Shown here one piece after another: positions 1 to 61,237 of a stretch of DNA of 61,237 nt. This stretch comes from Patescibacteria group bacterium. Its GTDB lineage: Bacteria > Patescibacteriota > Minisyncoccia > UBA6257 > 2-01-FULL-56-20. Position numbers and translations under genes: made by a program. The stretch spans positions 1-61,237 of the forward strand of contig JBBTUL010000001.1 of the NCBI GenBank assembly GCA_038063755.1, in the 5' to 3' direction. The first letter of the stretch is position 1; each line of letters opens with the position of its first letter. The notes beneath the pieces were generated by a model. That model did not search any database and was not told the origin of the DNA. It saw only the letters and a list, made by a program, of their open reading frames with translations.

Positions 1-925
1 TGAATTGATAAATAAGCTTGCTTGCTTGCCGTGGCTTTATAACAACAAGCGAGTTCCTTTCCGGAGCGCTGAATTGCTCAAGCCCGGCCGCCAAGCCTTC
101 GAGAAGATCATTCGCTTGAAAAGGAGAGCCCGCGGATGCAAGAAGACGCACATTTACCTCGAAAAGTGGTTTCGCGTTCTTCTCTTCAAGAGCCTTCACG
201 GCTTGTTCGTCGACAACCTTCTCCTCCTTCTCTTTTCCTTTCTCTCCGACGCTTGCAAATGATTTCACCGTATCGAGGAGCGAAGTGGAGAGAATTTCTT
301 TGAGTGACGTCCCCCGCTTCAAAAGATTGATCGTCTTCCTCACCTCTTCTTTAACCTTTTTGGATGCTGGACGTATAACAAGCTGCAGAGCGGCACCCTC
401 TCCTACTTCGTTTACCTTCGCAAAGCTTCCAAGAATCGCGCCGAACGAGTCTGCATCAAACTCTTGATACGTTCGAACCGGCAGTATGTATCGCTCCTTC
501 TGCTTCACGTATGCGGCGACAGATGTACCCTGCGCATTAAAAATCGAATAGTCGTCGCTCATTCCCTCGACGGAAGCGCCGTTCCAAAGTCCCTGGATCT
601 GTTTTGATGCAACCTCGCTCCATTTTTTAGGAATCGCGATATAGAAATGTATCTCCTCGCCGACGTGAGGAACGGCAACCTCAAGGACAAACGGGTCATG
701 TATCGAAGCAAGGCTCGCAAGAAGCTGTTCGAATTTTCCGATTTGGGACTTTATATCTTCCTTTCCTTGCGAACCCTCCTTCGTGTCACGAGGAATCTTC
801 ACAAGCAAAAGCGAGAGACCAAAGGACGACGCGACTCGCCTACGATTCAGGAAGCGCACGGAAACATAAAGTCCGGCGCAAAGTATAATCCCGACGATTG
901 TTCCAACAATAAGCGGGTACACCAT
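1..925 (-). CDS. Partial CDS running off the window edge. N-terminal part of a membrane-anchored protein, probably the CPR VirB4/TraG-like (type IV secretion coupling) ATPase.
   Basis: Manual translation from ATG 925 (MVYPLIVGTIVGIILCAG...KPLFEVNVRLLAS...) is open to position 1 and is absent from the ORF track. N-terminal TM helix. The ATPase domain is not visible, so the product is inferred from family recall. Confidence 0.65.
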   Translation of the reverse strand, partial: MVYPLIVGTIVGIILCAGLYVSVRFLNRRRVASSFGLSLLLVKIPRDTKEGSQGKEDIKSQIGKFEQLLASLASIHDPFVLEVAVPHVGEEIHFYIAIPKKWSEVASKQIQGLWNGASVEGMSDDYSIFNAQGTSVAAYVKQKERYILPVRTYQEFDADSFGAILGSFAKVNEVGEGAALQLVIRPASKKVKEEVRKTINLLKRGTSLKEILSTSLLDTVKSFASVGEKGKEKEEKVVDEQAVKALEEKNAKPLFEVNVRLLASAGSPFQANDLLEGLAAGLEQFSAPERNSLVVIKPRQASKLIYQF

Positions 926-932
926 GATCGTT

Positions 933-1328
933 TTATTTCAAAACACCACGCTTCTGAAACTCCGGGTACAATTTTCCGGCGAGGGCATCGTGGAAAGCAT
1001 CGAGCACGAAAGGATTCGACTTCATCGCCATCTCGTTTGCCTTTCCGATCCCTTGATGGATTGCGAGATCAACCAGGTACTCTATTTCAAGCTTCACCTC
1101 AGAAGAAGCGCTCGTAGCATACGCGGGAATCTGGCTCTTCTGTGAATCGTCTCGAGGAATGGTCTGGATGGGTGCTTGGGCAACCGCCCGAATCGCAAGT
1201 CTTAAAAGATCTTGCTCGCTCGACGCCCTTATTTCGGGATTTTCTCGATGTCCCGCAATTTCAGCCGCAAGACGGTTCATGTCCGCCTCAAGCGCAGCGT
1301 GCTCAAATTGTGGTACTTGATCTGGCAT
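933..1328 (-). CDS. Hypothetical protein (131 aa), probably coupled to the downstream ATPase gene
   Basis: Clean ORF ending 7 nt before the next ATG; helical charged composition. Confidence 0.8.
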   Translation of the reverse strand: MPDQVPQFEHAALEADMNRLAAEIAGHRENPEIRASSEQDLLRLAIRAVAQAPIQTIPRDDSQKSQIPAYATSASSEVKLEIEYLVDLAIHQGIGKANEMAMKSNPFVLDAFHDALAGKLYPEFQKRGVLK

Positions 1329-1359
1329 AAAAAAATACGAATTACGTTATACTAAGTGT

Positions 1360-2832
1360 ATGTGGAAAAAATATATTCCAATCTTCACCGTCCTCATTAT
1401 AGCAGTCTTCTTTCGCACCTACCATCTGAAAACTCTTCCGCCCGGCCTCTATCCCGATGAAGCAATGAATGGATCGAATGGACTTACGGCGATTCATACG
1501 GGAGACTTCAAGGTCTTCTATCCAGAAAATAACGGACGGGAAGGTCTTTTCATCAACCTTCAAGCGCTCCTTGTAAAATGGAGCGGCGTTCGAGAGCCCT
1601 GGGTCTTGAGATCAGTAAGTTCGCTCTTCGGCATTTTGACCGTTCTTGGAATGTATTTTCTTGGAAAAGAGCTTTTTTCAAAACGCATCGGCCTCCTCGC
1701 ATCCTTCCTGCTTGCGACAAACTTTTTGCATATAAATTTTTCGCGTATCGGCTTTAGAGCGATCATGGCTCCGGCATTCGCTGTGTGGGGACTCTACTTT
1801 TTTATCAGAGCACTGCGGCAGGACAGAACACGCCCCGCATCAATTCTCGCCATTCTTGCGGGCGCTGTCTTCGGACTAGGACTCCATTCATATATCGCCT
1901 ATCGAGTTATGCCGGCGCTTATCGTGCTTGTGACAGCTTACTTTCTCGTTTTTGAAAAAAATCGTCGCGTAGAAACTCTGAAAAAGACGGCGCTCTTTAT
2001 AGTCGCCGCGCTTATAGTTTTCGCTCCTCTCGGAATGTATTTCTTGGAAAATCCAGGAGACTTCTTCGGACGAACATCGCAAGTGTCAGTATTCTCATCC
2101 ACATCCCCGCTTGCAGGGCTCGGATTAAACATCGCAAAAACTCTTGGCATGTTTAATGTTATTGGAGACTATAATTGGCGCCACAACATCTCCGGAAAAC
2201 CCGAACTTTACCTGCCAGTCGGGCTGCTCTTCCTTGCCGGAATTGTTCTTGCTATAAAGAAATTTTTTAAGAAATCTTCTTGGAGTGCCGGCCAAGTGCT
2301 TCCCGTTGGCATCCTGCTCTCTTGGTTCGGACTCGCAATGCTCCCTGTCATCATATCGAACGAAGGACTTCCCCATGCGCTTCGAGCAATACTCATGTTG
2401 CCGCCGGTAATGTTCTTTTCGGCGCTCGGGGGCAACGCTCTCTTTGATCTCTTCCTCTCGAAAGTAAAAGAACCATCGAAAGAACTTTGGTCTCGTCGAA
2501 TCATCTCCTTTTTTGCCGCGCTTATCCTTGCGAATGCATATGTTAGCTACTTCATCGTGTGGGGAAAGAATCCCGAGGTCCAAAACGCCTTTGCGGCAAA
2601 CTACACCGCCATCGCCCGAAAATTAAATTCACTTCCAAGAGAGGTTCCTAAGTATGTCGTCGTCGAAGCGGGCGGGGTTCTGGTGAATGGGATCCCCATG
2701 CCATCCCAGCCGATTATGTTTATGACTGACACGTTTCGCAAGGAAGAACAAACAGAAAAAAATATTTTTTACGTGCTTCCGGAAAAAAGAAATGCTATTC
2801 CAGATAATGCATCGGTATTCGTCATAGATTAA
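1360..2832 (+). CDS. Glycosyltransferase family 39 (PMT/ArnT-like) multi-pass membrane protein
   Basis: PPGLYPDEA motif, many TM segments, GT-C architecture. Confidence 0.85.
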   Translation: MWKKYIPIFTVLIIAVFFRTYHLKTLPPGLYPDEAMNGSNGLTAIHTGDFKVFYPENNGREGLFINLQALLVKWSGVREPWVLRSVSSLFGILTVLGMYFLGKELFSKRIGLLASFLLATNFLHINFSRIGFRAIMAPAFAVWGLYFFIRALRQDRTRPASILAILAGAVFGLGLHSYIAYRVMPALIVLVTAYFLVFEKNRRVETLKKTALFIVAALIVFAPLGMYFLENPGDFFGRTSQVSVFSSTSPLAGLGLNIAKTLGMFNVIGDYNWRHNISGKPELYLPVGLLFLAGIVLAIKKFFKKSSWSAGQVLPVGILLSWFGLAMLPVIISNEGLPHALRAILMLPPVMFFSALGGNALFDLFLSKVKEPSKELWSRRIISFFAALILANAYVSYFIVWGKNPEVQNAFAANYTAIARKLNSLPREVPKYVVVEAGGVLVNGIPMPSQPIMFMTDTFRKEEQTEKNIFYVLPEKRNAIPDNASVFVID

Positions 2833-2860
2833 ACATGAGCCCATTCGGGGCTCATGTTTA
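2830..2860. terminator. Perfect 13-bp inverted repeat between convergent genes, probable bidirectional terminator
   Basis: TAAACATGAGCCC-attcg-GGGCTCATGTTTA; the arm ends are the two stop codons. Confidence 0.75.
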
Positions 2861-3169
2861 TACTTGTGCTATTTCGACTTCGGTAAATTGCTGCCTGTGT
2901 CCTTTCTTTTTTCGATATCTTGCTTTCGCATGATATTTGAACACTATCTTCTTCTTCGCTCTTCCTTGAGAAAGCACTTTCCCTACCACCCTTACGCCCG
3001 GAACGTGCGGCGTTCCAACCGTCACAGCGTCTCCGTTCGCGGTAAGCAAAACATTCTCAAAAATGACCTCTGATCCAGGCTCGCCGGGAAGTTTTTCAAT
3101 CTTGATTTTCGAGCCCTGTGAAACACGATACTGCTTTCCGCCAGTCTCAATGATTGCGAATGTCGCCAT
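2858..3169 (-). CDS. rplU: 50S ribosomal protein L21
   Basis: FAIIETGGKQYRV and KKGHRQQFT motifs. Confidence 0.98.
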   Translation of the reverse strand: MATFAIIETGGKQYRVSQGSKIKIEKLPGEPGSEVIFENVLLTANGDAVTVGTPHVPGVRVVGKVLSQGRAKKKIVFKYHAKARYRKKKGHRQQFTEVEIAQV

Positions 3170-3178
3170 GGGATTATC

Positions 3179-3526
3179 TTAATTGACACTAATAATAGCT
3201 GCAAACCCGAGGAAAAGCAAGGTGCCGAGAAAGAATGACCAGACGGCGGCAAGATTGGCAAGAAACAAAGCTCTTTTCTCCAGAGTATTCGCCACGAGGA
3301 GGTTTATCGAAAGCATGACGAGACCAAAAACGCCAAAAAGCTCAAGCTCGATAAGTGATCCAATTTTTGTGATGCCATCATAGTTGTTGAATTGAAGAAT
3401 GATCGGAGACACTGTGGAACGAAAAGAGGCATAAGCCCAGGCCATTCCGAGAATAACGAGGAGGAAGCTCATTCCAAAAAAGATATTGCGCCATCCGATA
3501 TGGCGATATGGTAGCACTATACTCAT
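3179..3526 (-). CDS. Hypothetical membrane protein (3 TM)
   Basis: Three hydrophobic segments; tightly packed between galT and rplU. Confidence 0.8.
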   Translation of the reverse strand: MSIVLPYRHIGWRNIFFGMSFLLVILGMAWAYASFRSTVSPIILQFNNYDGITKIGSLIELELFGVFGLVMLSINLLVANTLEKRALFLANLAAVWSFFLGTLLFLGFAAIISVN

Positions 3527-3528
3527 AC

Positions 3529-4509
3529 CTATTTTAAGATGCGCGCGAGTTCTTCGGGAGGAACGACATTAATATCAACGCCGGTACCTAGCTCAAATCC
3601 TCCCTCTTGGGCCATCTTCGGAATCACTTCAACGTGCCAGTGGTAATGCGAATGGCTTTTTTGATTTTTAAGGGGGGCTGTGTGGATGAAAAAATTATAG
3701 TCTGGGTCGTTTAAGTTCTTCTCGATTTTCTTCAATACTCGCTGAAGCAGTTCAGCAACCGCGCGAAGCGGTTTCTCGTCAGTCTCCTCAAAAAAAGCGT
3801 AGTGCTTCTTTGGGAAAATACGTATCTTGTATGGATGTCTTGAGGCAAACGGCGCGAACGCAATCGCGTCCTTGTTCTCTGCGATGATACTTTTTCCTCC
3901 CTTCCTTTCGTGCTTGATAATATCGCAATGCGCGCATCTTCGCTTCTTGGTGAAATATTCATGAGATCCCCTTAGCGAATGCGAAACCTCGGGCGGTACG
4001 ATCGGAAGCGCGAGTAGTTGGTAGTGCGGATGGTAGAGAGACGCGCCGGCGCTTGCTCCCCAATTGGAGAACGCCGAAACATAAGTAAGGCACTTGTCTT
4101 TTTTTATACCGCGATAACGCTCCTGGAAAATAAGGAATATTCGCAAAGCCTCGCTAAGCGAAAGTCTTGAAAAATTATTTTCGTGATCTCGCGTGACCAC
4201 GAGATCGTGATATCCGATACCCGGCATGGTTTCGTAGGGACCAAGATTTATGGACTTTACGCAAACATTGCTGTGTCGAAGTGCCGGATATTTATTCGGA
4301 ATAAGCACCACGCGCCAGCTTTCTCTGTTCGGATAAGCAATGATTGGCGGCCAATTTCCCGTCTTTTCGAGGTCCTCAAACGGGCACGTTTTTTTCGGCG
4401 TTGGCCTTCGCCTGCTTTTTCCGTCAGAAAATCCGTGAGGGCGTCCTGCCCTCTCTGGCGCAACAACGATCCAATCTCCCGAAACCGGATCCTTTCGAAA
4501 CTCTGCCAT
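3529..4509 (-). CDS. galT: Galactose-1-phosphate uridylyltransferase (HIT superfamily)
   Basis: EFRKDPVSGDW, CPFE, PNKYP and the catalytic GASLYHPHYQ (HxHxQ) motif. Start placed at the second Met. Confidence 0.92.
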   Translation of the reverse strand: MAEFRKDPVSGDWIVVAPERAGRPHGFSDGKSRRRPTPKKTCPFEDLEKTGNWPPIIAYPNRESWRVVLIPNKYPALRHSNVCVKSINLGPYETMPGIGYHDLVVTRDHENNFSRLSLSEALRIFLIFQERYRGIKKDKCLTYVSAFSNWGASAGASLYHPHYQLLALPIVPPEVSHSLRGSHEYFTKKRRCAHCDIIKHERKGGKSIIAENKDAIAFAPFASRHPYKIRIFPKKHYAFFEETDEKPLRAVAELLQRVLKKIEKNLNDPDYNFFIHTAPLKNQKSHSHYHWHVEVIPKMAQEGGFELGTGVDINVVPPEELARILK

Positions 4510-4553
4510 GTATTTAGTATCGCTCATCCTTCAGGGCAAAACAAGGCGTAAAA

Positions 4554-4572
4554 AAACACCTTTTGGGTGTTT
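4554..4572 (-). terminator. Short intrinsic-terminator-like hairpin after the 101-aa ORF
   Basis: AAACACC/GGTGTTT stem followed by a T-run on the minus strand. Confidence 0.5.
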
Positions 4573-4876
4573 ATATGAACTGGCTTTCTTCTCCTCCAAA
4601 AAACTCACGGACGAATTGCGAAAACAGATCGCTATCCTCATAGGCAGCCCTCCGCAACCCCCGGACAACTACATTCGGAACCAAGCCTCCGGAAAGCTCG
4701 ACTTCGTTCGTAATTACTCCAAATCTCACGCTCCGACTCGTGGAATAGAAAAGATCTCCCACAATGCTTCTGCGCAGAACTGAGCGAGGTTTAAATATAA
4801 GCCCTGAGTCCTTCCCGAGGTAGTAGTAAAACCTGTTTACCAAAATCTCGCTTGGAAGATTTGGCAAATTCTTCAC
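4571..4876 (-). CDS. Hypothetical protein (101 aa, GTG start)
   Basis: Fills the mrdA-galT gap and is followed by a hairpin; no recognisable motif. Confidence 0.5.
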   Translation of the reverse strand: MKNLPNLPSEILVNRFYYYLGKDSGLIFKPRSVLRRSIVGDLFYSTSRSVRFGVITNEVELSGGLVPNVVVRGLRRAAYEDSDLFSQFVREFFGGEESQFI

Positions 4877-4927
4877 CTCTTTTTTCCGTTGTGCTAGGAA
4901 AATAGAAGCACAAACAAGGCCTAAGTG

Positions 4928-6796
4928 TCAAGATTTTTTAATGCGGTTTTCGTAGTACCAAGCGAATACATCCTTTGCCACAGGAACAGCATTCAGGCTT
5001 CCTTGTTTCGAATTTTCGACAAGAATCAAGATTGCAACTTCTGGGTTTTCATATGGTGCATAACCGACGAAGAACGCGTTTTCTTTTTTGTTATTCTCTA
5101 TCTGCGCACTTCCGGTTTTCCCTGCAACCGGAAACGGCAGATCACTTAAAACTCTCGCCGTTCCAAGGGGAGAAGTAACTGTCCTCCTCATTCCAATCTG
5201 AACTTCTCCGATTTCCTCTGCAAACGCAGACAGGTCCCTTCTTACCTCAGGGCTTGAGTCGCTTTTTTTCAGGATCGGTCTAAAAACCTTCCCTCCGTTT
5301 GCAATCGCGCCAACGTAACTTAAAAGCTGTATGGGCGTCACCAAGAGATCTCCCTGTCCGATTGAAACGTTGTAGGTATCCCCCAAAAGCCATGAATGCT
5401 TTGTGGTTTTTTCCTTCCATTCCGGTGAGGGCAAAAAACCAGCCGCCTCTCCTGGAAAATCAATTCCTGTTTTCTCGCCAAGACCAAACTTCTCCCACCA
5501 CTCTCGCAGGCGCTTGATACCAAGCCCTTTTTGCGAACCAGCTCCTCCGCCGACGGTATAGAAGTACACATTTGATGATTGCGCTATCGCTGCGGCAAGA
5601 TTTACATTGCCCTGATATCGCCAATCCGCATACCTGGTCGGCTTATCGGGCGCATATGGATTCGGTATCTCAAGGTATCCAGGAGAAAAAATTTCCGTTG
5701 CAGGACTCATCACCCTCTCCGCAAGGGCAGCAACCGCAACCATCGGTTTAATCGTTGACCCCGGATTATATACTCCCGCGACAGCCCGATTAAAAAGAGG
5801 TTTGGAAGATGCGGTAAGTATCTCTTTTTTTTCTTCGCGATGTCCTGGGCGAGAAAGAACGTTGTTATCATACGAAGGAAGATTTATGAAAGCTAACACT
5901 TCGCCGCTCCTTGGATCGATTGCGAGTCCAACGCCCGAAATGCGCCCGAGGCTGTCAAGGCCTGCCTTTAGGCGATGTGCGAAATACGACTGAAATCCTG
6001 CATCAATCGTAAGCGCAAGCGTTTGCCCTACCTGCGGAGAGGCTTCTTTCATGGGGGCGACTACCTCTCCTTTCGCGTTTCTGGCTTTAACTCGACTACC
6101 GGCTTCGCCTCGCAGAAAATCATCGTAAAAAGCCTCGATCCCAGCCTTCCCGATAAGATCCTGGCTCGTGATCGCGTCTTCTTTGTCCTGGAGCTCCTTT
6201 TTGGTCGGGAAGCCAACGTATCCGAGAATCGAAGAAAATGCTGCCGGGTCTTTGTATTCCCGATCTGCTGCCTGAACAACCGAAAGCGTCGGGAGGTCAA
6301 GTGCCTTCAGTCTGATTGTTTTCTCTTGCGCAAGGTCAGTCGCAAGAGTGATAGAGTCGATACCCCCTCTCTCTTCCGCTTCGTTTAGCGCATCATCAAA
6401 GTCTGCTTTTGTGATTCCCGCGATATCAGCAAGTACGCGCTCCGTTTCCCGTTGCATGCTCTCGTCGCGCAAAAAAGGACCCACATGCAAAACCAGAGAA
6501 AACGAAGGCTTGTTCTCCACAAGCGGAACATGGAATCTGTCTTCGATCACGCCGCGCGGGGCAGGAATGTGTTCTACCGCGTTTAGATTCCGAAACGCCC
6601 TCCGCTCGTACATTCCGTCGGCGGCATATCCCAAAAGAAAAACTCTTCCGGCGATAAGCAGTCCAAAAAATATAATCAGCCCACCGACAAAAATGGCGGG
6701 GGCTCTGTCGAGGGGAACTTCTTTCACGTCGAGATCACGAGACCAGTCCTCGCTTAATGCATCTTCAAAACCAAGATCACGATTTGCGGCACTCAT
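4928..6796 (-). CDS. mrdA: Penicillin-binding protein 2 (class B transpeptidase)
   Basis: PGSTIK (SxxK), SSN (SxN), GKTGSAQ (KTG) motifs; next to mreBCD. Confidence 0.95.
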   Translation of the reverse strand: MSAANRDLGFEDALSEDWSRDLDVKEVPLDRAPAIFVGGLIIFFGLLIAGRVFLLGYAADGMYERRAFRNLNAVEHIPAPRGVIEDRFHVPLVENKPSFSLVLHVGPFLRDESMQRETERVLADIAGITKADFDDALNEAEERGGIDSITLATDLAQEKTIRLKALDLPTLSVVQAADREYKDPAAFSSILGYVGFPTKKELQDKEDAITSQDLIGKAGIEAFYDDFLRGEAGSRVKARNAKGEVVAPMKEASPQVGQTLALTIDAGFQSYFAHRLKAGLDSLGRISGVGLAIDPRSGEVLAFINLPSYDNNVLSRPGHREEKKEILTASSKPLFNRAVAGVYNPGSTIKPMVAVAALAERVMSPATEIFSPGYLEIPNPYAPDKPTRYADWRYQGNVNLAAAIAQSSNVYFYTVGGGAGSQKGLGIKRLREWWEKFGLGEKTGIDFPGEAAGFLPSPEWKEKTTKHSWLLGDTYNVSIGQGDLLVTPIQLLSYVGAIANGGKVFRPILKKSDSSPEVRRDLSAFAEEIGEVQIGMRRTVTSPLGTARVLSDLPFPVAGKTGSAQIENNKKENAFFVGYAPYENPEVAILILVENSKQGSLNAVPVAKDVFAWYYENRIKKS

Positions 6797-6834
6797 TGCT
6801 ATACATTATCCCCAAAGAAGCCCTTCGGGCAAGA

Positions 6835-7296
6835 CTATCTTTCAAGCCACAGCGAAGCGTCTCGCCTTCCCCATATAGCCTCTCCCGCGTACATCACAAA
6901 CATCCCGAAAAGAAAGTTCATGCCGGCAAGCAGAAAAAGTGTTTGAAATTCAGAGTATGCCTCCCGCGGCGCAGTAATTGCGTAAAATGCAAACGTCGAT
7001 ACTGCCAACACTACGAGCATGAACGACCGACCTGGTCTCCGGAAAAGTCTCGCCGCAATCGGAAAAAGCATAAAAACTATCCAAGAGGTTTCAAGGGGGG
7101 TCGAGAAGAGAAAAAAGAAACCGGAAAATCCGGTAACGAGGACGACCTCCAGCAAAGACAGCTGCGGAATAATTGCCAACAAAAAAAGAAGGGAGAAATC
7201 GGGAGACAACCCGAAATATAGCCGAATCTTCATTTCGACGACGGCAAATACCGCGACAGAAGCGAAAAGTGAAATCAGTCTCGCGAATCTTTTCAT
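6835..7296 (-). CDS. MreD-like membrane protein
   Basis: Hydrophobic 153 aa ORF in the mreD position between mreC and mrdA; call rests on synteny. Confidence 0.6.
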   Translation of the reverse strand: MKRFARLISLFASVAVFAVVEMKIRLYFGLSPDFSLLFLLAIIPQLSLLEVVLVTGFSGFFFLFSTPLETSWIVFMLFPIAARLFRRPGRSFMLVVLAVSTFAFYAITAPREAYSEFQTLFLLAGMNFLFGMFVMYAGEAIWGRRDASLWLER

Positions 7297-7932
7297 CTAT
7301 TTCTTCTTAACGAGGGGAAGCAGTACGACCTCCCGTATCTCGTAGAGGGGGTGAAGAACCACGAGAGAAGATTTTCGAAAGGTCTCTCCTTTTGCGGACG
7401 AAATCTCTCCGACCAAACCGATAACAGTCCCGAAAGGAACCATGTCCCCTGTCGACCGAACAATGTCTTTTTGAGAAATAGAAGCATTCTCCGGTATGAG
7501 CGTAATTTCTGGATTCACACCTCCCACAAGAAGAGCATCGACCCCAAGGGCTCCGACACGCACCGGAAGCTTAAACGTCGGATCGAATAGCGTTTCAACA
7601 AGGGCTGAGTTTTCAAAAACCTCTTTTACGACTCCGACAAATGCCTCCTTATAGACTACCGCTTGCCCGACTGAAACCCCCTGCCCAAAACCTCGGGAAA
7701 TCAATAGTTCGTTCTTAAAGTTAAATGGGTATCGCGAGTAAACCTCAGCCCGAAGAGCGTCTCGCGAAGACTGCCCGTTGTCTTTTCCGCTTTCCTCTTC
7801 TATAAAAGTATTTGAAGCTATCGTCCCGTAGCTTAAAAAAGAACGTGCGCGAAGAAAAAATGGGGAACCGAAAGATGCAATTACAACGAAGAGAAGCAGT
7901 GCGACGAAAGAAGTGATAAGTTCTTTTTTCAT
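7297..7932 (-). CDS. mreC: Rod shape-determining protein MreC (short)
   Basis: N-terminal TM; GVSVGQAV and VRSTGDMVPFGTVIGLV resemble MreC; directly after mreB. Confidence 0.88.
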   Translation of the reverse strand: MKKELITSFVALLLFVVIASFGSPFFLRARSFLSYGTIASNTFIEEESGKDNGQSSRDALRAEVYSRYPFNFKNELLISRGFGQGVSVGQAVVYKEAFVGVVKEVFENSALVETLFDPTFKLPVRVGALGVDALLVGGVNPEITLIPENASISQKDIVRSTGDMVPFGTVIGLVGEISSAKGETFRKSSLVVLHPLYEIREVVLLPLVKKK

Positions 7933-7973
7933 GTATTACGATGCGCGAAAACTAACACGCAATCCAAGTCCTC

Positions 7974-9017
7974 TTAGAGCTTTATCTCTTTCGGTCTCAG
8001 GGGATTATCCAAGAGACCTTCGAAGTGCTCAAAATTATCAACCATCCTTCCTAAGCCGCGAACCATGCAGGAAAGCGGGTCTTCTACGACTTGGGTCCTC
8101 ACCGATGTTTCTTTCTCGATAAGCTCGTCTATTCCGCGAAGCAGCGCTCCGCCACCGGAAATCCAAATCCCCTGTTTCAGCATGTCTCCCGCAAGCTCCG
8201 GAGGGGTCAGCTCGATAACTTCGTGTATCGCGTCTAGAATTGAACGCAATGACTTCGCAAACGCCGCACGAACATGCGTGTTTTTAATGAGCACTTCTCT
8301 CGGAAGCCCAGACGTGTAGTCGCGTCCTCGGACAGGAATTTCGAGACGTTCATCGAGGGGAAGCGCGGACCCGACGGCTATCTTTGCAAACTCTGCGGTC
8401 GGCTCTCCAATCGCAAGCTTAAATTCGTCGCGCATAAATCGAATAATGTCTTCGTTTAGCTTGTCTCCCGCAACCTTAAGCGTCTTTGAAACCACAATCC
8501 CACCGTAGGAGATAACGGCCACATCGGTCGTCCCTCCGCCAATATCGATGATTAAGCTCGCGACCGGAGTCTCAATGGGAAGGTTCGCCCCAAGAGCCGC
8601 GGCAACAGTTGATTCCACCAGAAAAACTTTTCCACAGCCTGCTGTTTTTGCCGCATCCTCAACCGATTTCCGCTCAACCTCGGTCAGGTCATTCGGAATA
8701 CCGAGCAAGCCCCTCCGAAGGCCGAATAACGGCCTCGGTTCGATTCGCTTAAAAAACTGAGAAAGCATTTCGTGGGTCATGTCAAAATCAGATATCACGC
8801 CGTTTGAGAGCGGCCTTATAACGCTCACGTGCGATGGGGTTCGCTCAAGCATCCCTTTTGCCTTTTCTCCGACCGCCAATATTTGATTCGTTTTGTTGTT
8901 TACGGCGGCAACCGAAGGTTCGTTCACAATCACGCCTTCATACCGCGCATAAATAAGCGTGTTTGCGGTTCCAAGGTCAATTCCGATGTCTTTGAAAAGT
9001 CTTTGTTGAAATCCCAT
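7974..9017 (-). CDS. mreB: Rod shape-determining protein MreB
   Basis: IGIDLGTANT, DIGGGTTD, SGGGALLRG actin-like motifs. Confidence 0.97.
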   Translation of the reverse strand: MGFQQRLFKDIGIDLGTANTLIYARYEGVIVNEPSVAAVNNKTNQILAVGEKAKGMLERTPSHVSVIRPLSNGVISDFDMTHEMLSQFFKRIEPRPLFGLRRGLLGIPNDLTEVERKSVEDAAKTAGCGKVFLVESTVAAALGANLPIETPVASLIIDIGGGTTDVAVISYGGIVVSKTLKVAGDKLNEDIIRFMRDEFKLAIGEPTAEFAKIAVGSALPLDERLEIPVRGRDYTSGLPREVLIKNTHVRAAFAKSLRSILDAIHEVIELTPPELAGDMLKQGIWISGGGALLRGIDELIEKETSVRTQVVEDPLSCMVRGLGRMVDNFEHFEGLLDNPLRPKEIKL

Positions 9018-9021
9018 AATC

Positions 9022-10248
9022 TTATTCGCTAATCTTTTGCAACAGCTCTTCGTATGTTATGAGCGTGGATTCTTTTTTGCCTCTTTCTTTGAGTTCCACT
9101 CTCTCTCCTGTTTTCTCGCTCACAACCACTCGATATGGAATACCGATAAGGTCCGCTTCGCTGAATTTTTCTCCGGCGGAAACATCTCTCTCGTCATACA
9201 GTACTTCAACGCCGGCAGCTTGTAAATTCTTATATATTTCGCTTCCATTCCCTCCGGAAAGTTCGATAAGGTGAACGAGAAATGGTGCGGCGGATCTCGG
9301 CCAAATGATACCTTTCTCGTCATGCGATCGCTCAACGATCACCCCGAAAAGACGGGAGATTCCGATCCCATAGCACCCCATAACCGGATAGCTCTTCTTT
9401 CCCTCGCGATCGATAAATGTCAGATCGAAGTCCTTTCCATATTTCGTGCCAAGATCAAAAACATTCCCGACCTCTGATGCTCGGGCTTTTAAAAGCGTGC
9501 CCTTGCCGCATTTGGCGCATTTCGCTCCGGTTTTTTCCTCTTTCGCGATTTCGGTATTTACGCAAAACGCACACGCGTCACAATATAAAATATCGTCTTC
9601 TCCGGCATCCGTAAGCACCATAAACTCGTACGAGATTTTTTCGCTGAAACTTCCGCCGGATGCCTCGGTAACCTTGGCGGTAAGTCCCAGGCGTGAAAAA
9701 ATTTTAAGATATGCCGCCTTGACCACTTCATAGTATCGCTCGAAATCCTCCTGGTTTTCGTGAAAACTATACATGTCTTTCATGAAAAACTCGCGGCCGC
9801 GCAAAAGTCCGGATTTTGAACGAAGCTCGTCGCGAAACTTCCAGTGAATCTGATATACCGCGCGCGGCAAGTCTTTATAGGTATGCACCCTGCTCATAAC
9901 AAGCGGCGTTACAATCTCCTCTTCGCTCTGGCCCAGCGCATACTCTTTTTCGGTACGACTCGTGAGCTTAAAGAGCACGTCTATCTTGTCCCATCCTCCG
10001 GTTTGGACCCAATTAGCCTTCGGGTGCAAAACTGGCATAAGCACTTCTTCGCCACCTACCGCATCCATCTCTTCGCGCACCACCTGTTCGATCTTTCTAA
10101 GGACGCGCAAGCCAAGCGGCAGGTAGGAATATACCCCAGCCATAAGCTTCTCCACGAATCCGGCCCTCACCAAGAGCTTGGCGTTTATGGTCTCCTCGTC
10201 CTTCGGGTAATCCCGAAGCGGTTTTAGAAAAAGCTTTGATTGCAGCAT
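9022..10248 (-). CDS. proS: Prolyl-tRNA synthetase, short form without the insertion editing domain
   Basis: FRDELRSKSGLLRGREFFMKDMYSF (motif 2), GCYGIGISR (motif 3), anticodon-binding domain; 408 aa. Confidence 0.95.
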   Translation of the reverse strand: MLQSKLFLKPLRDYPKDEETINAKLLVRAGFVEKLMAGVYSYLPLGLRVLRKIEQVVREEMDAVGGEEVLMPVLHPKANWVQTGGWDKIDVLFKLTSRTEKEYALGQSEEEIVTPLVMSRVHTYKDLPRAVYQIHWKFRDELRSKSGLLRGREFFMKDMYSFHENQEDFERYYEVVKAAYLKIFSRLGLTAKVTEASGGSFSEKISYEFMVLTDAGEDDILYCDACAFCVNTEIAKEEKTGAKCAKCGKGTLLKARASEVGNVFDLGTKYGKDFDLTFIDREGKKSYPVMGCYGIGISRLFGVIVERSHDEKGIIWPRSAAPFLVHLIELSGGNGSEIYKNLQAAGVEVLYDERDVSAGEKFSEADLIGIPYRVVVSEKTGERVELKERGKKESTLITYEELLQKISE

Positions 10249-10350
10249 TGAAATTACGATATCATAAATATTTTTCTTCGGCCACTCGAAAGCCCTGGTG
10301 CTGAAGGGTAATTACCGCGACGCTCATGCCGAAACTTGTATAATTGTCTT

Positions 10351-10920
10351 ATGTCGTCCATTCGCGAAAATATCGCCGAGGCAAAAAAGAGGCACTATCT
10401 GTTTTGGGGAATCGCGCTCTTTGTGTCCGCGCTCCTGGGAAGCGCCGCTGGGTTCCGTCTGTCTCAAGGTCCGTGTGCGATCACGGCCGAGACCGTAACG
10501 GTCCGAGGAGGATCGCTTGAGCCGAAGATCGAAAATGACGACAAAATCACCCTCCTCTATGGCTATTATAGATGCCACACGCCCAGACGTAACGACATTG
10601 TCGCCTACCGGTACGCGCCGAGCAAGGACCCGCTTCTAAAGATTGTTCGAGGCATTCCTGGAGATACGCTCGCAATAGTAGAGGCCGAAAGAAAACTCTC
10701 GAACATAACGATAAATGGGATAATTCTCGAAACTTCGGAGGGAAAACCCTACCTCCTTACTCCGAACCAAAAAGACCTTCTCTCTCTTTATATCAAAGAC
10801 CACGACGGAATTATTCCACAGGATTCTTACTTGCTCTTAAGCAATCTTGCCGAAGGAGGAATCGATTCAAGAACCTTTGGTCTCGCCGGACTTTCGGATA
10901 TGCTCGCGAAAGCGAAGTGA
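10351..10920 (+). CDS. Signal peptidase I (S26 family)
   Basis: GGSLEP (Ser), LLKIVRGIPGD (Lys), DSRTFG; N-terminal TM. Start moved to ATG 10351. Confidence 0.85.
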   Translation: MSSIRENIAEAKKRHYLFWGIALFVSALLGSAAGFRLSQGPCAITAETVTVRGGSLEPKIENDDKITLLYGYYRCHTPRRNDIVAYRYAPSKDPLLKIVRGIPGDTLAIVEAERKLSNITINGIILETSEGKPYLLTPNQKDLLSLYIKDHDGIIPQDSYLLLSNLAEGGIDSRTFGLAGLSDMLAKAK

Positions 10921-12372
10921 CTAGAAAGTTTTTTCGGTGCGCACATACACGCAAGCTAGATATGTTGGCGTACTACAGCCTACGCCGGTATTAATAGCTC
11001 CATTTCCGGCTAGCTGTACTGCCGAGAAGGTGCCTGTATCCGTCCAGTTTAAGCAAAATCGGGAAGGATCAATAGAGCTTACTGCCTGTACCCAGATAGC
11101 TACGCTCCAGGGATATCGAGATCCTAACAATCTTATATTATCAATTGATGCCCATACCGATCCTGGATAATCATTCTGGCATTTTTGATTCCCGCCCTTC
11201 AGCCCGCCCAGACTCCCGTTAAACGTAGTCGAGGTATATCCCGCAAAAGATACGCTGCTTGTTGCAAGCGCGGTGTCTACATACCCTTTCGTCGCCACGT
11301 CGGATGATCCTGTTGGAGTCGAGATGCCAGTGATGCGATGACTATACATCACCAATTCGCCTGTCGTTAAAACATCAAGAATAGTAGAATCGGAAGTTCG
11401 ATTATAAACCCTAAAGCCGACGGTTGCGGGTCCGTTTATCTGCCACTCGATATCCGGTCCGCTTGATGAATCCTGGCGTATGACGAAGAAATCATCCGCA
11501 ACATCCGTAATGATTGACGGCTTTCCCCCAAGCTGGGTCCAGTTCTGAACTTTGATGTCTCCCGCAACGGAAAGCTTGTTTGAAAGCGTGGTGGTGCCAA
11601 TGCCAACGCGCTGGCTCGCGTCGACATAGATCGCGTTAAGCGAGTTGGTGAGGATGCGGAGTGGCTTGCTGTTTACGCTGTTGATGCGGGACTCTACGGA
11701 AGAATTATTGTATCCCATGTAAAGCTGCGTTGTACCAGTGTTGTCAATGTATTCCGGCCTTGGATATCCGGAAGCGGAGGTGTTTCTGATGCCCATCACG
11801 GGAACACCAGCGCCCGACCCCACAACATAGAGCGCATAGGATGGCGCGATTCCGACTCCGACACTTGCAGGGAAGGTGTAGTTTCCTCCTCCGGTATTCG
11901 CGCCGAAGGCGCCGGCGGAAGTTCCCGTCGCAGTTACGGTTGTGCCGGACGCGGCAGCTGTGGTCTGCGTCGTACCGTCAGGGAAGATGAATCCTCCGGT
12001 CGTTGACTCGATTGATCCTCCTACGCGAAGACGGGTGGTGCTTGCTGTCGGGGGAAATGTGGCGGTTGCAATAGTAACTCTGCCATCGTTTCGGACATTG
12101 AAGATGCTCGTATTTCCCGCATCAATGATACGGATGGAATAGATGGTAGAAGAAGCTCCTGTTGAGGTAGCGGCAACCAAGAGGCGGGTGTCCCCCGGAT
12201 TTGTGGTAGTGCCGATTATGATGTTTGCAGAGGTGTCGATCAAAAACGAACCGGAGCCGGACCCGGGACTTTGCGACCCTGGACCAGCGACAGCGTAGAC
12301 AAAATAGAAACCGCCGCCGCCAAGCGAGATAAGAAAAATCGACAAAAGAAATAGCTTGCGTTTTGTGCTCAT
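10921..12372 (-). CDS. Secreted fibre/adhesin-like protein A with VGIGT repeats and a C-terminal DUF1554/C-type-lectin-like tip
   Basis: Signal peptide; VGIG..L.V.G repeats; DVATKGYVD; tip TFNGSLGGLKGGNQKC...CVY. Its ATG overlaps the upstream TGA. Confidence 0.75.
   Translation of the reverse strand: MSTKRKLFLLSIFLISLGGGGFYFVYAVAGPGSQSPGSGSGSFLIDTSANIIIGTTTNPGDTRLLVAATSTGASSTIYSIRIIDAGNTSIFNVRNDGRVTIATATFPPTASTTRLRVGGSIESTTGGFIFPDGTTQTTAAASGTTVTATGTSAGAFGANTGGGNYTFPASVGVGIAPSYALYVVGSGAGVPVMGIRNTSASGYPRPEYIDNTGTTQLYMGYNNSSVESRINSVNSKPLRILTNSLNAIYVDASQRVGIGTTTLSNKLSVAGDIKVQNWTQLGGKPSIITDVADDFFVIRQDSSSGPDIEWQINGPATVGFRVYNRTSDSTILDVLTTGELVMYSHRITGISTPTGSSDVATKGYVDTALATSSVSFAGYTSTTFNGSLGGLKGGNQKCQNDYPGSVWASIDNIRLLGSRYPWSVAIWVQAVSSIDPSRFCLNWTDTGTFSAVQLAGNGAINTGVGCSTPTYLACVYVRTEKTF
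11963..12238. repeat. 276-bp exact direct repeat, copy 1 (copy 2 at 13890-14165)
   Basis: Base-by-base comparison by eye, offset 1927. Confidence 0.9.
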
Positions 12373-12869
12373 GGGGTGTATACGCACGGAAGATAATATG
12401 AATTACTGCACGCTGGGGAATTGACCGCTCCACCGGCATAGAGCGTATTGCCGTCTGCAAAAGAGCCAGTATACGAAGCGCTATTGCTTTGGTAATGGAA
12501 GCATGAGGTCTCAAGCGCGTAAGTAACATCAGCGAGCCACACGCTTTGCGTCCAGGGGTAGCTGGCGCCGAGCTTCACGAGCTCCTCTGCATCTGCCCAG
12601 ACTGAACCAGAATAGGCAGCATTGCACCATATGTTCCCTGTCTTTATTGAAGATGGCGTCCCTCCCTTCCACATGGAGCCGTCGAATGTTGTCGTGGTAT
12701 ACCCGGCCCAACGGACCGTTGTTGTCGCCGCCCATACGTAGGAGTCGGTCGAAATTTTTTTATCGAGCTCTTCCTGGAGGGTACCGGACGGTTTTAAAAA
12801 ATACGAAAAAAGAAACGAACCGACAAGCGTTGCCATCAATATCAGCACTTTAAAGGTTGCTCTCTTCAT
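12369..12869 (-). CDS. Small membrane-anchored protein consisting almost only of the same lectin-like tip domain
   Basis: TM helix, then RWAGYTTTTFDG...GNIWC...YPWT...CVY, homologous to the tips of the two neighbours. Confidence 0.75.
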   Translation of the reverse strand: MKRATFKVLILMATLVGSFLFSYFLKPSGTLQEELDKKISTDSYVWAATTTVRWAGYTTTTFDGSMWKGGTPSSIKTGNIWCNAAYSGSVWADAEELVKLGASYPWTQSVWLADVTYALETSCFHYQSNSASYTGSFADGNTLYAGGAVNSPACSNSYYLPCVYTP

Positions 12870-12877
12870 GTAGATGT

Positions 12878-14311
12878 CTAATACGTACAAGCAAGACGAT
12901 ATGAACTAATACAAGCATCGCTTGTAACGTTTGTGGTGCTCATCACTCCTCCTTGATAAGAAACACTGTTCGTTGCCCACGACAAACACGATGATCCGTC
13001 CATGAGCCACACGCTATATGTCCAGGGATAATTACTGCCAAGCGCCATAAGTTCGCTCATCGATGCCCAATGAGAACCGCTGTAATTTGAATTGCAAATG
13101 ATATTCCCTTTCCTTACCCCTCCCGTTCCACCGCCAATCGCGCCATCATACGTTGTTGTCGAATACCCTGCCCAACGAGTTGGGACGTTTACTGAATCCA
13201 CATACCCCTTCGTCGCGGCGTCCGTCGAAGCGGTCGGGGTCGAGACACCGGTTATTCTGTTCGTAGCGGTTATGAGTCCGCTTGTGGAAACGGTAAAAAG
13301 TACGCTTACGGCAGTTCTGTTTACAACCTTAAAAGCGTCACCGGCTGATCCGTTCATCTGCCACTCGATATCCGGTCCGCTTGATGAGTCCTGGCGTATG
13401 ACGAAATAGTCATTTGCAACATCAGTAGTGATTGATGGCTTTGACCCAAGCTGGGTCCAGTTCTGAACCCTAATGTCTCCTGCGACGGAGAGCTTGTTTG
13501 AAAGCGTGGTAGTACCAATGCCAACGCGCTGGCTCGCGTCAATAAAGATCGCGTCAAGCGAGTTGGTGAGGATGCGGAGTGGCTTGCTGTTTATGCTGTT
13601 TATTCTCGACTGACCGTTGGTATTGTCATACCCCATATAAAGGTTTGTCGCCCCGGCGCTATCTATGTATTCAATGCCAGGATAACCAGTTGCCGAAGTA
13701 CTTCTTATTCCCACAGCAGAAGCAGCGGCCGACCCCACGACATGCAGCGCATAGGATGGCGCGGTCGTGGTTCCGATCCCGACACTTGCAGGGAAGGTGT
13801 AGTTTCCTCCTCCGGTATTCGCGCCGAAGGCTCCGGCGGAGACATTCGCGGCAAGTACCGTCGAGGTCGCAGCAGCAGAAACTGCCGTCGTCTGCGTCGT
13901 ACCGTCAGGGAAGATGAATCCTCCGGTCGTTGACTCGATTGATCCTCCTACGCGAAGACGGGTGGTGCTTGCTGTCGGGGGAAATGTGGCGGTTGCAATA
14001 GTAACTCTGCCATCGTTTCGGACATTGAAGATGCTCGTATTTCCCGCATCAATGATACGGATGGAATAGATGGTAGAAGAAGCTCCTGTTGAGGTAGCGG
14101 CAACCAAGAGGCGGGTGTCCCCCGGATTTGTGGTAGTGCCGATTATGATGTTTGCAGAGGTGTCGGCGATAACCGCGCCCGAAGTAGAAGTGGATGAGCT
14201 TGAAGGACCAACAAACGCGGCGGTTTTAAAAACCGTAACTGCAAGGTACATGATCGCGGAGATGGCAAGAATCGCTGCCGCGTATAGTATTTTCTTCTGT
14301 GCGTTTCTCAT
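12878..14311 (-). CDS. Secreted fibre/adhesin-like protein B, paralog of 10921-12372
   Basis: Same shaft repeats, DAATKGYVD, diverged Cys-containing tip. Confidence 0.8.
   Translation of the reverse strand: MRNAQKKILYAAAILAISAIMYLAVTVFKTAAFVGPSSSSTSTSGAVIADTSANIIIGTTTNPGDTRLLVAATSTGASSTIYSIRIIDAGNTSIFNVRNDGRVTIATATFPPTASTTRLRVGGSIESTTGGFIFPDGTTQTTAVSAAATSTVLAANVSAGAFGANTGGGNYTFPASVGIGTTTAPSYALHVVGSAAASAVGIRSTSATGYPGIEYIDSAGATNLYMGYDNTNGQSRINSINSKPLRILTNSLDAIFIDASQRVGIGTTTLSNKLSVAGDIRVQNWTQLGSKPSITTDVANDYFVIRQDSSSGPDIEWQMNGSAGDAFKVVNRTAVSVLFTVSTSGLITATNRITGVSTPTASTDAATKGYVDSVNVPTRWAGYSTTTYDGAIGGGTGGVRKGNIICNSNYSGSHWASMSELMALGSNYPWTYSVWLMDGSSCLSWATNSVSYQGGVMSTTNVTSDACISSYRLACTY
13890..14165. 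repeat. 276-bp exact direct repeat, copy 2
   Basis: Identical to 11963-12238. Confidence 0.9.
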
Positions 14312-14340
14312 TTGTTCGTAGGAGACTTATTAGATCACTC

Positions 14341-14730
14341 TCATTGTGCCGCTCTCTTTTGCGCAATAGCTTGGATAAGTGGGCTCTCTTCACTAAGCTC
14401 GGTCTGCCATAAAATGTTTTTTGGATTCAAGTACAGCACATCCTTTGGACCCCATACTGCGGACTTAAAAGAAGTAACTCCGAGCTGAGGCTGGTTCTCA
14501 GGAGAAACTCCTCGTTCCATATACCAGACGTCGGTAAGGTGAGGACGTGGAAACCCTGATAACTTTCCGAAGTACATATCTCCGGAAACAAGATACACGA
14601 CCGTATAACCCGACTCGCCTGTTTGCCACACGTTCGACCTGCTCAAAAAAAGTCCACCATATACTCCGAGCGCGACGAGGATCAATGCACCAACTGCCAC
14701 CACTGCAAACTTTTTCTCTTTTAAAAACAT
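14341..14730 (-). CDS. Hypothetical membrane-anchored protein
   Basis: N-terminal TM, then a beta-rich domain (VVYLVSGDMYFGKL). Confidence 0.8.
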   Translation of the reverse strand: MFLKEKKFAVVAVGALILVALGVYGGLFLSRSNVWQTGESGYTVVYLVSGDMYFGKLSGFPRPHLTDVWYMERGVSPENQPQLGVTSFKSAVWGPKDVLYLNPKNILWQTELSEESPLIQAIAQKRAAQ

Positions 14731-14747
14731 ATATCGATAAAATTATT

Positions 14748-15299
14748 TTATTTTTTTGGAACGACCGTGATGTATCCTATTGGTCCTTTTTCCGGACCGC
14801 CGCAGGATTCGCAGTAGAGAACGAATTTCCCCGCCTGGTTAAATTGCCCCTCAAGAAGTCGGGACGACCCTTTCGGAATTGAAAGACGATATCCGTTGTC
14901 CGGCTGTACAACTTCGTACGCTTTATCAACCGCCTCAAAATCTATATGCGCCACATCGCCGACGTACAGTGCGAGAGAGTCCGGTGAAAAAATATTTTTT
15001 TCGATTCTCACTCTGAACTCTCTTATCTTCGTATCGGCTCCGGGACCCGACGGGCGCACAACGGATGGCGAGGCGATGCCCGCAATAACTCCCCCCGCCT
15101 CTGGAACGACTGCCCCGCCTGGAACCGGAAGGCGGGTTTTTGATTCAGGCAAACCGCCTTCACTAAGACTGGCTACTCCGGAATCAGTAGGAGGAACTTG
15201 TTTAACTTCCTCTTTCCGCAATGCAAACAGAAGCGCTACTCCAAGCGTAATTATGATAATGACGAGCACGATTTCGATCGCAAGTCTTTTTTTGTCCAT
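14748..15299 (-). CDS. Membrane-anchored cupredoxin-like domain protein
   Basis: FSPDSL.L.VGD and GKFVLYCESCG resemble a cupredoxin fold. Confidence 0.7.
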   Translation of the reverse strand: MDKKRLAIEIVLVIIIITLGVALLFALRKEEVKQVPPTDSGVASLSEGGLPESKTRLPVPGGAVVPEAGGVIAGIASPSVVRPSGPGADTKIREFRVRIEKNIFSPDSLALYVGDVAHIDFEAVDKAYEVVQPDNGYRLSIPKGSSRLLEGQFNQAGKFVLYCESCGGPEKGPIGYITVVPKK

Positions 15300-15337
15300 G
15301 ATTCTTTATTATACCCTATCGGACAGTAAAAAAATCT

Positions 15338-16207
15338 TCACCACGAAGACGGACCCAGGAGGTTCGTCCAAGCATATGTCCCGCCGTTCTGACGGATACA
15401 TGCCTGGACCGTGTCGGTTGCCACCGCATTTTGCACGATCCAAACCGTCCCACGCTGGGATGAATCGCATGTTGGTTGCGCGGTCGCGGTATTTACGCGG
15501 ATCCCGCCATTTACCTCAAGCGTCTGTCCGGGAGAAACAACTCCCACGCCGACGTTTGATCCGCTGAAATATATCGTGTTATTGACCGACTGCCAGTCTC
15601 CGGCGGAAGCACCGAGCTTGTAAATGTTTCCGGTTGACGGAACAACGTTTGAATCAAATGTCGCCGCCGAAACACGAGCGATTGCCGTATCGAGTATCTG
15701 CGTAAAGCGCTGCTGCGGATTCGCCGTTACGTATTCTACGGTGAAATCAACGGCGACCGAATCGTGCCCTGGCGGGTTCGCTCTTTTTTTAAACGCCATG
15801 CTCGAAACCGTCACTCGATTCGACGTAAGCGCCGTAAGAGATCCTGCGTCCGTTTCTCGCAGGTAGACCACCCCATCCTGAACGATAATATACGTCGGGT
15901 CTGCGGTTGAGGATGCCATGCGAAGCTTGAGCGTCGTAGTGCTCGTATCCGTCGGCATCTCAATCACGCTCGATTTTTCCACGAGGCGCTGAATATTTTG
16001 GAGAACGAATTGGCTCTGTCCGTTTACCTCGGCCGCAGCGATTTGGCGGACTTGTACGCGCGTAACGCCAACCAAAATTCCAAGAAATCCGATCATCGCT
16101 CCGCTGAAAATGGCAACGAACAGCAAAAGCTCGATTAAGGAAAAACCTTCTCGAGAATCCAGTAAATAGAATCTAGAAGCTAGTAGCCGACGTAGCCGAT
16201 TTACCAT
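15338..16207 (-). CDS. Type IV pilin-like protein (prepilin N-methylation motif)
   Basis: REG|FSLIELLLFVAIF class III signal; C-terminal Cys pair and fibre-like repeat. Confidence 0.88.
   Translation of the reverse strand: MVNRLRRLLASRFYLLDSREGFSLIELLLFVAIFSGAMIGFLGILVGVTRVQVRQIAAAEVNGQSQFVLQNIQRLVEKSSVIEMPTDTSTTTLKLRMASSTADPTYIIVQDGVVYLRETDAGSLTALTSNRVTVSSMAFKKRANPPGHDSVAVDFTVEYVTANPQQRFTQILDTAIARVSAATFDSNVVPSTGNIYKLGASAGDWQSVNNTIYFSGSNVGVGVVSPGQTLEVNGGIRVNTATAQPTCDSSQRGTVWIVQNAVATDTVQACIRQNGGTYAWTNLLGPSSW
16167..16186 (+). repeat. Left arm of a perfect 20-bp inverted repeat flanking the four-helix-bundle gene
   Basis: TAGAATCTAGAAGCTAGTAG; reverse complement at 16610-16629. Confidence 0.92.
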
Positions 16208-16216
16208 ATGGGGTAA

Positions 16217-16573
16217 TTATAACTTATTGAGCACCGTATTTATCATCTTCATTACCTCGCCAAGCTCGGCTTCCAGAGCCGCATATTCCACACCGCTCAA
16301 ATATCCCAACTCTAGGGCGATTATGAGTTGCGTTTCGACCTCCGCACCGGAACCATAAGCTATCCGTAAAAATTGTGTTTTTTCGCCTGAATGTTTTCGA
16401 TTGAATCCTTCTGCGATGTTCGACGGGATCGAAACACCCGCCCTTCTTAGCTGACTTGTCAGTCCATATGTTTCTTCCCGAGGAAACCGGTCAGTCGCCT
16501 TATAAAGACGGATGACAAAATCTTTGGCTTTCTGCCACATAATAAGGTCTTTGTACGATTTCACGTTTCCCAT
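16217..16573 (-). CDS. Four-helix-bundle protein (TIGR02436 / 23S rRNA IVS protein-like family)
   Basis: SYKDLIMWQK, FPREETYGLTSQLRRAGVSIPSNIAEG, GSGAEVETQL. Start placed at ATG 16573 because the TTG at 16609 lies in the repeats. Confidence 0.92.
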   Translation of the reverse strand: MGNVKSYKDLIMWQKAKDFVIRLYKATDRFPREETYGLTSQLRRAGVSIPSNIAEGFNRKHSGEKTQFLRIAYGSGAEVETQLIIALELGYLSGVEYAALEAELGEVMKMINTVLNKL

Positions 16574-16609
16574 GTTTGGAGCTTCTAAATCCTGATTTTC
16601 GAATCTCAA

Positions 16610-16629
16610 CTACTAGCTTCTAGATTCTA
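16610..16629 (-). repeat. Right arm of the 20-bp inverted repeat
   Basis: CTACTAGCTTCTAGATTCTA on the plus strand, inside a 7-bp periodic tract spanning 16581-16643. Confidence 0.92.
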
Positions 16630-16640
16630 ACTTCTCTATT

Positions 16641-18119
16641 CTATCTCCTATCTTTCGGAGTTACCCAAAAACCAAGTCTGAATTTTCCTCCAAGCATAAG
16701 ACGGGTCTGCGCCTCGAGTCCGGGAAATGCACCGAAAATAATGAGCGTAATCGGGATGAAAATCCACTCAACAACATAGAGCGCGTAGTGACGCATGCGG
16801 AACCACTTTGGTTTCGGCGGTAAAAGAACGACGCTCATAATAGCCGAAGTCGCGACCCCAACCATTGAAAGACCGATCACGAAACGAGTGATGCGCGGAA
16901 GGCTGTACGAGAGAAGTGACGCGCCGAAGGCCATTCCTCCGAGCGCGACCGGAAGCCAGCCGAGCGCAAAAATCATAAGCGAGTTCGTCGCCCAGGAGTG
17001 GTACCCCTCAAGCACGGTGAACGTCCAAAAGATCTTCCTTCGTGTCGAAATTTTTTTGCTTTTGCGAAGACCGTCCAAAAGGTACGGCACGTTTTCCGAT
17101 CCCCATCCCCATCTTCGCTGTTGCAAATAAAGATTTTTCATCGTCCCCCAAAATGTCGGCGCAACATTCGCGTCCATCGAAACAGGATATTCAAGCGGCA
17201 CAACCTTGAAATCTCCTTCGTAATGCAAAAAACATTGCCAAAATATTCGTGAATCCTCTGAAACCATGTCGGTGTGCCAATACCCGACATCCAAAAGCGC
17301 GGTGAAGGGAATTGATTGCGAAGAAAATGAAGTAAGGCGCTCAGGACGAGCCTGCTGCATCATCTGCCAGAATGTTGCGGAAAAAGATACCACTCGGGCG
17401 AGCGCGGGAGCCTGAAACACGTTGTTGGTGAAAAACGGAACGGGCTGATAGATGGCTCGCAGACGATCTGGTGTGTCAAGAAAAAGATAGGTAAGTCGTC
17501 CAAAATATTCCGAGAAAACTTGAGTGTCAATATCAAAAACCGAAACCAAAATATCTTCGTACGGAATATGGCGCGCATCCACGATTTCTTTCTTTGCCTG
17601 TTTTATCGCCCATGTTTCGTTTGCCCCTTTTCCGGCAAGCTCTCCAGAGATATCTCCAGGGTGATTTGTTACAAGAAAGCTTCCAAACTTCTCGCCGAAT
17701 TCCTTCTTTATCCTCTCGCCGACCGTTCGCGCCGCCTCCCCCGCTCTCTCCTCAAGGGCAAGTACGACATGAAGCTTCTCCTTCGGATAGTTTCCTTGAA
17801 GAATCCTTGAGAAGCTATCCAGAACAACCTCGTATGGCTCCTTATACATAGGGAAGAGTACGAGGTGCTGAACTCGGCCCCAATCCCCTTCAAATCGCTC
17901 GTTGAGTCGCAAAAGCCAGTTTTCACTCATATTTCTCTTCATTGCAAGAAACGCGACGCGTAGATGAAAAGAAAGGTAAATAGTCTTGAGAAGCCAATAG
18001 ACATCAAAAAGAATAATGAAAACCGAAACCGCAGCAGGCAGTTTCCACGAAAAAACCACCATGAGGATGAGGGTTGTCCACGCAAGCGCTCCTGGAAGAA
18101 TTTCGAAAAACCGATACAT
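16641..18119 (-). CDS. Glycosyltransferase family 2 membrane protein (cellulose-synthase-like)
   Basis: LAGKGAN, DID (DxD), SEDS, QQRRW (QxxRW) motifs with flanking TMs. Confidence 0.9.
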   Translation of the reverse strand: MYRFFEILPGALAWTTLILMVVFSWKLPAAVSVFIILFDVYWLLKTIYLSFHLRVAFLAMKRNMSENWLLRLNERFEGDWGRVQHLVLFPMYKEPYEVVLDSFSRILQGNYPKEKLHVVLALEERAGEAARTVGERIKKEFGEKFGSFLVTNHPGDISGELAGKGANETWAIKQAKKEIVDARHIPYEDILVSVFDIDTQVFSEYFGRLTYLFLDTPDRLRAIYQPVPFFTNNVFQAPALARVVSFSATFWQMMQQARPERLTSFSSQSIPFTALLDVGYWHTDMVSEDSRIFWQCFLHYEGDFKVVPLEYPVSMDANVAPTFWGTMKNLYLQQRRWGWGSENVPYLLDGLRKSKKISTRRKIFWTFTVLEGYHSWATNSLMIFALGWLPVALGGMAFGASLLSYSLPRITRFVIGLSMVGVATSAIMSVVLLPPKPKWFRMRHYALYVVEWIFIPITLIIFGAFPGLEAQTRLMLGGKFRLGFWVTPKDRR

Positions 18120-18154
18120 TAAATTGGATTACCGCAATTTATGCGCTTCCCAGC

Positions 18155-18550
18155 CTACCACAGAAAAGCATCTACGGCATACGATCCTCCGCCAAGCGAA
18201 AGGATTGCAAGGGCAGTTGCGAAAATGAAAATATCAAGCTCGTAGCCTCCGACAAACGAATCTCCCTTCTTGATTTTCCAAATGAGAATCACGAGGAATT
18301 GAACGACAAGGAGTGCCGCTAGAGCCTGTGAAAGAAAACCGAGAATAAGAGCGATTCCTCCAAAAAACTCGAGAAGTGTCACCACAACCGCCCAAAACAT
18401 TCCGGGCTTGAATCCTTCAGATGCAAACCAGGCTCCCGTTCCCCGAATGTTTTTTAGCTTCGGAATTCCATGTATCGCAAGAACTAGCCCGAGAGCGATA
18501 CGAAGTGCTAAAAGCCCCCAGTCGTCCCAAATGTATAGAAGTGGAAACAT
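18155..18550 (-). CDS. DoxX family membrane protein
   Basis: LLALRIALG...HGIPKL, EFFGGIALILG, GGGSYAVD. Start moved to ATG 18550. Confidence 0.9.
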   Translation of the reverse strand: MFPLLYIWDDWGLLALRIALGLVLAIHGIPKLKNIRGTGAWFASEGFKPGMFWAVVVTLLEFFGGIALILGFLSQALAALLVVQFLVILIWKIKKGDSFVGGYELDIFIFATALAILSLGGGSYAVDAFLW

Positions 18551-18683
18551 AATCGTTTTATTTGTTAATTTTGCGGCTTCGATGCAAGCCTTTTGTGAAG
18601 TATAGCACGGACCAGCAATTTTAACTCCCGGTAAAAATTTCCGTACTGTATGTACGGAAAGAACAAGCTTCGTGCTTGCGCAT

Positions 18684-18759
18684 GGCTCCATCGTCTAATA
18701 GTTAGGACGGCGCTCTTTTCCGCAGAAGGCGGATTTTCCTCTGGAGGACACGGCGGAAC
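18684..18759 (+). pseudogene. Degenerate 5' fragment of a tRNA-Glu with two palindromes inserted in the anticodon loop
   Basis: GGCTCCATCGTCTA...TAGGAC..CGCTCTTT[30 nt]CACGGCGG aligns to the tRNA at 19008; no T-arm or 3' acceptor. Confidence 0.65.
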
Positions 18760-18768
18760 CATTATGTG

Positions 18769-19032
18769 TAACTCTATATCCTAAAAAGCGTTTTGTTTGC
18801 CAGGTATTATATCGGCATCACTGCCAACCAAAAGGAGAGGCTTGATAAACACAACGCCAGTGAAGTAAGATCTACCAAGGCATACTCTCCATGGAGGCTT
18901 GTATATAAAGAAGGATTTTCAGAAAGAACCTCTGCTCGGAAACGAGAGATATTTCTGAAAAGAACTGCTCGAGCAAGAAAAGAGCTTTTTGAAAGAATCG
19001 AGAAAATGCCGCCATCGTCTAGCCTGGCCTAG
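18769..19032 (+). pseudogene. Small GIY-YIG nuclease gene with a disrupted start
   Basis: In-frame LYILKS...RYYIGIT...ERLDKHN...E...ARKRE..LK is preceded by GTG-TAA; the TTG ORF at 18793 lacks the first YIL strand. Confidence 0.7.
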
Positions 19033-19082
19033 GACATCGCCCTTTCACGGCGGGAACACCGGTTCAAATCCGGTTGGCGGTA
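19008..19082 (+). tRNA. tRNA-Glu(TTC)
   Basis: Cloverleaf: GCCGCCA/TGGCGGT acceptor, loop CTTTCAC, GGTTCAAATCC; CCA not encoded. Confidence 0.95.
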
Positions 19083-19127
19083 CAAATATCGTTTTGGTCT
19101 AGTCGAAGTGTGTGCTATAAAAAATAT

Positions 19128-19784
19128 ATGGTCCCGCGAAAAATTGAGCGATTCGGAAAACCGGAAGAAGGTGCCGTTTTTGAGGAACGCGAAGGTGGCG
19201 TAAAGGTTTTCAAAGTACCAGCCGAAACCGTCCAGGCTGACCTGAACAAAGATCAAGAACGAGGCCGACGAGTTCATCTAGCAATCGCCGAGGCGAAAAA
19301 AGTCCGCGACGAAAGAAAGGAGATTGCCGCATATATGGATGCGGCTCGAGGCTTTTTGGAAGCGAAATTCAACGTCAACAATCTTACAACGAGCGAGGGA
19401 GTTGAACTTCGAAAAGAAGTGGAGCGACAAGTTGCGAGGTACAACGAGCAAGAAAAATCGCGAGATAGAAACGTCGCGGGAACGGGATGGGAGATTACCA
19501 ACCCTTCAGTGGAGGCGGCTTATCTTTGGCTTCAAAATCTTTACGGCATAACCCCAGAGACCGTAAAAACTTTTTACAACTATTACTTTTGGGACGGTGG
19601 AGAGGGATTGCTTTACGAATTTAAGAGTGAAGAAGATCGGAACAGAAAGCACAGCGAATATCTCGCGAACATAAAAGAAGATCGTGCCGTGGGGTGCCTG
19701 AGATACAACGCCCCATCAAGCGCATTTGAAGAGCATTTAAGAAAAATGCGGGCAAGCGCGCACACCCCAGAGGCGGATGTGTAG
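19128..19784 (+). CDS. Hypothetical protein
   Basis: Charged ORF; start moved from inside the tRNA to ATG 19128. Confidence 0.75.
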   Translation: MVPRKIERFGKPEEGAVFEEREGGVKVFKVPAETVQADLNKDQERGRRVHLAIAEAKKVRDERKEIAAYMDAARGFLEAKFNVNNLTTSEGVELRKEVERQVARYNEQEKSRDRNVAGTGWEITNPSVEAAYLWLQNLYGITPETVKTFYNYYFWDGGEGLLYEFKSEEDRNRKHSEYLANIKEDRAVGCLRYNAPSSAFEEHLRKMRASAHTPEADV

Positions 19785-19810
19785 GCGGTCCTCAAATTAA
19801 AAAATCTCCC

Positions 19811-20641
19811 ATGGAAAATCCATTCGAAAAATACCTACCTCCGGCTGTAACATTTTATGAATCGCTTCTTCGCGAGGGAGTTCCATTCGATGAAGTCGAA
19901 GAGCTTATGGAGCGAGTTGACCTTGGCAAGCTTGAAAAAGAAATTGTCACCGACGCATTCGGGTTGTCCAAGGAAAAAGTTAATATCCTCGACGACGAAA
20001 GAGCAAGGGAGAGAACTCTCGCTTCAATCGCGCGCCTCATAATCGAGCTTCGCAAAAACATCTCCGAATATGACACGGTCATCGGAGACGACGCAAGCGC
20101 CAGAATTCTCGCCCTCCTCATCGGTAAAATAATAGACAAAAAAAGAAAGGAGTCCGGGAAAAATCCAGCGCAAAAGCTTTTCGTTCAAGGAGGAAGGCAC
20201 GGGAAGGAAAAAATCTGGGAAGCCGTGAGAGATTTCCTTTCGGAAAAAGCAAAAAAAATGGGCAAGACACTCCTTGTAACCGAATACATCACATCCGGTC
20301 GTGGCATAATGCCAACCGTCCTTGCTCTTGAAGCGAGTGGTGTAGACTTCGACCTTGCAAGCGTATCTATAACAAACAACCCTGAAAGCTACCCGCCCGA
20401 AATTCAACGACATCTCGTATTCGGCAGCGTGGGTCAGTCCGGCCTAGGACTATACTCTAGAAGCTCAGAGTCTGGCGTCAGAAAAAACTACAACCGCAAA
20501 GCGGGCTCGAAAGATCCGACCCTTGAGGCACCCAGGAATCCACACGTCGAAAAAATGAAAAACGCAAAGCAAGACAGGATTAACTTTGCACGAAGAGATG
20601 TTTCGCTTGTAGCAGAAGAGTTGGGCAAGCTCGTAGACTAA
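19811..20641 (+). CDS. Hypothetical protein with a possible phosphoribosyltransferase-like fold
   Basis: LLVTEYITSGRG resembles a degenerate PRPP-binding loop. Confidence 0.65.
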   Translation: MENPFEKYLPPAVTFYESLLREGVPFDEVEELMERVDLGKLEKEIVTDAFGLSKEKVNILDDERARERTLASIARLIIELRKNISEYDTVIGDDASARILALLIGKIIDKKRKESGKNPAQKLFVQGGRHGKEKIWEAVRDFLSEKAKKMGKTLLVTEYITSGRGIMPTVLALEASGVDFDLASVSITNNPESYPPEIQRHLVFGSVGQSGLGLYSRSSESGVRKNYNRKAGSKDPTLEAPRNPHVEKMKNAKQDRINFARRDVSLVAEELGKLVD

Positions 20642-20671
20642 AATTTTCCCTCAGCCTCAAAGAGGCGGCTG

Positions 20672-20700
20672 TTGCAAATAAGACGCGGAAATGCTATACT
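20672..20700 (+). promoter_or_regulatory. Sigma70-type promoter for the atp operon
   Basis: TTGCAA-17 nt-TATACT with an extended -10 TG. Confidence 0.65.
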
Positions 20701-20733
20701 TTCTGCGTTTTTCGCCACACTTTACTACTTTTT

Positions 20734-21474
20734 ATGTCAGAGATATCAATCAAAGCAGAAGAGCTCCTTCATATCGGAAATTTCCCCGTAACAAACGCGC
20801 TCCTTATGTCTCTTTTGGTATTCATCTTCCTCGCCTCCGCAAGCATCCTGCTTCGAAAAAAACTCTCGCTCATCCCGGGAAAGGTACAGTCTGTCCTTGA
20901 GCTTCTGCTCGAAGGAATCCTTAATCTTATGGACTCGGTCCTCGGGAGCCGCGCAAAGTCAGAAAAGTATCTCCCTTTTATCGCGACCATATTTCTCTTT
21001 ATTCTCTTCTCGAACTGGTTCGGACTTCTTCCGGGTGTCGGATCTCTTGTTCTTCGCGAAGGCGAGCATGGCGCGATTCCCGTTCTTCGCGCACCATCAA
21101 GCGACCTTAACTTCACGCTCGCCCTTGCCGTGCTTGCGGTCGTCTCCATTAATATTTTCGGAATTCTTGCAATTGGCATCGCCGCTCACGCAAAAAAGTT
21201 TTTCGATTTTTCGAACCCAATCAACTTCTTCCTCGGCATCCTTGAGCTCATTTCTGAATTTGCTAAAATGGTATCGTTCTCATTTCGTCTCTTCGGAAAT
21301 ATATTTGCCGGAGAGGTGCTTCTTACCATTATTGCCTTCCTCGTCCCCTACGTAATACCGCTTCCATTCTTGTTCCTTGAGGTATTTGTCGGATTTATAC
21401 AGGCGTTCGTTTTTGGAATGCTCGCGCTGGTTTTTACCGCGATCGCCACAACTGAACATGCTACCGAACACTAG
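20734..21474 (+). CDS. atpB: ATP synthase Fo subunit a
   Basis: SFSFRLFGNIFAGE; FIQAFVF. Confidence 0.97.
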   Translation: MSEISIKAEELLHIGNFPVTNALLMSLLVFIFLASASILLRKKLSLIPGKVQSVLELLLEGILNLMDSVLGSRAKSEKYLPFIATIFLFILFSNWFGLLPGVGSLVLREGEHGAIPVLRAPSSDLNFTLALAVLAVVSINIFGILAIGIAAHAKKFFDFSNPINFFLGILELISEFAKMVSFSFRLFGNIFAGEVLLTIIAFLVPYVIPLPFLFLEVFVGFIQAFVFGMLALVFTAIATTEHATEH

Positions 21475-21510
21475 AATATAAAAGGTCGAAAAAAACACAA
21501 CTAATCAACC

Positions 21511-21738
21511 ATGGGAATCGAAGAAATTAAGATATTAGGATCGGCGCTCGCCATCGCTGTCGGAACAATCATGCCAGCGCTCGCCATCGGGCTCATCGGA
21601 TCAAAGGGCGCAGAAGCTATTGGAAGGAATCCAGAAGCGGCACCGAAGGTTCAGACTGCTATGATTTTGGCAATCGCCTTTGCCGAAGCAATCGCAATTT
21701 ATGCGTTGGTCATCTCGCTCATTATCAAGTTCGTATAA
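21511..21738 (+). CDS. atpE: ATP synthase Fo subunit c
   Basis: IGRNPEA; FAEAIAIY with the carboxylate Glu; lacks the Na+ Ser/Thr after Glu, so probably H+-coupled. Confidence 0.97.
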
Positions 21739-21818
21739 ACGGCACATAGCAGAGGGCAAATCGTAGGATCTCTTGCCCGATTGCGCTTTGCTATTTGCCC
21801 CGAAAAGCCAGCACCTCA

Positions 21819-22319
21819 ATGGAAGAACTCTTACAAAAACTAGGAATAGACTGGAAGTTGCTTTTAAGCCAAGCGGCAAACTTTTTGCTCTTGCTCGTTA
21901 TTCTCCGCATATTCGCTTACAAACCGCTTTTGAAATTACTTAAGGAGCGACGAGAAAAAATCGAGGAGGGGGTTCAAAAAGCCGAAGAGGCAGATACCCG
22001 CCTCGGAGAAGCAGATAAGGTGCTTCAGGAGAAAACGAAGGAGGCGGAAATAAAATCTCTTGAGATACTCAAGTCTACAGAAGCCAGATCGAGGGAGGTT
22101 GAAGCGGAGATGCTCGCGGCGGCGAAACGCAAGGAGCTTGTAATGTTTGAAGAAGTGAATCGCTCTATCGCCCAAAAAGAAGAAGATATGAAGGTTCGAG
22201 TTCGCAACGAAGCAATCGTCCTTGTAAAGGAGGCGCTGACGCAAGCGGTTGGAATGAAACCGAAAGAAATCGACGAAGCCCTGATCGAACAGGCGCTCCA
22301 GAAAACAGCCAGGAAATGA
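21819..22319 (+). CDS. atpF: ATP synthase Fo subunit b
   Basis: LGIDWKLLLSQAANF, YKPLLKLLKERR coiled coil. Confidence 0.93.
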   Translation: MEELLQKLGIDWKLLLSQAANFLLLLVILRIFAYKPLLKLLKERREKIEEGVQKAEEADTRLGEADKVLQEKTKEAEIKSLEILKSTEARSREVEAEMLAAAKRKELVMFEEVNRSIAQKEEDMKVRVRNEAIVLVKEALTQAVGMKPKEIDEALIEQALQKTARK

Positions 22320-22699
22320 AGTATTCCCCCATCCTTTACGCGAAAGCGTTCTCTGCGGTCCTTGCGAAAGAGAAACCGCAGAGCGAAAAGGTAGTTCTCT
22401 CGAACATGGTCCTCCTCGTAAAGAAAAACGGAGATGAAGCGCATTGGGATGCCATCTTGAAAGAAACAAGTCGCCTTTTGAGGAAAGCCTTTGGCATTCA
22501 TCACATACTCCTTGAATCGGCTCGGCCGCTCACCAAAGAACAGCGTGCATCACTTGAGAAGTCCCTTCCCACGCCACGTGTGATCGAGGAAAAAATATCC
22601 TCGGAGCTTGTCGCGGGCGTTCGGATAACCATCGACGGAATGGAACAGTTTGACGGCTCGCTTTTCAAAAAACTAGAAACAATGCTCCCCCGTCGATAA
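22316..22699 (+). CDS. atpH: ATP synthase F1 subunit delta (short)
   Basis: Position in the operon; ESARPL and [13 protein letters not shown]-terminal motifs. Confidence 0.85.
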
Positions 22700-22712
22700 C
22701 GAAAATATCAGC

Positions 22713-24236
22713 ATGTCATACGAAATAATAGAAAAACTTAAAAAAGAAATCTCCGCGCACAAAGACTCCACGCAGTGGGAAGCTATCGGATCCGTCATTG
22801 AGGTTGGTGATGGCATTATTAAAATTATCGGCCTTTCAAAAACAGTAAGCCAAGAGTTGCTTTTGGTTGAGACCGTGGATGGACCGCGAAGAGCACTCGC
22901 TTTGAACCTCGAAGAGGAAACGGTAGGCGCACTCGTTCTCGACGACTACCTTTCAATAAAAACGGGAGACATTGTAAAAAATACCGGCTCAGTTCTTTCC
23001 CTCAACGTTGGAGTCGAGCTGCTTGGCCGCGTTATTGATCCGCTCGGAAACCCGCTTGATGGGAAGGGCCCTATCTTCAAGGAAGAAGCAAAGCCCGAGA
23101 AATATCTTTTAGAAAACAAAGCGCCGGGAGTTCTCGACCGAGAATCGGTGAATGCCCCGCTTCACACCGGAATCAAAGCGATTGATTCCATGATTCCTAT
23201 CGGGCGCGGACAACGTGAGCTTATTATCGGAGACAGACAAACGGGAAAAACCGCCGTTGCGCTTGATACGATTATTAATCAGCTGAAAGACAAGAGCGGA
23301 AAAACACCGATTTGTATCTATGTAGCGGTTGGCCAGAAAGAATCGAAGGTCGCAAAGATCGTCGAAACGCTCAAGGAACATGGCGCTATGGAATACACGG
23401 TGGTCGTCTCGGCATCTGCTTCTTCTCCGGCAGCGCTTTGGTATTTGGCTCCGTTTGCGGGATGCGCTGTTGGAGAATTTTTCCGAGATAAAGGACAGGA
23501 TGCGCTCGTAGTCTACGACGACCTTTCAAAACACGCTTGGGCATATAGACAGATTTCACTTCTCCTTCGCCGCCCGCCAGGACGTGAGGCGTATCCGGGA
23601 GATGTTTTCTACCTTCATTCCCGCCTTCTTGAACGTGCCGCAAAACTCTCGAAAGAAAAAGGCGGAGGCTCTCTCACCGCTCTTCCCATCATCGAAACTC
23701 AACTGGGAGATGTCACGGCATACATTCCGACAAACGTTATTTCGATAACCGATGGCCAAATATATCTGGAATCTGATCTTTTTTATCAGGGAGTTCGTCC
23801 GGCGGTAAACGTCGGTCTCTCGGTCTCCCGCGTAGGATCCGCAGCCCAAACGAAAGCGATGAAAAAGGTCACCGGCAAACTTCGCCTTGCGCTTGCGCAG
23901 TTCCGCGAACTTCAGGCATTCGTGCAATTCTCCTCCGACGTTGACGAAGCAACTCAAAAAAAGATCAAGCAGGGCCAGCTTGTTACCGAAATATTGAAGC
24001 AGAGCGATCTTGCCCCGCTCCCGTTTGAAAAACAAGTTGTTTCTTTCTATGCGACGCTTAACGGCTACCTTGATGAAATACCCCTCCCGCAAGCGAAAGC
24101 GAAAGAAGAGCAAATGTTTGAAAATATCGAAAGATTTCACGGAGACATCCTGGAGTCCATCCGAACAACAAAAGAGCTCTCGCCTGAGACCGAAGAATCG
24201 CTTAAAAAAGCAATAACCGCATTCCTTTCGAAATAA
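22713..24236 (+). CDS. atpA: ATP synthase F1 subunit alpha
   Basis: GDRQTGKT; [24 protein letters not shown]. Confidence 0.99.
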
Positions 24237-25180
24237 TGGAATCCCTTCAAAACATTAAAAGGCGCCTGAAGGGCGTCAAGAATATCAGCCAGATAACCAA
24301 AGCAATGGAGCTTGTTGCTGCAACCAAAATGCGACGCAGCCAAGAAGTCGCCATTTCATCTCGTCCGTACACCTACGCGGCTCTCGATCTCCTTGCGGTA
24401 CTCGCAAGACAAGGAAGCCTCCATCCGTCGCCCCTGCTGCAAAAACGGCCCCTCAACCACACGCTCGTAGTCCTTATCACGTCAGACAAGGGTCTTGCGG
24501 GCTCATTCAACAGTTCCGTCATCCGATCATTCGAGTCGTTCGCTAAGGAAACAAATATCGACATGAAAGATGGCTCGCACTTGTTCGTTGCGATCGGGCA
24601 AAAATCCGCTTCGTATCTCGATCGTCGAACGCCTCACCTTATCCAGTCGTTCATCCGATTCGGAGATTTCACAACCGTACAAGAAATTGGAAACCTCACC
24701 AAGCTGCTTGTTGACGGATACCTTGCCGAACGGTGGGACAAGGTTATTGCGATATCTACTCACTTTAAGACCGCGCTCCGCCAAGTAGTTCTGAAGCGCC
24801 AAATTCTCCCCGTAGATCCCGACCTTCTTAAAAAAACTGCCGACGAGATAGTTCCGGAAACAGGAAAGTTCGCCGAGCTCATCAGAAGCAACGGTCTCTC
24901 GTTTTTCAACGAGGGAAAGGATGCTTCGGAATACCTCATCGAACCATCCCCGCAGATTGTGCTCGAGTCCTTAGTCCCCCATCTCGTCGAGATGCAGCTC
25001 TATCACATTATTCTTGAGGCAAACGCATCAGAACACGCCGCGCGGCGGACTGCTATGAAAAGCGCGTCCGACAACGCCGAAGAATTAGCATCGAACCTCT
25101 CCCTCCAATACAACAAGTCGAGACAAGCATCTATTACAAAAGAGCTAATTGAAATTACTGCTGGAGCAGAGTCGCTCTAA
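24236..25180 (+). CDS. atpG: ATP synthase F1 subunit gamma
   Basis: ITKAMELVAATKM; SDKGLAG; YNKSRQASITKEL. Confidence 0.97.
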   Translation: MESLQNIKRRLKGVKNISQITKAMELVAATKMRRSQEVAISSRPYTYAALDLLAVLARQGSLHPSPLLQKRPLNHTLVVLITSDKGLAGSFNSSVIRSFESFAKETNIDMKDGSHLFVAIGQKSASYLDRRTPHLIQSFIRFGDFTTVQEIGNLTKLLVDGYLAERWDKVIAISTHFKTALRQVVLKRQILPVDPDLLKKTADEIVPETGKFAELIRSNGLSFFNEGKDASEYLIEPSPQIVLESLVPHLVEMQLYHIILEANASEHAARRTAMKSASDNAEELASNLSLQYNKSRQASITKELIEITAGAESL

Positions 25181-25187
25181 AAAATAA

Positions 25188-26585
<1,398 letters not shown>

Positions 26586-26594
26586 AAAACAAAA

Positions 26595-26840
26595 ATGAAA
26601 CTCGAGGCGTACGCACTGCAAAAAATTCTTTATACTGGAGAGATCTCCTCGCTCACCTGCAAAACCGCAGCTGGAGAAATTACGATTCTTGACCACCACA
26701 AACCCATTATCTCCGTGCTCGCTCCAGGAACGATCGCCATTACGGCGACTGATGGAAAAAAATCGTACTTCGAAGTAAAGAGTGGATTTCTTGAGGTTCA
26801 GGCCGGAAACTCTGTTCGTATCATAGCGGATATAAATTAA
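26595..26840 (+). CDS. atpC: ATP synthase F1 subunit epsilon, N-terminal beta domain only
   Basis: GEITILDHHKPII; GFLEV; ends at 81 aa. Confidence 0.88.
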   Translation: MKLEAYALQKILYTGEISSLTCKTAAGEITILDHHKPIISVLAPGTIAITATDGKKSYFEVKSGFLEVQAGNSVRIIADIN

Positions 26841-26841
26841 A

Positions 26842-26861
26842 AAGACCCGAAGCAGGGGTCT
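26842..26861. terminator. Hairpin between convergent atpC and GNAT genes
   Basis: AAGACCC-gaagca-GGGTCTT (about these coordinates). Confidence 0.55.
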
Positions 26862-27295
26862 TATGCGGATCTGTATTCGAGATAGTGATACGGATGTCCC
26901 CTCCAGCTCCCTCGGTCTTCTCGGGTGAAGCCAAGTTTCTTATAAAATCCCAATGCGCGGTACTCATAGAACGAACCAACAGAGATGAATTTAAGTCCAC
27001 TTTTCTTCGCTTTTTCTTTTATAAAGGAGATAAGCGCTTCTCCGACTCCGCGACGCTTATGATCGCCACGAACAGCAAGTGTGTCAATCTCGACATATCG
27101 CGCGTGGGGCGTAACGCACATGATTCCGATAATACCCTTCTCACTCACCGCAACAAAATACCTCCCCCCTGAAACAGCCTCCTTTATTGTGGTGGGCCAA
27201 TGCAAGCGAAAGCCAACGAAATCGAGCTTGAGCTCTGTAGCCGCAATTTTTTGAATCGCGGAAACGTCGTTATGTCTCGCCTTGCGGATACGCAT
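26861..27295 (-). CDS. GNAT family N-acetyltransferase
   Basis: LAVRGDHKRRGVG acetyl-CoA motif; FYKKLGF. Confidence 0.9.
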   Translation of the reverse strand: MRIRKARHNDVSAIQKIAATELKLDFVGFRLHWPTTIKEAVSGGRYFVAVSEKGIIGIMCVTPHARYVEIDTLAVRGDHKRRGVGEALISFIKEKAKKSGLKFISVGSFYEYRALGFYKKLGFTREDRGSWRGHPYHYLEYRSA

Positions 27296-27366
27296 GCTTA
27301 GTCCTTGTAAATAATGACTGCTTTTATTAGGCTAATCGAGTACGAGTTGATGTCAAGTCACTCTTT

Positions 27367-28407
27367 ATGAAAAAAATAATCATCTTAGCCATCGAAACTT
27401 CTTGCGATGAAACAGCCCTCTCTCTCGTTGAGGCCAGCGGCACAATATCTTTCCCAAGTTTTCAGGTAAAAGAAAGTATTATATCTTCGCAAATCGCGGT
27501 TCACCGACCCTTCGGGGGGGTTGTTCCCAATCTCGCAAAGCGAGAACATGAAAAAAATCTTCCGGTTCTTTTTAAAAAACTGCTTGCCGCTAACCGCTCT
27601 CTTGTAAAAAACATCCACTGCATCGCGGTTACCGTCGGCCCAGGACTTGAACCCGCGCTCTGGGCTGGCATCACCTTCGCGCAAACGATCGGCAAACAGT
27701 TGAAAAAGCCGGTTATGGGAGTAAACCATCTTGAAGGACACTTATGGAGTTTTCTCCTCCCGAAAAAAGGAGTTCGCTGGTCAAAGAAGAAAATCAAAAA
27801 TCTTTTCCCCGCAGTAGGACTTATCGTAAGCGGAGGACATACCATGCTTCTTAGGATCGATGGGCTTACGAAGTGGAAAAAAATCGGAGAGACTCGCGAC
27901 GATGCGGCTGGAGAAGCATTTGATAAAGTTGCGCGCCTCCTTAGCCTTCCCTACCCGGGAGGACCGGAAATCTCAAAACTCGCAAAGAAGGGCGATCGCA
28001 CATCCATCTCATTTCCGCAACCGATGGTTCACGCGAAAAACTTTGATTTCAGCTTCTCAGGACTCAAGACATCAGTCCTCTATTATCTGCGAGACAATCC
28101 CAGTGCTCAAAAAAAAGACGTCGCCGCATCCTTTGAACATGCTGCCGTCTCCGTCCTTGCGGAAAAAACAATGCGAGCCGTCTCTCGCATAAACGCCAAG
28201 TCCGTACTCCTCTCCGGGGGCGTTGCCGCGAACACCTATTTACGGGAGGTTCTTCTCTCTCGAACCCGTAAGGCAAAAATTCCCTTTATCGTTTCGGAGG
28301 CACAATATAATACAGACAACGCCTCCATGGTCGGAGCAGCCGCCTATATCAACCTGCTTCGCAAAAAAAAGTACCGTCTTCGTGCAAATGGAAATTTGGG
28401 AATATAG
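27367..28407 (+). CDS. tsaD: tRNA N6-threonylcarbamoyltransferase
   Basis: IETSCDET; NHLEGH; ETRDDAAGEAFDK; TDNASM. Confidence 0.97.
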   Translation: MKKIIILAIETSCDETALSLVEASGTISFPSFQVKESIISSQIAVHRPFGGVVPNLAKREHEKNLPVLFKKLLAANRSLVKNIHCIAVTVGPGLEPALWAGITFAQTIGKQLKKPVMGVNHLEGHLWSFLLPKKGVRWSKKKIKNLFPAVGLIVSGGHTMLLRIDGLTKWKKIGETRDDAAGEAFDKVARLLSLPYPGGPEISKLAKKGDRTSISFPQPMVHAKNFDFSFSGLKTSVLYYLRDNPSAQKKDVAASFEHAAVSVLAEKTMRAVSRINAKSVLLSGGVAANTYLREVLLSRTRKAKIPFIVSEAQYNTDNASMVGAAAYINLLRKKKYRLRANGNLGI

Positions 28408-28451
28408 AACACTCGCTTTCGTCTCTTGGGAAAGGTAAAATAGAATCACCA

Positions 28452-30692
28452 ATGGAAGCACTCGATACGCGCTACAACCAAAACGAAGAACCTGATATTT
28501 ACGATCTATGGGAAAAATCAGGAATCTTTACTCCGGAAACATCCAAGAAACGGGGAATAACCGATGCGGAAGCTCCGCCTTTTGTCGTGGTGCTACCCCC
28601 TCCAAATGTGACCGGAACCCTTCATATCGGACATGCATTTGAAGACACCGTCCAAGATATTTTCGTTCGCTACCATCGCATGCTCGGAGAGCCAACACTT
28701 TGGATTCCAGGTACCGATCATGCCGCAATAGCCACTCAAGCAAAAGTTGAGAAAATACTCAGCAAAGAAGAAGGGAAATCGAAATACGATCTCGGACGAG
28801 ATGAATTCTTAAAACGCGTAAACGCGTTTGCAAAAGAAAGTCACGACACCATTACGCGGCAAATCCGCCGCCTTGGAGCGTCGCTTGACTGGAGTCGTGA
28901 AGCTTACACGCTCGATGAAAAACGAAATCTTGCGGTCCGAACCGCCTTTAAGCGAATGTACGATCTCGGCCTTATTTATCGAGCTGATCGCATCGTAAAC
29001 TGGGACCCAAAAGGGCAGACAGTAATTTCGGATGACGAAGTGGTCTATGAAGAGCGCCCTGCAAAACTTTACACCTTCCGCTATTCCAAAGACTTCCCTA
29101 TCTCCATCTCAACCACTAGACCAGAGACGAAAGTCGGAGACACCGCGGTTGCGGTTCATCCCGAAGACCAACGATACAAGAAATTTGTTGGAAAAATATA
29201 CGAAGCGAATTTTTGCGGAGCTCAGATCAAGGTGAAGATCGTCGCCGACTCCTCTGTCGAAAAGGATTTCGGCACCGGAGCACTCGGCGTTACTCCCGCG
29301 CACAGCATGATCGACTGGGAAATAGCATCTCGACACGACCTTCCATTGGTGCAGGTGATAGATGAATATGGAAAAATGATGGTGGAAGATGTGCGCTTAA
29401 AAGGAAAGAAGACAATCGAAGCGAGAGAAGTAATCGTGGCATGGCTGAAAAACGAGGGCCTTCTCGAAAAGGAAGAGGACGTCACGCAAAATGTTTCGAC
29501 ATCAGAACGAACGGGAGCCGTAATAGAACCGCTTCCGAAACTTCAGTGGTTCATTGGCGTGAACAAAGAATTTGTCCTTGAGCACTCAAGCATCCACGGC
29601 ATTCCTTCGGGGTCAAAAACAACGCTCAAAGAAATCATGAGGAAGTCAGTCTCTGAAAAACAAATAAAGATTCTCCCAGAGAGATTTGAAAAGGTTTACT
29701 TCCATTGGATAGACAATCTTCGCGACTGGTGTATTTCGCGACAGCTTTGGTTCGGACATCGCATTCCCGTCTGGTACCGTTCGACTGACGCTCACGGCAA
29801 GCCGAACGGTATCCCGAGCGATAGTCGAGGGGTCGAAACTTATGTGAACGTCGAGCCACCGAAGGGCTCGGATTGGGAACAGGACTCCGACACGCTTGAT
29901 ACCTGGTTTTCTTCCGGCATGTGGACTTTTTCGACCCTGGGATGGCCCGAGAAAACAGAAGACCTTAAGCGGTACCACCCAAACGCGTTCATGTGTCCGG
30001 GGTACGAAATTATCTTCATGTGGGTCGCCCGTATGATTTTGATGAGCGGATGCCTTTTGGGGGAGATCCCTTTTCGTACCGTTCTCTTCCACGGCATCGT
30101 CCGCGACTCGCAAGGAAGAAAGTTCAGCAAATCCATCGGAAATGGTATTGACCCTTTGGAGCTCGCGAATACCTATGGTGCCGATGCGCTACGCATGGCG
30201 CTCGTGATCGGTGCTGCGCCGGGAAACGATGTAACATTTAGCGAAGATAGGGTTCGGGGATACAGGAACTTTTCGACAAAGATATGGAACCTCGCCAGAT
30301 TCCTGCGCATGAATTCGCGACCTGAGTTCTCGCACGGCAACCACAAATTCGACGAAGGCGACAGAGCGACGCTTCAGGAGTTCGAAGCCGTTAAGAAGGC
30401 GGTGACCAACCACATTGAGAACTTCGACCTGCACCTCGCCGCAGAAGGCCTATACCACTACGTCTGGCACACGTTCGCCGACAAGGTGGTCGAAGAGGCA
30501 AAGCCGCGCCTCCAGGGAGATGATTCTGAAAAAGCTCACAGAGCCTACCACCTTCTCGATCACATTCTTGTCGATTGCTTAAAGATGCTGCATCCATTCA
30601 TGCCATTTGTAACGGAAGCTGTATATCGAAAATCTCACCCGAATGATCTTTTGACAGAAGAACGCTGGCCATATATTCCCCACGTCGAGTAG
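28452..30692 (+). CDS. valS: Valyl-tRNA synthetase, short (no C-terminal coiled coil), with a 17-aa repeat-derived insert
   Basis: PPPNVTGTLHIGH; DWCISRQLWFGHRIP; DTWFSS; KFSKS. Confidence 0.96.
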   Translation: MEALDTRYNQNEEPDIYDLWEKSGIFTPETSKKRGITDAEAPPFVVVLPPPNVTGTLHIGHAFEDTVQDIFVRYHRMLGEPTLWIPGTDHAAIATQAKVEKILSKEEGKSKYDLGRDEFLKRVNAFAKESHDTITRQIRRLGASLDWSREAYTLDEKRNLAVRTAFKRMYDLGLIYRADRIVNWDPKGQTVISDDEVVYEERPAKLYTFRYSKDFPISISTTRPETKVGDTAVAVHPEDQRYKKFVGKIYEANFCGAQIKVKIVADSSVEKDFGTGALGVTPAHSMIDWEIASRHDLPLVQVIDEYGKMMVEDVRLKGKKTIEAREVIVAWLKNEGLLEKEEDVTQNVSTSERTGAVIEPLPKLQWFIGVNKEFVLEHSSIHGIPSGSKTTLKEIMRKSVSEKQIKILPERFEKVYFHWIDNLRDWCISRQLWFGHRIPVWYRSTDAHGKPNGIPSDSRGVETYVNVEPPKGSDWEQDSDTLDTWFSSGMWTFSTLGWPEKTEDLKRYHPNAFMCPGYEIIFMWVARMILMSGCLLGEIPFRTVLFHGIVRDSQGRKFSKSIGNGIDPLELANTYGADALRMALVIGAAPGNDVTFSEDRVRGYRNFSTKIWNLARFLRMNSRPEFSHGNHKFDEGDRATLQEFEAVKKAVTNHIENFDLHLAAEGLYHYVWHTFADKVVEEAKPRLQGDDSEKAHRAYHLLDHILVDCLKMLHPFMPFVTEAVYRKSHPNDLLTEERWPYIPHVE

Positions 30693-30718
30693 GCGAACCC
30701 CTCTGTTATAATGCAGGT

Positions 30719-31396
30719 ATGCTGCCGCTTGGAATCTTTCTGGGGCTTTTGCCTGGTTTTGCTTGGTTGGTTTTTTACTTAAGCGAAGATCGGCATCCAG
30801 AACCGCGCAAGGCGATCGCCCTTACTTTTATAAACGGGGCTGGATTCGCCTTTTTCGCGCTCGCCGCGCAGGTCATTCTCGATCAGATTTTCAAATCGCA
30901 GAACATCGAACACTTCGGACTCGTTGCAATTCTGGTTTTTGCATTTATCGAAGAGGTGCTCAAGTTCTTAGCGGCATACGCGGCGATACACAAAAATCCG
31001 GCATTTGACGAACCGATTGATGCGATGATTTATTCGGTTGTCGCCGCTCTTGGATTCGCAACAGTAGAAAATATTGGCATTGTAGCCGGAAGCAACGCTG
31101 GAGCATCTCCGTTTCTCGCAGGCATCCTCTATGTCATTACATTCCGCTTTGTTGGGGCAACGCTTCTGCATACCCTCACCTCGAGCATCATCGGGTATCA
31201 GTGGGCAAAAGGTATCCGAGTCTTTCGCCAAAAACCCTATGTTTTTTGGGGAATAATTCTCGCGACCGTGATTCATGCAGTTTTCAACCTCATCATCCTA
31301 AACTTCGGCGAAACAGGGTTTCCCGTCATTTTCTTGGTTATTGTGGCAATATTCGTCCTCCGCGACTTTGAGCGACTCAAACAACGCTTCGTTTAA
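30719..31396 (+). CDS. PrsW-family intramembrane metalloprotease
   Basis: IEEVLK; LGFATVEN; LLH and IHAVFN motifs. Confidence 0.92.
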   Translation: MLPLGIFLGLLPGFAWLVFYLSEDRHPEPRKAIALTFINGAGFAFFALAAQVILDQIFKSQNIEHFGLVAILVFAFIEEVLKFLAAYAAIHKNPAFDEPIDAMIYSVVAALGFATVENIGIVAGSNAGASPFLAGILYVITFRFVGATLLHTLTSSIIGYQWAKGIRVFRQKPYVFWGIILATVIHAVFNLIILNFGETGFPVIFLVIVAIFVLRDFERLKQRFV

Positions 31397-31468
31397 GTAC
31401 TTCTCTCTTTTTTTGCCAATATGATATGATAGAAGGTATAAAAATCGTCGCAGAGCCACACCATCAAC

Positions 31469-31966
31469 ATGACAAACGATCAAGAAAAATTTTTTGAAGA
31501 CCTTGCCTCCGGCACTCCCCCAGAAGCGCCTAAATACGAATTCGAACTTGCACGAGCGCGATCGAATGTTGTAGATCGAGCAGTTGCGCCTCCAAAAAAA
31601 GTTCCGGTGCGCGAAGAAATTGTGCGAAGCGAAACGGAGGGATGGCTTACCATCGACGTATACCAAAATTCACAAGAAATCGTGGTTGAGTCTGCTATTG
31701 CAGGAGTTCGTCCGGAAGATATTGACATCACCGTCACACCCGACTCTGTTTCAATTAAAGGAGATCGACAGCACGAGCAGGAGGTAAAAGGCGACGACTA
31801 TCTTTATCAGGAGTGTTATTGGGGAAGGTTTTCTCGTTCCATTATTCTCCCCCAGGAAATTGACCCGGATAATGCAACCGTGACCTTCAGAAACGGAATC
31901 CTCACCGTCCGTCTCCCCAAGCTCACCCTTCAAAAGACGAGGAGGCTTACGGTAAAAAGCGAATAA
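31469..31966 (+). CDS. Hsp20/alpha-crystallin small heat-shock protein
   Basis: IDVYQ; AGVRPEDIDI; ECYWGRFSRSI.LP; NGILTVRLPK. Confidence 0.93.
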   Translation: MTNDQEKFFEDLASGTPPEAPKYEFELARARSNVVDRAVAPPKKVPVREEIVRSETEGWLTIDVYQNSQEIVVESAIAGVRPEDIDITVTPDSVSIKGDRQHEQEVKGDDYLYQECYWGRFSRSIILPQEIDPDNATVTFRNGILTVRLPKLTLQKTRRLTVKSE

Positions 31967-31995
31967 AACGGTTCATCAATATACGACAGATGCGC

Positions 31996-32024
31996 TTGAC
32001 CCAGGCGCTTCTGTCGTATATAGT
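31996..32024 (+). promoter_or_regulatory. Sigma70-type promoter directly before rpmB
   Basis: TTGACC-17 nt-TATAGT, 7 nt before ATG 32032. Confidence 0.7.
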
Positions 32025-32031
32025 AACACCC

Positions 32032-32229
32032 ATGCGACAATGCGAAGTATGTCAAAAAGGGTCCGTCATTCGCGGCAAACGCCGTCTTTTGCGCGGCCAC
32101 TATAACCCGCTTGAAACTGCTCGCAGATATCCAAACTTGCAATGGGCAAAAGTTGACGGAGGACGCAAAAAGATTTGCGTCCAGTGCATGAGAACAACCA
32201 CGAAGAAAGGCGCCGCTAAAAAAGCGTAA
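32032..32229 (+). CDS. rpmB: 50S ribosomal protein L28 (Zn-binding form)
   Basis: CEVCQK...RRYPNLQ...ICVQCMR. Confidence 0.9.
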   Translation: MRQCEVCQKGSVIRGKRRLLRGHYNPLETARRYPNLQWAKVDGGRKKICVQCMRTTTKKGAAKKA

Positions 32230-32283
32230 CGCGAGGCCGAGTTGGTCGTTTTCGTCTTTTCGTAAAATTGCAAAAAAGCACCC

Positions 32284-32829
32284 ATGACAGACACTGGCCC
32301 AGAAAAAAGTATTGGATCATCGGAAGGAAAGGAAGAAGCGGCCGAGATACCTGAGCTCGACAAATACGCCGCCCTCATCACGGCGGACGATGTTTTGTGG
32401 GAAATGACCAAATCCGCAAAGAGTGGGTGGAGTAATATTTCGAAAGAACAGCAGAAGGAACTATTGAGCCACTTTGAAGCCATTATTGACAGTAGCCACC
32501 ACTATTATTCTGTTTACCAACAACTAAACAAGATGGTTTCTTCTCCGCACGATAAGTACTCAGAAGGAACCGCCGACGGAAAGAAGGAGTTAATCGGACG
32601 GTTAGACTCCGGTCGCCGTGCGGCACATAATGCCGTTATAGATTCGCTTAATATTATGTCGAGACGAATGAAGGAATTTGGTCTCAACAACTCTTGGCGA
32701 GGCGATGACCGTATTTATACTCCCGATAGCTCAAGCGATGGATCGGGAGAGGGAACGAGGAAAAAGATTGCGCAGTGGGTTTTCCACCTACACGATATTG
32801 AGGTTGGGTTGGAAAGAGAAGCGGAGTAA
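32284..32829 (+). CDS. Hypothetical protein, possibly DUF3232-like
   Basis: RRAAHNAVIDSLNIMSR motif recalled from that family; not searched. Confidence 0.7.
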   Translation: MTDTGPEKSIGSSEGKEEAAEIPELDKYAALITADDVLWEMTKSAKSGWSNISKEQQKELLSHFEAIIDSSHHYYSVYQQLNKMVSSPHDKYSEGTADGKKELIGRLDSGRRAAHNAVIDSLNIMSRRMKEFGLNNSWRGDDRIYTPDSSSDGSGEGTRKKIAQWVFHLHDIEVGLEREAE

Positions 32830-32835
32830 GCATCT

Positions 32836-32909
32836 CGGGCCGTAGTATACCGGTAGTACGAGCGCATGGGGTGCGTTTAGACCGGGTTCGATTCCCGGCG
32901 GCCCGACCA
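32836..32909 (+). tRNA. tRNA-Pro(GGG)
   Basis: CGGGCCG/CGGCCCG acceptor, AGCGC-atGGGgt-GCGTT arm, GGTTCGATTCC, encoded CCA. Confidence 0.95.
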
Positions 32910-32950
32910 TATATCACAAGACCACCCACGCGGTGGTTTTGTGATATATA
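32910..32950 (+). terminator. Long hairpin immediately after tRNA-Pro
   Basis: TATATCACAAGACCACC / GGTGGTTTTGTGATATA, 17-bp stem with one G-U. Confidence 0.7.
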
Positions 32951-33392
32951 TCTCGCTGGGAATCGAACAAGCGGAAGGGGTCGGGGAACCGCGACCGGTT
33001 CCCCGTGTCGGAGGTTATTCGGAACCGAGGGTTTCGAAAAGCGATTCTGAGTTTTCCGAAGAATCGCGGGTGAGATAGCGAAGCGTCCCGGCGGCCCGAC
33101 ATTAGAAGTTGGATTATCGAGCAAAGCGAGATTAACAACTCTTATGTCCCGACTCCGGTCGGGACTAGAGAAAGTCTTCGAGCAAAGCGAGTTAGAGTTT
33201 CTTGTGTCCCGTCTGAGCGAAGCGACAGCGGGACAGTAGAATCTTCGAGCGAAGCGTCCCGGCGGCCCGACATTAGACTGTGTTGAGCGGAGCGCTTACA
33301 GAATCTTATGCCCCGTCGGCAGGCGGGGCGGTAGCGATCTTAGTGAGCAAAGCGAGCTTTAGAATTTCTTATGCCCCGACAGACGTCGGGGC
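32951..33392. repeat. Cluster of tRNA-derived and REP-like palindromic repeats
   Basis: 30-bp exact direct repeat (33077-33106, 33248-33277), six GAGC(A/G)(A/G)AGCG motifs, four TCTT(A/G)TG(T/C)CCC-hairpin units. Confidence 0.85.
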
Positions 33393-33700
33393 TTTCAAGA
33401 GTCCTCTATCTCCACAATAGCCCATAGGGCGAAGGCGGGACGGCTCCAGTTTTCTAAACCAGAGAAAGAATAAAAAGAAACAAAAAACCCGACGCTGGGT
33501 CGGGGTCTTTGTCCTCTCGTCTGAGATGATCCCGGCCAAGTGCCAGGTGGGTGGGCTCGTCTTCTGCCCCAAGGGGCGGAAGAAATTTGCCCTCCCTGAT
33601 CAGATTATTTGATCCGGAATCTCAAGAACGAGATTACCTAAAGTATACCATGTGCAAGAAAAAATGAGGATAAAATCAAAAAACAAGATATAATGAATAC

Positions 33701-35026
33701 ATGAAAAGAAGATGGCGCGATACCCTATTCTATGTGCTTTTGACCTGTTTTTTCCTCCTTGGAGGAGTCGCTGTCTTATACGCGCAAGGGTGGCGATTTG
33801 ACACGTCCTTGCTCTCATTCGGAAAGGTAGGGGCAATATACTTGAGAACCTTTCCAGAGGAAACCATTGTCAAAATCGACGGGAAAGAACTTGATAAGAA
33901 ACCTGGGATTTTCGACAGAGGAGTTTTCGTAAATGGCCTCTTTCCCCGATCTTACACGATAGAAACATCGGCTCCTGGGTTTCGTACGTGGAAAACAGAT
34001 GTCGAAGTTCTACCATCTCTTGTCGAACAGTTGAAGCATATTGTGCTCGTGCCCAACCAAGGCAGCATCGTTCTTTCGGGACCAGTCGAGGGCTTATTCG
34101 GGAAAAATGAAGTCCTCATAACCCGCGACCTATCTCGCACGCTTTTCTTCAAAAACAGAAAGCTCTCAGGATCAACTGTTCTTGGAATTTCGAATGTCGG
34201 AGACGCGGTTCTCACGCATACCCCAGAACAAGCTACTTATTACTGGAATGATGTCGAAACCGGAACGACATCGAATCTTTCGGTGCTTTTCCGAGATGCC
34301 CGTAATGGCTTCCGAATCCCAGCGAACCACTCAATTCTTATGAGCGAGCGCGAGGACGGAACGGTGCTTGTATCAAACACCGCCTCGCTCTATCTCTTCA
34401 CTATGAGGTCAAACGAAGTTAGGCCGATCGTGACTCGATCGACGAACCCTATTACCGCATTCGCAATCTCTCCTCGCTGGATCTCTTGGTCAACTTATAA
34501 CGCACAAAAAAATATATCGATAGTGGAAAGCTACGATCGCGTCGCACAGCAAAACACCGAAGATCCCGTCACTCTTATTGGAAAGACCGTTTCTCTCGCA
34601 ATAAGCGGCAAAGAAACTCTCGGCGTACTCCAGCACACCGGAGAGCTCTTTCTCGGAGTTCCTCGAGACCCTCTTCGAAATATCGCGAGCGATGTTCGCT
34701 CGTTTCTTTTTACAGATGACGGAACGAAGATTGTCGCCCGAGAGTCTCAGGCAGTCGAAATTTTCTCTCTTATCGAAGACGAGGTTATGTACGCAAGACT
34801 CAACCTTCCAGCGGGAACAGACGAGGAAAAACTCATCTGGTATCATGACAACCATCACTTATTCCTCACGTACAACGATCGCGCGCTGTTCCTCGATGAA
34901 ATAGATAAAAAACTTTCGAGCGTTATTGAAATCGCCCGAGGAAAAGATTTTTTTTACAATCCAGAAGAAAACATCCTTTACTACATAGCGGATGGAGCTG
35001 TCATCGGGATGGAATTTCCTCGCTAG
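33701..35026 (+). CDS. Membrane-anchored PEGA-domain protein with a beta-propeller-like C-terminal region
   Basis: TM; GAIYLRTFPE..IVKIDG...YTIETSAPGFRTW. Confidence 0.8.
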   Translation: MKRRWRDTLFYVLLTCFFLLGGVAVLYAQGWRFDTSLLSFGKVGAIYLRTFPEETIVKIDGKELDKKPGIFDRGVFVNGLFPRSYTIETSAPGFRTWKTDVEVLPSLVEQLKHIVLVPNQGSIVLSGPVEGLFGKNEVLITRDLSRTLFFKNRKLSGSTVLGISNVGDAVLTHTPEQATYYWNDVETGTTSNLSVLFRDARNGFRIPANHSILMSEREDGTVLVSNTASLYLFTMRSNEVRPIVTRSTNPITAFAISPRWISWSTYNAQKNISIVESYDRVAQQNTEDPVTLIGKTVSLAISGKETLGVLQHTGELFLGVPRDPLRNIASDVRSFLFTDDGTKIVARESQAVEIFSLIEDEVMYARLNLPAGTDEEKLIWYHDNHHLFLTYNDRALFLDEIDKKLSSVIEIARGKDFFYNPEENILYYIADGAVIGMEFPR

Positions 35027-35044
35027 AAACTTCGGCCGAAGAAC

Positions 35045-36184
35045 CTACAAATCCCTCTCCTTCGGTCCAAGTCGGTTTATTATCTGATTAAGCTCTTCTT
35101 TCGAGTAGAAGCTGATGAGGATTTTTCCGGTACTCCCGTTCTGTTGAATTTTAACCGGAGCGCCAAGCTCTGAGCTTAATTGCTCCTGAAAGATTTGAAG
35201 TTCTGGGGAAAGACTTGCTTCGTTAAATACGCGGTGGCGGACTCTTGGCGTAACTGCTTCAACTCGCGATTTTAGCTCACGGGTCGTCATCCCCCTCGCA
35301 ATGAGGTCTCTGAAAAGCCTCTCCTGTTCGGCAGGGCTCTCAACGCCCAAAAGAAGCCTTCCGTGGCTCTCGGTCACCTCACTTCGCTCAATTGCCTCTT
35401 GAATAGTCGTCGGGAGGTCAAGAAGACGAAGGGTGTTTGCAACTGACTCTCTGCTTTTTCCGAGACGTACGGCGATTTCTCGCTGAGTCATGCGGAACTC
35501 ATCCTGTAAGCGGGAAAAGGCGCGGGCCATTTCGATTGCGTTTAGATCCTCGCGCTGCAAGTTCTCGATAACCGCGAGCTCAAGACGCTCACGCTCAAGG
35601 TCTACGCTTCGCACGATCGCCGGCACGCGCTCAAGTCCGGCAAGTTTTGCCGCCATGAGTCGTCGCTCTCCCGCAATAAGTTCGTACTCGACCTCGGTCC
35701 CTGTTGGAATTTCGTGTTCTTTTTTTGTAACAACGAGTGGTTGTAAAATACCGAACTCGCGGATGGATGACGAAAGATCGTGTAGCGCATCTTCGTCAAA
35801 TGACTTTCTGGGCTGTTGCGGATTTGGCTTTATCTTCTCAACTTCAAGATAAAAGATCGCCTCTCCGACTCCTCGTTGTGTTTTCGGGGGTTGATGTCTC
35901 GATGTCGATCGCGGGGAAAGCCAATTTACCTTTTCCTCCTTTTTCTCTGGAAGCGAGAGTTCGGTGTGTTCACCGGGGTGAGCCGCCTCGTGGGATTCAA
36001 GTTCAAAAAGAACAAAAGGTTCCTGTGGAGCATTGGCGTAGTTGTCATCCGCGGCATGAGGCACTAAAGACGCGGAGTTGCGGTAAGCTTGGCTCTGGTC
36101 TGAAGTTGGTACCGGAGGTCTCCCATCTCCTCCTTGAGATCCTTTATTTGGCGGTATAAGCGCTTCTAGTCCTTTTCCGAGCAT
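35045..36184 (-). CDS. parB: ParB/Spo0J partition protein with a long N-terminal extension
   Basis: PNPQQPRK.F; GILQPL; LIAGERRL.A; ENLQREDL; HTH GKSRESVANTLRLL. Confidence 0.95.
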   Translation of the reverse strand: MLGKGLEALIPPNKGSQGGDGRPPVPTSDQSQAYRNSASLVPHAADDNYANAPQEPFVLFELESHEAAHPGEHTELSLPEKKEEKVNWLSPRSTSRHQPPKTQRGVGEAIFYLEVEKIKPNPQQPRKSFDEDALHDLSSSIREFGILQPLVVTKKEHEIPTGTEVEYELIAGERRLMAAKLAGLERVPAIVRSVDLERERLELAVIENLQREDLNAIEMARAFSRLQDEFRMTQREIAVRLGKSRESVANTLRLLDLPTTIQEAIERSEVTESHGRLLLGVESPAEQERLFRDLIARGMTTRELKSRVEAVTPRVRHRVFNEASLSPELQIFQEQLSSELGAPVKIQQNGSTGKILISFYSKEELNQIINRLGPKERDL

Positions 36185-36197
36185 CGTATGTCAAGAT

Positions 36198-37025
36198 TTA
36201 TATTTTGATATTGAAATTACCGAAATCGGTTGAAAGAAACACCGGCTCTCCGGCGACAAACGGTTTCTCTTGTTGGATAACTTCGTGGGCAAGTTTCTTG
36301 TACGCAAGCGCTCCTGACGAGTCGGGTCGATAAAGCAAGATGGGCTGTCCGAAGCTTGGCGCTTCGGCAAGCGAAACATTTCTTGGAATTGTTACCTCAA
36401 AAACGTTATGTGGAAAATGAGCACGAACATTCTTCTCGACATCGCGGCTCAACCTCTCTCGATGATCAAACATCGTGATAACCGCCCCTGCAATACCGAG
36501 CGGATGCGCGAAATTTGCACGGAAAAGCGAGATTGTCTCAAGAAGCTGTCCCAAGCCCTCAAGGCTATAATACTCCGCCTGCACCGGAATAATTATCTCA
36601 TCTGCCGCGGCAAGCGCGTTCACCGTAAGAAGGTTCAGGCTCGGTGAAAGATCGATAATTATGTAGTCGTATTCGTGTCGTACACGATGGAGGAACTTGC
36701 GCAAGAAATATTCTCGATTTTCAAGATTTACCAACTCAACAAGCGCTCCGGCAAGATGCGGTGCTGCGGGAATGAGGTGGAGATTATAAATAAGAGATGG
36801 ACGGATAAGATCATTCGGATGCTCGTCTTCAAGGATGCCATGATAAATGCTTCGCTCTATTTTTGAAGGATTCGTACCGAGGGCGGAACTTGCGTTTGCC
36901 TGGGGGTCGAAATCCACAAGCAAAACCCTCCTCCCCCGAAGTGCGAGCGCCGCACCGAGATTAACGGCCGTTGTGGTCTTACCCACTCCCCCCTTTGCGT
37001 TGCAAATTGCAATTACGCGAGCCAT
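36198..37025 (-). CDS. parA: ParA/Soj ATPase
   Basis: KGGVGKTTT; DFDPQAN; EAPSFG. Confidence 0.95.
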   Translation of the reverse strand: MARVIAICNAKGGVGKTTTAVNLGAALALRGRRVLLVDFDPQANASSALGTNPSKIERSIYHGILEDEHPNDLIRPSLIYNLHLIPAAPHLAGALVELVNLENREYFLRKFLHRVRHEYDYIIIDLSPSLNLLTVNALAAADEIIIPVQAEYYSLEGLGQLLETISLFRANFAHPLGIAGAVITMFDHRERLSRDVEKNVRAHFPHNVFEVTIPRNVSLAEAPSFGQPILLYRPDSSGALAYKKLAHEVIQQEKPFVAGEPVFLSTDFGNFNIKI

Positions 37026-37180
37026 TGCCATCATTGTATAATTTTTGACCCGAAGTGGCAAAAATTATCGTAGTGATGAGCATCCCGTCGGAGTGGTAGC
37101 GCAGGCGGGATAAAATTTGATTTTCGTATCAAAATCTAGGATAATACCCGAATCTGGTCGAGTGGCAGGACAACCCTTTT

Positions 37181-37266
37181 GCCGCGGTGGCGGAATGGCA
37201 GACGCAAAGGACTCAAAATCCTTCGAGGGAAACCTCATGAGAGTTCGACTCTCTCCCGCGGCACCA
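37181..37266 (+). tRNA. tRNA-Leu(CAA)
   Basis: GCCGCGG/CCGCGGC acceptor, AAGGA-ctCAAaa-TCCTT, long variable arm, encoded CCA. Confidence 0.96.
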
Positions 37267-37492
37267 GAAAGGAATTCGCAAGTTTGAAAGGTTCGCATCT
37301 CCATGCCTTACCGGCAGTCAGACGAAAAGGACTCAAAATCTATCCCCGTCATTCGCATTTTCGTATATCGCGTTTGGCGGGATCACCCTCCGCCATTATT
37401 AGTTACCGAACGCACGAAAACGTGAGCGGTTACCCCGGCCCGTTTTTTTATAAAAATCCCACCGTAGTGGTGGGGTGAGTATTTCCCGAAGG

Positions 37493-37882
37493 CTAACAAA
37501 TTACGCGGCGGGAGCGAATCGGAGAACTATTTCTTGTTTCGACATCCTCTTTGCCAGAAATAACAATCTTAAACCCGGGGGTAAGAGAGTTGTCTTCACA
37601 GATAGACTGGTCGAAGTCAGAAAAATCGCCTTCCATATTGATGAAATCCCGAACGAGCTTTGCGGTCTCCTCGTCAAGGTCGAAATAGCACGCTGCTGGG
37701 GCTCCGGAACACACGAAAAAAAGAGTTTGTTCCTGGACTCCGACCGAAGCCGGATCTCCCTCGAGTGCATGCGGCATCAATTCGCAAAATCGCTCCGCCA
37801 TGTTCTCCGCTTCGGCCAGAACAGAAATTCCAACAAATCCACCCTCTTCGTCTCTCAGCAAACACAGCTCTGCGTCAATCAT
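37493..37882 (-). CDS. Small acidic hypothetical protein (129 aa)
   Basis: GGAGGAG SD-like motif before ATG 37882; 26 D/E versus 10 K/R. Confidence 0.6.
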   Translation of the reverse strand: MIDAELCLLRDEEGGFVGISVLAEAENMAERFCELMPHALEGDPASVGVQEQTLFFVCSGAPAACYFDLDEETAKLVRDFINMEGDFSDFDQSICEDNSLTPGFKIVISGKEDVETRNSSPIRSRRVIC

Positions 37883-38023
37883 GTGTCTCCTCCGTATCAA
37901 TGCTGGACCCAGCATAACACAATGGACCAACTTGTAAATGCATTGCGAACGGAAGGGGCGGGTTTTCTTCGGCCCAAAGATACGCTATGCTTTAAAAAGC
38001 CATTTTGGAAAATAGGGGGTGCG

Positions 38024-38734
38024 ATGCGGAGCCTGTCTAGGGCAGCCCCCGCAAACGCTCGCGCCATCCGAGGCGCGGTATGCGGGATTTTGCTACTCTT
38101 GAGGATATCCGGGTCTGCGGCCGAAACGCCGCCTGTCAAAACTGTTGCGGAGGAAGTCGTAGCATTCGGTGGATATAGATCAAGTATGGCGACCTACGAG
38201 GTTCGCGTGGAGTTCAGAAGCTGGCTCAAGCGGATGTTCGCCTCGTTTATGGGCGACATTCCGAAGACGCTTATCTACAAAGAACTCCCAATTCTCAGAA
38301 ACGGCGAGTTGGATTATTCTCGAATCCTTCTCACCGACAAAGCCGGAAGTTCATGGGTGCGAATCTCTATTCCGCCAACGGAAGGAATGTCGTTCGGCCT
38401 CCCGGACGGAAAGCCAATCATCCTGGACGAAGATGGGAAACGTTTCGTCATAGGGCTCTGGCAGTTCCTGAAAGATCCGAGGAGCGGAGAATATCGTGGA
38501 TCATTCGCAATCAACCACGACACCTTCGATGGAGTTGCGAAACTCGTTCCGTCGGACGTTGCCGGAATAGAAAGAAAGGTCGCCGTCACGGTGACGAGAA
38601 ACAAGAAAACAGTATCTTTTGAGAGCGAATTCTATCTTATCCCAGGGACGTATTTTCGAGCTCCTCTTATCCGCGTAAATATCGTCGAGTCCGGGGTACG
38701 CCTTACGCTTCGCGCAATCGAACCCCTAAGCTAA
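38024..38734 (+). CDS. Putative secreted hypothetical protein (236 aa)
   Basis: Signal-peptide-like N-terminus after an AGGGGG motif; followed by a terminator. The upstream part of the 419-aa ORF is probably not coding. Confidence 0.7.
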   Translation: MRSLSRAAPANARAIRGAVCGILLLLRISGSAAETPPVKTVAEEVVAFGGYRSSMATYEVRVEFRSWLKRMFASFMGDIPKTLIYKELPILRNGELDYSRILLTDKAGSSWVRISIPPTEGMSFGLPDGKPIILDEDGKRFVIGLWQFLKDPRSGEYRGSFAINHDTFDGVAKLVPSDVAGIERKVAVTVTRNKKTVSFESEFYLIPGTYFRAPLIRVNIVESGVRLTLRAIEPLS

Positions 38735-38737
38735 TCT

Positions 38738-38762
38738 GCTCCGCACCAGCGGAGCTTTTTTA
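38738..38762 (+). terminator. Intrinsic terminator
   Basis: GCTCCGC-acca-GCGGAGC followed by T7. Confidence 0.85.
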
Positions 38763-38850
38763 TACCTGGATCATGTCAGCAATCGCGCACCCTCTCGTGA
38801 GTGCGCTCCAAGCCTGTCTTACCCTCTCTCGAGGATGTGCAATTGCTGAT

Positions 38851-40629
38851 TTATGCGACTTCCGCCTGATAGCATGCTTCACAATACACAATTTCCGGAC
38901 GGCCGGGGGCGTAAGAAGTTTGGAAAGTATTCGAGCAATGTTCGGAGCCGTGGGCGTGGCTGGTGGCATTCGCGTACGCTCCCCGCTCAGAAGATACGCC
39001 GCCACACCGGCAGGTCCTTGTCCAAAGCCTTAGGGGGTTAAGGCGCGCAAACCGACGTTTGTAACGACATTCAAAGCATTTTTCAGGAAGCGGTAAATCG
39101 AATCGATTCAAAAACCCAACCTCCGCAGGAACAAAACGATACGCCCGCCCACAAACAGCACAACCAATAACTTCTTTGAAAATGTCCTCTCCGATCTTCT
39201 CGCTGGTCTTTGGCAAATCTGCTCCCTTCAGGGTGATCACGTGTTCCGAAAGAGTGCTGTCTTTCCACTCCCAACCGAAGCGATTCGCGTCCTCTCTCTT
39301 CATTGGACAATGCGTCTGAGCATCGGTCTCGTTGTAGCAATACGGCGAAAGATTGTATGGAAAGTACTCGCCATACTTCCAGATTCTTCCGCGATCATCA
39401 ATGTATGGATTTGTGTTCATATCCTCAACAATACGCGAACGCAGAGCATGAAAATCGCTTTCTGAATATTGTTTATTGAGAATGCAATATTTCTTTTTCC
39501 GAATTGCGGAACAACCAAAAAGATCCGTCGACTCTATGCACCAGAAACAGTATTCCAGATTCATAGTGTGACCCAAAGCACAAACGTAAGAAAACCTAAC
39601 ATTGTAGACACCAGCCCCAACGTTGCAACATTCGTATATTAATTCAGCGTTGTCGCCCCATATGGTATAGTCGTAGGCATCTTTCACTCGCTCATCTTTA
39701 ATGAATTGGCAGAAGCGAACATCTTCTAGTCCTCTTGCCTGAAAAGAATCTCTCGCGTTTTTTGATTCATACACGTAGTCTCCGGAAACATTCACGTTTT
39801 GAAATCCGTGCATAAACTTATGCGGCACCGAAAGCCAAACATCTTCCGCCTTCTTGCGAAGTCTCTCGATCCCCTCCCTAGTTTTCATCTCCTCGCGAAG
39901 AGATCTCATCTCGCGGGCATACTCATCTTTTGAACAAGGCTTGTTCCAAATGTAATAACTTTTGTTTCTCAGATTCGCACAACCGAAACAATTCGTGCAT
40001 CCCCAACAATTTTTTGAAAAGAGAACATCGACACAGTCGCTAGAATCCTCCGAAAAGAAAAGCCGTGATGACTTTCTACAATTCACATCCTCGTAACAAA
40101 GCTCAGACTCTCCGACAACATGTAAGTCCATCGCGTCCTTAACATTGGACAGGCGTGTGGAATAAAGAACATTCTCACAGTAGTCAGCGTCGAAAATGAG
40201 ATAGCAGTTTTTTGAAAATCCACTCTCGTTTACATATTCGCTATTCGTCAAGGTCGGATGGTTTGTACCAAGGGCAACCAGGGGAATATTGTGCCAAAGT
40301 TCGTCCACCTGATCGAAAAAGGGGCGATTTGGCTCATATTCCCGACCATATTCAAGCGGATCCCACGCGTCAGACCACCAACAGGGAGGACAATAGACAG
40401 TGTGCGGTTTTTCTGGCGAATACGTAGAAAGAATCTGTTTTTTGCATAGATCGCATTCGCGCTTGTAAAGGTTTCTTTCGTTCCGAAACATCAGTCGTCG
40501 CTGGAAACGACAATCCGGGCAAAACGTAGGCGGCGGTACGTTGATCTTCTTGTAAAAATCAAAATCTTGAGCGTTTATCAAGAACGATTCTTTACAGTTC
40601 TGACAGGCTTTATTTTCAGATGCTGGCAT
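38851..40629 (-). CDS. Cys-rich zinc-ribbon protein of the large CPR-expanded family, paralog 1
   Basis: CQNC...PPPTFCPDCRFQRR, Cys-rich repeat middle, RPEIVYCEACY end. Confidence 0.9.
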   Translation of the reverse strand: MPASENKACQNCKESFLINAQDFDFYKKINVPPPTFCPDCRFQRRLMFRNERNLYKRECDLCKKQILSTYSPEKPHTVYCPPCWWSDAWDPLEYGREYEPNRPFFDQVDELWHNIPLVALGTNHPTLTNSEYVNESGFSKNCYLIFDADYCENVLYSTRLSNVKDAMDLHVVGESELCYEDVNCRKSSRLFFSEDSSDCVDVLFSKNCWGCTNCFGCANLRNKSYYIWNKPCSKDEYAREMRSLREEMKTREGIERLRKKAEDVWLSVPHKFMHGFQNVNVSGDYVYESKNARDSFQARGLEDVRFCQFIKDERVKDAYDYTIWGDNAELIYECCNVGAGVYNVRFSYVCALGHTMNLEYCFWCIESTDLFGCSAIRKKKYCILNKQYSESDFHALRSRIVEDMNTNPYIDDRGRIWKYGEYFPYNLSPYCYNETDAQTHCPMKREDANRFGWEWKDSTLSEHVITLKGADLPKTSEKIGEDIFKEVIGCAVCGRAYRFVPAEVGFLNRFDLPLPEKCFECRYKRRFARLNPLRLWTRTCRCGGVSSERGAYANATSHAHGSEHCSNTFQTSYAPGRPEIVYCEACYQAEVA

Positions 40630-40634
40630 AGATA

Positions 40635-40733
40635 TTAAGCAAAACGAAGCGAAATCCTGAGCGTATCGAAGGGCTCGGGTTCGATAAGAAACTGATTTTT
40701 ACAATTTTGACACTGACGGTTCTCTTGGTTCAT
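40635..40733 (-). pseudogene. Truncated 5' remnant of a third zinc-ribbon paralog
   Basis: MNQENRQCQNCKNQFLIEP is identical to the start of paralog 2; it then runs into a repeat and stops at 32 aa. Confidence 0.85.
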
Positions 40734-40830
40734 GTTTCTTTATCCCGCCCATGGGCGGGATCCACGATGGCGCAGTTCGGCTTCGCCGAAGCGCCATCGG
40801 GACAATTTTGGCAATTCCTGGTTTCCTGAT

Positions 40831-42570
40831 TCATACGACTTCGGCTTGGTAACATTGCTCGCAGTACACAATCTCCGGACGGCTGGGGGCGTAAGGCGTT
40901 TCAAATTCGATCGAGCAGGCTGACCCGCCGTGAAAATGTGGGCGTGAATTCTTGTAGATTCCGTTGCTCGACGCATCGCCACCACAAGAACAGCTACGCT
41001 CCCAAAGCTTGAAAGGAAGCTTGAGCGCGTAACGCTCTAGATTCCGGCAGTAAAAACATTTTCGGGGTAGAGACACTCCTGTTTTCCTGTAGAATTGAAG
41101 TTCCTGATGTGTAATCAGGTAATTTCTCCTACACTCCACACACGCTAGAACTTCTTTCATGATTGAGTCCTTAACGTCCGCAATCGCGTTTGGCAGATCA
41201 CAGGACCTGACGGTCTCCTTGCCGGTGGTAAATTGAAAATTGTCCTGCCACCTACATCCTTTAATCAGTGCCTCTTCCTTGGTTAGCGGGAAATACAGCT
41301 GGGCAGTCGTCTCGTTGTACCCGAAATGAGAAAGATTGGCTGGAAAAAACTCGCCGTATTCCCCGGCCTCCTTCATCTGCGCTACAATCTTCGCCCGGAT
41401 CACTTGATACTCCTCTTTCGAATACTGCTTGTTCAAAATACAATATTGGGCGCTCTTCAAACCGGCACAGCCAAAAAGGTTTTGTCCCGAATGGCAGTTT
41501 TCCACATACTCTGCATGAGAGTTTTTGTATGAAAATATACTAAACAAGGTCCTATAATCATTGTCTGGCGTAATCCCTTCGTAGCAATCTTCATTTTCGC
41601 CGCCGGTCGCCATGTCGTATCCAGACTTAATCAAATTGCCATTTTGGAAATATTTCGTGTCTTCGCTACCTCTCACATTAAACGAATCGCGCATATTCTT
41701 ACAGTTAAACATCTGGTCGCCGGTGCAATTAATACAATTGCGTAAGATCGCGAATTCATGCGGGTATCCTAGAATGAACTCTCTGAACTCTTTTTTTGCT
41801 CGCTCCGCGCCACTCCACGTGTCCAGAGCGTAGTCTTTCACGATTTTCCCATACTCCTCTTTCGAATACTGCTTGTTCTTAAAGCAATACTTCCTGCGGC
41901 GCAAACCGATCGACATAAAACAATCTTCGCAGTCTCTGCATTCATAACAAAACATGCAGTTAATCAATGCAAAAGACCGGTAACAATTTCTGGCTCGGTA
42001 ACAACTCTCGAGGAAAATGCTATCGTAAATCATCTCGCATTTTTGAAAAATATCGATGCAATCGAACGTTTCTCGCACTTCAGGACCGGAGATTTGCAAT
42101 GAGTAGGCACATTCTTCGTTCTTCCAAGAAGCGGAAACCATGTAGCAATTCTTGGCTAAAGAGACATTTTGGGCATATTCGCAGTTTACGCTCCCAATAC
42201 CGTCGTCGTTGACCATAGAAATCAATGGCACAACGTTCTGGAGCTCTCTAAACTGTTCGAAAAATGATCGGGAGAAGTCGTAGTCGCGACCATATCCTTT
42301 TCCGTCCCACGCATCGGACCACCAACATTTCTGGCAATAAACCACAAGCCTCTTGTCCGGAGAATATAATGTAATAATGCTCCGACCGCACAAACTACAC
42401 TGGCTTTTGTAGAAACTTAGATCATTGCGCCATGCCCTCCTTCTCTGATTACGACAATCCGGGCAAAACGTAGGCGGTGGAACGCTGATCTTTTTGTAGA
42501 ATGCAAAGTCATCGGGCTCGATAAGAAACTGATTCTTACAATTTTGACACTGACGGTTCTCTTGGTTCAT
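40831..42570 (-). CDS. Cys-rich zinc-ribbon protein, paralog 2
   Basis: Same architecture as 38851-40629; start at ATG 42570. Confidence 0.9.
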   Translation of the reverse strand: MNQENRQCQNCKNQFLIEPDDFAFYKKISVPPPTFCPDCRNQRRRAWRNDLSFYKSQCSLCGRSIITLYSPDKRLVVYCQKCWWSDAWDGKGYGRDYDFSRSFFEQFRELQNVVPLISMVNDDGIGSVNCEYAQNVSLAKNCYMVSASWKNEECAYSLQISGPEVRETFDCIDIFQKCEMIYDSIFLESCYRARNCYRSFALINCMFCYECRDCEDCFMSIGLRRRKYCFKNKQYSKEEYGKIVKDYALDTWSGAERAKKEFREFILGYPHEFAILRNCINCTGDQMFNCKNMRDSFNVRGSEDTKYFQNGNLIKSGYDMATGGENEDCYEGITPDNDYRTLFSIFSYKNSHAEYVENCHSGQNLFGCAGLKSAQYCILNKQYSKEEYQVIRAKIVAQMKEAGEYGEFFPANLSHFGYNETTAQLYFPLTKEEALIKGCRWQDNFQFTTGKETVRSCDLPNAIADVKDSIMKEVLACVECRRNYLITHQELQFYRKTGVSLPRKCFYCRNLERYALKLPFKLWERSCSCGGDASSNGIYKNSRPHFHGGSACSIEFETPYAPSRPEIVYCEQCYQAEVV

Positions 42571-42727
42571 GTTTTTTATCCCGCCCATAGGCGGGATCCT
42601 CGATTTTGTTTATTCGCTTCGCTCATACAAAATCGGGACAGCTTTGACACGCTTGTCCCTGGTGGGGTCGAGGGGAGCTTGTCGAAGAAATTCTGGCCTC
42701 AGGCATCATCCCGTAATTCTAATCCAA

Positions 42728-42749
42728 AACCCGCGTTGGGCAAGGTGCT
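42728..42749. repeat. 22-bp direct repeat (copy 2 at 43458-43479) flanking the APH gene
   Basis: AACCCGCGTTGGGCAAGGTGCT, exact, 730 bp apart. Confidence 0.9.
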
Positions 42750-42757
42750 TTGATGCG

Positions 42758-43408
42758 CTAAATCAATCCCCAATTCTTTTGGGCCTCTTCGTATTGCATC
42801 CGTAGCTTCTCGACGAGATCTTCCGTGACATCTTTAAGGCCATACTTCTCGAGAAATCTTTTCCCGTGACCCTGTCCGAGGTTGTACCCTAAACTCCAAA
42901 CAGCGGCGGAGAGATCGACTTCCACGGCATCCACCCGCATGTCTCCGAGGTCAATATATCCGGAAAACGCGTCACCGTTGAAAACAAAGTTCGGCAGACA
43001 GGCATCGCCATGGACTAACACACCGCTTGCCTTCGGACCTCCGAACGGGCAGTCCTTCGTGTCGGTCGCGTGAAATTTTCGTAATACCTCGGCAAGGTTA
43101 TCCACGATCTTCACCGCCGACCATTGCTTGGCAAGCTTCGCGAGGTTCGTGCCATCAATCGCCGTAAGCAGGAGCGCATCCTTGTCTTCGTTCTGTATAA
43201 ACCCCGCAACCCTGGGAGTCGGTAATTTCTCGCATGCCCAATCGAGCCGTTCGCGTTCCTTGGAAAGTCCCGGTGCGATCTTGAGGAAGTACACCCCGCC
43301 AGGAGTCGAAAGCTCATACACCGCACTCTGATCGCCATGCGGTTCTTTGGTGACAACGACTTTTCCTCCAAGCAGCTTTTCCGCCCAATCGATGAAAAAT
43401 TTCTCCAT
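42758..43408 (-). CDS. Aminoglycoside 3'-phosphotransferase-like kinase with an internal deletion
   Basis: VHGDACLPN and GYIDLG match the APH(3')-II catalytic motifs; start could be TTG 43441. Confidence 0.85.
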   Translation of the reverse strand: MEKFFIDWAEKLLGGKVVVTKEPHGDQSAVYELSTPGGVYFLKIAPGLSKERERLDWACEKLPTPRVAGFIQNEDKDALLLTAIDGTNLAKLAKQWSAVKIVDNLAEVLRKFHATDTKDCPFGGPKASGVLVHGDACLPNFVFNGDAFSGYIDLGDMRVDAVEVDLSAAVWSLGYNLGQGHGKRFLEKYGLKDVTEDLVEKLRMQYEEAQKNWGLI

Positions 43409-43518
43409 GAATTCGGTAATGTCCTCGCGAGACGAAATCAAGATAATTTTAGCTCAGAACCCGCGTTGGGCAAGGTGCTCTTTCTGCAAACCAACTGAAT
43501 CTATTTGTTCACTCTAAC

Positions 43519-43896
43519 TTAAATTGCGCCTTTATCCTCTCCTTCTTCTGTGATCTTCCGGAAAGCAACCAGCACCATAAAAATGGCAACAGCAAAACTA
43601 ACAGCAGAAACCCAGGCTAGCGCTCGACTTTCTTGACTCTCGGCAGCAATAAAAAGCTGCAGAGCCATAATAATGATCTGAATAAGTCCTAGGAAAACCA
43701 GGATTATGGAAACACGTGTGGTTGCTTTGCTGAATTCCTTAAATGTTTTACGACTGCGAAGAGTCGCGCGTATATGTATCTTCTGCTGCTCCCATGGGAG
43801 AGGAGCTACATTTTTTCCTTTCCCATCCATCCAATCTAGCAAGCCATGGTCTTCCGGCAGATATAATAAATTCTTATCTTCCTCTTCAGGCTCCAT
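43519..43896 (-). CDS. Hypothetical 2-TM protein
   Basis: Two C-terminal hydrophobic helices; AT-rich. Confidence 0.7.
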   Translation of the reverse strand: MEPEEEDKNLLYLPEDHGLLDWMDGKGKNVAPLPWEQQKIHIRATLRSRKTFKEFSKATTRVSIILVFLGLIQIIIMALQLFIAAESQESRALAWVSAVSFAVAIFMVLVAFRKITEEGEDKGAI

Positions 43897-43905
43897 GACG
43901 TCATT

Positions 43906-44289
43906 CTAACCAATATGTTCTCGCCAAGTCAAAAGCCACTGCAGCAATAACATACCCAGAGCTCCAGCAACTACGCTGATGGAGTGCTGTGTTATCGAAT
44001 GGCTTAGTGCTTTCCGCGGATAATACCAGGGACTGATGAGCTGTTCCCCCGAAGAAGAAACCTTGAGTGTTTTGTTTGCATCTTCGACGATGTAATGATC
44101 CTCTATGCAGTAACTTAAAATCTGATGAATTTTCTTTCTGTCCCAATATATTTTTGTATTAAGCATTACTTTGCTTTTTAAAATTTTCGCAAAAGTCATT
44201 TTGCTAAGATATTCCATAAATTGATCCCGCGGAACGCCAGCCCCCAGATTTGACGGGTCCCTCGCAAAGTCGTCGAGCATCTTTACCAT
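43906..44289 (-). CDS. Hypothetical protein with a C-terminal TM
   Basis: GAAGGGAGAG SD-like motif before ATG 44289; AT-rich. Confidence 0.7.
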   Translation of the reverse strand: MVKMLDDFARDPSNLGAGVPRDQFMEYLSKMTFAKILKSKVMLNTKIYWDRKKIHQILSYCIEDHYIVEDANKTLKVSSSGEQLISPWYYPRKALSHSITQHSISVVAGALGMLLLQWLLTWREHIG

Positions 44290-44384
44290 CTCCCTCCTTC
44301 TGTTTTTAATAGGCATAAATCAAGAAATTCTGGTTATGCTTTCGGTAGAATCTTGCACCTCTTCTTGCTTTTTTGATCACCCAC

Positions 44385-45053
44385 TCAGACAGATTCATGA
44401 AAGCTCTTCCCTACAGCTCCCCAATCGACGATATTCCACCAGTTTTCTATATACTCCGCGCGGCGGTTTTGATACTTCAGATAATAGGCGTGTTCCCAAA
44501 CATCAAGCGCCAAAACCGGTTTCTTGCCCTGCGACAGGGGCGTATCCTGATTCGGGGTTGTAAGGATCTCAAGGCCAAGTCCTTCGGCGGGGCTCCCCTC
44601 GGCTCTGCTCGGGACAGGCAGGACAATTCCTTCGGGGTTACTCAGGACAAGCCACGTCCAACCGCTACCGAATACTTTAAGCGCGGAGTCCGTAAACGCT
44701 TTCTTGAAATCCGCAAACGACCCGTACGCACCCGCGACCGCAGTTGCAAGCTCGCCCTGCGGCTCGCTTACACCCCCCGCAGGCGCAAGAAGCGTCCAAA
44801 AAAGCGAGTGGTTCAGGTGTCCCCCGCCGTGGTTCTTTACCGCGCCGCGAATGTCCTCGGGAACGGCATCCAAATTCTTCAAAAGTTCCTCAAGCGGGGT
44901 CTCCGCTATTTCGGGGTGCTTTGCGAGAGCCTCGTTCAGCTTATCGACATAGGCCTGGTGGTGCTTTGCGTGGTGCAACTCCATCGTTCGCGCATCGATG
45001 AATGGCTCAAGCGCATCGTATCCGTACGGCAGTTTCGGCAGTTCGTATTTCAT
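44385..45053 (-). CDS. sodA: Fe/Mn superoxide dismutase with a 23-aa repeat-derived insert
   Basis: [10 protein letters not shown]; [13 protein letters not shown]; DVWEHAYY. Confidence 0.96.
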
Positions 45054-45119
45054 ATGTTTCTCATTATACACGCAAGAATTAAAAAACCGAAGAAATTCCT
45101 TCGGTTTGAACTGCGGGGA

Positions 45120-45515
45120 CTACTCGAAATATGGCGGCCACATCCACGACGAGACTACTTTTGCCGAAAAACGCGGGAATGCTTCCTTGCACCTTTTCAC
45201 CTGCTCTCTGAAACGCGACTGAAACTCGTACGAAAGCGCCATGTGGACGTTTTTGATCGCACTGAGATGCGGACCACCCACACCAGGATTCCAATAATCG
45301 CATGCCTCACAGATCAAAACCACTCGGCACCTTGCGACTTCGTCAACGCTCTGACGGGCAACGAGCCTCTTTTTGCACGTCGGGCACGAGAAGAACAGCC
45401 CCTCTTCATCTCCGACAACCTTCATTGAGGTGCTATCTTGCCCCGCAAGATTGAGGGTCAAATGAAATCGTCCTTTCGCCGGATCGAAAAACGCGCGAAC
45501 GGTGCTCTCAACCAT
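45120..45515 (-). CDS. Hypothetical protein with two CxxC motifs (Zn ribbon)
   Basis: CPTC and CEAC; GGAGG 6 nt upstream of ATG. Confidence 0.65.
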   Translation of the reverse strand: MVESTVRAFFDPAKGRFHLTLNLAGQDSTSMKVVGDEEGLFFSCPTCKKRLVARQSVDEVARCRVVLICEACDYWNPGVGGPHLSAIKNVHMALSYEFQSRFREQVKRCKEAFPRFSAKVVSSWMWPPYFE

Positions 45516-45582
45516 ATTCTTCCTCCAGTGGCACGCAAAATACTGCAGCTATTAAAACAGAAAACCATGAAAAACGCAATGG

Positions 45583-46125
45583 TTAGTTCGTGCTATGCTC
45601 CAGACGATTGATGTGTGGTCCGAGCAGTATGCGAATCACATATGCAGAAAACATTCCCACGGCGAGCCCTCCTGCGATATCAAGCGGCCAGTGAACACCT
45701 GCGGCGACTCGCGCGATACCCATGAGGAATGAAAGCGCAAAAAGGGCGATCCCCAAACGCCGATTCATAAAGTATATTCCCGTTGCAAGCGCAAAGAAAA
45801 ACGCTGCGTGTCCCGAAGGAAACGATGAGCTCGTCTCGGCAAAAAGGGACGGAAGTCCGAGAAGCGTGTTCGGCCGTGGATGAAGATATGCCGCACGGAC
45901 GATTTCCGTGATAATCCCGCGAGCAAGAATAATGCTAAGCACAAGATGCCCGAGCCTGGCATAGCGCAGACGCCACGAAGGGATCTTGAAGCAAAAGACG
46001 AGCGCCCCAAGTACCAAAAAATATCCGAGATATTCGGACAAAAAAACGATCACGGCGTCAAAGAACCATCCGTGATAACTTAGCCTATAAAGATATTCGA
46101 AAACGGCTTGATTCATAAGAAACAA
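45583..46125 (-). CDS. PAP2-family phosphatase (undecaprenyl-pyrophosphate phosphatase BcrC-like)
   Basis: R...HPRP; SFPSGHA; ARVAAGVHWPLDI. Confidence 0.92.
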   Translation of the reverse strand: MFLMNQAVFEYLYRLSYHGWFFDAVIVFLSEYLGYFLVLGALVFCFKIPSWRLRYARLGHLVLSIILARGIITEIVRAAYLHPRPNTLLGLPSLFAETSSSFPSGHAAFFFALATGIYFMNRRLGIALFALSFLMGIARVAAGVHWPLDIAGGLAVGMFSAYVIRILLGPHINRLEHSTN

Positions 46126-46132
46126 GCAAATG

Positions 46133-46336
46133 TTACCTCCTCACGAACGGCAGGAGCCCCATGAATCGGGCGCGCTTTACTGCCTCCGCAAGACGCCTCT
46201 CGTGCTTCGCGCAAACGCCGGTGTGTTTCGGGTTGATGATTTTCGCCTGACTCGACGTGAAACGTTTCAGCATTTCAACGTCTTTGTAGTCGATTTCCAT
46301 TAGATTTTGCGAGCAGTAGAAGCACTGTTTTGTCAT
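46133..46336 (-). CDS. rpsR: 30S ribosomal protein S18
   Basis: CFYC..IDYKDVEMLKRF; TGVCAKH; RARFMGLLPF. Confidence 0.98.
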   Translation of the reverse strand: MTKQCFYCSQNLMEIDYKDVEMLKRFTSSQAKIINPKHTGVCAKHERRLAEAVKRARFMGLLPFVRR

Positions 46337-46358
46337 GATTTTGATAATACTTTAATAA

Positions 46359-46817
46359 TTAGAACGGGATTTCTTCCATCGGTGCGGCATCGTCGAGGTT
46401 GATGATCGGGATTTCTTCTTCCTTCGCCTCTTCCTGTGGAATTTCTGCGCTTTTTGCCGCTCCGCCGCTTCTGTCTCCTCCGCCTCCCTGCGGCTTTGGC
46501 CCAAGTTGCAAGCGCTCGCAAATAATTTCCGTCGATTTATGATTCGCGCCATTTTTATCCTGCCACGTGCGAGTCTGCAGACGCCCCTCAACGAGCGTAA
46601 GGCTCCCCTTGGTGAGGAATTGTGTCGCAATTTCGGCTTGCCTTCCCCAGGCAACAACGTTATGGAACTCTGTCTCTTCCTGCCGCGCGCCACCCTTGTC
46701 GCTCCAAGTCCGATTTGTCGCGACGCTAAAGGTCGTCACCGACGAACCGCTTGCGGTTCGGCGAAGTTCCGGCGTTGCGGTTACCCTTCCTACGATAAAT
46801 GCTTTGTTGAGATTCAT
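46359..46817 (-). CDS. ssb: Single-stranded DNA-binding protein
   Basis: NKAFIVGR...PELR; VEGRLQTRTW; acidic EEIPF tail. Confidence 0.98.
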   Translation of the reverse strand: MNLNKAFIVGRVTATPELRRTASGSSVTTFSVATNRTWSDKGGARQEETEFHNVVAWGRQAEIATQFLTKGSLTLVEGRLQTRTWQDKNGANHKSTEIICERLQLGPKPQGGGGDRSGGAAKSAEIPQEEAKEEEIPIINLDDAAPMEEIPF

Positions 46818-46838
46818 CTTTTTTTCTCGCTTACTTAG

Positions 46839-47261
46839 TTATTGCAGGATTTCTTCGATTTTCTTTTCGAGCGCTTCGTTGCTAAGCGTTGCCGGCTTCG
46901 CTTCGTACGGTTTTTGGGGACGCATCCGTTCTCCTCCGCCAAATCCACCCTGGAAGTCTCTAGGCCTTGGCTTCTGTCGTGAAAACGGAGGCGTAATAAG
47001 TAAAAAGCGAATGATTCCGGGTTTTATGTTTAACTCGTTGCTCACGTCTTTTGTTTTCTCCGGAAGAAGCGAGAAATGGCAATATCCAAAAAGCGCCACG
47101 CCCTCCTTCTTTATCTCGTAGGCAAGAGTCGTGCGGGTCACCGGACCTTCGAAGCTCACATCTGCTTCAAATTTCTTGAGTGTCGCGATGAGATCTTTCG
47201 CGTCTTCTTCTGCTTTCGCAAGGAACGCGAGTTCGTATTCTTTTTTATCGGTAGTTTCCAT
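46839..47261 (-). CDS. rpsF: 30S ribosomal protein S6
   Basis: YELAF; LAYEIKK; IIRFLLI; rpsF-ssb-rpsR synteny. Confidence 0.93.
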   Translation of the reverse strand: METTDKKEYELAFLAKAEEDAKDLIATLKKFEADVSFEGPVTRTTLAYEIKKEGVALFGYCHFSLLPEKTKDVSNELNIKPGIIRFLLITPPFSRQKPRPRDFQGGFGGGERMRPQKPYEAKPATLSNEALEKKIEEILQ

Positions 47262-47268
47262 GTATTTT

Positions 47269-50200
47269 TTATGCTTGATGCTCTTGGACTACGTCGTCAG
47301 ACATACCTGGCGCGGCTTCGGTTATTTCGGGAACTTTATACCCCGATCCGGCAGGAATCAATCTTCCGATGATGACATTCTCCTTGAGTCCACGCAGCGT
47401 GTCAACCCTCCCTTCAATCGCGGCCCCTACCAGTACGCGCGATGTATCTTGGAATGATGCTGCGGAAAGGAAGCTCTCTGTGGTAAGCGCAACACGGGTA
47501 ATTCCCATAAGCAACTGTCTTGCCTTTGCGGGAGTCTTGCCGTCTTTCTTGAGCGCGCGATTCAATTCCAGAAACTTTGATTTTTCGAGAACTTCTCCCA
47601 TAACTATTTCGCCCGCATCTCCGGCGTGCGTCACGCGGACACGCGAGAACATCTGCCGAACAATAACTTCGATGTGCTTGTCGTGGATCGCAGCTCCTTC
47701 GGCCATATAGATTCTCTGCACTTCGCCGATGATATGCCTCATAACCTCGTGGCTTCCTCTGAACTGCAAAAGTTCTTTTAGGTCAATGCTTCCTTCCGAG
47801 AGCTGATCACCAGCCTTCACCTTGTCGCCAGTTTTTACGAGCGTAAGAACCGAGCGAGGAATAGGATATTCGATCTGCTTCACGTCGCCCTTCTTCGCCT
47901 TTGTTCCTGGTGCTGGCTTCTTCGTTTTTGTTCGCTTTCGAAGCTCCCCTTCAACGCGAACAACGATCACCTTGAATGATTCGCGCTCCTCAACTGCCTC
48001 CACGACCCCATCGGAAGCTGAAAGTACGGCCTTTCCTTTTGGAGGACGAGCTTCGAAAAGCTCTTCGATACGAGGAAGACCGTGCGTAATATCAAGTCCG
48101 GCGACTCCTCCGGTATGGAACGTTCTCATGGTGAGCTGTGTCCCTGGCTCTCCGATTGACTGCGCGGCAATAACGCCAACTGCCGAACCGATCGAAACCG
48201 CCTGATTCATTCCGAGGTCAAATCCGTAACATTTTCCACATAAGCCAAAAAGCGTTTTACAGGCAAGCGGAGAACGAACGGCAATAGAATCAACACCTGA
48301 AGCGTCGACAATCTCCGCGGTTCTCTTATCAACAATTTCTCCCGCTTTCACAAGCGTTTTTCGGCCATCCTTTACGTCTTCAATAACCGATCGCGCGAAG
48401 AGACGCGTACCGAATGATTGTCCGAATGCCCTTCCGTCGTTTCGATTAATCGTAACGCCTTCTTTTGTCCGGCAATCGTCCTCTCGAATAATGATGTCTT
48501 GGGCCACATCAACCAAGCGCCGAGTCAAATACCCTGCTTGCGCGGTTTTGAGCGCCGTATCCGTCGTTCCTTTGCGAGCGCCGTGAGTCGAGATGAAATA
48601 TTCGATAACCGAGAGACCTTCTTTATATGAAGCCTTGATCGGAAGTTCCATGGTTTCACCCTTTGGGTTCGAAACGAGTCCCTTCATGCCCATCATCTGG
48701 GACGGCTGAGACCATGATCCACGCGCGTTCGAATCGACAATCTGATAGACCGGATTATCTTTCTTGAGGGCGCTTAAAACAAGCTTGTCGATTTGGCTCT
48801 TCACGCGCATCCAAACCTCGATCACTCGTGCGCGACGCTCGCCTTCGGTAAGTAAACCGTCATTGAACTGTTCGTGGATGGCATCGATTTCCTTCTCCGC
48901 GCTCTTTACGATACCCTCCTTCTCTTTCGGGGTAACGAGGTCCGATATCGCCCAGGTGATGCCTGATTTTGTTGCCATCTCGAATCCAAGAAGTTTAACG
49001 TTGTCTAAAATCTGTCGCGCTCGCTCTAGGCCGCGCATATCAAATATCTGCTCGATGACCTTCGCGATTTTCTTCTTGTTCAATGTTTCTCCGACGAATG
49101 GAAGCGTCCCTTCAAGTGAGCGGTTCAAGATGAACCTGCCAAACGTTGAGGTTCTGTCTTCGATAATAATTTCTTCGTGAAGCTTGATCACCTTGTTTTC
49201 GTAAGCCATCAAAGCCTCGTTGTAATCAACAAATACTTTCTTCTTTTTCTTGGGATCAATTTCCGCTTCCGGTCGTGTGAGATAATAGATACCAAGAACC
49301 GCGTCCTGCGTAAGTCCCGTAATGAGATCGCCGGTCGCCGGCTTCAAAAGGTTTCTTCCTGCCGACATTATCTCTGCAGCCTCCCATTGCGCGGCGCGGG
49401 AAAGCGGAACGTGTACGGCCATCTGGTCTCCGTCGAAATCGGCGTTAAAAGCCGCGCAAACAAGCGGAGGAATTTGGATTGCAAGGCCTTCAACCAAGAG
49501 CGGTCGGAATGCCTGTACGGAGAGTCTGTGCAAAGTCGGCGCGCGGTTTAGAAGCACTTTTTTATCTCGAATTACGTCTTCAAGAATCGCCCAGATCTCA
49601 TCGCTCCCCTGCTCAATCATGCGATTCGCGATTTTAATGTTGTGCACCAGGCCGCGGTTAATCATCTCTCCGATCACAAATGGACGGAAAAGCTCAAGTG
49701 CCATTTTCTTCGGCAACCCGCATTCGTCGAGACGAAGACGCGGACCAACCACGATTACGGAACGTCCGGAATAGTCAACGCGCTTTCCAAGTAGGTTTTG
49801 GCGGAAACGGCCCTGCTTGCCTTTTAACATATCAGCGAGCGAGCGAAGTGGTCTCCGCTGAGCGGAAAGCTGCTGCGTACCAAAGCGGGCTGAGTTATCT
49901 ATAAGAGCATCAACGGCCTCCTGAAGCATGCGCTTCTCATTTCGAACGATGATTTCCGGAGCTTTGATCTCGAGAAGTTTCTTTAGGCGGTTGTTGCGGT
50001 TTAAGACGCGGCGATAGAGATCATTCAAGTCTGAAGTCGCGTAACGTCCGCCGTCCAAGGCAACCATCGGACGAAGATCCGGAGGGAGCACAGGGAGAAG
50101 CTTCATGATGAGCCACTCGGGACGAGTATTATTCCTCACCATCGCCTTTATAATCTTCAATCTCCGGAGGAGCTTTATTTCGGTTGTTGGGTCTTTCATT

Positions 50201-53200
50201 TCCGAAATCTCCTTTTCCATCGCGGCGACCTCCTTCTTTAGGTTGAGATTCTCAAGAATCGTTTGGATCGCTTCGGCTCCGCTTCCCGCCTTGAAAACCG
50301 TGCTGAATCTGCGAGAGAGCGAAACATATTCGTCTTCACGCAAAATGGTCCCTGGATGAAGTTCCTCGAGTAAATCTTTTACGCGATTCGCACCATCCAA
50401 AAGTTCGCGAGTCGCTTCTTTGCTGTCTGATCCGATAGCCTTAAGCTTTCCCTTGAGCTCCGAGTCAACTTCTTTCATGACGGCCTTTCTGCTTTCGTCA
50501 TCAACTTCGGTCACAATATAGTCGACGTAGTAGATAACTCGTTCGAGCTTCGATGACTGAACGTTCAAAAGCAAAGAGAGTGGCGATGGCGCGCTCTTAA
50601 AGAACCAGATGTGCGTCACTGGCGTAGCAAGCGTAATATGACCAAGTCGCTCGCGGCGCACAACCGAACGGGTTACTTCAACACCGCACTTATCGCAAAC
50701 CACTCCCTTGTAGCGAATTTTTCGATATTTACCACAGTAGCACTCGTAGTCTTTTGTTGGACCGAAAATACGTTCACTAAAAAGTCCGTCTTTTTCCGGT
50801 CTCTGCGTTCGATAGTTAATTGTTTCCGGTTTTATAACTTCTCCATGCGACCAACGCAAGACGTCATCTGGAGAGGCAACGCCAATGCGTAAGCTCGAAA
50901 AATCTTTTGGAGCCTCTGCTTCGGTGAGCGGATTTCCTGCTTTCGTAATGGGTTCGATGTTGAGTCCCAATGACTTCAACTCGCTTACGAGCACGTTAAA
51001 CGATGCCGGAATGTTCGGTTCTTTAATCTCCTCTCCTCGAATAATCGCTTCGTATGCCGCTGACCGCCCCAACACGTCGTCGGATTTAATTGTAAGCATC
51101 TCCTGGAGCACGTGTCGTGCGCCATAGCCCTCAAGCGCCCAGACTTCCATTTCTCCGAAGCGCTGTCCTCCAAACTGCGCCTTTCCTCCAAGCGGCTGCT
51201 GCGTGATTAAGGAGTACGGACCAATGGAACGCATGTGCACCTTATCTTCTACAAGATGGTTCAGCTTCATCATGTAGATTTGTCCGACCATGACGCGGTC
51301 ATGAAACGGCTCTCCCGTTCGGCCATCGTAGAGCATTACCTTTCCGTCTGCAGGAAGATTCGCTTTTTTAAGCTCCTCCCAAATTTGCGCCTCGCTCACT
51401 GAATCAAACGATGGAGTGATTGCTCTATATCCAAGTTTTTCGGCGGCCCAGCCCAAATGCGTCTCAAGAATTTGGCCAAGATTCATACGAGAAACGACGC
51501 CTAATGGGTTTAAAATAATGTCAACGGGAGTGCCATCCGCAAGATGCGGCATGTCCTCCACGGGGCGAACCTGGGAAATGACACCCTTGTTTCCATGGCG
51601 GCCCGCAAGCTTGTCTCCAGCTTGCACCTTCCTGAGGCTCGCGACTTCAATCTGAATTCGTTTAATAATTCCTGCTTCAAGCTTATCTCCCTCGTCGCGC
51701 GAAAAGATTTTCACCCCCACGACGCGCCCGCGCTTTCCGTGCGGCAACGTAAGAGATGTATCTTTTACATCGCGAGCCTTCTCTCCAAAAATGGCGCGAA
51801 GCAAGCGCTCTTCGGCCGTAAGCTCCGCTTCGCCTCGCGGAGAAATTTTTCCAACAAGAATATCTCCCGCATGAACCTCGGCGCCAATACGCACGATTCC
51901 TTCCTCATCAAGATTCTTGAGTTTTTCCTCGGAAACGTTCGGAATATCCGGAGTCATAATTTCCGGCCCAAGCTTCGTGTCTCGAACGTCGCAGTAAAAG
52001 TCTTCTATGTGAATGGAAGTAAACAAATCTTCTCTCGCTACTCGCTCGGAAAGGATAATGGCATCTTCAAAGTTTGCTCCTTCCCACGACATAAACGACA
52101 CAAGAAGATTCTGTCCGAGCGCGAGCACTCCGCGATCAACCGAGGAGCCGTTTGCGATAATATCTCCCTTCTTAACCTTCTGTCCTTTTGTAACGAGCGG
52201 ATCTTGCGAAATGGCGCTGAATTGGTTGGAACGCTTGAACTTTACAAGATTGTATTCCTTCGTGGTTCCTTTGGCATATTTTACGGTTATTTTGCTCGAA
52301 TCAACCTGGGTCACCACGCCTTCCCCTTCTGCCGCAATAACATATCCCGAATCTCTTGCAACCTTTTCTTCCTCTCCGGTCCCAACGTAAGGAGCGCTCG
52401 GACGGATTGACGGCACCGCTTGGCGCTGCATGTTTGAACCCATGAGTGCGCGGTTTGCATCGTCATGCTGTAAGAATGGAATAAGCGATGTCGCAACGGA
52501 AACGAATTGATGCGGAGCCACTTCCATAAGATCAATGTCCCCTACGGGGCAGGTGCTCGGCTCACCTCCGATGCGGGATTCCACAACCGTTCCTAAAATC
52601 TTTCCTTTCGCATCGCGCTCAACGGCCCCGTTTGCGATTTTATATTTTTCTTCCTCAAGCGCATCAAGCCAAACAATTTCATCAGTCGCTCTTCCACTTT
52701 TAACTTTTACGTACGGAGTTTCAAGAAAACCAAAATCGTTTACTCGGGCGAAGCTCGCAAGATAGTTGATAAGACCGATGTTCGATCCTTCCGGCGTCTC
52801 GATCGGACAGATGCGTCCGTAGTGAGAGCGGTGAACGTCACGCACTTCGAAGCTTGCGCGCTCGCGCGTAAGACCTCCGGGACCGAGTGCCGAAAGACGC
52901 CTCTTATGCTCAAGTTCGGCTAAAGGATTTACCTGGTCCATGAACTGCGAAAGCTGTGAAGAAGCAAAAAACTCTTTAATAACTGCTGCAATCGGGCGGA
53001 AATTGATGAGCTGTGCCGGAGCGAGTGCATCGCGATCAAGCGTTGACATTCTATCCTGTACAATACGGCGAAGCCGTGCAACACCAACGCGAAGCCTTCC
53101 CTCAAGCAATTCTCCGACCGCCTTCACGCGGCGATTTCCCAAGTGGTCAATGTCATCCGATATGGCACTCGACGTATTGTTGAGCCTGATAATTTCACGG

Positions 53201-54087
53201 ACCATTCCCAAAATATCCTCTTTGTCCAAAAGAGGTTCTTTTTTCTTCTCGGAAAGGCCAAGTCTACGATTTACCTTGAAACGACCTACTGCCGAAAGGT
53301 CATAGCGATCAAATCGATGAAAAATACCATCGATAAGGCTTTTTGCTGTTTCGGCGTTTGCAGGGTCGCCCGGGCGCAAGCGACGATAGATCTCTATATA
53401 TGACTCGTCGACATCCTTTGCGATGTCTTTTTTAAATGTTGCCTCAAGAAAATTTATCGGCCCGGTATCGATATCGAGGAGCTTTCTCCTCATCTCTTCT
53501 TCTCCGACTCCAAAGATACGAAGGAGGTCGGTCACGGGAACCTTTCGATGCCGATCGATTTTAACGCCGATTACTCCATCGATGTCTGTCTCGAATTCAA
53601 GCCATGATCCTCGGTTCGGAATAACCTTCGCACCGAAAAGTTTCTTCCCGCGAAAAGCGACTGCCGTGAAATATACTCCGGCAGAACGAACAAGCTGCGA
53701 AACGACAACGCGCTCAACGCCGTTTATAATGAAAGTTCCGCGATCGGTCATGACCGGGAAGTCGCCGAAATACACCTCCTGCTTTTCGGTGTGTCCTGTG
53801 TTTTTGTTCTTCAAGCGAATGCTCATATGAAGGGGTGCCTCATATGTCGCTTCTTTGTATCGGGATGTTACTTCGTCGTACTTCGGTTCGCCAAAAGAAT
53901 AATCATCGAAGTGAAGCTCGAGCTCGTTTCCGGTGTGATCATGAATCGGGGAAATTTCTTTTAATAATGTCTTGAGTCCTTCTTTTAAAAACCACTGATA
54001 GGACTTCAACTGCATCTCATTCAAGTTGTCGATGGAGAGAGCCGGCTTGAACCGCGAGAAGTCTTTCTTGGGAAGTGGGTGCGACAT
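47269..54087 (-). CDS. rpoBC: Fused RNA polymerase beta-beta' subunit (2272 aa)
   Basis: Beta motifs (SQFMDQ, GDKLAGRHGNKG, GQRFGEMEVWAL) continue without a stop into beta' motifs (CYCGK..CDKC, NADFDGD, GEPGTQLT). Confidence 0.95.
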   Translation of the reverse strand: MSHPLPKKDFSRFKPALSIDNLNEMQLKSYQWFLKEGLKTLLKEISPIHDHTGNELELHFDDYSFGEPKYDEVTSRYKEATYEAPLHMSIRLKNKNTGHTEKQEVYFGDFPVMTDRGTFIINGVERVVVSQLVRSAGVYFTAVAFRGKKLFGAKVIPNRGSWLEFETDIDGVIGVKIDRHRKVPVTDLLRIFGVGEEEMRRKLLDIDTGPINFLEATFKKDIAKDVDESYIEIYRRLRPGDPANAETAKSLIDGIFHRFDRYDLSAVGRFKVNRRLGLSEKKKEPLLDKEDILGMVREIIRLNNTSSAISDDIDHLGNRRVKAVGELLEGRLRVGVARLRRIVQDRMSTLDRDALAPAQLINFRPIAAVIKEFFASSQLSQFMDQVNPLAELEHKRRLSALGPGGLTRERASFEVRDVHRSHYGRICPIETPEGSNIGLINYLASFARVNDFGFLETPYVKVKSGRATDEIVWLDALEEEKYKIANGAVERDAKGKILGTVVESRIGGEPSTCPVGDIDLMEVAPHQFVSVATSLIPFLQHDDANRALMGSNMQRQAVPSIRPSAPYVGTGEEEKVARDSGYVIAAEGEGVVTQVDSSKITVKYAKGTTKEYNLVKFKRSNQFSAISQDPLVTKGQKVKKGDIIANGSSVDRGVLALGQNLLVSFMSWEGANFEDAIILSERVAREDLFTSIHIEDFYCDVRDTKLGPEIMTPDIPNVSEEKLKNLDEEGIVRIGAEVHAGDILVGKISPRGEAELTAEERLLRAIFGEKARDVKDTSLTLPHGKRGRVVGVKIFSRDEGDKLEAGIIKRIQIEVASLRKVQAGDKLAGRHGNKGVISQVRPVEDMPHLADGTPVDIILNPLGVVSRMNLGQILETHLGWAAEKLGYRAITPSFDSVSEAQIWEELKKANLPADGKVMLYDGRTGEPFHDRVMVGQIYMMKLNHLVEDKVHMRSIGPYSLITQQPLGGKAQFGGQRFGEMEVWALEGYGARHVLQEMLTIKSDDVLGRSAAYEAIIRGEEIKEPNIPASFNVLVSELKSLGLNIEPITKAGNPLTEAEAPKDFSSLRIGVASPDDVLRWSHGEVIKPETINYRTQRPEKDGLFSERIFGPTKDYECYCGKYRKIRYKGVVCDKCGVEVTRSVVRRERLGHITLATPVTHIWFFKSAPSPLSLLLNVQSSKLERVIYYVDYIVTEVDDESRKAVMKEVDSELKGKLKAIGSDSKEATRELLDGANRVKDLLEELHPGTILREDEYVSLSRRFSTVFKAGSGAEAIQTILENLNLKKEVAAMEKEISEMKDPTTEIKLLRRLKIIKAMVRNNTRPEWLIMKLLPVLPPDLRPMVALDGGRYATSDLNDLYRRVLNRNNRLKKLLEIKAPEIIVRNEKRMLQEAVDALIDNSARFGTQQLSAQRRPLRSLADMLKGKQGRFRQNLLGKRVDYSGRSVIVVGPRLRLDECGLPKKMALELFRPFVIGEMINRGLVHNIKIANRMIEQGSDEIWAILEDVIRDKKVLLNRAPTLHRLSVQAFRPLLVEGLAIQIPPLVCAAFNADFDGDQMAVHVPLSRAAQWEAAEIMSAGRNLLKPATGDLITGLTQDAVLGIYYLTRPEAEIDPKKKKKVFVDYNEALMAYENKVIKLHEEIIIEDRTSTFGRFILNRSLEGTLPFVGETLNKKKIAKVIEQIFDMRGLERARQILDNVKLLGFEMATKSGITWAISDLVTPKEKEGIVKSAEKEIDAIHEQFNDGLLTEGERRARVIEVWMRVKSQIDKLVLSALKKDNPVYQIVDSNARGSWSQPSQMMGMKGLVSNPKGETMELPIKASYKEGLSVIEYFISTHGARKGTTDTALKTAQAGYLTRRLVDVAQDIIIREDDCRTKEGVTINRNDGRAFGQSFGTRLFARSVIEDVKDGRKTLVKAGEIVDKRTAEIVDASGVDSIAVRSPLACKTLFGLCGKCYGFDLGMNQAVSIGSAVGVIAAQSIGEPGTQLTMRTFHTGGVAGLDITHGLPRIEELFEARPPKGKAVLSASDGVVEAVEERESFKVIVVRVEGELRKRTKTKKPAPGTKAKKGDVKQIEYPIPRSVLTLVKTGDKVKAGDQLSEGSIDLKELLQFRGSHEVMRHIIGEVQRIYMAEGAAIHDKHIEVIVRQMFSRVRVTHAGDAGEIVMGEVLEKSKFLELNRALKKDGKTPAKARQLLMGITRVALTTESFLSAASFQDTSRVLVGAAIEGRVDTLRGLKENVIIGRLIPAGSGYKVPEITEAAPGMSDDVVQEHQA

Positions 54088-54185
54088 TATTATTTTAAAT
54101 AATTATTTTTAATGCAGTCGTAATTTTTGAAACAAGAAAAAACGGACGGCGAAGAGAAAAGCGCACCAAGACAGAACTTGGCTTT

Positions 54186-55181
54186 TTACGAGTTCTTTAA
54201 GAGGTATTTAACTCTATTCTCCTCGTGCCTGTCAAGGGTTTGTGAAAAAATAGTTTTCCCGGTCTTCGGATCGGAAAGATAGAACCAATATGGCGAATCG
54301 ACCGGTTGAAGCGCTGCCCGTATTGCCTCTATCCCCGGATTTCCAATCGGTCCGGGAGGAAGACCCTTATTTAGGTAGGTATTATATGGCGAATCGATCT
54401 TGAAGTCAAGCGAAGAGAGGGGGTAACAGTTCGAGACCCTCGTTTTGGCCTCTTTTATATAGCAAATTGAGGCATCGACCTGAAGAGCCATACCGACCTT
54501 AAGCCGCTTTTTAAGAATACCTGCGACAATCTGCCGATCAGAAAAATCGCTCACTTCCCTTTCAAGAAGTGAGGCCAACACCAGATCATCTGCTCCGCCA
54601 TCCGGCCTTCCGGCGAGAAGTTCATCGGTCCGCTCTCTAAAGTTTTGGATCATCTTTTCAAGCACTTCATTTGGCGTTGACGAGACATAAAAACGATAGG
54701 TGTCTGGAAAAAGCTTCCCCTCTGCGGAAATGGACGACGGAAAGATGCGGGAAATAAACGATCCTTTTTTTAATACTCCGCTTTCGGCAAGTACCGCATC
54801 GATATCGTAAATCGTCGACCCTTCAACAATGGTTACCTCAACCTCTCTTGATGGCCCCGCGACGAACGCCCGAATGATTTTCGGTGTTCGATCGGTCGCA
54901 TCAAAAATATAGGCTCCGGGCTTCAGATCGTTCCATGCGCCCGAAAGTATCGCGTAACCCGCAAAGGCAAACGACGAACGGACAAGTCTCGCGCTCACCA
55001 CTTCTTTTGCAACGTCGAACACGCCAGACTCATTTGAAATTACGACTTGAACCTTTCCTTTCCCGCCAGGAAAAAAGAGCGATATAAACAAGAGATAGCC
55101 GAAAAACGCGCACAAAAAAAGCACTGAGGAAAAAAGTCCAACGGTTAAATATCGGATATTATGATCGTCTTCGAATTGCAT
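54186..55181 (-). CDS. mltG: Endolytic transglycosylase MltG
   Basis: EGKLFPDTY; LASLLERE; LQVDAS; SPYNTYLNKGLPPGPIGNPG. Confidence 0.95.
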   Translation of the reverse strand: MQFEDDHNIRYLTVGLFSSVLFLCAFFGYLLFISLFFPGGKGKVQVVISNESGVFDVAKEVVSARLVRSSFAFAGYAILSGAWNDLKPGAYIFDATDRTPKIIRAFVAGPSREVEVTIVEGSTIYDIDAVLAESGVLKKGSFISRIFPSSISAEGKLFPDTYRFYVSSTPNEVLEKMIQNFRERTDELLAGRPDGGADDLVLASLLEREVSDFSDRQIVAGILKKRLKVGMALQVDASICYIKEAKTRVSNCYPLSSLDFKIDSPYNTYLNKGLPPGPIGNPGIEAIRAALQPVDSPYWFYLSDPKTGKTIFSQTLDRHEENRVKYLLKNS

Positions 55182-56202
55182 AAAATGCTCCTACGAGTGA
55201 AAAATTTAAAAGCATGTTCGACCCCCCGTAGCTTAAAAATGGAAATGGAACCCCGATGACCGGGAGAAGCCCGACTGCCGATCCGGTGTTTACCAAAAAA
55301 TGAAGCCCGAAGACAACAACCATACCAAGAGAAACAAACTTCTCAAAATTAGTTTCTGCCCGAAGTCCCTCGCGGAGGATTCCTATGCAAAGAAAAACGA
55401 GAGCGGCAATGATGATAAGTCCGGCAATGCGGCCCCACTCCTCAACGAGAGCGGAAAAGATGAAGTCTGTTGCCGGATCGGTCAAAAACCCAAGCTGCGT
55501 TTGAGATCCTTGCCCATACCCCTTCCCCCAAAAACCGGCGGAACCAATTGCAATTTTGGACTGTATAACGCTGTAGTTTATTCCAAGAGCGTTCCGTTCC
55601 GGGTAAAAAACCGCCGCAATACGATCGCGCTGATAGTCCTTAAGAAATACGCTCCACCCGATTGCAAGCGCGATCACAAAAAGAACAAGCGACGCGATTA
55701 TCCATTTTCTTGGAAGACCGGAGACCAGAAGGAATCCGAACCAAAGCCCCACGAGTATTATCGCCGAACCGAGATCTGGCTGAAGCAGTGTGAGTAGGAC
55801 GGGAACCGCGCAGATTCCACCGGAAATAAAAACATATCTTAATCGCGCGATACTCAAATGTCTTCGGCTGAAATACTGTGCGAACACTAAAATAAGCGCG
55901 AGTTTTGCAAGCTCTACTGGCTGGAAATGGAACGGACCGAAAACAAGCCAGCTTCGCGTGTTGCGAATACCCGGTGCTACGAAAAGCGTGATAAGAAGCA
56001 GCGCAACCGCGACTCCATAAACTGTCCACGAAAACCATCCAGCACGGAGCATTCCGGCCCTCTCAAGCGCGAACATTACCCCCACAATCACTATTCCCGC
56101 CGCAAGCCATCCAAGCTGAAGCAAAAGAAAGCTCGAAGAAATACTCGAAAGCATCACGAGACTCGCAAAAACAAGAACTCCTACCGGAAACCAAATTTTC
56201 AT
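55159..56202 (-). CDS. rodA: SEDS peptidoglycan polymerase (RodA/FtsW)
   Basis: RSWL..G..HFQPVELAK; QPDLGSA; TDFIFS..VEEWG; PFLSYGGS. Confidence 0.9.
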   Translation of the reverse strand: MKIWFPVGVLVFASLVMLSSISSSFLLLQLGWLAAGIVIVGVMFALERAGMLRAGWFSWTVYGVAVALLLITLFVAPGIRNTRSWLVFGPFHFQPVELAKLALILVFAQYFSRRHLSIARLRYVFISGGICAVPVLLTLLQPDLGSAIILVGLWFGFLLVSGLPRKWIIASLVLFVIALAIGWSVFLKDYQRDRIAAVFYPERNALGINYSVIQSKIAIGSAGFWGKGYGQGSQTQLGFLTDPATDFIFSALVEEWGRIAGLIIIAALVFLCIGILREGLRAETNFEKFVSLGMVVVFGLHFLVNTGSAVGLLPVIGVPFPFLSYGGSNMLLNFSLVGAFYAIRRRS

Positions 56203-56981
56203 GGCCTAAGTTCAGGATGTAAAAATACTTCTGTTCTGGTTGAATCAAGATGGTCTATCAGAGGATAAAATATTGAAAACTCTCGCGTTTCCTGTGGACC
56301 GAACCGATCAAGAATCGTCCTCGACGCTCCGGCTAGAACCTCCGATTCGTCATAAAAAAGCGCGGAGATCGTAAGCGATGGAAAAGAAACTATATCTTGA
56401 TTTACCACTATCCCCCGCACGACCGTGAGATTCGTCTCGTTTGTTGTTTTCGCATCACGGACGCGCACCTCTGGACGCACAAAGTCCTTGCTCTTGGTCC
56501 AGGTCGGAGTACCGAGATAAACCTCGGCGGTAAATGGGCCGATTCCAGATGGCTTTATATTGGGGACGACGAGCTGAAACACGTCTCCCCCGTAAAGCGA
56601 AGCTGATCCCTCGACTGTCGCGCTTGCCGTTCTGTCTCTGTTGAAAATGGCGACGCGGTATGGCAGCTTGCTCACTCCGAAGTCGGTGTTCGCGTTCTGG
56701 ATTCTTTGTACCACCGTCACTCCGCTCGCCGTCCCAGAAGAACCTGGAATCGTTATGGTTCGTATGGGTCCCACGAGCTCCGGCATGCGAATATCGGGTG
56801 GAGTACATACTTTCGCGCAGGAGCCTTCGCAGTCGACACCGAGCTCGTTTCCGTTTCGCTTGCCGTCAAAACATGACGGCGATGGCTTCAACTTTAAAAA
56901 ATAAAGAGCTCCGGCCATTGCCGCGAGTACCGCTAAATATAATCCACCATATACAACCTGCTTTAGAATCCGCCTTGGCAT
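56199..56981 (-). CDS. Conserved hypothetical membrane-anchored protein (Cys motif, FxLYD-like domain)
   Basis: SCFDGKRNGNELGVDCEGSCAKVC; ALFYD. Confidence 0.8.
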   Translation of the reverse strand: MPRRILKQVVYGGLYLAVLAAMAGALYFLKLKPSPSCFDGKRNGNELGVDCEGSCAKVCTPPDIRMPELVGPIRTITIPGSSGTASGVTVVQRIQNANTDFGVSKLPYRVAIFNRDRTASATVEGSASLYGGDVFQLVVPNIKPSGIGPFTAEVYLGTPTWTKSKDFVRPEVRVRDAKTTNETNLTVVRGIVVNQDIVSFPSLTISALFYDESEVLAGASRTILDRFGPQETREFSIFYPLIDHLDSTRTEVFLHPELRP

Positions 56982-57025
56982 TACCGCTATTATACCTCGC
57001 CCTTTGAACGAAACAAAAACCCGCG

Positions 57026-58216
57026 CTAAAAGCGCGGGGATGATTCCAGCTGATCAAGAAGGCACGCGTGTGCCCTACTCCACCTTGCCCATCTGTAAGC
57101 CCAGCCGGTAGCAGATGCCCGCTCCTCGGAAGGACTCACGCCGTCATCGCTTGCGAACACGACGTCCGGAAAAACGCCGATGCCGTGCAGTTTTTTCGCT
57201 CGTGGTCCTAGGAGATACTCGAGGTCTGTGAGATGAAGCGCTGATCCATCTCGAAGTTCATAGGTCGACTGCCCCACTCCCTTGCCAAACGTGCGTCTCC
57301 CAACGACAAGGGCGTATCCGAGTTCTTGCATCGCACCGGCAAAGAACTCTGATGCTGATGCGGTATGTTCATTTACGAGAATTACGGTCGGGACTCCATG
57401 AAGCGCCCCTCTTCCTGGCTTCATTCCTTCGGTGCCGAAGCTGAATCGCGATACAGTCGTCGCCACCGTGAGCACCTTTCCTCCTCGTCCGGCGAGAGAA
57501 AAAATAGTGTCGCCATCTTTAGTGAATTGTAAGAGCAAAGATTCCGCAAGGTAAGCATACCCGCCAAGATTGTCGCGCAAATCAATCACGAGACCCTCGT
57601 AACCGCCAGATGAAAAGTCCTTGGTAATGCGGTTGAGCTTTGCCACAAGGCCCTCGTCCAGAAACGAATGTATTCTCAGATAATAAACGGAAAGTCCGGT
57701 ATTTATCGAGACGCTCCCGCGCGGGAATGGTCTGCACTCAAGCTCTTTCTCGAGCTTCGTCTTCCCTCTTCGAATAAGAACGCGCAACTTCTCTCCGGAT
57801 TCGCGACAGATAAGAGCATCCTTGAGGCGCTTCGGGTTTGAAGGCGCAAAAATCGCTTTTCCAGCTTTCTCTACGAAGTCATTTGTCCGCAGGTCCACCT
57901 CTTCGGCAGAGCTCATTGGGAAAATGCCGACGATCATGCCATCACTTGATCGCAGGTTCATAATGCCATAGCTGAACTCCGACACAGGAGCAGTGTTTGC
58001 AAGGCGATCATTTATGGTCGCGAACCACGAATGTTCGTCGAGACACTGTTCAATGTTTTCGATGCCAACCCGCCGGATGCATTTTCCTCCTCCCTCATAA
58101 AGATAGTTTTTCTCGACAACCGCGATAACTTCTTCAAGGACCGGCTGAGGCGAATAACACGAACTTCCGATAAGTATCGAAAGAAAAGGCAGGAGTCCGC
58201 CAGAACAGATACCCAT
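57026..58216 (-). CDS. S41 C-terminal processing peptidase (CtpA-like)
   Basis: IDLRDNLGG; TASASE (Ser); RTFGKG (Lys); PDZ-like segment. Start moved to ATG 58216 after GGGGAGA. Confidence 0.85.
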   Translation of the reverse strand: MGICSGGLLPFLSILIGSSCYSPQPVLEEVIAVVEKNYLYEGGGKCIRRVGIENIEQCLDEHSWFATINDRLANTAPVSEFSYGIMNLRSSDGMIVGIFPMSSAEEVDLRTNDFVEKAGKAIFAPSNPKRLKDALICRESGEKLRVLIRRGKTKLEKELECRPFPRGSVSINTGLSVYYLRIHSFLDEGLVAKLNRITKDFSSGGYEGLVIDLRDNLGGYAYLAESLLLQFTKDGDTIFSLAGRGGKVLTVATTVSRFSFGTEGMKPGRGALHGVPTVILVNEHTASASEFFAGAMQELGYALVVGRRTFGKGVGQSTYELRDGSALHLTDLEYLLGPRAKKLHGIGVFPDVVFASDDGVSPSEERASATGWAYRWARWSRAHACLLDQLESSPRF

Positions 58217-58374
58217 TCCTATCTCCCCCAGACTCAAGGCACTACGTTCATTGACTCTCTCCAGGCTTGGAAAGTCAAGTTTTTCGCGTCGCCTCACTTG
58301 CACGGTCCCGTATTGTGTTTTTCTACGCTTCACGTGTATATTCAGAAATAGCGACATTGAAAAAGGTGGGTAAA

Positions 58375-60708
58375 ATGAAAAAAGCGATCGTCTTCGTGAT
58401 GAAGGACAAAACGCTTCCATTGCGACGGGACCCAAATAACTGCGACTTCCCCGCAAGCGAAGAGTTACTGAACTACCTTGAATCGAATGAACCGATATTT
58501 GCGCTGACCGCCCCTGGGACGGAAATGGTTGTCCTTTCGCGCGGAAAGCTGGTGGAGGAATTTCCAGAAGCAAAATCTATTCGCATTCGCCTGCAACCGT
58601 TTGGTCGGGCATGGTGCGACCAGAGAGAAAAAGAAGGACTCGAGAAAATATCGGGGCTTTCACTTGCTCCATACAACCTCGCGAAAGAGGCTCATGTTCC
58701 GTTGGCAAGATTCTTGCACAAAGAGTTTGGCGAGAAGCTTTATGTTTTGATTGAGCTCTCAACTGAGACAAAAAGATGGAAGGATCTGAAGAATTTCGTC
58801 GACGAAAAACTTATGCCGAACAGCGCTGGGATGTTTGTCGACAAGTTGGCCGATGGGCTGAACGCCTTTGCCGAAAGCCCAGGAGTCATGGAGATGCTTA
58901 TTGAAATTCTTGAGGCGCTCGATGTAGAAACAAGACTTGATCTTACAATCGGTGCCTATGAGCGCATAAAGTACAATGGTCCCGAAAGGAAGCTGATCAA
59001 GGAAAGAGAAAAGTCGGAGGACCCCGTAAAGCCAAAGCAAGATGATAACGAAAAGGAAAAATATCCTCCGGAGGTTTGGGATGTAATCGCTTCCGAACGG
59101 AAACGGATTGAGGCCGGCTTGGGGCACCAAGAAGCGGATCTTTCAAGAAAATACCTCGGAGTCCTTGAGCGCCTTCCCTGGAAAGTGCTCGCAACCGAAA
59201 ATAGTGACCCGGCGCTAGTTAGCCGGAAATTAAATCTTGGACATTATGGTATGGAGCAGGCAAAAGACAAAATCCTTGACCATATTGCGGTGCGCACGCT
59301 AAACCGCGATTCGCGCGGAGAAATCATTTGTCTTGAAGGTCCTCCTGGAGTCGGGAAAACGTCTCTTGCGCGCAGCATTGCAGACTCCCTCGGACTTCCC
59401 TTCGGACACATAAATCTTGGCGGAGTGCATGATATGACAGAGCTTAGGGGGCACCGACGCACGTATATCGGAGCGATCCCCGGAAGCCTTATTCGCGTGC
59501 TGATCAAGGCCGGGGTTAAAAATCCAGTCATCCTCTTGGACGAGGTTGATAAGATTGGAATCCATAACGGTTCACGAGAAGTGGAGAATGCTCTGCTTGA
59601 GATCCTCGATCCAACGGAAAATGCGAATTTCCGGGATCATTTTCTTGATGTTCCTTTTGACCTTTCTCGCGTGACGTTCATCGCGGCAATCAACGAACCG
59701 AACCTTTCGCCAAGCCTCTTGGACAGAATGGATCGAGTCGTTCTCCATGGATACGGAGAGGCCGAAAAACTCATAATCGCGAGGGAATATCTCATTCCGC
59801 AGATCAGGCATTCGTGCGGGCTTACGAATCACTCGATTCCCCACCTTACGAACGAACTTCTGCTTGAAATTGTCCGGTCGTACACGCATGAGGCAGGTGT
59901 GCGAAAGTTCCGAGAGAAACTTCTTACCGTTCACAAAAAAATCGCAAGAAAGATCGTCAGCGGAATACTCCTCGGAGAAGAGCTCTCGCTTGCGGAACTC
60001 AAGGAGCACCTCGGAGATCCTCAACCGAACCTATACACGGCGGATTTCGGAAACTTCGGTCCTGGCGTCGGCGTTTTTCTTTTCGTGCAAAATGGACTGG
60101 GAGACGTCGGAACCGTTGAGGTGACGCTTCGGAAGAAACGCTCTCAAAGCGACGACGAGATCACGGGAAATCTCGGAAAAGACATCCATGAATCCGTGAA
60201 GCTCGCAATCGGACGCATCCGAGAAAAATTCCCACACCTCTTTGAGGCTGGCAGTTCGTACCATCTTCATGTAAGCGATGGCGGAACGCCAAAGCGAGGT
60301 CCATCAGCCGGCGTCATCATTTACACGGCTCTTGTATCTGCGTTCTCGAAAATTCCGATTAAGCCTGGATTCGCCGTAACCGGAGAGAATATGCTCCTTC
60401 GCGACGCGGTCGATCCTGTCGGCGGAATCGTACAGAAACTTCTTGGCGCAGAGCGACGGGGACTCATCGAGGTTGCAATTCCTTCGGTGACCGCCGGGCA
60501 GTTAGGCGTAATGCCAAAGGATCATCTTGAAAAGATGGAAATTATCCGCGTCGGTTCCCTCGGGGATAACCCGGAAGCCATTTTGCGGAAACTTGTTGAA
60601 GTTTCACGACTTCCGAAGCGGAAGTTCACGGTTTATCTCATTGACACTCCGGAGCAGGCACTTGCAATCGCCTTCCCGGAACACTTTTTCAGTCAAATTC
60701 AGAAATGA
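58375..60708 (+). CDS. lon: Divergent ATP-dependent Lon protease
   Basis: GPPGVGKTS; ILLDEVDK; RRTYIGA.PG; GPSAG; GG..QK. Confidence 0.9.
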   Translation: MKKAIVFVMKDKTLPLRRDPNNCDFPASEELLNYLESNEPIFALTAPGTEMVVLSRGKLVEEFPEAKSIRIRLQPFGRAWCDQREKEGLEKISGLSLAPYNLAKEAHVPLARFLHKEFGEKLYVLIELSTETKRWKDLKNFVDEKLMPNSAGMFVDKLADGLNAFAESPGVMEMLIEILEALDVETRLDLTIGAYERIKYNGPERKLIKEREKSEDPVKPKQDDNEKEKYPPEVWDVIASERKRIEAGLGHQEADLSRKYLGVLERLPWKVLATENSDPALVSRKLNLGHYGMEQAKDKILDHIAVRTLNRDSRGEIICLEGPPGVGKTSLARSIADSLGLPFGHINLGGVHDMTELRGHRRTYIGAIPGSLIRVLIKAGVKNPVILLDEVDKIGIHNGSREVENALLEILDPTENANFRDHFLDVPFDLSRVTFIAAINEPNLSPSLLDRMDRVVLHGYGEAEKLIIAREYLIPQIRHSCGLTNHSIPHLTNELLLEIVRSYTHEAGVRKFREKLLTVHKKIARKIVSGILLGEELSLAELKEHLGDPQPNLYTADFGNFGPGVGVFLFVQNGLGDVGTVEVTLRKKRSQSDDEITGNLGKDIHESVKLAIGRIREKFPHLFEAGSSYHLHVSDGGTPKRGPSAGVIIYTALVSAFSKIPIKPGFAVTGENMLLRDAVDPVGGIVQKLLGAERRGLIEVAIPSVTAGQLGVMPKDHLEKMEIIRVGSLGDNPEAILRKLVEVSRLPKRKFTVYLIDTPEQALAIAFPEHFFSQIQK

Positions 60709-60713
60709 AAACA

Positions 60714-60739
60714 CCCCGACATACGTCGGGGCATTTTTT
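60714..60739. terminator. Hairpin between lon and the 5S rRNA gene
   Basis: CCCCGAC-atac-GTCGGGG followed by a T-run. Confidence 0.75.
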
Positions 60740-60769
60740 TGAAAACAAAAAACCGCATGAGATCCTTTT

Positions 60770-60888
60770 GTGTCGGCATACCCTACTTTCCCCAGAACCG
60801 AAGCTCTAAGTATCATCGGGCTTGAACGCTTTCACTTCTCTGTTCGGAATGGGAAGAGGTGGGTCACGTTCAAGTAGAACACCGACGC
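60770..60888 (-). rRNA. rrf: 5S rRNA
   Basis: Plus strand matches the reverse complement of 5S (CCCTACT...TTTCACTTC..GTTCGG.ATGGG..AGGTGGG); ends approximate. Confidence 0.93.
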
Positions 60889-60999
60889 AAAAGGACCCCA
60901 TACGGTCTCTTGAGCGCTTGAATCAAAAACTTGTAAGTCAACAGTTATATTTTATTACAACCTGTTGGTCGCCCCGACAAAAGTCGGAACGCACCAGCA

Positions 61000-61237
61000 T
61001 TGGGATGGTTGGTGGTTATTAGTACTCCTTGGCTGAACACCTTGCGGTGCGTACACCTAGAGCCTATCAACGTGGTAGTCTTCCACGAAACCATTGTGTC
61101 TAATCTTGGGATAGGCTTCGTACTTAGATGCTTTCAGTACTTATCCCTTCCGAACATAGCTACCCGGCGCTTCACCTGGTGGCAAAGCCGGTAGACCAGA
61201 GGTTCGTTCAACCCGGTCCTCTCGTACTAGGGTCAAC
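61000..61237 (-). rRNA. rrl: 23S rRNA, 3' end (partial)
   Basis: Sarcin-ricin loop CTAGTACGAGAGGACC on the minus strand; CTTAGATGCTTTCAG and CCTATCAAC landmarks. Confidence 0.97.

Follow-up and report, generated by a model that had tools for sequence, protein, structure and literature searches.

The 489-bp cassette described here comes from an ultra-small bacterium of groundwater, where it is flanked by a glycosyltransferase (GT)-like gene and a type IV pilin-like gene. It is interpreted, with moderate confidence, as a heptamer-armed PF05635/TIGR02436 cassette that is built like the ORF-bearing intervening sequences (IVSs) of 23S rRNA. The window is the whole stretch of DNA that was analysed, at its full length of 61 kb. 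The locus ties together the four-helix-bundle (4HB) family, the heptamer repeats of bacteria and the rRNA intervening sequences. Heptamer repeats are reported as an over-represented, unexplained class of bacterial repeats. To our knowledge, no origin proposed for the rRNA intervening sequences has found acceptance in 30 years. The 4HB/IVS family is very large and structures have been solved; the only function that we know of in this family is that of DGR Avd.

The features of the locus are given from the GT gene to the pilin gene.

16641-18119, minus strand: membrane GT-like gene, located 5′ of the cassette; QQRRW motif and weak match to PgaC/IcaA (E = 2.3e-5).
16607-16654, minus strand: upstream (5′) heptamer array, paired in its part 16610-16642; delimited by repeat and periodicity analysis.
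16154-16642, minus strand: whole cassette (489 bp), delimited by its inverted repeat; order: 5′ arm, 4HB gene, pilin start module, 3′ arm.
16217-16573, minus strand: 4HB gene, 118 aa from the ATG; alternative TTG start at 16609.
16216-16221, minus strand: TATAAT, -10-like hexamer that overlaps the 4HB stop, 8 nt 5′ of the pilin ATG.
16205-16207, minus strand: pilin start codon, which lies within the cassette, after the 4HB stop and before the 3′ arm.
16154-16186, minus strand: downstream (3′) arm, read as pilin leader residues 8-18 (LLASRFYLLDS).
15338-16207, minus strand: type IV pilin-like gene with a 21-aa leader, MVNRLRRLLASRFYLLDSREG/FSLIELL (slash, cleavage position); assigned from a weak XpsI pseudopilin match and from orthologues.

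The initial annotation had reported perfect 20-bp inverted repeats of 7-bp units around the four-helix gene. The repeats were confirmed, can be extended to 33 nt and are unique in the window. The 20-nt perfect core, TAGAATCTAGAAGCTAGTAG, is found at 16167-16186 (plus strand) and at 16610-16629 (minus strand); the extended repeat (16154-16186/16610-16642) shows 85% complementarity, and the arm-to-arm spacing is 423 nt. No further match to TAGAATCTAGAAGCTAGTAG was found with up to three mismatches in the window, and none in 100 shuffles. Besides a small palindrome at 40742, it is the sole perfect inverted repeat of at least 14 bp within 3 kb in the whole window; the chance expectation for such 20-bp pairs is about 3e-5 (simple arithmetic). 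The 7-bp periodicity was recovered by a self-match scan: 16607-16654 is the only tract of the 61 kb with at least 19/28 self-matches at lags 4-11, and its lag is 7 (Tandem Repeats Finder gives a period of 14 for this right arm). The sense strand of the 5′ array reads AGATAGG AGATAGA ATAGAGA AGTTAGA ATCTAGA AGCTAGT AG. This array overlaps the GT stop codon (16641-16643) and enters the last four GT codons. The arrays around the 4HB gene are reverse-complementary and comprise about 5 and 3-5 tandem 7-nt units. The predicted RNA fold has a closing stem of 24 bp in both the MFE and the centroid structures (z = -3.6). A promoter and terminator scan gave nothing above chance close to the arms, and an Rfam search of 15300-17300 gave no match. 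In-frame repeats of sodA (44580-44648) and valS (29780-29832) were considered as copies of the same repeat and rejected: they are GC-rich, distinct and not heptameric.

The 4HB gene is a member of PF05635 and TIGR02436, its scores being above the curated cut-offs of both profiles (PF05635: E = 4.6e-39, 133.3 bits, cut-off 33.8; TIGR02436: E = 9.7e-37, 125.5 bits, cut-off 24). The encoded protein also matches PDB 2GSC, i.e. XCC0516 (E = 4e-21), and PF22296 (E = 1.8e-6). It shares with DGR Avd the four-helix-bundle fold and pentameric relatives. Assignment as a DGR Avd was rejected: the score with NF033474 is 26.8 for a cut-off of 80, the neighbours are the GT and pilin genes, and neither a reverse transcriptase nor a template/variable repeat pair was seen beside the gene in an unsystematic look.

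Inverted heptamer arms are typical of the close relatives of this gene across phyla; the homologue set comprises the approximately 80 closest relatives of an armed gene and is not a random sample of PF05635. A period of 7 is the best one in 73/84 upstream flanks and 67/84 downstream flanks from many phyla, versus 24/314 controls. The two flanks are reverse complements of each other. The best score of the flank-to-flank inverted repeat has a median of 14, versus 8 in 433 displaced controls (control maximum 13), and the number of units per arm is mostly 3-5. The flanking heptamer inverted repeats anticipated for homologues of the TIGR02436 family are thus present around most of the close ones. 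The units have a common core (T 78%, G 77%, T 83%; 4.2 bits versus a null maximum of 3.1). This T-N-G-T core is kept in different phyla and is specific to one strand with respect to the 4HB gene. The 4HB gene is co-oriented with its upstream neighbour in 71/79 homologous loci. In two loci of Planctomycetota, the cassette is located between tRNA-Met and tRNA-Glu. The chance coincidence of two microsatellite tracts, given initially as the null explanation, has in its favour the low complexity of the arms and nothing else; the unique match, the only such repeat and tract of the window and, above all, the recurrence across 84 loci refute it, and its probability is negligible.

The heptamer-armed 4HB cassette class is in print solely as the Coxiella IVS. 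The IVS of Coxiella burnetii is 428-444 nt long, has a 28-bp terminal stem with tandem GACAGAT heptamers and is cut in vitro by RNase III at the first repeat; its ORF is reported as decaying (PMC4990558). The cassette resembles the ORF-bearing 23S rRNA IVSs (S23p of C. burnetii; Leptospira) in the following features: PF05635 ORF in the loop of a stem of about 28 bp that terminal inverted repeats form; heptamers in tandem in the arm 5′ of the ORF; size of about 430-490 nt; no associated recombinase (for the cassette, none recognised by a motif scan of the window); existence of gene-less versions. The terminal inverted-repeat stem that characterises an IVS is present (33-nt arms, 24-bp stem), whereas insertion in an rRNA helix is not: the cassette lies between protein genes and not in helix 45 of 23S rRNA. 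It also differs in that its 3′ arm codes for pilin leader residues, the pilin start lies inside the element and excision by RNase III is a prediction; moreover, its ORF shows good conservation (identity of 62-70% between the orthologues at this site), unlike the reportedly decaying ORF of Coxiella.

According to the favoured reading, a read-through transcript from the GT gene would carry both arms, which would pair as a stem of 24-33 bp. By analogy with the Coxiella IVS, RNase III would cut this stem. The cut would separate the GT message from the portion carrying the 4HB and pilin genes and would ruin the pilin frame of the read-through RNA. The pilin would then be made solely from near-leaderless transcripts that begin at its own -10 element and include, of the two arms, only the 3′ one. 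The T-N-G-T core of the units is probably the feature by which the 4HB pentamer recognises the arrays. From the proposal of an IVS in an mRNA setting made in the initial annotation, the architecture stands and is joined by comparative evidence; cutting of the stem by RNase III is retained as a predicted step. In several relatives, a -10-like element follows the 5′ arm and precedes the 4HB ATG; transcripts from there would lack this arm, which counts against the RNA model.

The mismatches between arms bear on whether RNA or DNA is the recognised molecule. In a comparison of G:U with A:C mismatches in 57 dereplicated loci, the G:U-compatible ones on the sense strand number 80 versus 71 (p = 0.52), transversion mismatches being commoner (205). 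There is no G:U excess on the sense strand, so selection on a sense-strand RNA stem is not detectable; since the RNA strand shows no wobble bias, binding of the arrays at the DNA level remains a live rival, although a rather unlikely one. In this reading, the arrays would serve as inverted sites to which the 4HB pentamer, or some enzyme, binds in double-stranded or single-stranded DNA. The role of the protein would be to keep up or spread its cognate arrays, or to repress promoters located between them, with RNA pairing as a by-product; the REP sequences flanking RAYT genes and transposon subterminal repeats would be comparable. The strand-specific conservation of the T-N-G-T core across phyla is in line with it. 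So is the correlation between 4HB protein similarity and unit similarity (Spearman 0.20; 0/500 permutations), which is however explicable by plain common descent. Arrays that have the unit of the resident 4HB arms recur without a 4HB gene at neighbouring gene junctions of relatives (L092: 7342, 8446; L150: 3318, 3886, 3959, 5814), and the arms of gene-less hairpins at the GT-pilin junction flank a -10 element; both observations fit DNA-level recognition. Against it, neither DNA binding nor catalysis is known for the 4HB family, neither target-site duplication nor movement was seen, the 61-kb window holds one array pair only, and the Coxiella arms demonstrably act as an RNA stem (PMC4990558). 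The likeness to REP/RAYT (REPIN) systems, in which a single gene is flanked by inverted short repeats that are also found elsewhere without the gene, has limits: the 4HB protein lacks the motifs of a transposase or nuclease, and its repeats are heptamers in tandem instead of REP palindromes.

Dispersed heptamer repeats offer a further comparison. Xanthomonas GGGAATC, Nostoc/Calothrix STRR and the Geobacter heptanucleotide elements consist of tandem 7-nt units, mostly about 4 per array, that are intergenic and often form convergent pairs (PMC4692102, PMC2700814). A published Xanthomonas table places a 4-unit GGGAATC array, from a family of 186 dispersed copies, over the start of XCC0516, the crystallised 4HB protein, and this also speaks for a DNA-level system; the available parts of the same papers draw no link between the repeats and the 4HB family (PMC4692102, PMC2700814). 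Unlike these repeats, the arms of the window form one array pair and no dispersed family. It is proposed, as a tentative possibility, that PF05635 pentamers and tandem heptamer arrays belong to one pan-bacterial gene-repeat system, each subunit binding one 7-nt unit via T-N-G-T, and that the arms were later exapted. In its spread, the gene would be accompanied by two cognate arrays in inverted orientation, and it would give rise to gene-less arrays where cistrons meet. If this were true, the system would be the origin of both the unexplained heptamer excess of bacteria and the rRNA intervening sequences, and hosts would exapt its arms, e.g. the arm that provides a pilin leader peptide and start module in CPR bacteria.

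The history of the cassette was examined at the GT-pilin junction in a set of 80 GT orthologue loci. The empty orthologous sites anticipated by the initial annotation exist, alongside filled and gene-less ones. Filled junctions with a 4HB gene are found in related CPR bacteria (5 loci: L092, L110, L114/115, L150). Gene-less junctions have a heptamer hairpin whose arms enclose loops of 27-66 nt (L084, L088, L099/L100, L122, L113). Empty junctions are tight, with short leaders (L082/83, L087, L090, L094/153, L098, L106). With these sites, the locus contributes a graded orthologous series within CPR bacteria whose resident gene is monophyletic. The six 4HB genes resident at the junction form one clade (SH-aLRT 93; clustering in 0/500 shuffles). 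The internal branching of the 4HB tree relative to the GT tree relies on few columns and is weakly supported. In the GT tree, which is a quick tree, junctions that are filled or have a hairpin group together, and both kinds are missing from a clade of 26 rows (support 100). Because the six resident genes form one clade, the cassette was most likely acquired once at this junction, in a CPR ancestor, and then vertically inherited, and the gene-less hairpins are read as the outcome of repeated loss of the 4HB gene. The orthologues are too diverged (GT identity of 53-69%) for insertion boundaries to be drawn from them.

A small mobile cassette with heptamer arms had also been suggested. Its architecture and the coexistence of filled and empty orthologous sites, by which a mobile cassette is recognised, agree with this suggestion, as does an independent insert: L115 carries elsewhere in the locus a second 4HB gene, which belongs to another clade and has another unit type. 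Recent mobility does not agree with the data at the GT-pilin site, where the cassette looks old and vertically inherited. The window has one copy, and no mobility enzyme or target-site duplication was seen in it. The persistence of gene-less hairpins at this junction in several lineages could alternatively mean that the heptamer hairpin at the GT 3′ end is a host terminator, stabiliser or pilin attenuator, the 4HB gene being a passenger in its loop. Heptamer hairpins that follow GT genes without a downstream pilin (L095, L096, L102) and the conserved pilin frame through the 3′ arm would suit such a role. It is nonetheless improbable: the arms go with 4HB genes of unrelated phyla and in settings as different as tRNA operons and rRNA, the 4HB clade of the site is as old as the hairpins, and the 26-row GT clade manages without any hairpin.

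Pilins are classic phase-variable genes. The perfect 20-bp arms flank the -10-like element and the pilin ATG, and recombination between them would invert 16187-16609 and thereby separate the pilin from promoter and ATG. The layout resembles that of invertons (fimS, Bacteroides capsule promoters), in which a segment with a promoter is likewise bordered by inverted repeats and adjoins a surface-structure gene. The inversion switch put forward for the pilin in the initial annotation is nevertheless highly improbable. The 4HB gene has a single orientation in 6/6 orthologous filled sites and is opposite to both neighbours in just 2/74 homologous loci; the 27-66-nt loops enclosed by the gene-less arms of relatives are judged too short for recombinase-mediated inversion; and the arms belong to the 4HB family, not to the pilin. 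The alternative orientation was not encountered either: Logan contigs of the runs X1 and X2 span both arms in the orientation of the window, the other runs giving low-coverage fragments, and no inverted or deleted joint or change in copy number was found in the contigs of 7 metagenome runs, although contigs, rather than raw reads, would miss rare variants. A crude motif scan of the window agrees with the reported lack of a recombinase, its one hit being a false one in the antisense frame of a PBP2-like gene.

The TATAAT hexamer (16216-16221), the pilin ATG at 16207 and the coding of leader residues by the left arm are as first described. The pilin gene has evidently taken over the 3′ end of the cassette as its start and leader extension, since the frame is kept open, the sole usable start lies inside the cassette and a -10-like element adjoins it. 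In this host co-option, a surface-pilin gene gets its start codon and 11 leader residues from an element. The pilin ATG is the sole in-frame ATG, GTG or TTG 5′ of the G/FSLIE cleavage motif. The adjoining hexamer is the putative pilin promoter; a TGnTAnAAT-like element is found 6-11 nt 5′ of the pilin ATG in most relatives, empty sites included. In relatives, the pilin reading frame stays open across the 3′ arm, and the homologous arm-encoded leaders read ILHSTFYILHS, LLDSGFWILNS, FLDSSFIIHYS and others.

The 20-mer TAGAATCTAGAAGCTAGTAG is found at 16167-16186 on the forward strand and at 16610-16629 on the reverse strand. No further copy is present in the window with up to 3 mismatches, and it is absent from 100 of 100 shuffles. 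The arms pair over 33 nt at 85% (16154-16186 with 16610-16642). Except for a small palindrome, the whole window contains no other perfect inverted repeat of at least 14 bp with arms less than 3 kb apart. At lags of 4 to 11, one tract in 61 kb is periodic: the right arm, with a period of 7. The perfect 20-bp repeat around a four-helix-bundle (4HB) gene reported in the initial annotation is real, and its 7-bp periodicity is borne out for the right arm.

Features of the cassette locus (all on the reverse strand).
GT gene: 492 aa, membrane glycosyltransferase-like; TAG stop at 16643-16641, inside the upstream array.
Upstream array: about six heptamers, AGATAGG ... AGCTAGT AG, then a 36-nt gap before the 4HB gene.
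16573-16217: 4HB gene, 118 aa; PF05635 (E 4.6e-39) and TIGR02436 match.
TATAAT: built from the last codons and the stop of the 4HB gene (AAG TTA TAA T).
16207: ATG of the type IV pilin-like gene, 8 nt past the TATAAT.
3' arm: starts seven codons into the pilin gene; translated LLASRFYLLDS.
Prepilin cleavage motif REG|FSLIELL: directly after the arm-encoded LLASRFYLLDS.

The described enclosure of the 4HB ORF, TATAAT and pilin ATG, with the left arm within the leader, is confirmed by the sequence and by profile matches. Besides the ATG at 16207, no in-frame ATG, GTG or TTG is found upstream of the pilin cleavage site. The closest solved structure to the 4HB protein is 2GSC (XCC0516). The 4HB and pilin genes share a reading frame (16205-16219), separated by just TAA and TTA CCC CAT; this is probably incidental.

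The arms belong to the 4HB gene family as its property. The sample includes 80 loci coding for the closest relatives of the window protein; it is not random, being the nearest relatives of an armed gene, and about 16 are orthologous Chryseobacterium loci. Patescibacteria, Bacteroidota, Planctomycetota, Omnitrophota, Nitrospirota, Atribacterota and other phyla are represented. Inverted heptamer repeats, predicted around homologues, were found: when 150 nt on either side of the gene are compared, the best inverted repeat has a median score of 14, versus 8 (maximum 13) for displaced controls (n=433), and 7 nt is the best period in 73/84 upstream and 67/84 downstream flanks (controls, 24/314). Within a locus, the upstream flank shows the same unit as the downstream flank does in reverse complement. 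Units vary by locus (TAGCCAC, AGGTTGC, CGTGAAG, AGTGAAT, TAGAATG, others), with 3-5 units per array in most loci; when rotated into register they have a common T-N-G-T core (78%, 77%, 83%; 4.2 bits versus a null maximum of 3.1). Protein identity correlates with unit similarity (Spearman 0.20, reached by 0/500 permutations). In 71/79 loci the 4HB gene points the same way as the gene upstream, usually starting 25-80 nt downstream of it; it is opposite to both neighbours in only 2/74. In two Planctomycetota genomes (L041:1878-2483, L062:2856-3458), a heptamer-armed cassette is flanked by tRNA-Met and tRNA-Glu genes of the same orientation, a stable-RNA operon setting.

The GT-pilin junction was compared in 80 metagenomic loci with GT orthologues (53-69% identity), in many of which the order DoxX-GT-pilin-P183-P129-adhesin is preserved. 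Empty orthologous sites, whose existence had been proposed, were found as one of three states.

States of the GT-pilin junction in relatives.
Filled sites (L092, L110, L114/L115, L150): an inverted pair of heptamer arrays enclosing a 4HB gene of 62-70% identity.
Gene-less hairpins (L084, L088, L099/L100, L122): two heptamer arrays that pair at 14-31 positions (28-31 in 3/4).
Degenerate gene-less hairpin: L113.
Tight empty junctions (L082/83, L087, L090, L094/153, L098, L106): 11-31 nt from GT stop to pilin Gly(-1) codon.

The loops of gene-less hairpins (27-66 nt) contain a TGnTATAAT-like element and the pilin ATG. At every filled and gene-less hairpin site, the 3' arm contains no stop in the pilin frame, and the arm-encoded leaders show a 7-aa period (ILHSTFY ILHSRKG, LLDSGFW ILNS, others); leaders at tight junctions are short (MKVRRG, MERRG, MRRG, MKLRAG). 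A TGnTAnAAT-like -10 element precedes the pilin ATG by 6-11 nt (window 16208-16221) in most relatives; at tight junctions it lies within the GT coding end. Since it is present even at empty junctions, a separate promoter for the pilin, from which a near-leaderless mRNA would start, looks ancestral in this CPR lineage.

Among 84 homologues, the six 4HB genes resident at this site group as a single clade (SH-aLRT 93; 0/500 label shuffles as clustered). In a quick GT tree, filled and hairpin sites group in one part, and a 26-row clade (support 100) includes only tight junctions or loci lacking a downstream pilin. The sequences are read as one acquisition, vertical inheritance at about the pace of host genes, and repeated ORF loss leaving the hairpin. 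Instead of a single gain, the polarity may be that of an ancestral cassette with one clean loss. L115 carries a second 4HB gene (5190-5528, between pilin and P183) of a different clade from the site-resident genes; its arms (TAGCCAT/TAGGGTA units) are akin to the TAGCCAC-type units found in its clade-mates L002-L005, from other lineages. Protein and arms thus appear to move together, and the comparison points to an independent insertion. The proposed mobile cassette is supported at the comparative level, by the filled and empty sites and the second L115 insert; the copy at this site looks old and vertically inherited.

A DNA inversion switch for the pilin, also proposed initially, is not supported. 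A single orientation is found across six orthologues, the family-wide orientation bias speaks against inversion too, and gene-less loops are judged too short for it. Contigs of seven groundwater metagenome runs show no inverted or deleted joints, at a level at which rare flipping could escape; those spanning both arms (2/7 runs) have the window orientation. No recombinase was detected in the window by a crude motif scan, as first noted.

The closest known system is the ORF-bearing intervening sequence (IVS) of rRNA. The Coxiella 23S rRNA IVS combines an S23p ORF and tandem GACAGAT heptamers of strain-variable copy number with a 28-bp terminal stem, and is cut in vitro by RNase III at the first repeat (PMC4990558). 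The window cassette is built from the same parts, but it lies outside rRNA, the defining location, and so is not an IVS proper; of the proposed mRNA version of an IVS, the architecture (stem, ORF, heptamers) stands. In full-text searches, the Coxiella paper alone linked heptamers to this gene family; a survey of CPR rRNA inserts describes 23S_rRNA_IVP ORFs in 16S and 23S inserts, arms being unmentioned. Bacterial heptamer repeats are described as both over-represented and unexplained, with 186 GGGAATC arrays in Xanthomonas, 70 cases being convergent pairs, mostly of four units (PMC4692102), and Geobacter heptanucleotide elements have four and five units (PMC2700814). Xanthomonas array #15 (4 units; listed in a supplementary table of PMC4692102) is spaced 6 nt from bccP (XCC0517) and extends over the annotated XCC0516 start; XCC0516 is the relative of the window protein that has been crystallised. 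In the supplements of that paper, 'S23' and 'four helix' were not found, and XCC0516 is labelled just 'conserved'. The window element is a member of a recurrent, essentially unpublished class, heptamer-armed 4HB cassettes. What sets this locus apart is the series of orthologous sites in three states, together with the capture of the cassette 3' end by the pilin.

The sense transcript is predicted to have a 24-bp closing stem in both MFE and centroid folds (z = -3.6). Duplexes of about 20 bp and longer are generally substrates of RNase III. From this rule and the Coxiella precedent, read-through RNA would be expected to be cut, severing the pilin frame at codons 8-18. A DNA-level model, akin to REP/RAYT systems or transposon terminal repeats, is kept alive by the following observations. 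Arm mismatches, examined as a test for RNA-level selection, show no G:U bias (sense-compatible 80 versus antisense 71, p = 0.52; 205 transversions; 57 dereplicated loci). Several relatives have an element resembling a -10 within the arms and before the 4HB ATG. In relatives, neighbouring junctions that lack a 4HB gene carry further arrays of the unit found in the resident 4HB arms. L092:7339-8498 is a second inverted TAGAATG pair, with the unit of the 4HB arms of this locus; it encloses P129 and ORFs of 89 and 57 aa, and its 3' arm is again read without a stop (FLHSTFYILHS), in an ORF at the head of the adhesin-homologous region. We infer the mechanism of the cassette; the arrays may act at the RNA or at the DNA level.

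Other elements occur near these genes. At the GT-pilin junction of L156 (3527-4070), a 102-aa ORF, read from its sequence as a putative GIY-YIG nuclease, lies within a different inverted repeat, of 36 nt with a 330-nt loop; the pilin leader remains heptamer-encoded (LPTTYHLLPTSS). For small selfish genes, this junction appears to be a hot spot. A small putative GIY-YIG gene is also read at 18793-19032 in the window. At the loose contig ends at 16647 (runs X3 and X7), the C-terminal GT codons are matched by a contig from another organism of the same groundwater samples; past the GT stop it continues with ...TAATTAGCCACTAGGGATT, a TAGCCAC-type array, so that another type of cassette may occupy the junction there. 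Heptamer arrays or hairpins also abut the upstream side of the GT start, at the DoxX-GT junction, in L150:3318-3992, L122:3957-3995 and L088:3957-3999; the window gap (18120-18154) has neither. Bacteroidota have long perfect arrays of other units near 4HB genes: an (ACCAGTTG)n tract of period 8 is found downstream of the 4HB gene in Psychroflexus (L056:3340-3420), and (GCAACAA)n or (GCAATAA)n tracts lie about 1.4 kb downstream of it in Chryseobacterium L008, L009 and L020 (~4730-4820 or 6208).

Follow-up and report, generated by a model that had tools for sequence, protein, structure and literature searches.

Elements of phages and ICEs that integrate by means of a tyrosine integrase duplicate the 3′ part of a tRNA gene, are kilobases long, and encode their recombinase. 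REP/RAYT systems and IS200/IS605 elements employ HUH (Y1) transposases and are dispersed genome-wide. In phage T4, the free-standing GIY-YIG homing endonuclease SegB is encoded within a tRNA gene cluster (PMC2330249); it is a multi-domain, site-specific phage enzyme that cuts a rival genome in which the nuclease gene is missing. The UPF0213/YhbQ or "prokaryotic Slx1" proteins consist of a minimal stand-alone GIY-YIG domain, and Dunin-Horkawicz et al. 2006 (PMC1564403) treat the family as vertically inherited proteins of repair or RNA metabolism, with no mention of tRNA-gene linkage, hairpins, or target duplications. Here we describe a gene of this minimal type that is interlocked with tRNA-Glu sequences on both sides, an arrangement that we did not find described in the literature searched.

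The window analysed is a stretch of 61,237 nucleotides from a Patescibacteria group bacterium (contig JBBTUL010000001.1 of assembly GCA_038063755.1), and it holds one GIY-YIG gene, the broken gene of Table 1. A preliminary description, made from the sequence alone, had placed this gene between a tRNA-Glu fragment and an intact tRNA-Glu, and every element was found where it had been placed. The open reading frame (ORF) runs into the intact tRNA for exactly 25 nt, the overlap first reported, counted from the first nucleotide of the tRNA to the last of the ORF; these 25 nt double as the code for the C-terminus of the nuclease and its stop codon, a TAG at 19030-19032 that falls inside the D-loop. 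The tRNA-Glu that now serves lies 325 nt downstream. Upstream, the similarity to tRNA ends at about 18760 and the T-arm is absent, again as described. The palindromic insert had been put at the correct position within the anticodon, between CTTT and CAC, but what had been read as a 12-nt palindrome is a decayed second hairpin of 15 nt; the homologues, too, have a pair of 15-nt hairpins here. An Rfam search of 18400-19300 with E values up to 10 returned the intact tRNA as its sole match, and no intron, ribozyme, or fragment family.

Table 1. Features of the tRNA-Glu locus, in positions of the window.
Feature	Positions	Strand	Sequence or remark
Orphan 5′ part of resident tRNA-Glu, nt 1-35	18684-18718	+	GGCTCC...CTCTTT; acceptor 5′ strand, D-arm, anticodon-stem 5′ strand, CTTT
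Double hairpin, 30 nt	18719-18748	+	Between anticodon nt 35 and 36 (CTTT, insert, CAC)
Hairpin 1, 15 nt	18719-18733	+	TCCGCAGAAGGCGGA
Hairpin 2, 15 nt, decayed	18734-18748	+	TTTTCCTCTGGAGGA
tRNA-Glu continuation, nt 36 to ~47	18749-18760	+	CACGGCGGAACC; CAC, anticodon-stem 3′ strand, AAC
GIY-YIG nuclease gene, Slx1/UPF0213 type, ~85 codons, broken 5′ end	18764-19032	+	
Complete tRNA-Glu(UUC)	19008-19083	+	ARAGORN; Rfam RF00005, 54 bits

The conserved frame of the nuclease, 18772-19029, matches the GIY-YIG profile PF01541 at 48.7 bits (cut-off 22.6; E 9.7e-13) over profile positions 5-76 of 78, and according to Pfam the whole protein is a catalytic domain of about 78 residues with neither a DNA-recognition module nor an auxiliary domain. 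All 11 invariant residues are kept. The catalytic Tyr of GIY, Tyr of YIG, Arg, and Glu are present: in an alignment of 22 homologues, the invariant or near-invariant columns Y5, Y16, G18, R26, and E62 are matched in the window by LYIL, YYIG, the R in ERLDKHN, and the E in RKREIFLK. Protein homologues number 21, at 48-66% identity, and are 79-98 aa long when gene-caller extensions are excluded. The only sequence matches in the PDB are the UPF0213 proteins 1YWL and 1ZG2, which have the same stand-alone domain and a weak similarity (E 5e-3). NCBIfam has no family for the nuclease, PADLOC assigns no defence family to the window ORF or to protein P0006, its match of P0007 to UzuA is marginal (E 0.0055), and the match to a GIY-YIG homing endonuclease in PHROGs is likewise only marginal.

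The gene is disrupted at codons 2-3, upstream of the first catalytic Tyr, with an in-frame TAA at 18769-18771 and an ATG at 18764. Because comparison with the homologues brings out this ATG together with the N-terminus of the family, M-x-x-L-Y-I-L-K-S, the lesion is most simply taken as a 1-nt deletion in codon 3, and thus a frameshift; the alternative is a GTG start followed by a TAA nonsense codon. The preliminary description had seen a break at the start of the frame, but the stop lies at 18769-18771, and 18772-18774, the site at which it proposed a check of the reads, is a CTC codon. Logan contigs of six runs (X1, X2, X3, X5, X6, and X7) agree with the window with 0 differences and no indels; these are assembler contigs rather than raw reads, each run covers part of 18550-19040, and the full span is covered only by the runs jointly. 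Since the same sequence, lesion included, recurs in the contigs of six runs, the lesion in the 5′ part of the nuclease frame is no assembly error of the window. When an empty or unbroken allele was sought in the source population, the contigs of the six runs yielded only the filled, broken allele and no joints, although Logan contigs drop rare variants and a minority allele of either kind could escape.

Intact homologues show a dN/dS of 0.04-0.18, syntenic pairs included, and such pairs have been retained over a dS of 0.06-1.5. By this measure the intact homologues are under strong purifying selection and are not simply decaying homing genes, and the protein evidently functions when its gene is undamaged. 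Intact homologues occur, among others, in the cultured Pedobacter helvus P-25 (L068), Pontimicrobium aquaticum CAU 1491 (L032), and Spongiivirga sp. MCCC 1A20706 (L029). Decay is nonetheless frequent, with premature stops in 5 of the 80 homologous ORFs.

Aligned with the adjacent intact tRNA, the orphan fragment scores 25, a value that dinucleotide shuffles (14.3 +/- 2.4) reach in 3 of 2000 cases and that 3 of 1918 other chunks of the window match; a position-by-position comparison with this tRNA gives only 27 matches and a 3-nt gap. In a better test, against the syntenic tRNA-Glu of a relative (locus L133), the orphan is identical at 32 of 35 positions without a gap, and its 14 best matches are all from syntenic relatives in which the site is empty. 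The fragment is thus homologous to tRNA-Glu and no chance match, and the outcome that the preliminary description named as fatal to its reading, a similarity no better than that of shuffled controls, did not arise. The alignments identify the orphan as a remnant of the resident tRNA and assign the intact tRNA to another type: the latter has a long D-loop, whereas the nearest relatives carry a short-D-loop tRNA-Glu here, and the best matches of the intact tRNA reach only 62-64 of 75 nt. The preliminary description had noted neither the resident type of the orphan nor the other type of the working tRNA. The 3′ half of the intact tRNA is likewise non-resident, and a search downstream of it for the 3′ remnant of the resident gene scored below shuffles; given these two results, the right-hand junction is left unexplained by a clean crossover at nt 35/36. 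The continuation at 18749-18760 is closer to the intact tRNA (CACGGCGGGAAC) than to the relatives' type (CACGGCGTAAAT) and is too short to decide the matter; homologous cassettes similarly run 8-16 nt of tRNA beyond their hairpins.

Among homologues the inserts come in fixed sizes, of 30 nt or of 18-20 nt, and at fixed sites: behind nt ~12, behind nt ~20, or within the anticodon between nt 35 and 36. Most of the 18 homologous tRNA-Glu cassettes with an extracted insert carry a 30-nt insert at the same anticodon position as the window, and the length is exactly 30 nt in 15 of the 18. When 14 distinct inserts are compared, pairing holds in 98.8% of cells, and both sides have changed in 5 of the 12 pairs, a covariation that 0 of 500 shuffles reach, with slid controls at or below 59%. 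The copy in the window bears 3 substitutions that weaken its stems, and its folding z of -1.3 compares with -3.5 for a fresh copy (L001); as RNA or as DNA, the window fragment folds no better than shuffles. The density of the strict hairpin motif in the homologous loci is 84-fold higher over the 160 nt preceding the ORF than elsewhere. Within the window, TCCGCAGAAGGCGGA is not repeated (4 matches at up to 3 mismatches, against 2.35 expected), a search with TCCTCTGGAGGA yields loose matches only, and a structural regex finds a few hairpins, unrelated to those of the cassette; the repeats in sodA, in valS, and after tRNA-Pro belong to other sequence families. The earlier proposal that small nucleases of this kind mobilise the palindromic repeats of the window therefore finds no support: the cassette hairpins occur nowhere else in it, its other repeats are of different families, and its one GIY-YIG gene is broken. 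A Shine-Dalgarno/anti-Shine-Dalgarno role for the hairpins was also considered and rejected, as their order and sequence vary and some pairs have no GGAGG.

For synteny, the glycosyltransferase gene at 16644-18119 served as the anchor, and the downstream neighbour at 19128-19781 has no relatives in the genome contig collection. At 80 loci with a neighbouring glycosyltransferase, the preliminary description's call to look for empty tRNA-Glu sites in relatives was answered by 51 loci with a clean tRNA-Glu and neither ORF nor fragment, among which the sole hairpin motif is a scar at L138. Five orthologous sites and the window are filled (6 of 57), with the tRNA about 350-400 nt farther out. The filled loci are scattered on the host-proxy tree, where 5 changes are needed and at least 4 are forced by well-supported branches, so that the pattern at the locus, as read from this tree, needs several independent gains or losses. 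The ORF has a GC content of 39.3%, within the lowest 1% of the window (48.9 +/- 3.9%), and since the orphan is of resident type and the ORF is low in GC relative to its surroundings, the cassette would seem to have arrived from outside. The ORF tree, at 79 columns, is too short to resolve transfers; phage and plasmid collections gave no relatives of the cassette, and no recent transfer was seen, with the nearest cassette at 63-66% protein identity.

Beyond this locus, a survey of homologous nucleases, which the preliminary description had suggested and whose failure to show any tRNA association it would have taken as refutation, gave an overwhelming association: in 65 of 80 homologous loci a tRNA on the same strand starts within 200 nt of the end of the match, and in 46 of the 80 the stop codon lies inside the tRNA. 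A 5′ copy of the cognate tRNA stands upstream in about 55 of 64 loci, nearly always starting at nt 1 or 2, with scores of 27-129 where the null gives ~15 +/- 2.5. The C-terminal peptides of all 21 protein homologues are translations of a tRNA-Glu 5′ end (GPIV*, PSSSLV*, SSSNG*). At least 10 different tRNA species serve as partners, and position and strand relative to the tRNA are constant across several phyla. In blastn comparisons between loci, similarity forms islands of ~360-440 nt that extend from the fragment to the end of the tRNA with unrelated flanks, which marks the cassette as a discrete unit. In some loci the unit recurs: in L115/L001 the last 70 nt of the ORF are duplicated together with tRNA nt 1-38, the two copies of the ORF in L051 lie 367 nt apart, and L004 and L055 have their resident tRNA divided by a unit of ORF and intact tRNA, on either side of which a block of anticodon arm plus hairpins is directly repeated. 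By their structure these are apparently remnants of reinvasion and of tandem copies. The loci probably form a widespread family of selfish cassettes attached to tRNA genes, of which the window holds one decayed copy.

We consider it probable that a small selfish cassette resident in tRNA genes is present at 18684-19083 as an old copy, now inactivated. The cassette comprises the 30-nt double hairpin and a single-domain nuclease gene without a stop of its own, followed by a complete tRNA whose D-loop supplies the stop, and the copy in the window has a single-base lesion in the nuclease frame and has accumulated substitutions in the hairpins and the orphan. The homology of the fragment to tRNA, the association across the family, and the empty sites all fit the preliminary description's reading of a minimal tRNA-targeting mobile unit, now inactivated. 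From the comparative patterns we infer that the cassette is mobile, and its own nuclease presumably does the cutting. It would have arrived on foreign DNA and been copied into the tRNA-Glu gene by break- or nick-induced recombination, after its structure-specific nuclease broke the DNA in or beside the anticodon loop, with the orphan to the left of the nuclease gene and the complete tRNA to its right serving as homology. Together with the anticodon stem, the hairpins would form a three-way junction that marks and neutralises the disrupted copy and that may be the structure recognised by the nuclease. A whole tRNA, either left in place or brought along by the cassette, would let the host survive. 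Loss of the cassette would be difficult by any route other than precise recombination of the two 5′ copies of the tRNA, because the ORF overlaps the tRNA and probably shares a transcript with it from the old tRNA promoter.

Several observations sit poorly with this selfish-cassette explanation. Cleavage, excision, or transfer is not seen in any of the data. The orphan is interrupted by hairpins at nt 35/36, yet a complete tRNA-Glu remains beside it, and because the filled allele keeps an intact tRNA, the simple logic of homing, in which the target is destroyed, does not apply. Sequence-specific recognition of a tRNA gene is hard to see in an 85-aa nuclease with no DNA-binding domain. The right-hand junction, the lack of recent transfers and of phage or plasmid copies, and the exclusive recovery of the filled, broken allele in the contigs of six runs also weigh against it. 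Precise loss between direct repeats should be easy, so part of the patchiness may be due to loss, and purifying selection in syntenic, vertically inherited pairs would fit a gene useful to the host as well. There is a likeness to SegB (PMC2330249): in both, a GIY-YIG gene lies among or next to tRNA genes and its inheritance is tied to them, presence and absence are polymorphic at one conserved site (51 empty against 6 filled here), and neighbouring tRNA sequence has apparently been co-converted. Unlike SegB, the cassette encodes a bare domain of ~85 aa of the Slx1/UPF0213 type without a DNA-recognition module, resides in cellular chromosomes, has an ORF that ends inside the tRNA and is preceded by a hairpin-capped partial tRNA copy, and leaves an intact target-like tRNA in the filled allele.

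Could the unit be mobile without homing? In such a scheme, which we regard as unlikely, the hairpins would be the active ends, the Slx1-like nuclease would cut folded single-stranded DNA junctions and paste the unit into tRNA-gene loops, and the tRNA duplications would be by-products, for example of the fill-in of staggered cuts around a three-way junction. The hairpins are conserved in structure and not in sequence, they have fixed sizes (19 and 30 nt) and sites confined to the D-, anticodon-, and T-loops, their block flanks the unit on both sides in L004 and L055, and the nuclease falls in the structure-specific Slx1 cluster (PMC1564403) and has no domain for the recognition of sequence; but no GIY-YIG enzyme is known to rejoin DNA, the unit has no ligating or recombining partner, the motif is essentially absent outside cassettes and elsewhere in the window, and the right-hand hairpin end is missing in most loci, the window included. 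The resemblance to REP/RAYT and IS200/IS605 lies in short GC-rich hairpins of conserved structure with one small nuclease gene, and action on folded single-stranded DNA, as in the model for those elements, is plausible for the cassette, although its sole ORF is GIY-YIG with no HUH enzyme and its hairpins are confined to the loops of tRNA copies beside the nuclease gene. The unit might also not be mobile at all, but a host-retained, tRNA-linked nuclease co-transcribed with its tRNA and acting, for instance, on structures or R-loops that form where tRNA genes are heavily transcribed, or on the tRNA transcripts, with the fragments and hairpins as scars of local recombination that it provoked. Purifying selection with retention of syntenic pairs, the constant position and strand in several phyla, and the absence of copies from phage and plasmid collections would all suit such a gene, and a role in RNA metabolism is hinted at by the known fusion of this subfamily with a TrmH-like tRNA methyltransferase (PMC1564403). 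We nevertheless find this quite improbable: of 57 orthologous tRNA-Glu sites the cassette fills only six, which lie scattered over the tree, it is dispensable (broken in the window and in 5 of 80 homologues), its partners include at least 10 different tRNA species, its GC content is foreign, tandem copies exist, and an orphan of resident type stands beside a working tRNA of foreign type.

It is very improbable that the locus is the remnant of an integrase-type, tRNA-targeted element with an att duplication, or of a tRNA intron with its homing endonuclease, and both were rejected. tRNA genes are classic integration sites, and integrase elements resemble the cassette in inserting into them, anticodon-loop sites included, and in keeping a functional tRNA through partial duplication; similarly, bacterial tRNA introns lie in anticodon loops, and the I-TevI-type intron endonucleases and bacterial tRNA group I introns also combine a GIY-YIG gene with an interruption there. 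Here, however, the 5′ and not the 3′ end of the tRNA is duplicated, the unit of ~400 bp has a single ORF and no recombinase, the insert is at nt 35/36 rather than 37/38, the fragment has no T-arm and no 3′ exon past the insert, Rfam detects no intron or ribozyme, the DNA-binding domain of I-TevI is absent, and the same compact layout recurs in more than 50 loci. A split tRNA was likewise considered and rejected. That the fragment is a chance resemblance beside an ordinary small gene, or an artefact of assembly, is scarcely credible: its significance against the adjacent tRNA is only moderate and its fold is no better than shuffles, but its near identity to the relatives' tRNA-Glu, the same design in dozens of loci, and the identical sequence in six runs' contigs speak against it.

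If the selfish-cassette explanation is true, the small "GIY-YIG nuclease family protein" that is very common in Patescibacteria, Bacteroidota, Ignavibacteriota, and other phyla would be no repair enzyme, but the engine or a passenger of a selfish cassette that specialises in tRNA genes. The orphan tRNA fragments, hairpin-filled pseudo-tRNAs, and tandem tRNA-linked repeats of such genomes would be accounted for, and there would be a route to the replacement and horizontal exchange of tRNA genes. A bolder reading, possible but doubtful, is that these cassettes form a new class of autonomous mobile DNA, perhaps the smallest, which at ~350-400 bp and with neither transposase nor recombinase enters the loops of tRNA genes. 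Its hairpins would turn a tRNA arm into a three-way junction that the nuclease recognises and cuts, and it would carry or regenerate a complete replacement tRNA containing its own stop codon, interlocking an essential gene with the parasite both physically and transcriptionally. Such "tRNA addiction", if true, would explain the frequent swaps of tRNA-Glu type among close relatives at this locus. The window is a natural experiment in which one can still distinguish the incoming tRNA from the displaced half of the resident tRNA, and the cassette would offer a minimal system of nuclease and DNA structure for the study of target recognition. The gene overlap is itself unusual, since a protein's stop codon lies within a tRNA, and it raises the prospect of coupled tRNA processing and translation. 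For annotation, gene callers over-extend the nuclease ORFs of these cassettes into tRNAs, at times through the upstream tRNA fragment, as in protein P0018.

We consider it rather likely that the region between the glycosyltransferase gene and the end of the neighbouring tRNA-Glu gene in the window holds a decayed copy of a selfish cassette that invades tRNA genes. The cassette consists of a partial tRNA copy, here called the orphan, a hairpin insert lodged within it, a small GIY-YIG open reading frame (ORF) and an intact tRNA-Glu gene (see table). The tRNA sequence of the upstream fragment ends at 18760, the T-arm being absent. The ORF matches PF01541 (E 1e-12); among solved structures, only the UPF0213 proteins 1YWL and 1ZG2 are related to it in sequence. 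Both are minimal GIY-YIG domains described as ‘prokaryotic Slx1-like’ (Dunin-Horkawicz et al. 2006, PMC1564403). The preliminary description had the nuclease ORF running 25 nt into the intact tRNA, and the ARAGORN and Rfam calls agree, since the stop codon falls within the tRNA that starts at 19008.

Features of the tRNA-Glu cassette and its glycosyltransferase neighbour, in window positions
Feature	Position	Strand	Remarks
Glycosyltransferase neighbour	16644-18119	minus	orthologues in 80 genomes, 53-69% identity
Orphan tRNA-Glu nt 1-35, GGCTCCATCGTCTAATAGTTAGGACGGCGCTCTTT	18684-18718	+	acceptor 5′ strand, D-arm, anticodon-stem 5′ strand, loop bases CTTT
Insert, 30 nt	18719-18748	+	
tRNA continuation CACGGCGGAACC	18749-18760	+	loop CAC, anticodon-stem 3′ strand, AAC
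ATG	18764	+	
Conserved GIY-YIG frame	18772-19029	+	stop TAG 19030-19032
Complete tRNA-Glu(UUC)	19008-19083	+	called by ARAGORN and Rfam

This layout recurs across the family. The 21 database protein homologues (48-66% identity) come from Kaiserbacteria, Harrisonbacteria and other Patescibacteria, and every one that reaches its C-terminus ends in GPIV, PSSSL(V/A) or SSSNG directly before the stop, peptides that are the 5′ end of tRNA-Glu translated in different frames; in the homologue P0018, an N-terminal ‘extension’ resembles a translation of the upstream tRNA fragment. The link between homologous nucleases and tRNA genes proposed earlier is borne out at 80 genomic loci: a same-strand tRNA begins less than 200 nt from the end of the match at 65, the stop codon lies within the tRNA at 46, and a copy of the downstream tRNA is found within 300 nt before the ORF at 55 of 64 loci. 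Nearly all of these 55 copies start at nt 1 or 2, and they score 27-129 vs about 15 ± 2.5 for other parts of these loci. The nearest nuclease relatives sit at tRNA-Glu, and more distant ones at tRNA-Met or tRNA-Ala (Flavobacteriaceae), Ser, Arg, Tyr, Ile, Cys, Leu or Gln; on the ORF tree, itself poorly resolved, loci cluster by tRNA label (Glu, 9 changes vs 21 when shuffled, 0/500). Loci of unrelated genomes share nucleotide similarity only in islands of about 360-440 nt that extend from orphan to tRNA end, and the cassette is a discrete unit of ~400 bp. Homologous GIY-YIG ORFs with no adjoining tRNA called also occur in two Hadarchaeota (archaeal) MAGs (L067, L078), which could reflect mis-binning or a real archaeal branch.

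Empty tRNA-Glu sites in relatives, which the preliminary description had proposed looking for, were found at the loci of the glycosyltransferase orthologues (L081-L160). A tRNA-Glu(UUC) lies less than 1.5 kb from the glycosyltransferase at 56 of these 80 loci. It is clean at 51, without a GIY-YIG gene or a tRNA fragment (scores 12-20, null-like), and the hairpin motif is absent from all 51 except for a scar in L138. The cassette is present at the other five (L081, L082, L115, L140, L142) and in the window; at a sixth locus, L127, the ORF is present and the tRNA was not called. In the window and in the three of the five filled loci with the same orientation, the tRNA stands ~350-400 nt farther from the glycosyltransferase. 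On the tree of this one neighbouring gene, used as a proxy for the host, the filled state requires 5 changes, of which well-supported branches force at least 4, and for several filled loci the sister is empty, all relatives being distant (identity ≤69% for the neighbour gene, ≤66% for the nuclease). One orthologous site has been occupied recurrently. The L138 scar lies ~20-45 nt upstream of tRNA-Glu (~3470-3500, minus strand) and consists of GGTCTCGTC followed by the hairpin TCCGCCTGCCGGCGGA, with no ORF; GGTCTCGTC is the 5′ start of the tRNA type of the relative L126, and the downstream tRNA-Glu of L138 itself is of the other type.

The two tRNA copies in the window differ in type. Its nearest relatives on the host-proxy tree have a short-D-loop tRNA-Glu at this locus (GGCCTCATCGTCTAATGGYTAGGACGGCGCCCTTTCACGGCG...), and the orphan shares this type, with empty syntenic relatives making up all 14 of its best matches. 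Its alignment to the adjacent tRNA, noted in the preliminary description, scores 25 vs 14.3 ± 2.4 for 2000 dinucleotide shuffles (reached by 3). The relatives’ same-locus tRNA-Glu genes give much stronger support for homology, the first 35 nt being identical at 32/35 positions, ungapped, as with L133. The intact tRNA-Glu is of the long-D-loop type (TAGCCTGGCCTAG) and differs in acceptor stem and T-arm; it shares only 27 matching positions with the orphan, across a 3-nt gap, and has best matches of 62-64/75, without a close relative in the set. The ORF has a GC content of 39.3% vs 48.9 ± 3.9% for the window, within the lowest 1% of 244-nt windows. Since the orphan is of resident type, the intact tRNA is unlike it and the ORF is low in GC, the cassette did not come from local duplication; foreign DNA displaced the resident tRNA-Glu gene, and a whole tRNA-Glu was probably part of it. 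No remnant of the resident 3′ part was found downstream of the intact tRNA.

At the orthologous locus, tRNA-Glu alternates between a short-D-loop form of 73 nt and a long-D-loop form of 76-78 nt, close relatives included, and there are mosaic tRNA-Glu genes with only the anticodon arm in common (e.g. L126 vs L142 and L155). These flips suggest that the tRNA gene is often replaced, perhaps via cassettes that were later lost. The first acceptor pair is G1-U72, not G1-C72, in the window tRNA-Glu (19008/19082) and in most of the Patescibacteria tRNA-Glu genes of L081-L160 (e.g. GGCCTCA...TGGGGCT-A).

Several homologous loci are intermediate stages. In L004 (3316-3400) and L055 (3310-3465), a 5′-truncated resident tRNA-Glu starting TAGGAC stands directly behind the intact tRNA, with anticodon-loop hairpins and a complete 3′ half whose acceptor strand matches the upstream orphan; the anticodon arm with its hairpins is therefore directly repeated around the ORF and the intact tRNA. 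The locus L115/L001 retains 70 nt of an older ORF end before the orphan, and tRNA nt 1-38 are duplicated too. In L051 (Kapabacteria chromosome OY762428.1, 2858-3684) the cassettes are in tandem: the ORF occurs twice at a spacing of 367 nt, and behind each copy lies a class-II tRNA-like gene of ~91 nt that ARAGORN calls ‘tRNA-Cys’.

In tRNA-Glu cassettes the orphan is interrupted between anticodon nt 35 and 36, and of the 18 homologous loci extracted, 15 have an insert of exactly 30 nt, formed by two 15-nt hairpins (consensus TCCGCCnnnGGCGGA and TCCTCCnnnGGAGGA). Across 14 distinct inserts, pairing is kept in 98.8% of cells and 5 of 12 pairs have changed on both sides (e.g. CCGCC/GGCGG, CCTCC/GGAGG, CCGGC/GCCGG and CCACC/GGTGG, and an outer T-A to C-G); none of 500 shuffles reaches this covariation, and slid controls give at most 59%. 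The hairpin structure is under selection. Folding of the fresh copy L001 gives a three-way junction of the anticodon stem and both hairpins (z −3.5). The window insert keeps the 30-nt length, carries three substitutions that weaken its stems and folds no better than chance. Over all tRNA types, insert lengths fall into two classes, 30 nt and 18-20 nt, and inserts lie past nt ~12, past nt ~20 or in the anticodon loop, with T-loop inserts too in L028 and L142. Within the 160 nt preceding the ORF, the density of the strict hairpin motif is 84-fold that of the remainder of the 425 kb of loci. Two over-long tRNA calls adjoin cassettes, a 93-nt ‘tRNA-Gln(CUG)’ in L010 (1943-2035) and a 96-nt tRNA-Arg(UCU) in L043 (2871-2966); both are probably lengthened by a hairpin insert, which in L043 measures 20 nt and follows nt 39, so tRNA finders can list hairpin-bearing copies as genes.

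The nuclease gene of the window is broken. Independently assembled contigs from six sequencing runs (X1, X2, X3, X5, X6, X7), each run covering part of 18550-19040 and all jointly the whole, show 0 differences and 0 indels; the support being assembler contigs, rare variants may be missed. Homologues begin ATG-x-x-CTC/CTT-TAT-AT(C/T), or M-x-x-L-Y-I-L-K-S, and the window reads ATG TGT AA- CTC TAT ATC CTA AAA, so the simplest lesion is a 1-nt deletion in codon 3. The disruption described earlier stands, with its TAA at 18769-18771 and not at 18772-18774; the reading then proposed, in which GTG is the start and TAA a nonsense codon after it, is an alternative to the simpler deletion after ATG. 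All 11 family-invariant residues are kept, so that, compared with the age of the cassette, the inactivation is recent. Intact nucleases have dN/dS of 0.04-0.18, which is purifying selection, syntenic pairs included. Decay of cassette nucleases is frequent, with premature stops in 5 of 80 homologous ORFs besides the window copy.

In the mechanism we propose, the nuclease would break or nick a tRNA gene in or beside a loop, and repair from a cassette-bearing donor would proceed via the tRNA homology flanking the ORF. The hairpins would cap the disrupted copy and may form a branched structure recognised by an Slx1-like enzyme, while a complete tRNA would always remain in place, so that the host would survive. 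A search of the cassette for an internal promoter gave nothing convincing, and the ORF is probably co-transcribed with the tRNA from the old tRNA promoter, which together with their overlap would make the cassette hard to delete; clean excision could occur by recombination between the two tRNA 5′ copies. It is doubtful that the cassette’s own nuclease cuts tRNA genes, as in simple homing, because an intact target-like tRNA persists in the filled allele, the protein, at 85 aa, lacks a recognition domain, the right-hand junction in the window lies beyond the tRNA, and syntenic pairs hold the gene under purifying selection, which a benefit to the host would fit too.

The nearest described system is SegB, a free-standing GIY-YIG homing endonuclease of the T4 tRNA cluster (PMC2330249); full-text literature searches turned up no account of stand-alone GIY-YIG genes fused to tRNAs and accompanied by hairpin-capped tRNA fragments. 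The suggestion that the nuclease mobilises the palindromic repeats of the window found no evidence: the cassette hairpin sequences do not recur elsewhere in the window, the repeats at sodA, valS and tRNA-Pro belong to other families, and the nuclease is broken. After the window tRNA-Pro (32910-33100) a separate non-coding element of ~170-190 nt has been inserted at the tRNA 3′ end, with an inverted T-arm copy near its left end and the tRNA 3′ end directly repeated (15 nt) at its terminus. The same design follows tRNA-Glu in three cassette loci (L041 3310-3500, L042 3296-3490, L054 3310-3505), and several further loci have a copy of the tRNA 3′ end 150-240 nt downstream.

What the first reader, a model, noticed from the sequence alone, without database searches (positions are those of the whole stretch)
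29780..29832. Inverted pair of the same repeat family read in frame inside valS
Seen: TTCGACTGACGCTCACGG (reverse complement CCGTGAGCGTCAGTCGAA) is followed by CCCGAGCGATAGTCGAGGGG. These are two oppositely oriented copies of the sodA-type unit that can pair as a hairpin. They encode STDAHGKPNGIPSDSRG (17 aa) between HRIPVWYR and ETYV..., upstream of DTWFSS. Inference: a second essential gene colonised by the element, in BIME-like paired form.
Basis: partly seen in the sequence, partly recalled or inferred. Interest (0 to 1): 0.68.

Follow-up and report, generated by a model that had tools for sequence, protein, structure and literature searches.

The report
Tiny hairpin repeat pair inside valS
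The valyl-tRNA synthetase gene of this ultra-small groundwater bacterium carries, read in frame as a floppy 16-residue surface loop, a 48-base pair of small GC-rich hairpin repeats that belong to a repeat family found in many bacterial phyla and that is conserved as DNA, not as protein.

Summary
They encode STDAHGKPNGIPSDSRG inside valS (28452-30692).

Against its closest, syntenic relative (81% identical ValRS), the window has exactly 48 extra bases (29781-29828, 16 codons). They sit at the tip of a beta-hairpin. In an AlphaFold2 model the insert is the only internal low-confidence segment.

The conservation is in the DNA:
- In 18 Patescibacteria valS genes that carry the insert (the window's among them), synonymous codon identity is 0.95 and 0.84 in its two halves.
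- In the flanks it is 0.35-0.39.
- Frame-shifted and half-length versions also exist.

Carriers are scattered over the ValRS tree, and each carrier genome checked holds one copy.

The first 24-27 bases are identical to a dispersed repeat in a cyanobacterium (21 copies, embedded in short tandem repeats). The same bases also replace an equal-length segment of a Xer-like recombinase gene. The second arm's 20-base core occurs at 86 loci across many phyla, where about 4 are expected. It often appears as inverted doublets, and in other CPR bacteria in frame in enolase, UvrB-like and DnaJ-like genes.

This genome has 17 family members, including the sodA copies. No RAYT-type transposase is linked to them. 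How the repeat spreads is unknown.

The parts
28452..30692 (+). valS (valine--tRNA ligase, 746 aa), the host gene
   Evidence: ORF. Homologs are valine--tRNA ligases. It matches T. thermophilus ValRS 1GAX at E = 4e-41. The synteny TsaD-valS-PrsW-HSP20 is shared with L163.
29781..29828 (+). The 48-base (16-codon) insert, S444-R459. Its boundaries are ambiguous by 3 bases because CGT lies before it and CGA ends it.
   Evidence: Codon alignment of the window with L163 (P0002, 81% identical, basal loop), and of L164 with L165. Both pairs differ by exactly 48 bases at this site.
29778..29831 (+). 54-base block (CGT...GGG) conserved at the nucleotide level among carrier valS genes
   Evidence: Per-codon table. 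Codons 1-18 are nearly invariant, third positions included. Conservation stops at the codon before (TAC/TTC/TAT) and at codon 19.
29778..29801 (+). Unit 1 (arm A), CGTTCGACTGACGCTCACGGCAAG, 24 bases
   Evidence: Identical to a 21-copy dispersed repeat of Coleofasciculus sp. LEGE 07092. Identical in two diverged Xer-like genes. Present alone in half-length carriers.
29813..29832 (+). Core of unit 2 (arm B), CCCGAGCGATAGTCGAGGGG
   Evidence: 86 loci in the species-genome collection where about 4 are expected, across many phyla. Matches the sodA 24-mer at 17 of 20 bases. One of 17 family matches in this genome.
29781..29793 (+). 5' arm of hairpin H2 (TCGACTGACGCTC). It pairs with 29816-29828 (GAGCGATAGTCGA).
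   Evidence: Fold. 96% of cells are paired in 12 carriers, with no covariation because the columns hardly vary.
29776..29810 (+). Alternative hairpin H1. In the window it is ACCGTTCG / CGAACGGT. In most carriers it is a 14-bp stem, GGTACCGTTCGACT / AGTCGAACGGTACC, that includes the host codons TGG TAC.
   Evidence: z = -5.9 for the 41-mer. 91% of cells are paired. The pair at alignment columns 8-42 changes A-U to U-A in L113 and L154, where the host codon is TTC.
29769..29846 (+). Beta-hairpin of ValRS (strands 440-444 and 461-465) whose turn is lengthened by the insert
   Evidence: AlphaFold2 model with mean pLDDT 89.7 and pTM 0.87. The only internal segment below pLDDT 50 is residues 447-460. 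In 1GAX this place holds a CxxC...CxxC knuckle.

Best explanation
**What it is.** The 48 bases at 29781-29828 are a piece of selfish or neutral repeat DNA that has become part of an essential gene. They form an inverted doublet of two roughly 24-base units of a small, GC-rich, hairpin-forming repeat family. That family occurs in many bacterial phyla. Its forms include CC(C/G)TTCGAC-N3/4-GCTCA(G/C)GG and its inverted partner CCCGAGCGA-N-AGTCGAGGGG.

**Shown**
- It is an insertion, a multiple of three bases long and free of stop codons.
- It sits at the tip of a beta-hairpin, at a place where ValRS length varies throughout bacteria.
- It is translated as a 16-residue loop that the model shows as disordered.
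- What is conserved is the nucleotide sequence, not the peptide.
- The same units occur in other genes, in other reading frames, and in other phyla.

**Inferred**
- The units move, or are copied, as hairpin DNA or through a short single-stranded intermediate. The machinery is not a RAYT transposase.
- In the tiny, gene-dense CPR genomes, only copies that land in frame in permissive surface loops survive. That is why they are seen inside essential genes.
- Pristine copies such as this one are young insertions or short-patch replacements at a tolerant site. The many half-length, frame-shifted and diverged loops in other lineages are decayed older copies.
- The protein most likely neither needs the loop nor is harmed by it.

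The confidence given applies to the identity of the stretch (an in-frame repeat doublet, conserved as DNA, forming a tolerated loop). The way it spreads is much less certain.
For: **Insertion**
- Exactly 48 extra bases in two independent sister pairs.
- The basal loop WY-[RK]-G-x-E-x-Y is 24 residues long in 57 distinct loop sequences, the commonest length by far.

**DNA-level conservation**
- Synonymous codon identity is 0.95 in unit 1 and 0.84 in unit 2, against 0.35-0.39 in the flanks. The edges at CGT and GGG are sharp.
- L042 keeps the DNA but reads it in another frame, giving STSLTAG.

**Family membership**
- The unit 2 core is found at 86 loci where about 4 are expected from the size of the collection (my estimate). 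38 of 82 hits have an inverted partner arm directly upstream.
- Some copies are embedded in heptamer repeats or in terminator loops.
- L241 and L219 have unit 1-like partner arms.
- This genome has 17 motif matches where 0-1 are expected, including sodA and tandem 24-base units.

**Unit 1 elsewhere**
- 21 copies in Coleofasciculus and none in the reversed control.
- A variant on a Dolichospermum plasmid.
- 30 identical bases in two Xer-like genes whose flanks differ at synonymous sites.

**In-frame copies in other CPR proteins**
- By their motifs these proteins look like enolase, UvrB, PepA, DnaJ, a GTPase and an AddB-like nuclease.

**Scatter on the tree**
- At least 23 changes are needed for 30 carriers.
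- The window's ValRS is sister, with support 100, to an ortholog without the insert.

**Surface loop**
- pLDDT is below 50 only at residues 447-460, between two strands.
Against: - The exact valS units are single-copy in this genome and in 8 of 8 other carrier genomes. They are absent from 400 evenly sampled Patescibacteria genomes. So no active multiplication is visible in CPR genomes.
- All carriers have the insert at exactly the same junction. Independent hits at one junction would need strong target specificity or short-patch transfer, and neither is shown.
- 95% synonymous identity in a single-copy sequence could also come from selection on an RNA or DNA structure.
- Hairpin H1 includes host codons and shows a compensatory change. 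That fits a functional or locally generated structure.
- In the Xer-like gene the unit replaces an equal-length segment rather than adding bases. Simple insertion does not explain that.
- No mobilising enzyme was identified.
- The protein set behind the tree was ranked on a region that includes the insert, so carriers are over-represented in it.
Confidence: 0.75

Rival explanations
1. One ancient insertion in an ancestor of many Patescibacteria, inherited vertically. It is kept at the nucleotide level in some lineages because the mRNA or DNA hairpin has a function in valS, for example translational pausing for folding, mRNA stability, or binding of a factor. It has been lost or has decayed many times elsewhere.
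For: - One copy per genome, always at the same junction in valS.
- Two stable alternative hairpins are kept in 12 carriers (91% and 96% of cells paired). One compensatory A-U to U-A change involves the host Tyr/Phe codon.
- Small clades consist only of carriers and decayed carriers, for example P0014/P0041/P0054 and P0023/P0084/P0085.
- Many diverged forms, such as RSTQAHG.. and RSTTAHG.., look like old copies.
Against: - It does not explain the identical 24-27 bases in a cyanobacterial dispersed repeat or in Xer-like genes. It also does not explain the 86 multi-phylum loci of unit 2.
- It needs many precise 48- or 24-base deletions that restore the basal loop, including in sisters at 81% identity.
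- The loop is dispensable in most ValRS.
Confidence: 0.3
2. It is an ordinary lineage-specific protein loop conserved for a protein function. The hairpin and the resemblance to repeats are chance.
For: - The peptide RSTDAHG[KR]xNG[TI]PSDSRGV recurs in many ValRS.
- The site is a known variable module; in T. thermophilus ValRS it is a zinc knuckle.
Against: - Codon choice is fixed at four- and six-fold degenerate sites, 0.95 against 0.38 in the flanks.
- The same DNA is read in another frame in L042.
- The same DNA occurs in unrelated genes and in non-coding DNA of other phyla.
- The model gives a disordered loop.
- Distribution on the tree is patchy.
Confidence: 0.03
3. The insert spreads between valS genes of different Patescibacteria by uptake of foreign DNA and short-patch recombination. 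This would be homing-like conversion without a nuclease, not transposition within a genome.
For: - Pristine sequence appears in distant ValRS lineages while sisters lack it.
- The junction is the same everywhere.
- In Xer-like genes an equal-length native segment (R-LKDADGE-P) is replaced by the unit, which looks like a conversion.
- P0044 and P0045 share the odd GKSSE[IV]ETY.GTTAP loop tail but lie in different halves of the ValRS tree.
Against: - Flanking codons show no raised DNA identity right up to the unit's edges. A conversion tract would therefore have to be about as short as the insert.
- No donor or mechanism is shown.
- It does not explain the origin of the unit or its presence in other phyla.
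Confidence: 0.25
4. Assembly or binning artefact: a chimeric read-through or collapsed repeat placed in valS.
For: MAG-derived sequence, and the genome occurs at low depth (about 4.8x word depth in run X1).
Against: - The same insert is present, with lineage-specific variation, in more than 18 independent assemblies from different studies.
- The reading frame is always kept.
- Contig-level support comes from two studies.
Confidence: 0.01

Closest known systems
Small dispersed repeats (SDR1-8) of Nostoc and relatives: 'very small mobile repeated elements' (Elhai et al. 2008, Genome Res 18:1484). Cited in PMC5861425 and PMC3116915. The paper itself is not held here, so details are from my own knowledge of its abstract.
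   Same: - Units of 21-27 bases, here 24.
- A hairpin-forming sequence.
- Copies embedded in tandem heptamer or octamer repeats and nested in other repeats. This is seen here for unit 1 in Coleofasciculus and for doublets in Vicinamibacterales (L212, L231).
- No transposase of their own.
- Variants of unit 1 occur in cyanobacteria, including a Dolichospermum (Nostocales) plasmid.
   Different: - SDRs were reported as essentially confined to heterocyst-forming cyanobacteria, and no SDR-like repeat was found outside the Nostocaceae (PMC5861425).
- Here the units occur in a non-Nostocacean cyanobacterium, in Patescibacteria and in many other phyla.
- In CPR genomes they are read in frame inside essential genes.
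- I could not compare the sequence with the published SDR consensus sequences.
Rickettsia palindromic elements (RPE; Ogata et al. 2000, as summarised in PMC10969869)
   Same: - Palindromic repeat DNA inserted in frame into unrelated housekeeping genes of a reduced genome.
- The insert is translated as an extra peptide at places compatible with the protein fold.
   Different: - RPEs are about 100-150 bp and specific to Rickettsia. Each RPE family encodes its own conserved peptide.
- This insert is 48 bases made of two 24-base units.
- The units occur in several reading frames and in many phyla.
REP / REPIN doublets and BIMEs mobilised by RAYT transposases (Bertels & Rainey 2011, PMC3116915)
   Same: Two inverted copies of a roughly 20-25-base imperfect palindrome form a long hairpin. 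The doublet seems to be the usual form in Acidobacteriota, where 28 of 35 hits are doublets.
   Different: - REPINs are extragenic, number tens to hundreds per genome, are specific to a species or genus, and are tied to a RAYT gene flanked by them.
- This insert is intragenic and single-copy.
- This genome has no Y1 transposase.
- In 8 multi-copy genomes, 11 of 12 Y1_Tnp loci have no unit within 1.5 kb.
- No 5' GTAG is visible in the unit.
Mobile GC clusters of yeast mitochondria, including in-frame copies in var1 and the 'byp' elements that ribosomes hop over (own knowledge)
   Same: Very short, GC-rich palindromic elements that enter protein-coding genes.
   Different: - Byp elements are not translated, and their lengths need not be multiples of three.
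- This insert has no stop codon, and every variant keeps the frame, so ordinary translation is expected.

Membership tests
SDR elements (Elhai 2008) | Unit length of 21-27 nt | tested here: met
   Unit 1 is 24 nt. Half-length carriers have +7 or +8 codons. 24 nt are replaced in Xer-like genes. The inserts in Coleofasciculus are 24-26 nt.
SDR elements (Elhai 2008) | Often embedded in tandem heptamer repeats or nested in other repeats | tested here: met
   Most of the 21 Coleofasciculus copies lie inside CCCCACT / CTCCCCTG-type tandem repeats. L212 and L231 lie inside GAATCCC repeats, and L178 inside GGTCAACC repeats. The window's own copy lies in a gene instead.
SDR elements (Elhai 2008) | Sequence matches one of the eight published SDR consensus sequences | not testable with these tools
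   The paper (PMC2527708) is not held. No held paper contains these strings.
SDR elements (Elhai 2008) | Confined to heterocyst-forming cyanobacteria | tested here: not met
   Found in Coleofasciculus, Patescibacteria, Acidobacteriota, Bacteroidota and others.
REPIN / REP-RAYT | Inverted doublet of REP units that forms a hairpin | tested here: met
   (38 of 82 hits have an inverted partner arm).
REPIN / REP-RAYT | A cognate RAYT (Y1 transposase) gene in the genome, flanked by the repeats | tested here: not met
   No PF01797 match in G000. Multi-copy genomes have Y1_Tnp genes, but 11 of 12 loci show no unit within 1.5 kb. Only the 12 best loci were looked at.
REPIN / REP-RAYT | Extragenic, with many near-identical copies per genome | tested here: not met
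   Intragenic and in frame. The exact units are single-copy in 9 of 9 CPR carrier genomes. The looser family has 17 copies in G000.
Rickettsia palindromic elements | In-frame insertion into housekeeping genes at sites compatible with the fold | tested here: met
   Other CPR genes.
Rickettsia palindromic elements | Size of about 100-150 bp and the RPE family sequences | tested here: not met
   The insert is 48 nt. The RPE size is taken from PMC10969869. No sequence comparison with RPEs was run.
   Only the alternating orientation is seen. The location is intragenic. Linker motifs and protein binding were not testable.
Translational bypass ('hop') elements | Stop codon at take-off and an untranslated gap whose length need not be a multiple of three | tested here: not met
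   No stop codon in frame. All variants keep the frame.

The most novel reading that the evidence does not exclude
The 24-base units are a cross-phylum class of ultra-small mobile DNA, relatives of the cyanobacterial SDRs, and they do not depend on RAYT transposases. They enter or overwrite specific short targets by a template-directed, hairpin-dependent short-patch mechanism. This lets them 'home' to the same codon of valS, and to an equal-length segment of Xer-like genes, in many Patescibacteria lineages independently. If so, they would be a general and so far undescribed source of new surface loops in the essential proteins of CPR bacteria.
Probability: 0.3. Interest if true: 0.85.

Novelty: new variant of a known kind. 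Interest (0 to 1): 0.66.

Why it matters
**Protein evolution in CPR bacteria.** CPR/Patescibacteria proteins are full of unexplained short insertions. This case shows that at least some are repeat DNA read in frame, not adaptive loops. That matters for annotation, for alignment-based phylogeny of aminoacyl-tRNA synthetases, and for structure prediction.

**Range of very small repeats.** The smallest proposed mobile elements, the SDRs, were thought to be confined to one cyanobacterial group. Identical 20-27-base strings now turn up in Cyanobacteria, Patescibacteria, Acidobacteriota, Bacteroidota and others. Either an unknown, widely shared mobilising or copying mechanism exists, or a shared structural constraint does.

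**A tractable test locus.** The valS site offers a fixed junction, sister genomes with and without the insert, and half-length, decayed and frame-shifted forms. This makes the question of how such tiny repeats move directly testable.

Tried and rejected
- **Dispersed copies of the exact arms in this genome.** None found, even at up to 4 mismatches. One weak 15-of-18 match on C13 was taken as chance. Only a looser family motif finds relatives.
- **Unit 1 in 400 evenly sampled Patescibacteria genomes.** None.
- **Unit 2 in the Coleofasciculus genome.** None.
- **Phage or plasmid source.**
  - 2 hits in viral contigs to an 18-mer, not examined further and compatible with chance.
  - One plasmid hit, in an intergenic region of a Dolichospermum plasmid.
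- **Literature.**
  - The SDR paper is not held.
  - No held paper contains the unit strings.
  - No paper on in-frame palindromic elements in CPR turned up.
- **Polymorphism in reads.** Only contig-level data were available. No insert-less variant of this organism was seen.
- **tRNA-Val anticodon-arm mimic for autoregulation.** The H1 loop contains CUCAC, but the predicted loop is a 13-nt loop with a 2-bp inner stem, not a 7-nt anticodon loop. It resembles the genome's own tRNA-Val(CAC) arm only in UCAC. Dropped.
- **Ribosomal bypass.** CGT and CGA flank the insert like take-off and landing codons. Rejected because there is no stop codon and every variant keeps the frame.
- **Intein or intron.** Rejected on size (16 residues) and because the sequence is plainly translated in frame.
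- **RAYT link.** Not found.
- **Covariation as proof of RNA structure.** The columns are too invariant. H2 shows none, and H1 shows only two pairs with changes on both sides.
Full report
**1. The observation**

They lie in frame in a 746-residue valS gene, 28452-30692.

They encode S444-G460. Their cores, TCGACTgaCGCTC and GAGCGatAGTCGA, are complementary. The region folds at -28.4 kcal/mol, with z = -2.4.

The spaced core GAGCGNNAGTCGA occurs at only these two places in the 868 kb genome. A contig of the source run covers the stretch without any difference. A 97% strain variant from another study also keeps the insert.

**2. It is an insertion**

Most Patescibacteria ValRS have a 24-residue loop between HRIPVWY and DTWFSS, of the form WY-[RK]-G-x-E-x-Y-x-G....

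The window's closest relative is P0002 on locus L163. It is 81% identical, has the same TsaD-valS-PrsW-HSP20 synteny, and is sister with support 100. It has this basal loop.

Codon alignment shows exactly 48 extra bases in the window, between TAC-CGN and GGN. A second sister pair, L164 and L165, shows the same 48 bases at the same place.

T. thermophilus ValRS (1GAX) has a CxxC...CxxC knuckle at this position. Some relatives carry a histidine-phosphatase domain of about 190 residues there. So this is a site where ValRS tolerates length change.

An AlphaFold2 model has mean pLDDT 89.7 and pTM 0.87. It places the insert at the turn between strands 440-444 and 461-465. Residues 447-460 are the only internal segment with pLDDT below 50.

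**3. The conservation is in the DNA**

The peptide RSTDAHG[KR]xNG[TI]PSDSRGV recurs in many ValRS. In 18 distinct carrier genes, the window's among them, the codons themselves are fixed:

| Region | Synonymous codon identity |
|---|---|
| First eight codons of the insert block | 0.95 |
| Codons 11-18 | 0.84 |
| Upstream flank (20 codons) | 0.39 |
| Downstream flank (20 codons) | 0.375 |

Among the 12 full-length carriers the flank values are 0.39 and 0.35. The conserved block starts sharply at CGT and ends at GGG, 54 bases in all.

L042 keeps the DNA with a one-base loss and reads it in another frame, giving RSTSLTAG. P0115 has the matching peptide, RSTKLTAG.

Other forms also exist:
- Half-length forms carry only the first 24 bases (RSTDAHGKS...).
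- A unit 2-only form exists in L150.
- Shortened forms exist (GKSSEV).
- Many loops look like diverged copies.

**4. Distribution in Patescibacteria**

On a ValRS tree built without the loop (112 sequences), carriers are scattered. At least 23 changes are needed for 30 carriers, and well-supported branches alone force 11-14. The sequence set was ranked on a region that includes the insert, so carriers are enriched. The sister pairs with and without the insert are still robust.

None of about 24 genera of the window's own family has the insert. None of 400 evenly drawn genomes of the phylum has unit 1 within three mismatches. Each of 8 other carrier genomes has exactly one copy, the valS one.

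**5. The same DNA elsewhere**

*Unit 1.* The 21-mer TCGACTGACGCTCACGGCAAG also occurs six times in the cyanobacterium Coleofasciculus sp. LEGE 07092.
- With up to three mismatches the 24-mer has 21 copies there, and none in the reversed control.
- Nearly all copies are embedded in tandem C-rich heptamer or octamer repeats.
- A variant lies in intergenic DNA of a Dolichospermum plasmid.

*Xer-like recombinase.* In metagenomes the unit also lies in frame in a Xer-like recombinase of CPR type.
- Two such genes have different synonymous sites in their flanks but share 30 identical bases.
- There the unit does not add length. It replaces the native segment R-LKDADGE-P, which is equally long.

*Unit 2.* The core CCCGAGCGANAGTCGAGGGG occurs at 86 loci of the species-genome collection. 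From the collection's size I expect about 4. Of these, 82 copies were tallied by phylum.
- They include Acidobacteriota (35), Bacteroidota (10), Actinomycetota (7), Verrucomicrobiota (4), several CPR phyla and others.
- 38 of the 82 have an inverted partner arm, CC(C/G)TTCGAC-N-GCTCAGGG, directly upstream.
- Some partner arms are close to unit 1: L219 has CCTTCGACTCACGCTCAGG, and L241 has CCGTTCGGCTCACGCTCACGGC.
- Copies also sit in heptamer repeats and in terminator loops.

*In-frame copies in other CPR genomes.* The exact core lies in frame in proteins whose motifs are those of the following. These identifications are from my reading of the motifs.
- enolase, in the same frame (TPSDSRGV);
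- UvrB;
- PepA;
- DnaJ;
- a GTPase;
- an AddB-like nuclease.

**6. The family in this genome**

A motif that covers these units has 17 matches in G000, where shuffled or reversed controls give 0-1. The matches include the valS arm B, the sodA copy and tandem units with a 24-base period.

Several lie in long open frames. One has IF-2-type motifs, one has AspRS-type motifs, and one is a zinc-ribbon protein.

Arm B aligns with the sodA 24-mer at 17 of 20 bases, with p of about 0.0015.

**7. Structure of the insert**

Two hairpins compete.
- **H2** pairs the two arms. 96% of cells are paired in 12 carriers, with no covariation because the columns barely vary.
- **H1** is a 14-bp stem in most carriers, GGTACCGTTCGACT / AGTCGAACGGTACC. 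It includes the host codons TGG TAC, and its z-score is -5.9.

Where the host codon is TTC (L113, L154), the partner base in the insert has changed as well, from A-U to U-A.

This has two possible readings. Either the stem is under selection, or part of the insert is copied from the local flank. I could not tell which.

**8. What it most likely is**

It is an inverted doublet of a pan-bacterial family of very small hairpin repeats. It has been fixed in frame in a permissive loop of an essential gene and is translated as a disordered loop.

The mixture of pristine and decayed copies is the usual signature of mobile or copied DNA:
- the sharp edges of the conserved block;
- the use of different reading frames;
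- the presence in unrelated genes and phyla.

**9. What remains open**

It is unclear how a single-copy sequence stays pristine, at one junction, in scattered lineages. Three readings remain:
- repeated targeted insertion;
- short-patch transfer between valS genes;
- an old insertion under nucleotide-level selection.

RAYT transposases are not implicated.

**10. Comparison with known systems**

The closest described systems are:
- the cyanobacterial SDR elements (same size, same embedding in short tandem repeats, but reported only from Nostocaceae; PMC5861425);
- Rickettsia palindromic elements (in-frame insertion, but three times longer and genus-specific; PMC10969869);
- REPIN doublets (hairpin doublets, but extragenic and tied to a RAYT; PMC3116915).

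I found no description of this family or of in-frame repeat insertion in CPR genes.

Noticed in passing
Same loop site as window 29778-29831, in P0022, P0043 and P0074 (917-919 aa) and locus L017: Several relatives, some in the window's own family, have a histidine-phosphatase (PF00300) domain of about 190 residues inserted at this same ValRS loop. It is flanked by Cys pairs (CxxC ... C..C). This would be a ValRS-phosphatase fusion within the catalytic domain.
   Followed up: no
L158 2190-2230; L169; proteins P0121 and P0140: A CPR Xer-like tyrosine recombinase carries the 24-base unit 1 as an equal-length replacement of the native R-LKDADGE-P segment. Thirty bases are identical in two genes whose flanks differ. 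Other homologs have different repeat-like inserts at the same spot (P0130, P0132, P0135, P0143).
   Followed up: partly
Genome contigs C12:145570, C6:11412, C11:97265, C6:9710-9760 and C2:34763-35010 (outside the window): Further family units lie in frame in long ORFs of this genome. One protein has IF-2-type motifs (..ITFIDTPGH), one has AspRS-type motifs (WVLDFPFFE..), and one is a zinc-ribbon protein with the unit at its N-terminus. There is also a tandem array with a 24-base period.
   Followed up: partly
L244, L179, L180, L232, L195, L198: The exact 20-base unit 2 core lies in frame in enolase-, UvrB-, PepA-, DnaJ-, GTPase- and AddB-like proteins of other CPR bacteria. It is read in at least four different frames and orientations (TPSDSRGV, PERKSRG, SPSTIARG, PLDSRSG, TPRLSLG).
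   Followed up: partly
ValRS loop of L005, P0037, P0055; P0053, P0088, P0048; L003/P0106; L051, L062: Other recurring insert types occupy the same ValRS site: ..SLLTQT.L.., RP.A[DG]QP.AG, PPEADSLQSGGQEPSADK (with hairpins in the DNA), and short tandem repeats such as (AGTTCAA)n. The site looks like a general trap for small repeats.
   Followed up: partly
P0044 (L036) and P0045 (L124): The two ValRS share an unusual shortened insert and loop tail (GKSSE[IV]ETY.GTTAP.GEGW). On the whole-protein tree they fall in different halves. This hints at recombination within valS.
   Followed up: no
L183 1120-1180 and L195: In two CPR contigs the 20-base core sits exactly in the loop of an A-tract/T-tract terminator-like hairpin (aaaaaacac-CORE-gtgttttt).
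   Followed up: no

Follow-up and report, generated by a model that had tools for sequence, protein, structure and literature searches.

A multicopy, gene-less module behind tRNA genes of Patescibacteria whose arms match the adjacent tRNA

tRNA-linked repeats and the locus behind tRNA-Pro(GGG)

The tRNA-linked repeats (TLRs) of Escherichia coli have reportedly been known since 1978, through the work of Egan and Landy (1978) and of Rudd (1999). Their members include the rtT/RttR RNA of the tyrT operon (Rfam family RF00391) and the rrA, rrB and rrF repeats that lie behind 5S rRNA. The class is further characterized by transcription together with the upstream gene, through read-through of a terminator, and by processing to a discrete RNA. 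A total of 22 elements at ten loci have been described, each of which terminates in 18-19 bp taken from the tRNA or 5S gene upstream of it and is flanked by dual terminators; no function is on record in print beyond the binding of Hfq and CsrA by RrA/B/F (Stenum et al. 2021, PMC8144298).

The window analyzed here is a stretch of 61,237 nucleotides that constitutes contig C1 of an 868-kb (0.87-Mb) patescibacterial genome, assembled in 17 contigs and 98% complete. Behind its tRNA-Pro(GGG) gene, the window contains a module that resembles the TLRs in form and whose parts, together with the neighboring features, are the following.

32836..32909, + strand: tRNA-Pro(GGG) with encoded CCA (ARAGORN; Rfam tRNA model, 50.7 bits)
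32909..32949, + strand: long hairpin with 18-nt arms, a 5-nt loop and a U-rich 3' side (repeat search)
32949..33093, + strand: whole module (covariance model R1, 121.6 bits, E 1.4e-32)
32954..32968, + strand: left arm CGCTGGGAATCGAAC, an antisense copy of tRNA positions ~53-67 (inverted repeat, 15 nt at 93%)
32982..33005, + strand: hairpin P2, CGGGGAACCG/CGGTTCCCCG (inverted repeat; compensatory changes in 5 of 7 pairs)
33018..33038, + strand: hairpin P3, TTCGGAACC-GAG-GGTTTCGAA (compensatory changes in 4 of 9 pairs)
33041..33067, + strand: variable hairpin P4, GCGATTCT/AGAATCGC (alignment)
33070..33085, + strand: 3' junction GTGAGAT followed by the subfamily-specific insert AGCGAAGCG (alignment, fold)
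33086..33100, + strand: right arm TCCCGGCGGCCCGAC, an exact sense copy of the tRNA end (repeat search)
33101..33395, + strand: array of ~60-nt 'trailer units' (sequence comparison within the genome)
33248..33277, + strand: exact 30-nt repeat of 33077-33106, which comprises AGCGAAGCG, the 15-nt tRNA end and ATTAGA (repeat search)

The module starts 40 nt past tRNA-Pro(GGG), on the same + strand, and this tRNA gene is its host gene and served as template for both arms. The left arm, which covers in antisense the T-loop, the 3' strand of the T-stem and the first acceptor bases and makes up the 5' strand of a closing stem, P1, is complementary at 14 of 15 positions to GTTCGATTCCCGGCG (32886-32900) of the tRNA. 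The right arm reproduces the T-stem 3' strand, the acceptor 3' strand, the discriminator and a C of tRNA-Pro(GGG); it provides the 3' strand of P1 and a single-stranded tail, after which the ancestral tRNA-Pro trailer begins. TCCCGGCGGCCCGAC occurs exactly at 32893-32907, 33086-33100 and 33257-33271, i.e. three matches versus 0.01 expected, a number that was reached in 0 of 100 shuffles. Between the arms, a conserved junction, AGCGGAAGGGGU, lies directly 5' of P2, P3 includes one G.U pair that is possible on the + strand only, and P4 differs in length and sequence in each copy; the AGCGAAGCG insert is also present in the relatives G029 and L087. The hairpin at 32909-32949, located between tRNA-Pro(GGG) and the module, belongs to the inserted block analyzed below, and in the alignment of relatives a locus-specific terminator-like palindrome takes its place. 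A simple terminator scan did not call this hairpin, nor did it call any strong + strand terminator from tRNA-Pro(GGG) to 33488.

A preliminary description, made from the sequence of the window, had listed an inverted T-arm copy of 13/14 positions at 32954-32967, which is present and extends to 14/15 at 32954-32968. It had also listed the direct repeat of the tRNA 3' end (32893-32907 / 33086-33100), which is exact and has the additional copy at 33257-33271 that was missing from that list. The two hairpins that it described, GGGGAACC/GGTTCCCC (32983-33004) and GCGATTCT/AGAATCGC (33041-33067), were likewise recovered, alongside those at 33018-33038 and 32909-32949, of which it made no mention. 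Its statement that the element has no open reading frame needs to be amended, as mechanical open reading frames of 45-146 aa do overlap the module stretch; what stands is that a Pfam search of these frames gave no match and that the pattern of conservation in the module fits paired helices rather than codons.

The likeness to the TLRs extends over several traits. Both families are gene-less, both are located just 3' of a tRNA or rRNA gene whose orientation they share, and both repeat at their 3' end the end of the upstream gene (an exact 15 nt in the window module, 18-19 nt in TLRs); moreover, the modules of relatives lie between two terminator-like hairpins, as the repeats of the E. coli rrn operons do. 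The tyrT repeat has, in addition, a left arm of 10 nt, GGGGAAGGAT, that can pair with ATCCTTCCCC of its right arm, and just 5' of the right arm a GCGAAGCG...CTGAGTA motif comparable to the GAGCGAAGCGACGTGAGAT of the candidate-phyla-radiation (CPR) family, and its unit is present in about three tandem repeats, the module of relative G255 being likewise tandem. The CPR family differs from the TLRs in its larger conserved core (P2-P4) and in the many tRNA species that it occupies per genome. When R1 was run on the tyrT units it scored at most 12 bits (maximum, 11.8), on one small hairpin only, and no global homology of sequence or structure was found; in E. coli K-12 the tyrT junction motif was located at tyrT only. 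Therefore, the CPR family is not a demonstrated TLR homologue. The E. coli TLRs are the closest system in print, and the CPR family, which shares their architecture, is classed here as a variant of that kind.

The module family, its arms and its fold

The region 32951-33100 is one copy of a multicopy, gene-less module family of Patescibacteria. A BLAST search with the tRNA and the element as query matched the core part (window positions ~32958-33044) in at least 19 of 60 relatives, several times per genome and at 76-96% identity, and in 15 of the 16 relatives' loci that were fetched the core lay behind a same-strand tRNA, the tRNAs at the fetched loci being those for Ala, Arg (four kinds), Cys, Gly, Glu, Lys, Leu, Gln, Met and Asp. 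Alignment of these loci revealed a common order of tRNA, locus-specific terminator-like palindrome, left arm, constant core, GTGAGAT and right arm. In the genome of the window R1 detected three copies, behind tRNA-Pro(GGG), behind tRNA-His (contig C5) and behind an unannotated tRNA-like gene (contig C15), and the arms of the C15 copy also match its tRNA-like gene. In a sample of 301 genomes from across the phylum R1 matched 29, which represent more than 20 families and contain 1-7 copies each; over all searches the number of module copies per genome ranged from 0 to 13. An exact 31-nt core pattern was found on 47 GTDB contigs, and nearly all of their titles that give a taxon name members of the candidate phyla radiation (Paceibacteria/Parcubacteria, Liptonbacteria, Kaiserbacteria, Jorgensenbacteria and Saccharibacteria), the remaining titles including one Candidatus Angelobacter and several that read just 'bacterium'. 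Among the R1 matches on GTDB contigs, 36 of 59 sit 18-135 nt (median, 45 nt) behind a same-strand tRNA, the hosting tRNAs fall into 20 anticodon classes, and the module was always co-directional with its tRNA, both there and at the fetched loci. The constant core with ends matching the adjacent tRNA that the preliminary description had envisaged is thus borne out by the fetched loci (15/16), the GTDB matches (36/59) and the range of anticodons (20 classes), and these two properties lend support to its view of the element as a non-autonomous tRNA-anchored mobile element or a structured RNA.

Searches against Rfam 15 with the window and further copies brought only tRNAs to the gathering score, and at E<=1 neither RtT nor any other non-tRNA family matched the three copies of this genome or the scanned loci of relatives. 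The tmRNA_permuted model reached 17 bits on the window versus a threshold of 47. A minus-strand tRNA pseudogene or a permuted tmRNA was considered and rejected: T-stem pairing is lacking, the tmRNA_permuted match is this weak one, and a normal tmRNA is encoded on contig C12.

The arms were measured in 37 copies for which the contig also contains the cognate tRNA upstream. In these, the direct repeat is 15 nt long in the median, reaches up to 24 nt and covers tRNA positions ~59-74, and the inverted repeat has a median length of 13 nt, covers positions 53-66 and is at least 11 nt long in 36 of the 37 copies. Two loci have a T-stem with a G.U pair (G014_Gly and G051_Asp), and at both the left arm is complementary in the Watson-Crick sense to the T-stem 3' strand. 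These G.U T-stems rule out the model of the module as a T-loop intron, in which the left arm would copy the T-stem 5' strand directly. The two arms do not always follow the tRNA equally. The left arm of G050_Gly fits its tRNA more closely than its right arm does, five copies have an intact inverted repeat together with a tRNA-matched direct repeat of just 4-8 nt, and the arms of the tRNA-His copy match one another, over 10-11 bp, and not the acceptor of the present tRNA. The occurrence of CCA in the copies was also considered as a sign of an RNA intermediate and was discarded, as no consistent pattern emerged.

The fold was analyzed with RNAalifold on a MAFFT alignment of 16 copies, which yielded the helices P1 (formed by the arms), P2 and P3, with P4 as a variable hairpin. 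Pairing was observed in 94% of cells and double-sided changes in 13 of 28 pairs; none of 500 shuffles equaled the observed values, and slid partners gave at most 61%. In P1, where 87% of cells are paired, CGAAC, a constant stretch of the left arm, lies opposite GTGAG of the 3' junction GTGAGAT, with a tandem G.A/A.G exactly at T-loop positions 55-56; P1 thus duplicates the tRNA gene duplex 53-67 except for two mismatched bases. The fold contains 15 G.U cells versus 6 A.C cells, which favors the tRNA strand. The folding energy of the window copy alone is unexceptional (z -0.96 on the + strand and -1.40 on the - strand), and therefore the evidence for the structure is comparative. On the tRNA strand, the module folds into a multi-helix junction with the copy of the acceptor 3' strand as a tail. 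The unpaired junction bases are kept across the phylum and G.U pairs are tolerated; these conserved unpaired bases and tolerated G.U pairs look more like a functional RNA than like a bare recombination site.

Insertion, spread and neighboring islands

The array behind the module provides a reference for the original state of the locus. Trailer units are located directly 3' of the other two tRNA-Pro genes and of at least seven other tRNAs of the genome, and tRNA-Pro(TGG) on contig C5 and tRNA-Pro(CGG), which is split across contigs C15/C14, both run straight into ATTAGAAGTTGG. The segment 33086-33205 is colinear with the tRNA 3' end plus trailer of tRNA-Pro(TGG) (C5) and tRNA-Pro(CGG) (C14), with ~92% identity to those paralogous junctions over the first 120 nt. 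After the real end of tRNA-Pro(GGG), CCA is followed by unrelated sequence. Because the shared trailer follows 33100 and not the real tRNA-Pro(GGG) end, a 193-bp block has been gained relative to the paralogues. This block, inserted at the tRNA-Pro(GGG) 3' end, consists of the preceding hairpin and the module, and the trailer units, which lie outside the module, mark the pre-insertion junction. The insertion is flanked by two copies of the 15-nt tRNA end, of which the downstream one retains the ancestral trailer junction. The 30-nt repeat 33077-33106/33248-33277 indicates that the module-trailer junction was copied once more within the trailer array.

Several observations bear on whether the copies have spread or descended with their genomes. 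The two clear copies in the genome of the window have 59% of core positions in common, and the window copy is 86% identical to copies that lie at different tRNAs in six other genera. In G003 two copies have 100% identical cores and wholly different arms. In a tree built from the core only, copies of one genome at different tRNAs pair up, and the tRNA labels are unclustered, with 28 changes versus a mean of 29.9 after shuffling. Moreover, tRNA-Pro(GGG) is 99-100% identical in G008, G022 and G025 (93% in G020), with no module behind it in any of them, and relative G255 contains tandem arrays of 163-bp module units. The tRNAs that carry the module vary between genera, and copies must consequently be gained at new tRNAs somehow. 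This patchy distribution and the relations among the cores fit spread rather than vertical descent, and for the identical cores within one genome, gene conversion could be an alternative to recent movement.

Variation at the locus itself was sought in several collections. Among the assemblies and contigs of this population, no empty and filled alleles, circles or strain polymorphism were found; the contigs of four groundwater DNA runs break off at the repeats, with no alternative joint among them, and the near-identical strains located via the upstream protein all have the same structure. A search for RNA runs containing this sequence gave no match. The predicted empty site was absent in exact-pattern scans of JGI metagenomes (carried out twice) and of GTDB genomes, and the core was not found in IMG/VR viral contigs.

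About one-third of the model matches have no tRNA just upstream, and some modules sit 0.4-24 kb from their tRNA with accessory DNA in between. An orphan copy in G003 has the arms of a tRNA-Asn that is located 24.3 kb upstream on the same strand, and it has kept its own upstream hairpin. The 24.3-kb interval encodes two large serine recombinases, one of which converges on the tRNA end, together with an AAA-type NTPase of 1600 aa and a DNA methylase accompanied by a type III restriction-type helicase, and reads as a defense island. In L078 the DNA that separates tRNA-Gln from its module includes a C-terminal remnant of a serine recombinase, which abuts the tRNA, and in L076 tRNA-Ser is separated from its module by a MarR gene and a glyoxalase-family gene. 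Of 10 loci in relatives, 7 have a serine-recombinase gene directly at a tRNA 3' end. The gaps in L078, L076 and G003 raised the idea of the module as the far end of an island or cassette, which was rejected as a general rule: serine-recombinase islands at tRNAs of six relatives contained neither a module nor a direct repeat of at least 11 nt within ~15 kb. Therefore, the gaps are read as islands that landed between the tRNA and a pre-existing module rather than as cargo that arrived together with it.

Candidate enzymes were searched for in 61 genomes, i.e. the genome of the window and 60 relatives. TnpB (PF07282) exceeded the cut-off in 0 of 61 genomes, with 8 of 14 control genomes positive, and the IS110 DEDD recombinase (PF01548) was found in 3 of 61 and neither in the genome of the window nor in G003. 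Y1 transposases were detected in 15, reverse transcriptases in 29 and large serine recombinases in 30 of the 61 genomes; the genome of the window is without TnpB, reverse transcriptase, Y1, IS110 and serine recombinase. Nearly every genome encodes exactly one tyrosine recombinase, XerA-like in the genome of the window, and this Xer-type recombinase is also present in module-free genomes. Across the 61 genomes, none of the six enzyme families (TnpB, reverse transcriptase, tyrosine recombinase, Y1, large serine recombinase and IS110) tracks the module.

Competing explanations and significance

Our leading interpretation, which we put forward tentatively, is that of a non-autonomous, selfish or near-neutral insertion module that would spread at the DNA level to tRNA 3' ends, with the duplicated tRNA end as its site of recombination or homology, and be carried as a passenger in the transcript of the tRNA unit. 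P1 would be a folded copy of the target duplex, a geometry that recalls CTX-phage attP and integron attC. The CTX-phage attP(+) mimics dif, and sites of this folded type are recombined by IntI or XerCD, with excised circles or cassettes on record. The likeness of the module to attC and to CTX attP(+) is one of form only: inverted segments ~100 nt apart fold into a target-like stem with a mismatched center, structure is kept more than arm sequence, and a housekeeping Xer-type recombinase alone is available. In contrast to those sites, the 'loop' of the module, i.e. the core, is highly conserved and structured, the imitated target varies per copy, and the window contains no cassette ORF. The catalyst is encoded neither by the module nor, within what was tested, by its own genome; it would have to be either a housekeeping function (the single Xer-type recombinase, or homologous recombination after DNA uptake, with the near-invariant tRNA gene and the right arm as anchors) or an enzyme acting in trans. 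A circle carrying the end of one tRNA would break a different tRNA on entry, so the rewriting of both arms is left unexplained, here as under every other model. A more radical version, which we regard as improbable, would be a protein-less self-templating mobile element able to use any tRNA 3' end via the universal T-loop, the TLRs being decayed members of an ancient class. Here the core alone would be copied, and each insertion would generate both arms afresh from its target: the direct repeat could result from nicks staggered between the T-loop and the tRNA end, and the inverted repeat from snap-back synthesis primed by the core CGAAC, the complement of T-loop GTTCG. Alternatively, a folded single-strand intermediate might be processed by a housekeeping recombinase.

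Set against spread as an insertion module is a host-serving non-coding RNA, which is less probable than not by a clear measure and yet has to be taken seriously: a 3' external-spacer RNA made by read-through of the tRNA and then released, with immobile copies. P1 and the tRNA-like 3' tail would borrow the 3'-end processing and protection of tRNA, the conserved junctions (three GGA motifs and the tandem G.A) would bind a protein, as RrA/B/F do with Hfq and CsrA, and gene conversion would homogenize the cores and, along with compensatory change, keep the arms matched to the tRNA. The strong covariation and the unpaired positions kept across the phylum speak for such an RNA, as do the constant co-directionality with the tRNA and the lack of a called strong + strand terminator from tRNA-Pro(GGG) to 33488; the position of the relatives' module between two terminator-like hairpins is comparable to that of the E. 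coli rrn repeats (PMC8144298), and the tRNA-His copy, whose arms match each other and not the present acceptor, fits selection for P1 pairing. The same selection would not lead one to expect the left-arm bias of G050_Gly and the five direct repeats of 4-8 nt, and a host-serving role is further weakened by a distribution that is patchy and non-essential, with 0-13 copies per genome, and by module-bearing tRNAs that vary by genus, so that gains are needed.

Two explanations that invoke a dedicated enzyme fare worse. A guide RNA resembling the TnpB omega-RNA, the IS110 bridge RNA or TIGR, with the core as scaffold, the 15-20-nt 3' tail as guide and the tRNA gene as target, is very unlikely. The universal T-loop GTTCGA would then be the adjacent motif, and the left arm would serve to read the opposite strand or to mask the guide. 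It is suggested by a scaffold of ~130 nt with a ~16-nt 3' segment that equals the neighboring DNA after a T-rich conserved motif, by arms complementary to both target strands, and by tandem G.A motifs indicative of a protein partner; like the omega-RNAs of IS200/IS605 and the bridge/seek RNAs of IS110/IS1111, the module joins a structured scaffold to short matches of the insertion site, and its layout, with the right arm 3' of the core and T-loop GTTCGA just ahead of the target, would fit an omega-RNA in form. However, the partner proteins covered by the search are absent (TnpB in 0/61, IS110 in 3/61 and Y1 in 15/61 genomes, none of them in the genome of the window), and a nuclease so guided would cut the adjoining intact tRNA gene. 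Guides are fixed per element in those systems and differ in each copy here, and we know of no adaptation machinery for such per-copy guides. Least probable of all is the scar of a phage or island that would have integrated at the tRNA-Pro 3' end (attL/attR) by means of a tyrosine or serine recombinase and then been deleted to ~190 bp. A direct repeat of the tRNA 3' end from the T-loop region is the classic footprint of integration, recombinase islands occupy tRNA 3' ends in relatives, accessory DNA of 0.4-24 kb lies between some modules and their tRNA, and, as with integrative elements, att scars and cis-mobilisable elements (CIMEs), the insert sits at the tRNA 3' end and leaves the tRNA intact. 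Unlike such scars, one constant core of 110 nt with re-matched arms is found at 20 or more tRNA species, which is beyond one integrase, and an inverted copy of the target lies inside an insert of ~190 bp. There is no integrase nearby or in the genome save the one Xer-type tyrosine recombinase, a single such enzyme being found in nearly every genome, the core is absent from IMG/VR viral contigs, and the separated cases are better read as later islands (the G003 copy has kept its hairpin, and the L078 remnant abuts the tRNA). The early remark that a simple integrase att duplication would not produce the inverted end agrees with this lack of a dedicated integrase and with the true tRNA islands, i.e. 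the serine-recombinase islands of six relatives, which have neither module nor direct repeat of at least 11 nt.

Compared with the TLRs, the CPR family displays the same odd architecture in a clearer form, with a fold supported by covariation, tailored arms, many copies and a paralogous empty site, and this clarity makes the old TLR question testable. The module family also confuses the annotation of tRNAs, tmRNAs and att sites, and it breaks metagenome assemblies at tRNA loci. If the module is a stable RNA that hijacks tRNA processing, it would represent a new and abundant class of non-coding RNA in bacteria with minimal genomes; if it is mobile DNA, it would reveal a target-copying mechanism of insertion that operates beside conserved genes with no encoded enzyme.

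Trailer units 3' of tRNA genes

Besides the module, the gene-less folded element found 3' of tRNA-Pro(GGG) in the window, the genome harbors a second tRNA-linked family, composed of trailer units of about 60 nt each that are located 3' of at least nine tRNAs. A trailer unit begins directly 3' of the discriminator with (A)TTAGA and contains two covarying arms (e.g., AGAAGTTG/CAACTCTT and AGGCTTTTC/GAAAGCCT) flanking a small GC hairpin that frequently reads GAGCAAAGCGAG, with tandem G.A; 3' of these come CTTATG and a CCCCG...CGGGG hairpin without a U-run. In the window, the trailer units are arranged as an array.

Trailer units in the window and on other contigs (C numbers) of the same genome
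Window 33101-33395, trailer-unit array
C2:58634 (-), trailer unit
C5:36979 (-), trailer unit
C5:43366, trailer unit
C5:61442, trailer unit
C8:40137, trailer unit
C8:41150, trailer unit
C11:60849 (-), trailer unit
C13:~60, trailer unit
C14:64, trailer unit

The window also contains an exact 30-nt repeat (33077-33106 and 33248-33277, spaced by 171 nt), which is made up of AGCGAAGCG, the 15-nt tRNA-Pro end, and ATTAGA; the sequences 3' of its two copies differ. An unequal exchange at the GAGCGAAGCG motif is one possible source of this repeat, and a second, decayed insertion is another.

Flanks of the tRNA-Pro locus and recombinases in relatives

Features flanking tRNA-Pro in the window
32284-32829 (+), gene directly upstream of tRNA-Pro, encoding a 181-aa DUF3232-like protein
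33488-33504, bidirectional terminator
33502-33650 (-), weak 6S RNA match

The 181-aa protein scored 26.8 bits against DUF3232, slightly below the cut-off. The tRNA-Pro(GGG) of the relative G004 is preceded by the same gene, and the locus is therefore syntenic on its upstream side. The 6S RNA match, which adjoins the terminator, reached 22.5 bits against a gathering score of 46.4 (E 0.066), and may represent either a divergent 6S RNA or a chance hit.

Large serine recombinases (500-600 aa) were searched for in 61 genomes (own plus 60 relatives) and were present in 30 of them, with up to 7 per genome; in 7 of 10 loci from relatives, their genes converge on tRNA 3' ends with a slight overlap. The tRNAs concerned are Asn, Arg, Ile, Leu, and Ser, and no direct repeat was left by the recombinases at the tRNA 3' ends of these loci.

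Serine-recombinase loci at tRNAs in relatives
L105, L106, L109-L111, L113, and L114
G003:C2:7800-32200

In G003, large serine recombinases head a 24-kb interval, which we interpret as a defence island; also encoded there are a DNA methylase, a type III restriction-type helicase, and an AAA-type NTPase of 1600 aa. In 28 of the 61 genomes, ORFs for a reverse transcriptase (about 330-420 aa) exceeded the Pfam cut-off, mostly with one or two per genome.

Other tRNA-linked sequences in the genome

Loci outside the window
C2:23018 (-), tRNA-Ser(TGA)
C2:29098 (+), tRNA-Ser(CGA)
C5:60283-60437 (-), tRNA-Ile(TAT) region
C15:~3964-4047 (+), tRNA-like gene

The C15 gene, for which ARAGORN made no call, shows a GCGGGGG/CCCCCGC acceptor, a normal T-arm, an odd D-arm, and an anticodon-like CAU loop, and it scored 38 bits against the Rfam tRNA-Sec model, below the threshold of 47. 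It is followed 3' by a long hairpin and by the third module copy of the genome, whose arms match this tRNA-like gene.

About 70 nt 3' of tRNA-Ile(TAT), the last ~25 nt of this tRNA are repeated, and a trailer unit comes next. Both tmRNA calls of ARAGORN in this region are probably spurious, because a normal tmRNA is located at C12:80630-80983.

Both tRNA-Ser genes have in common a near-identical 3' sequence of about 90 nt that includes an inverted T-arm-like piece, AGATTCGAACC, and the sequence downstream of the C12 gene for tRNA-Leu(TAA) begins in a related way (TTCGACAGGCTCAG...). These downstream sequences may represent another type of tRNA-linked element.
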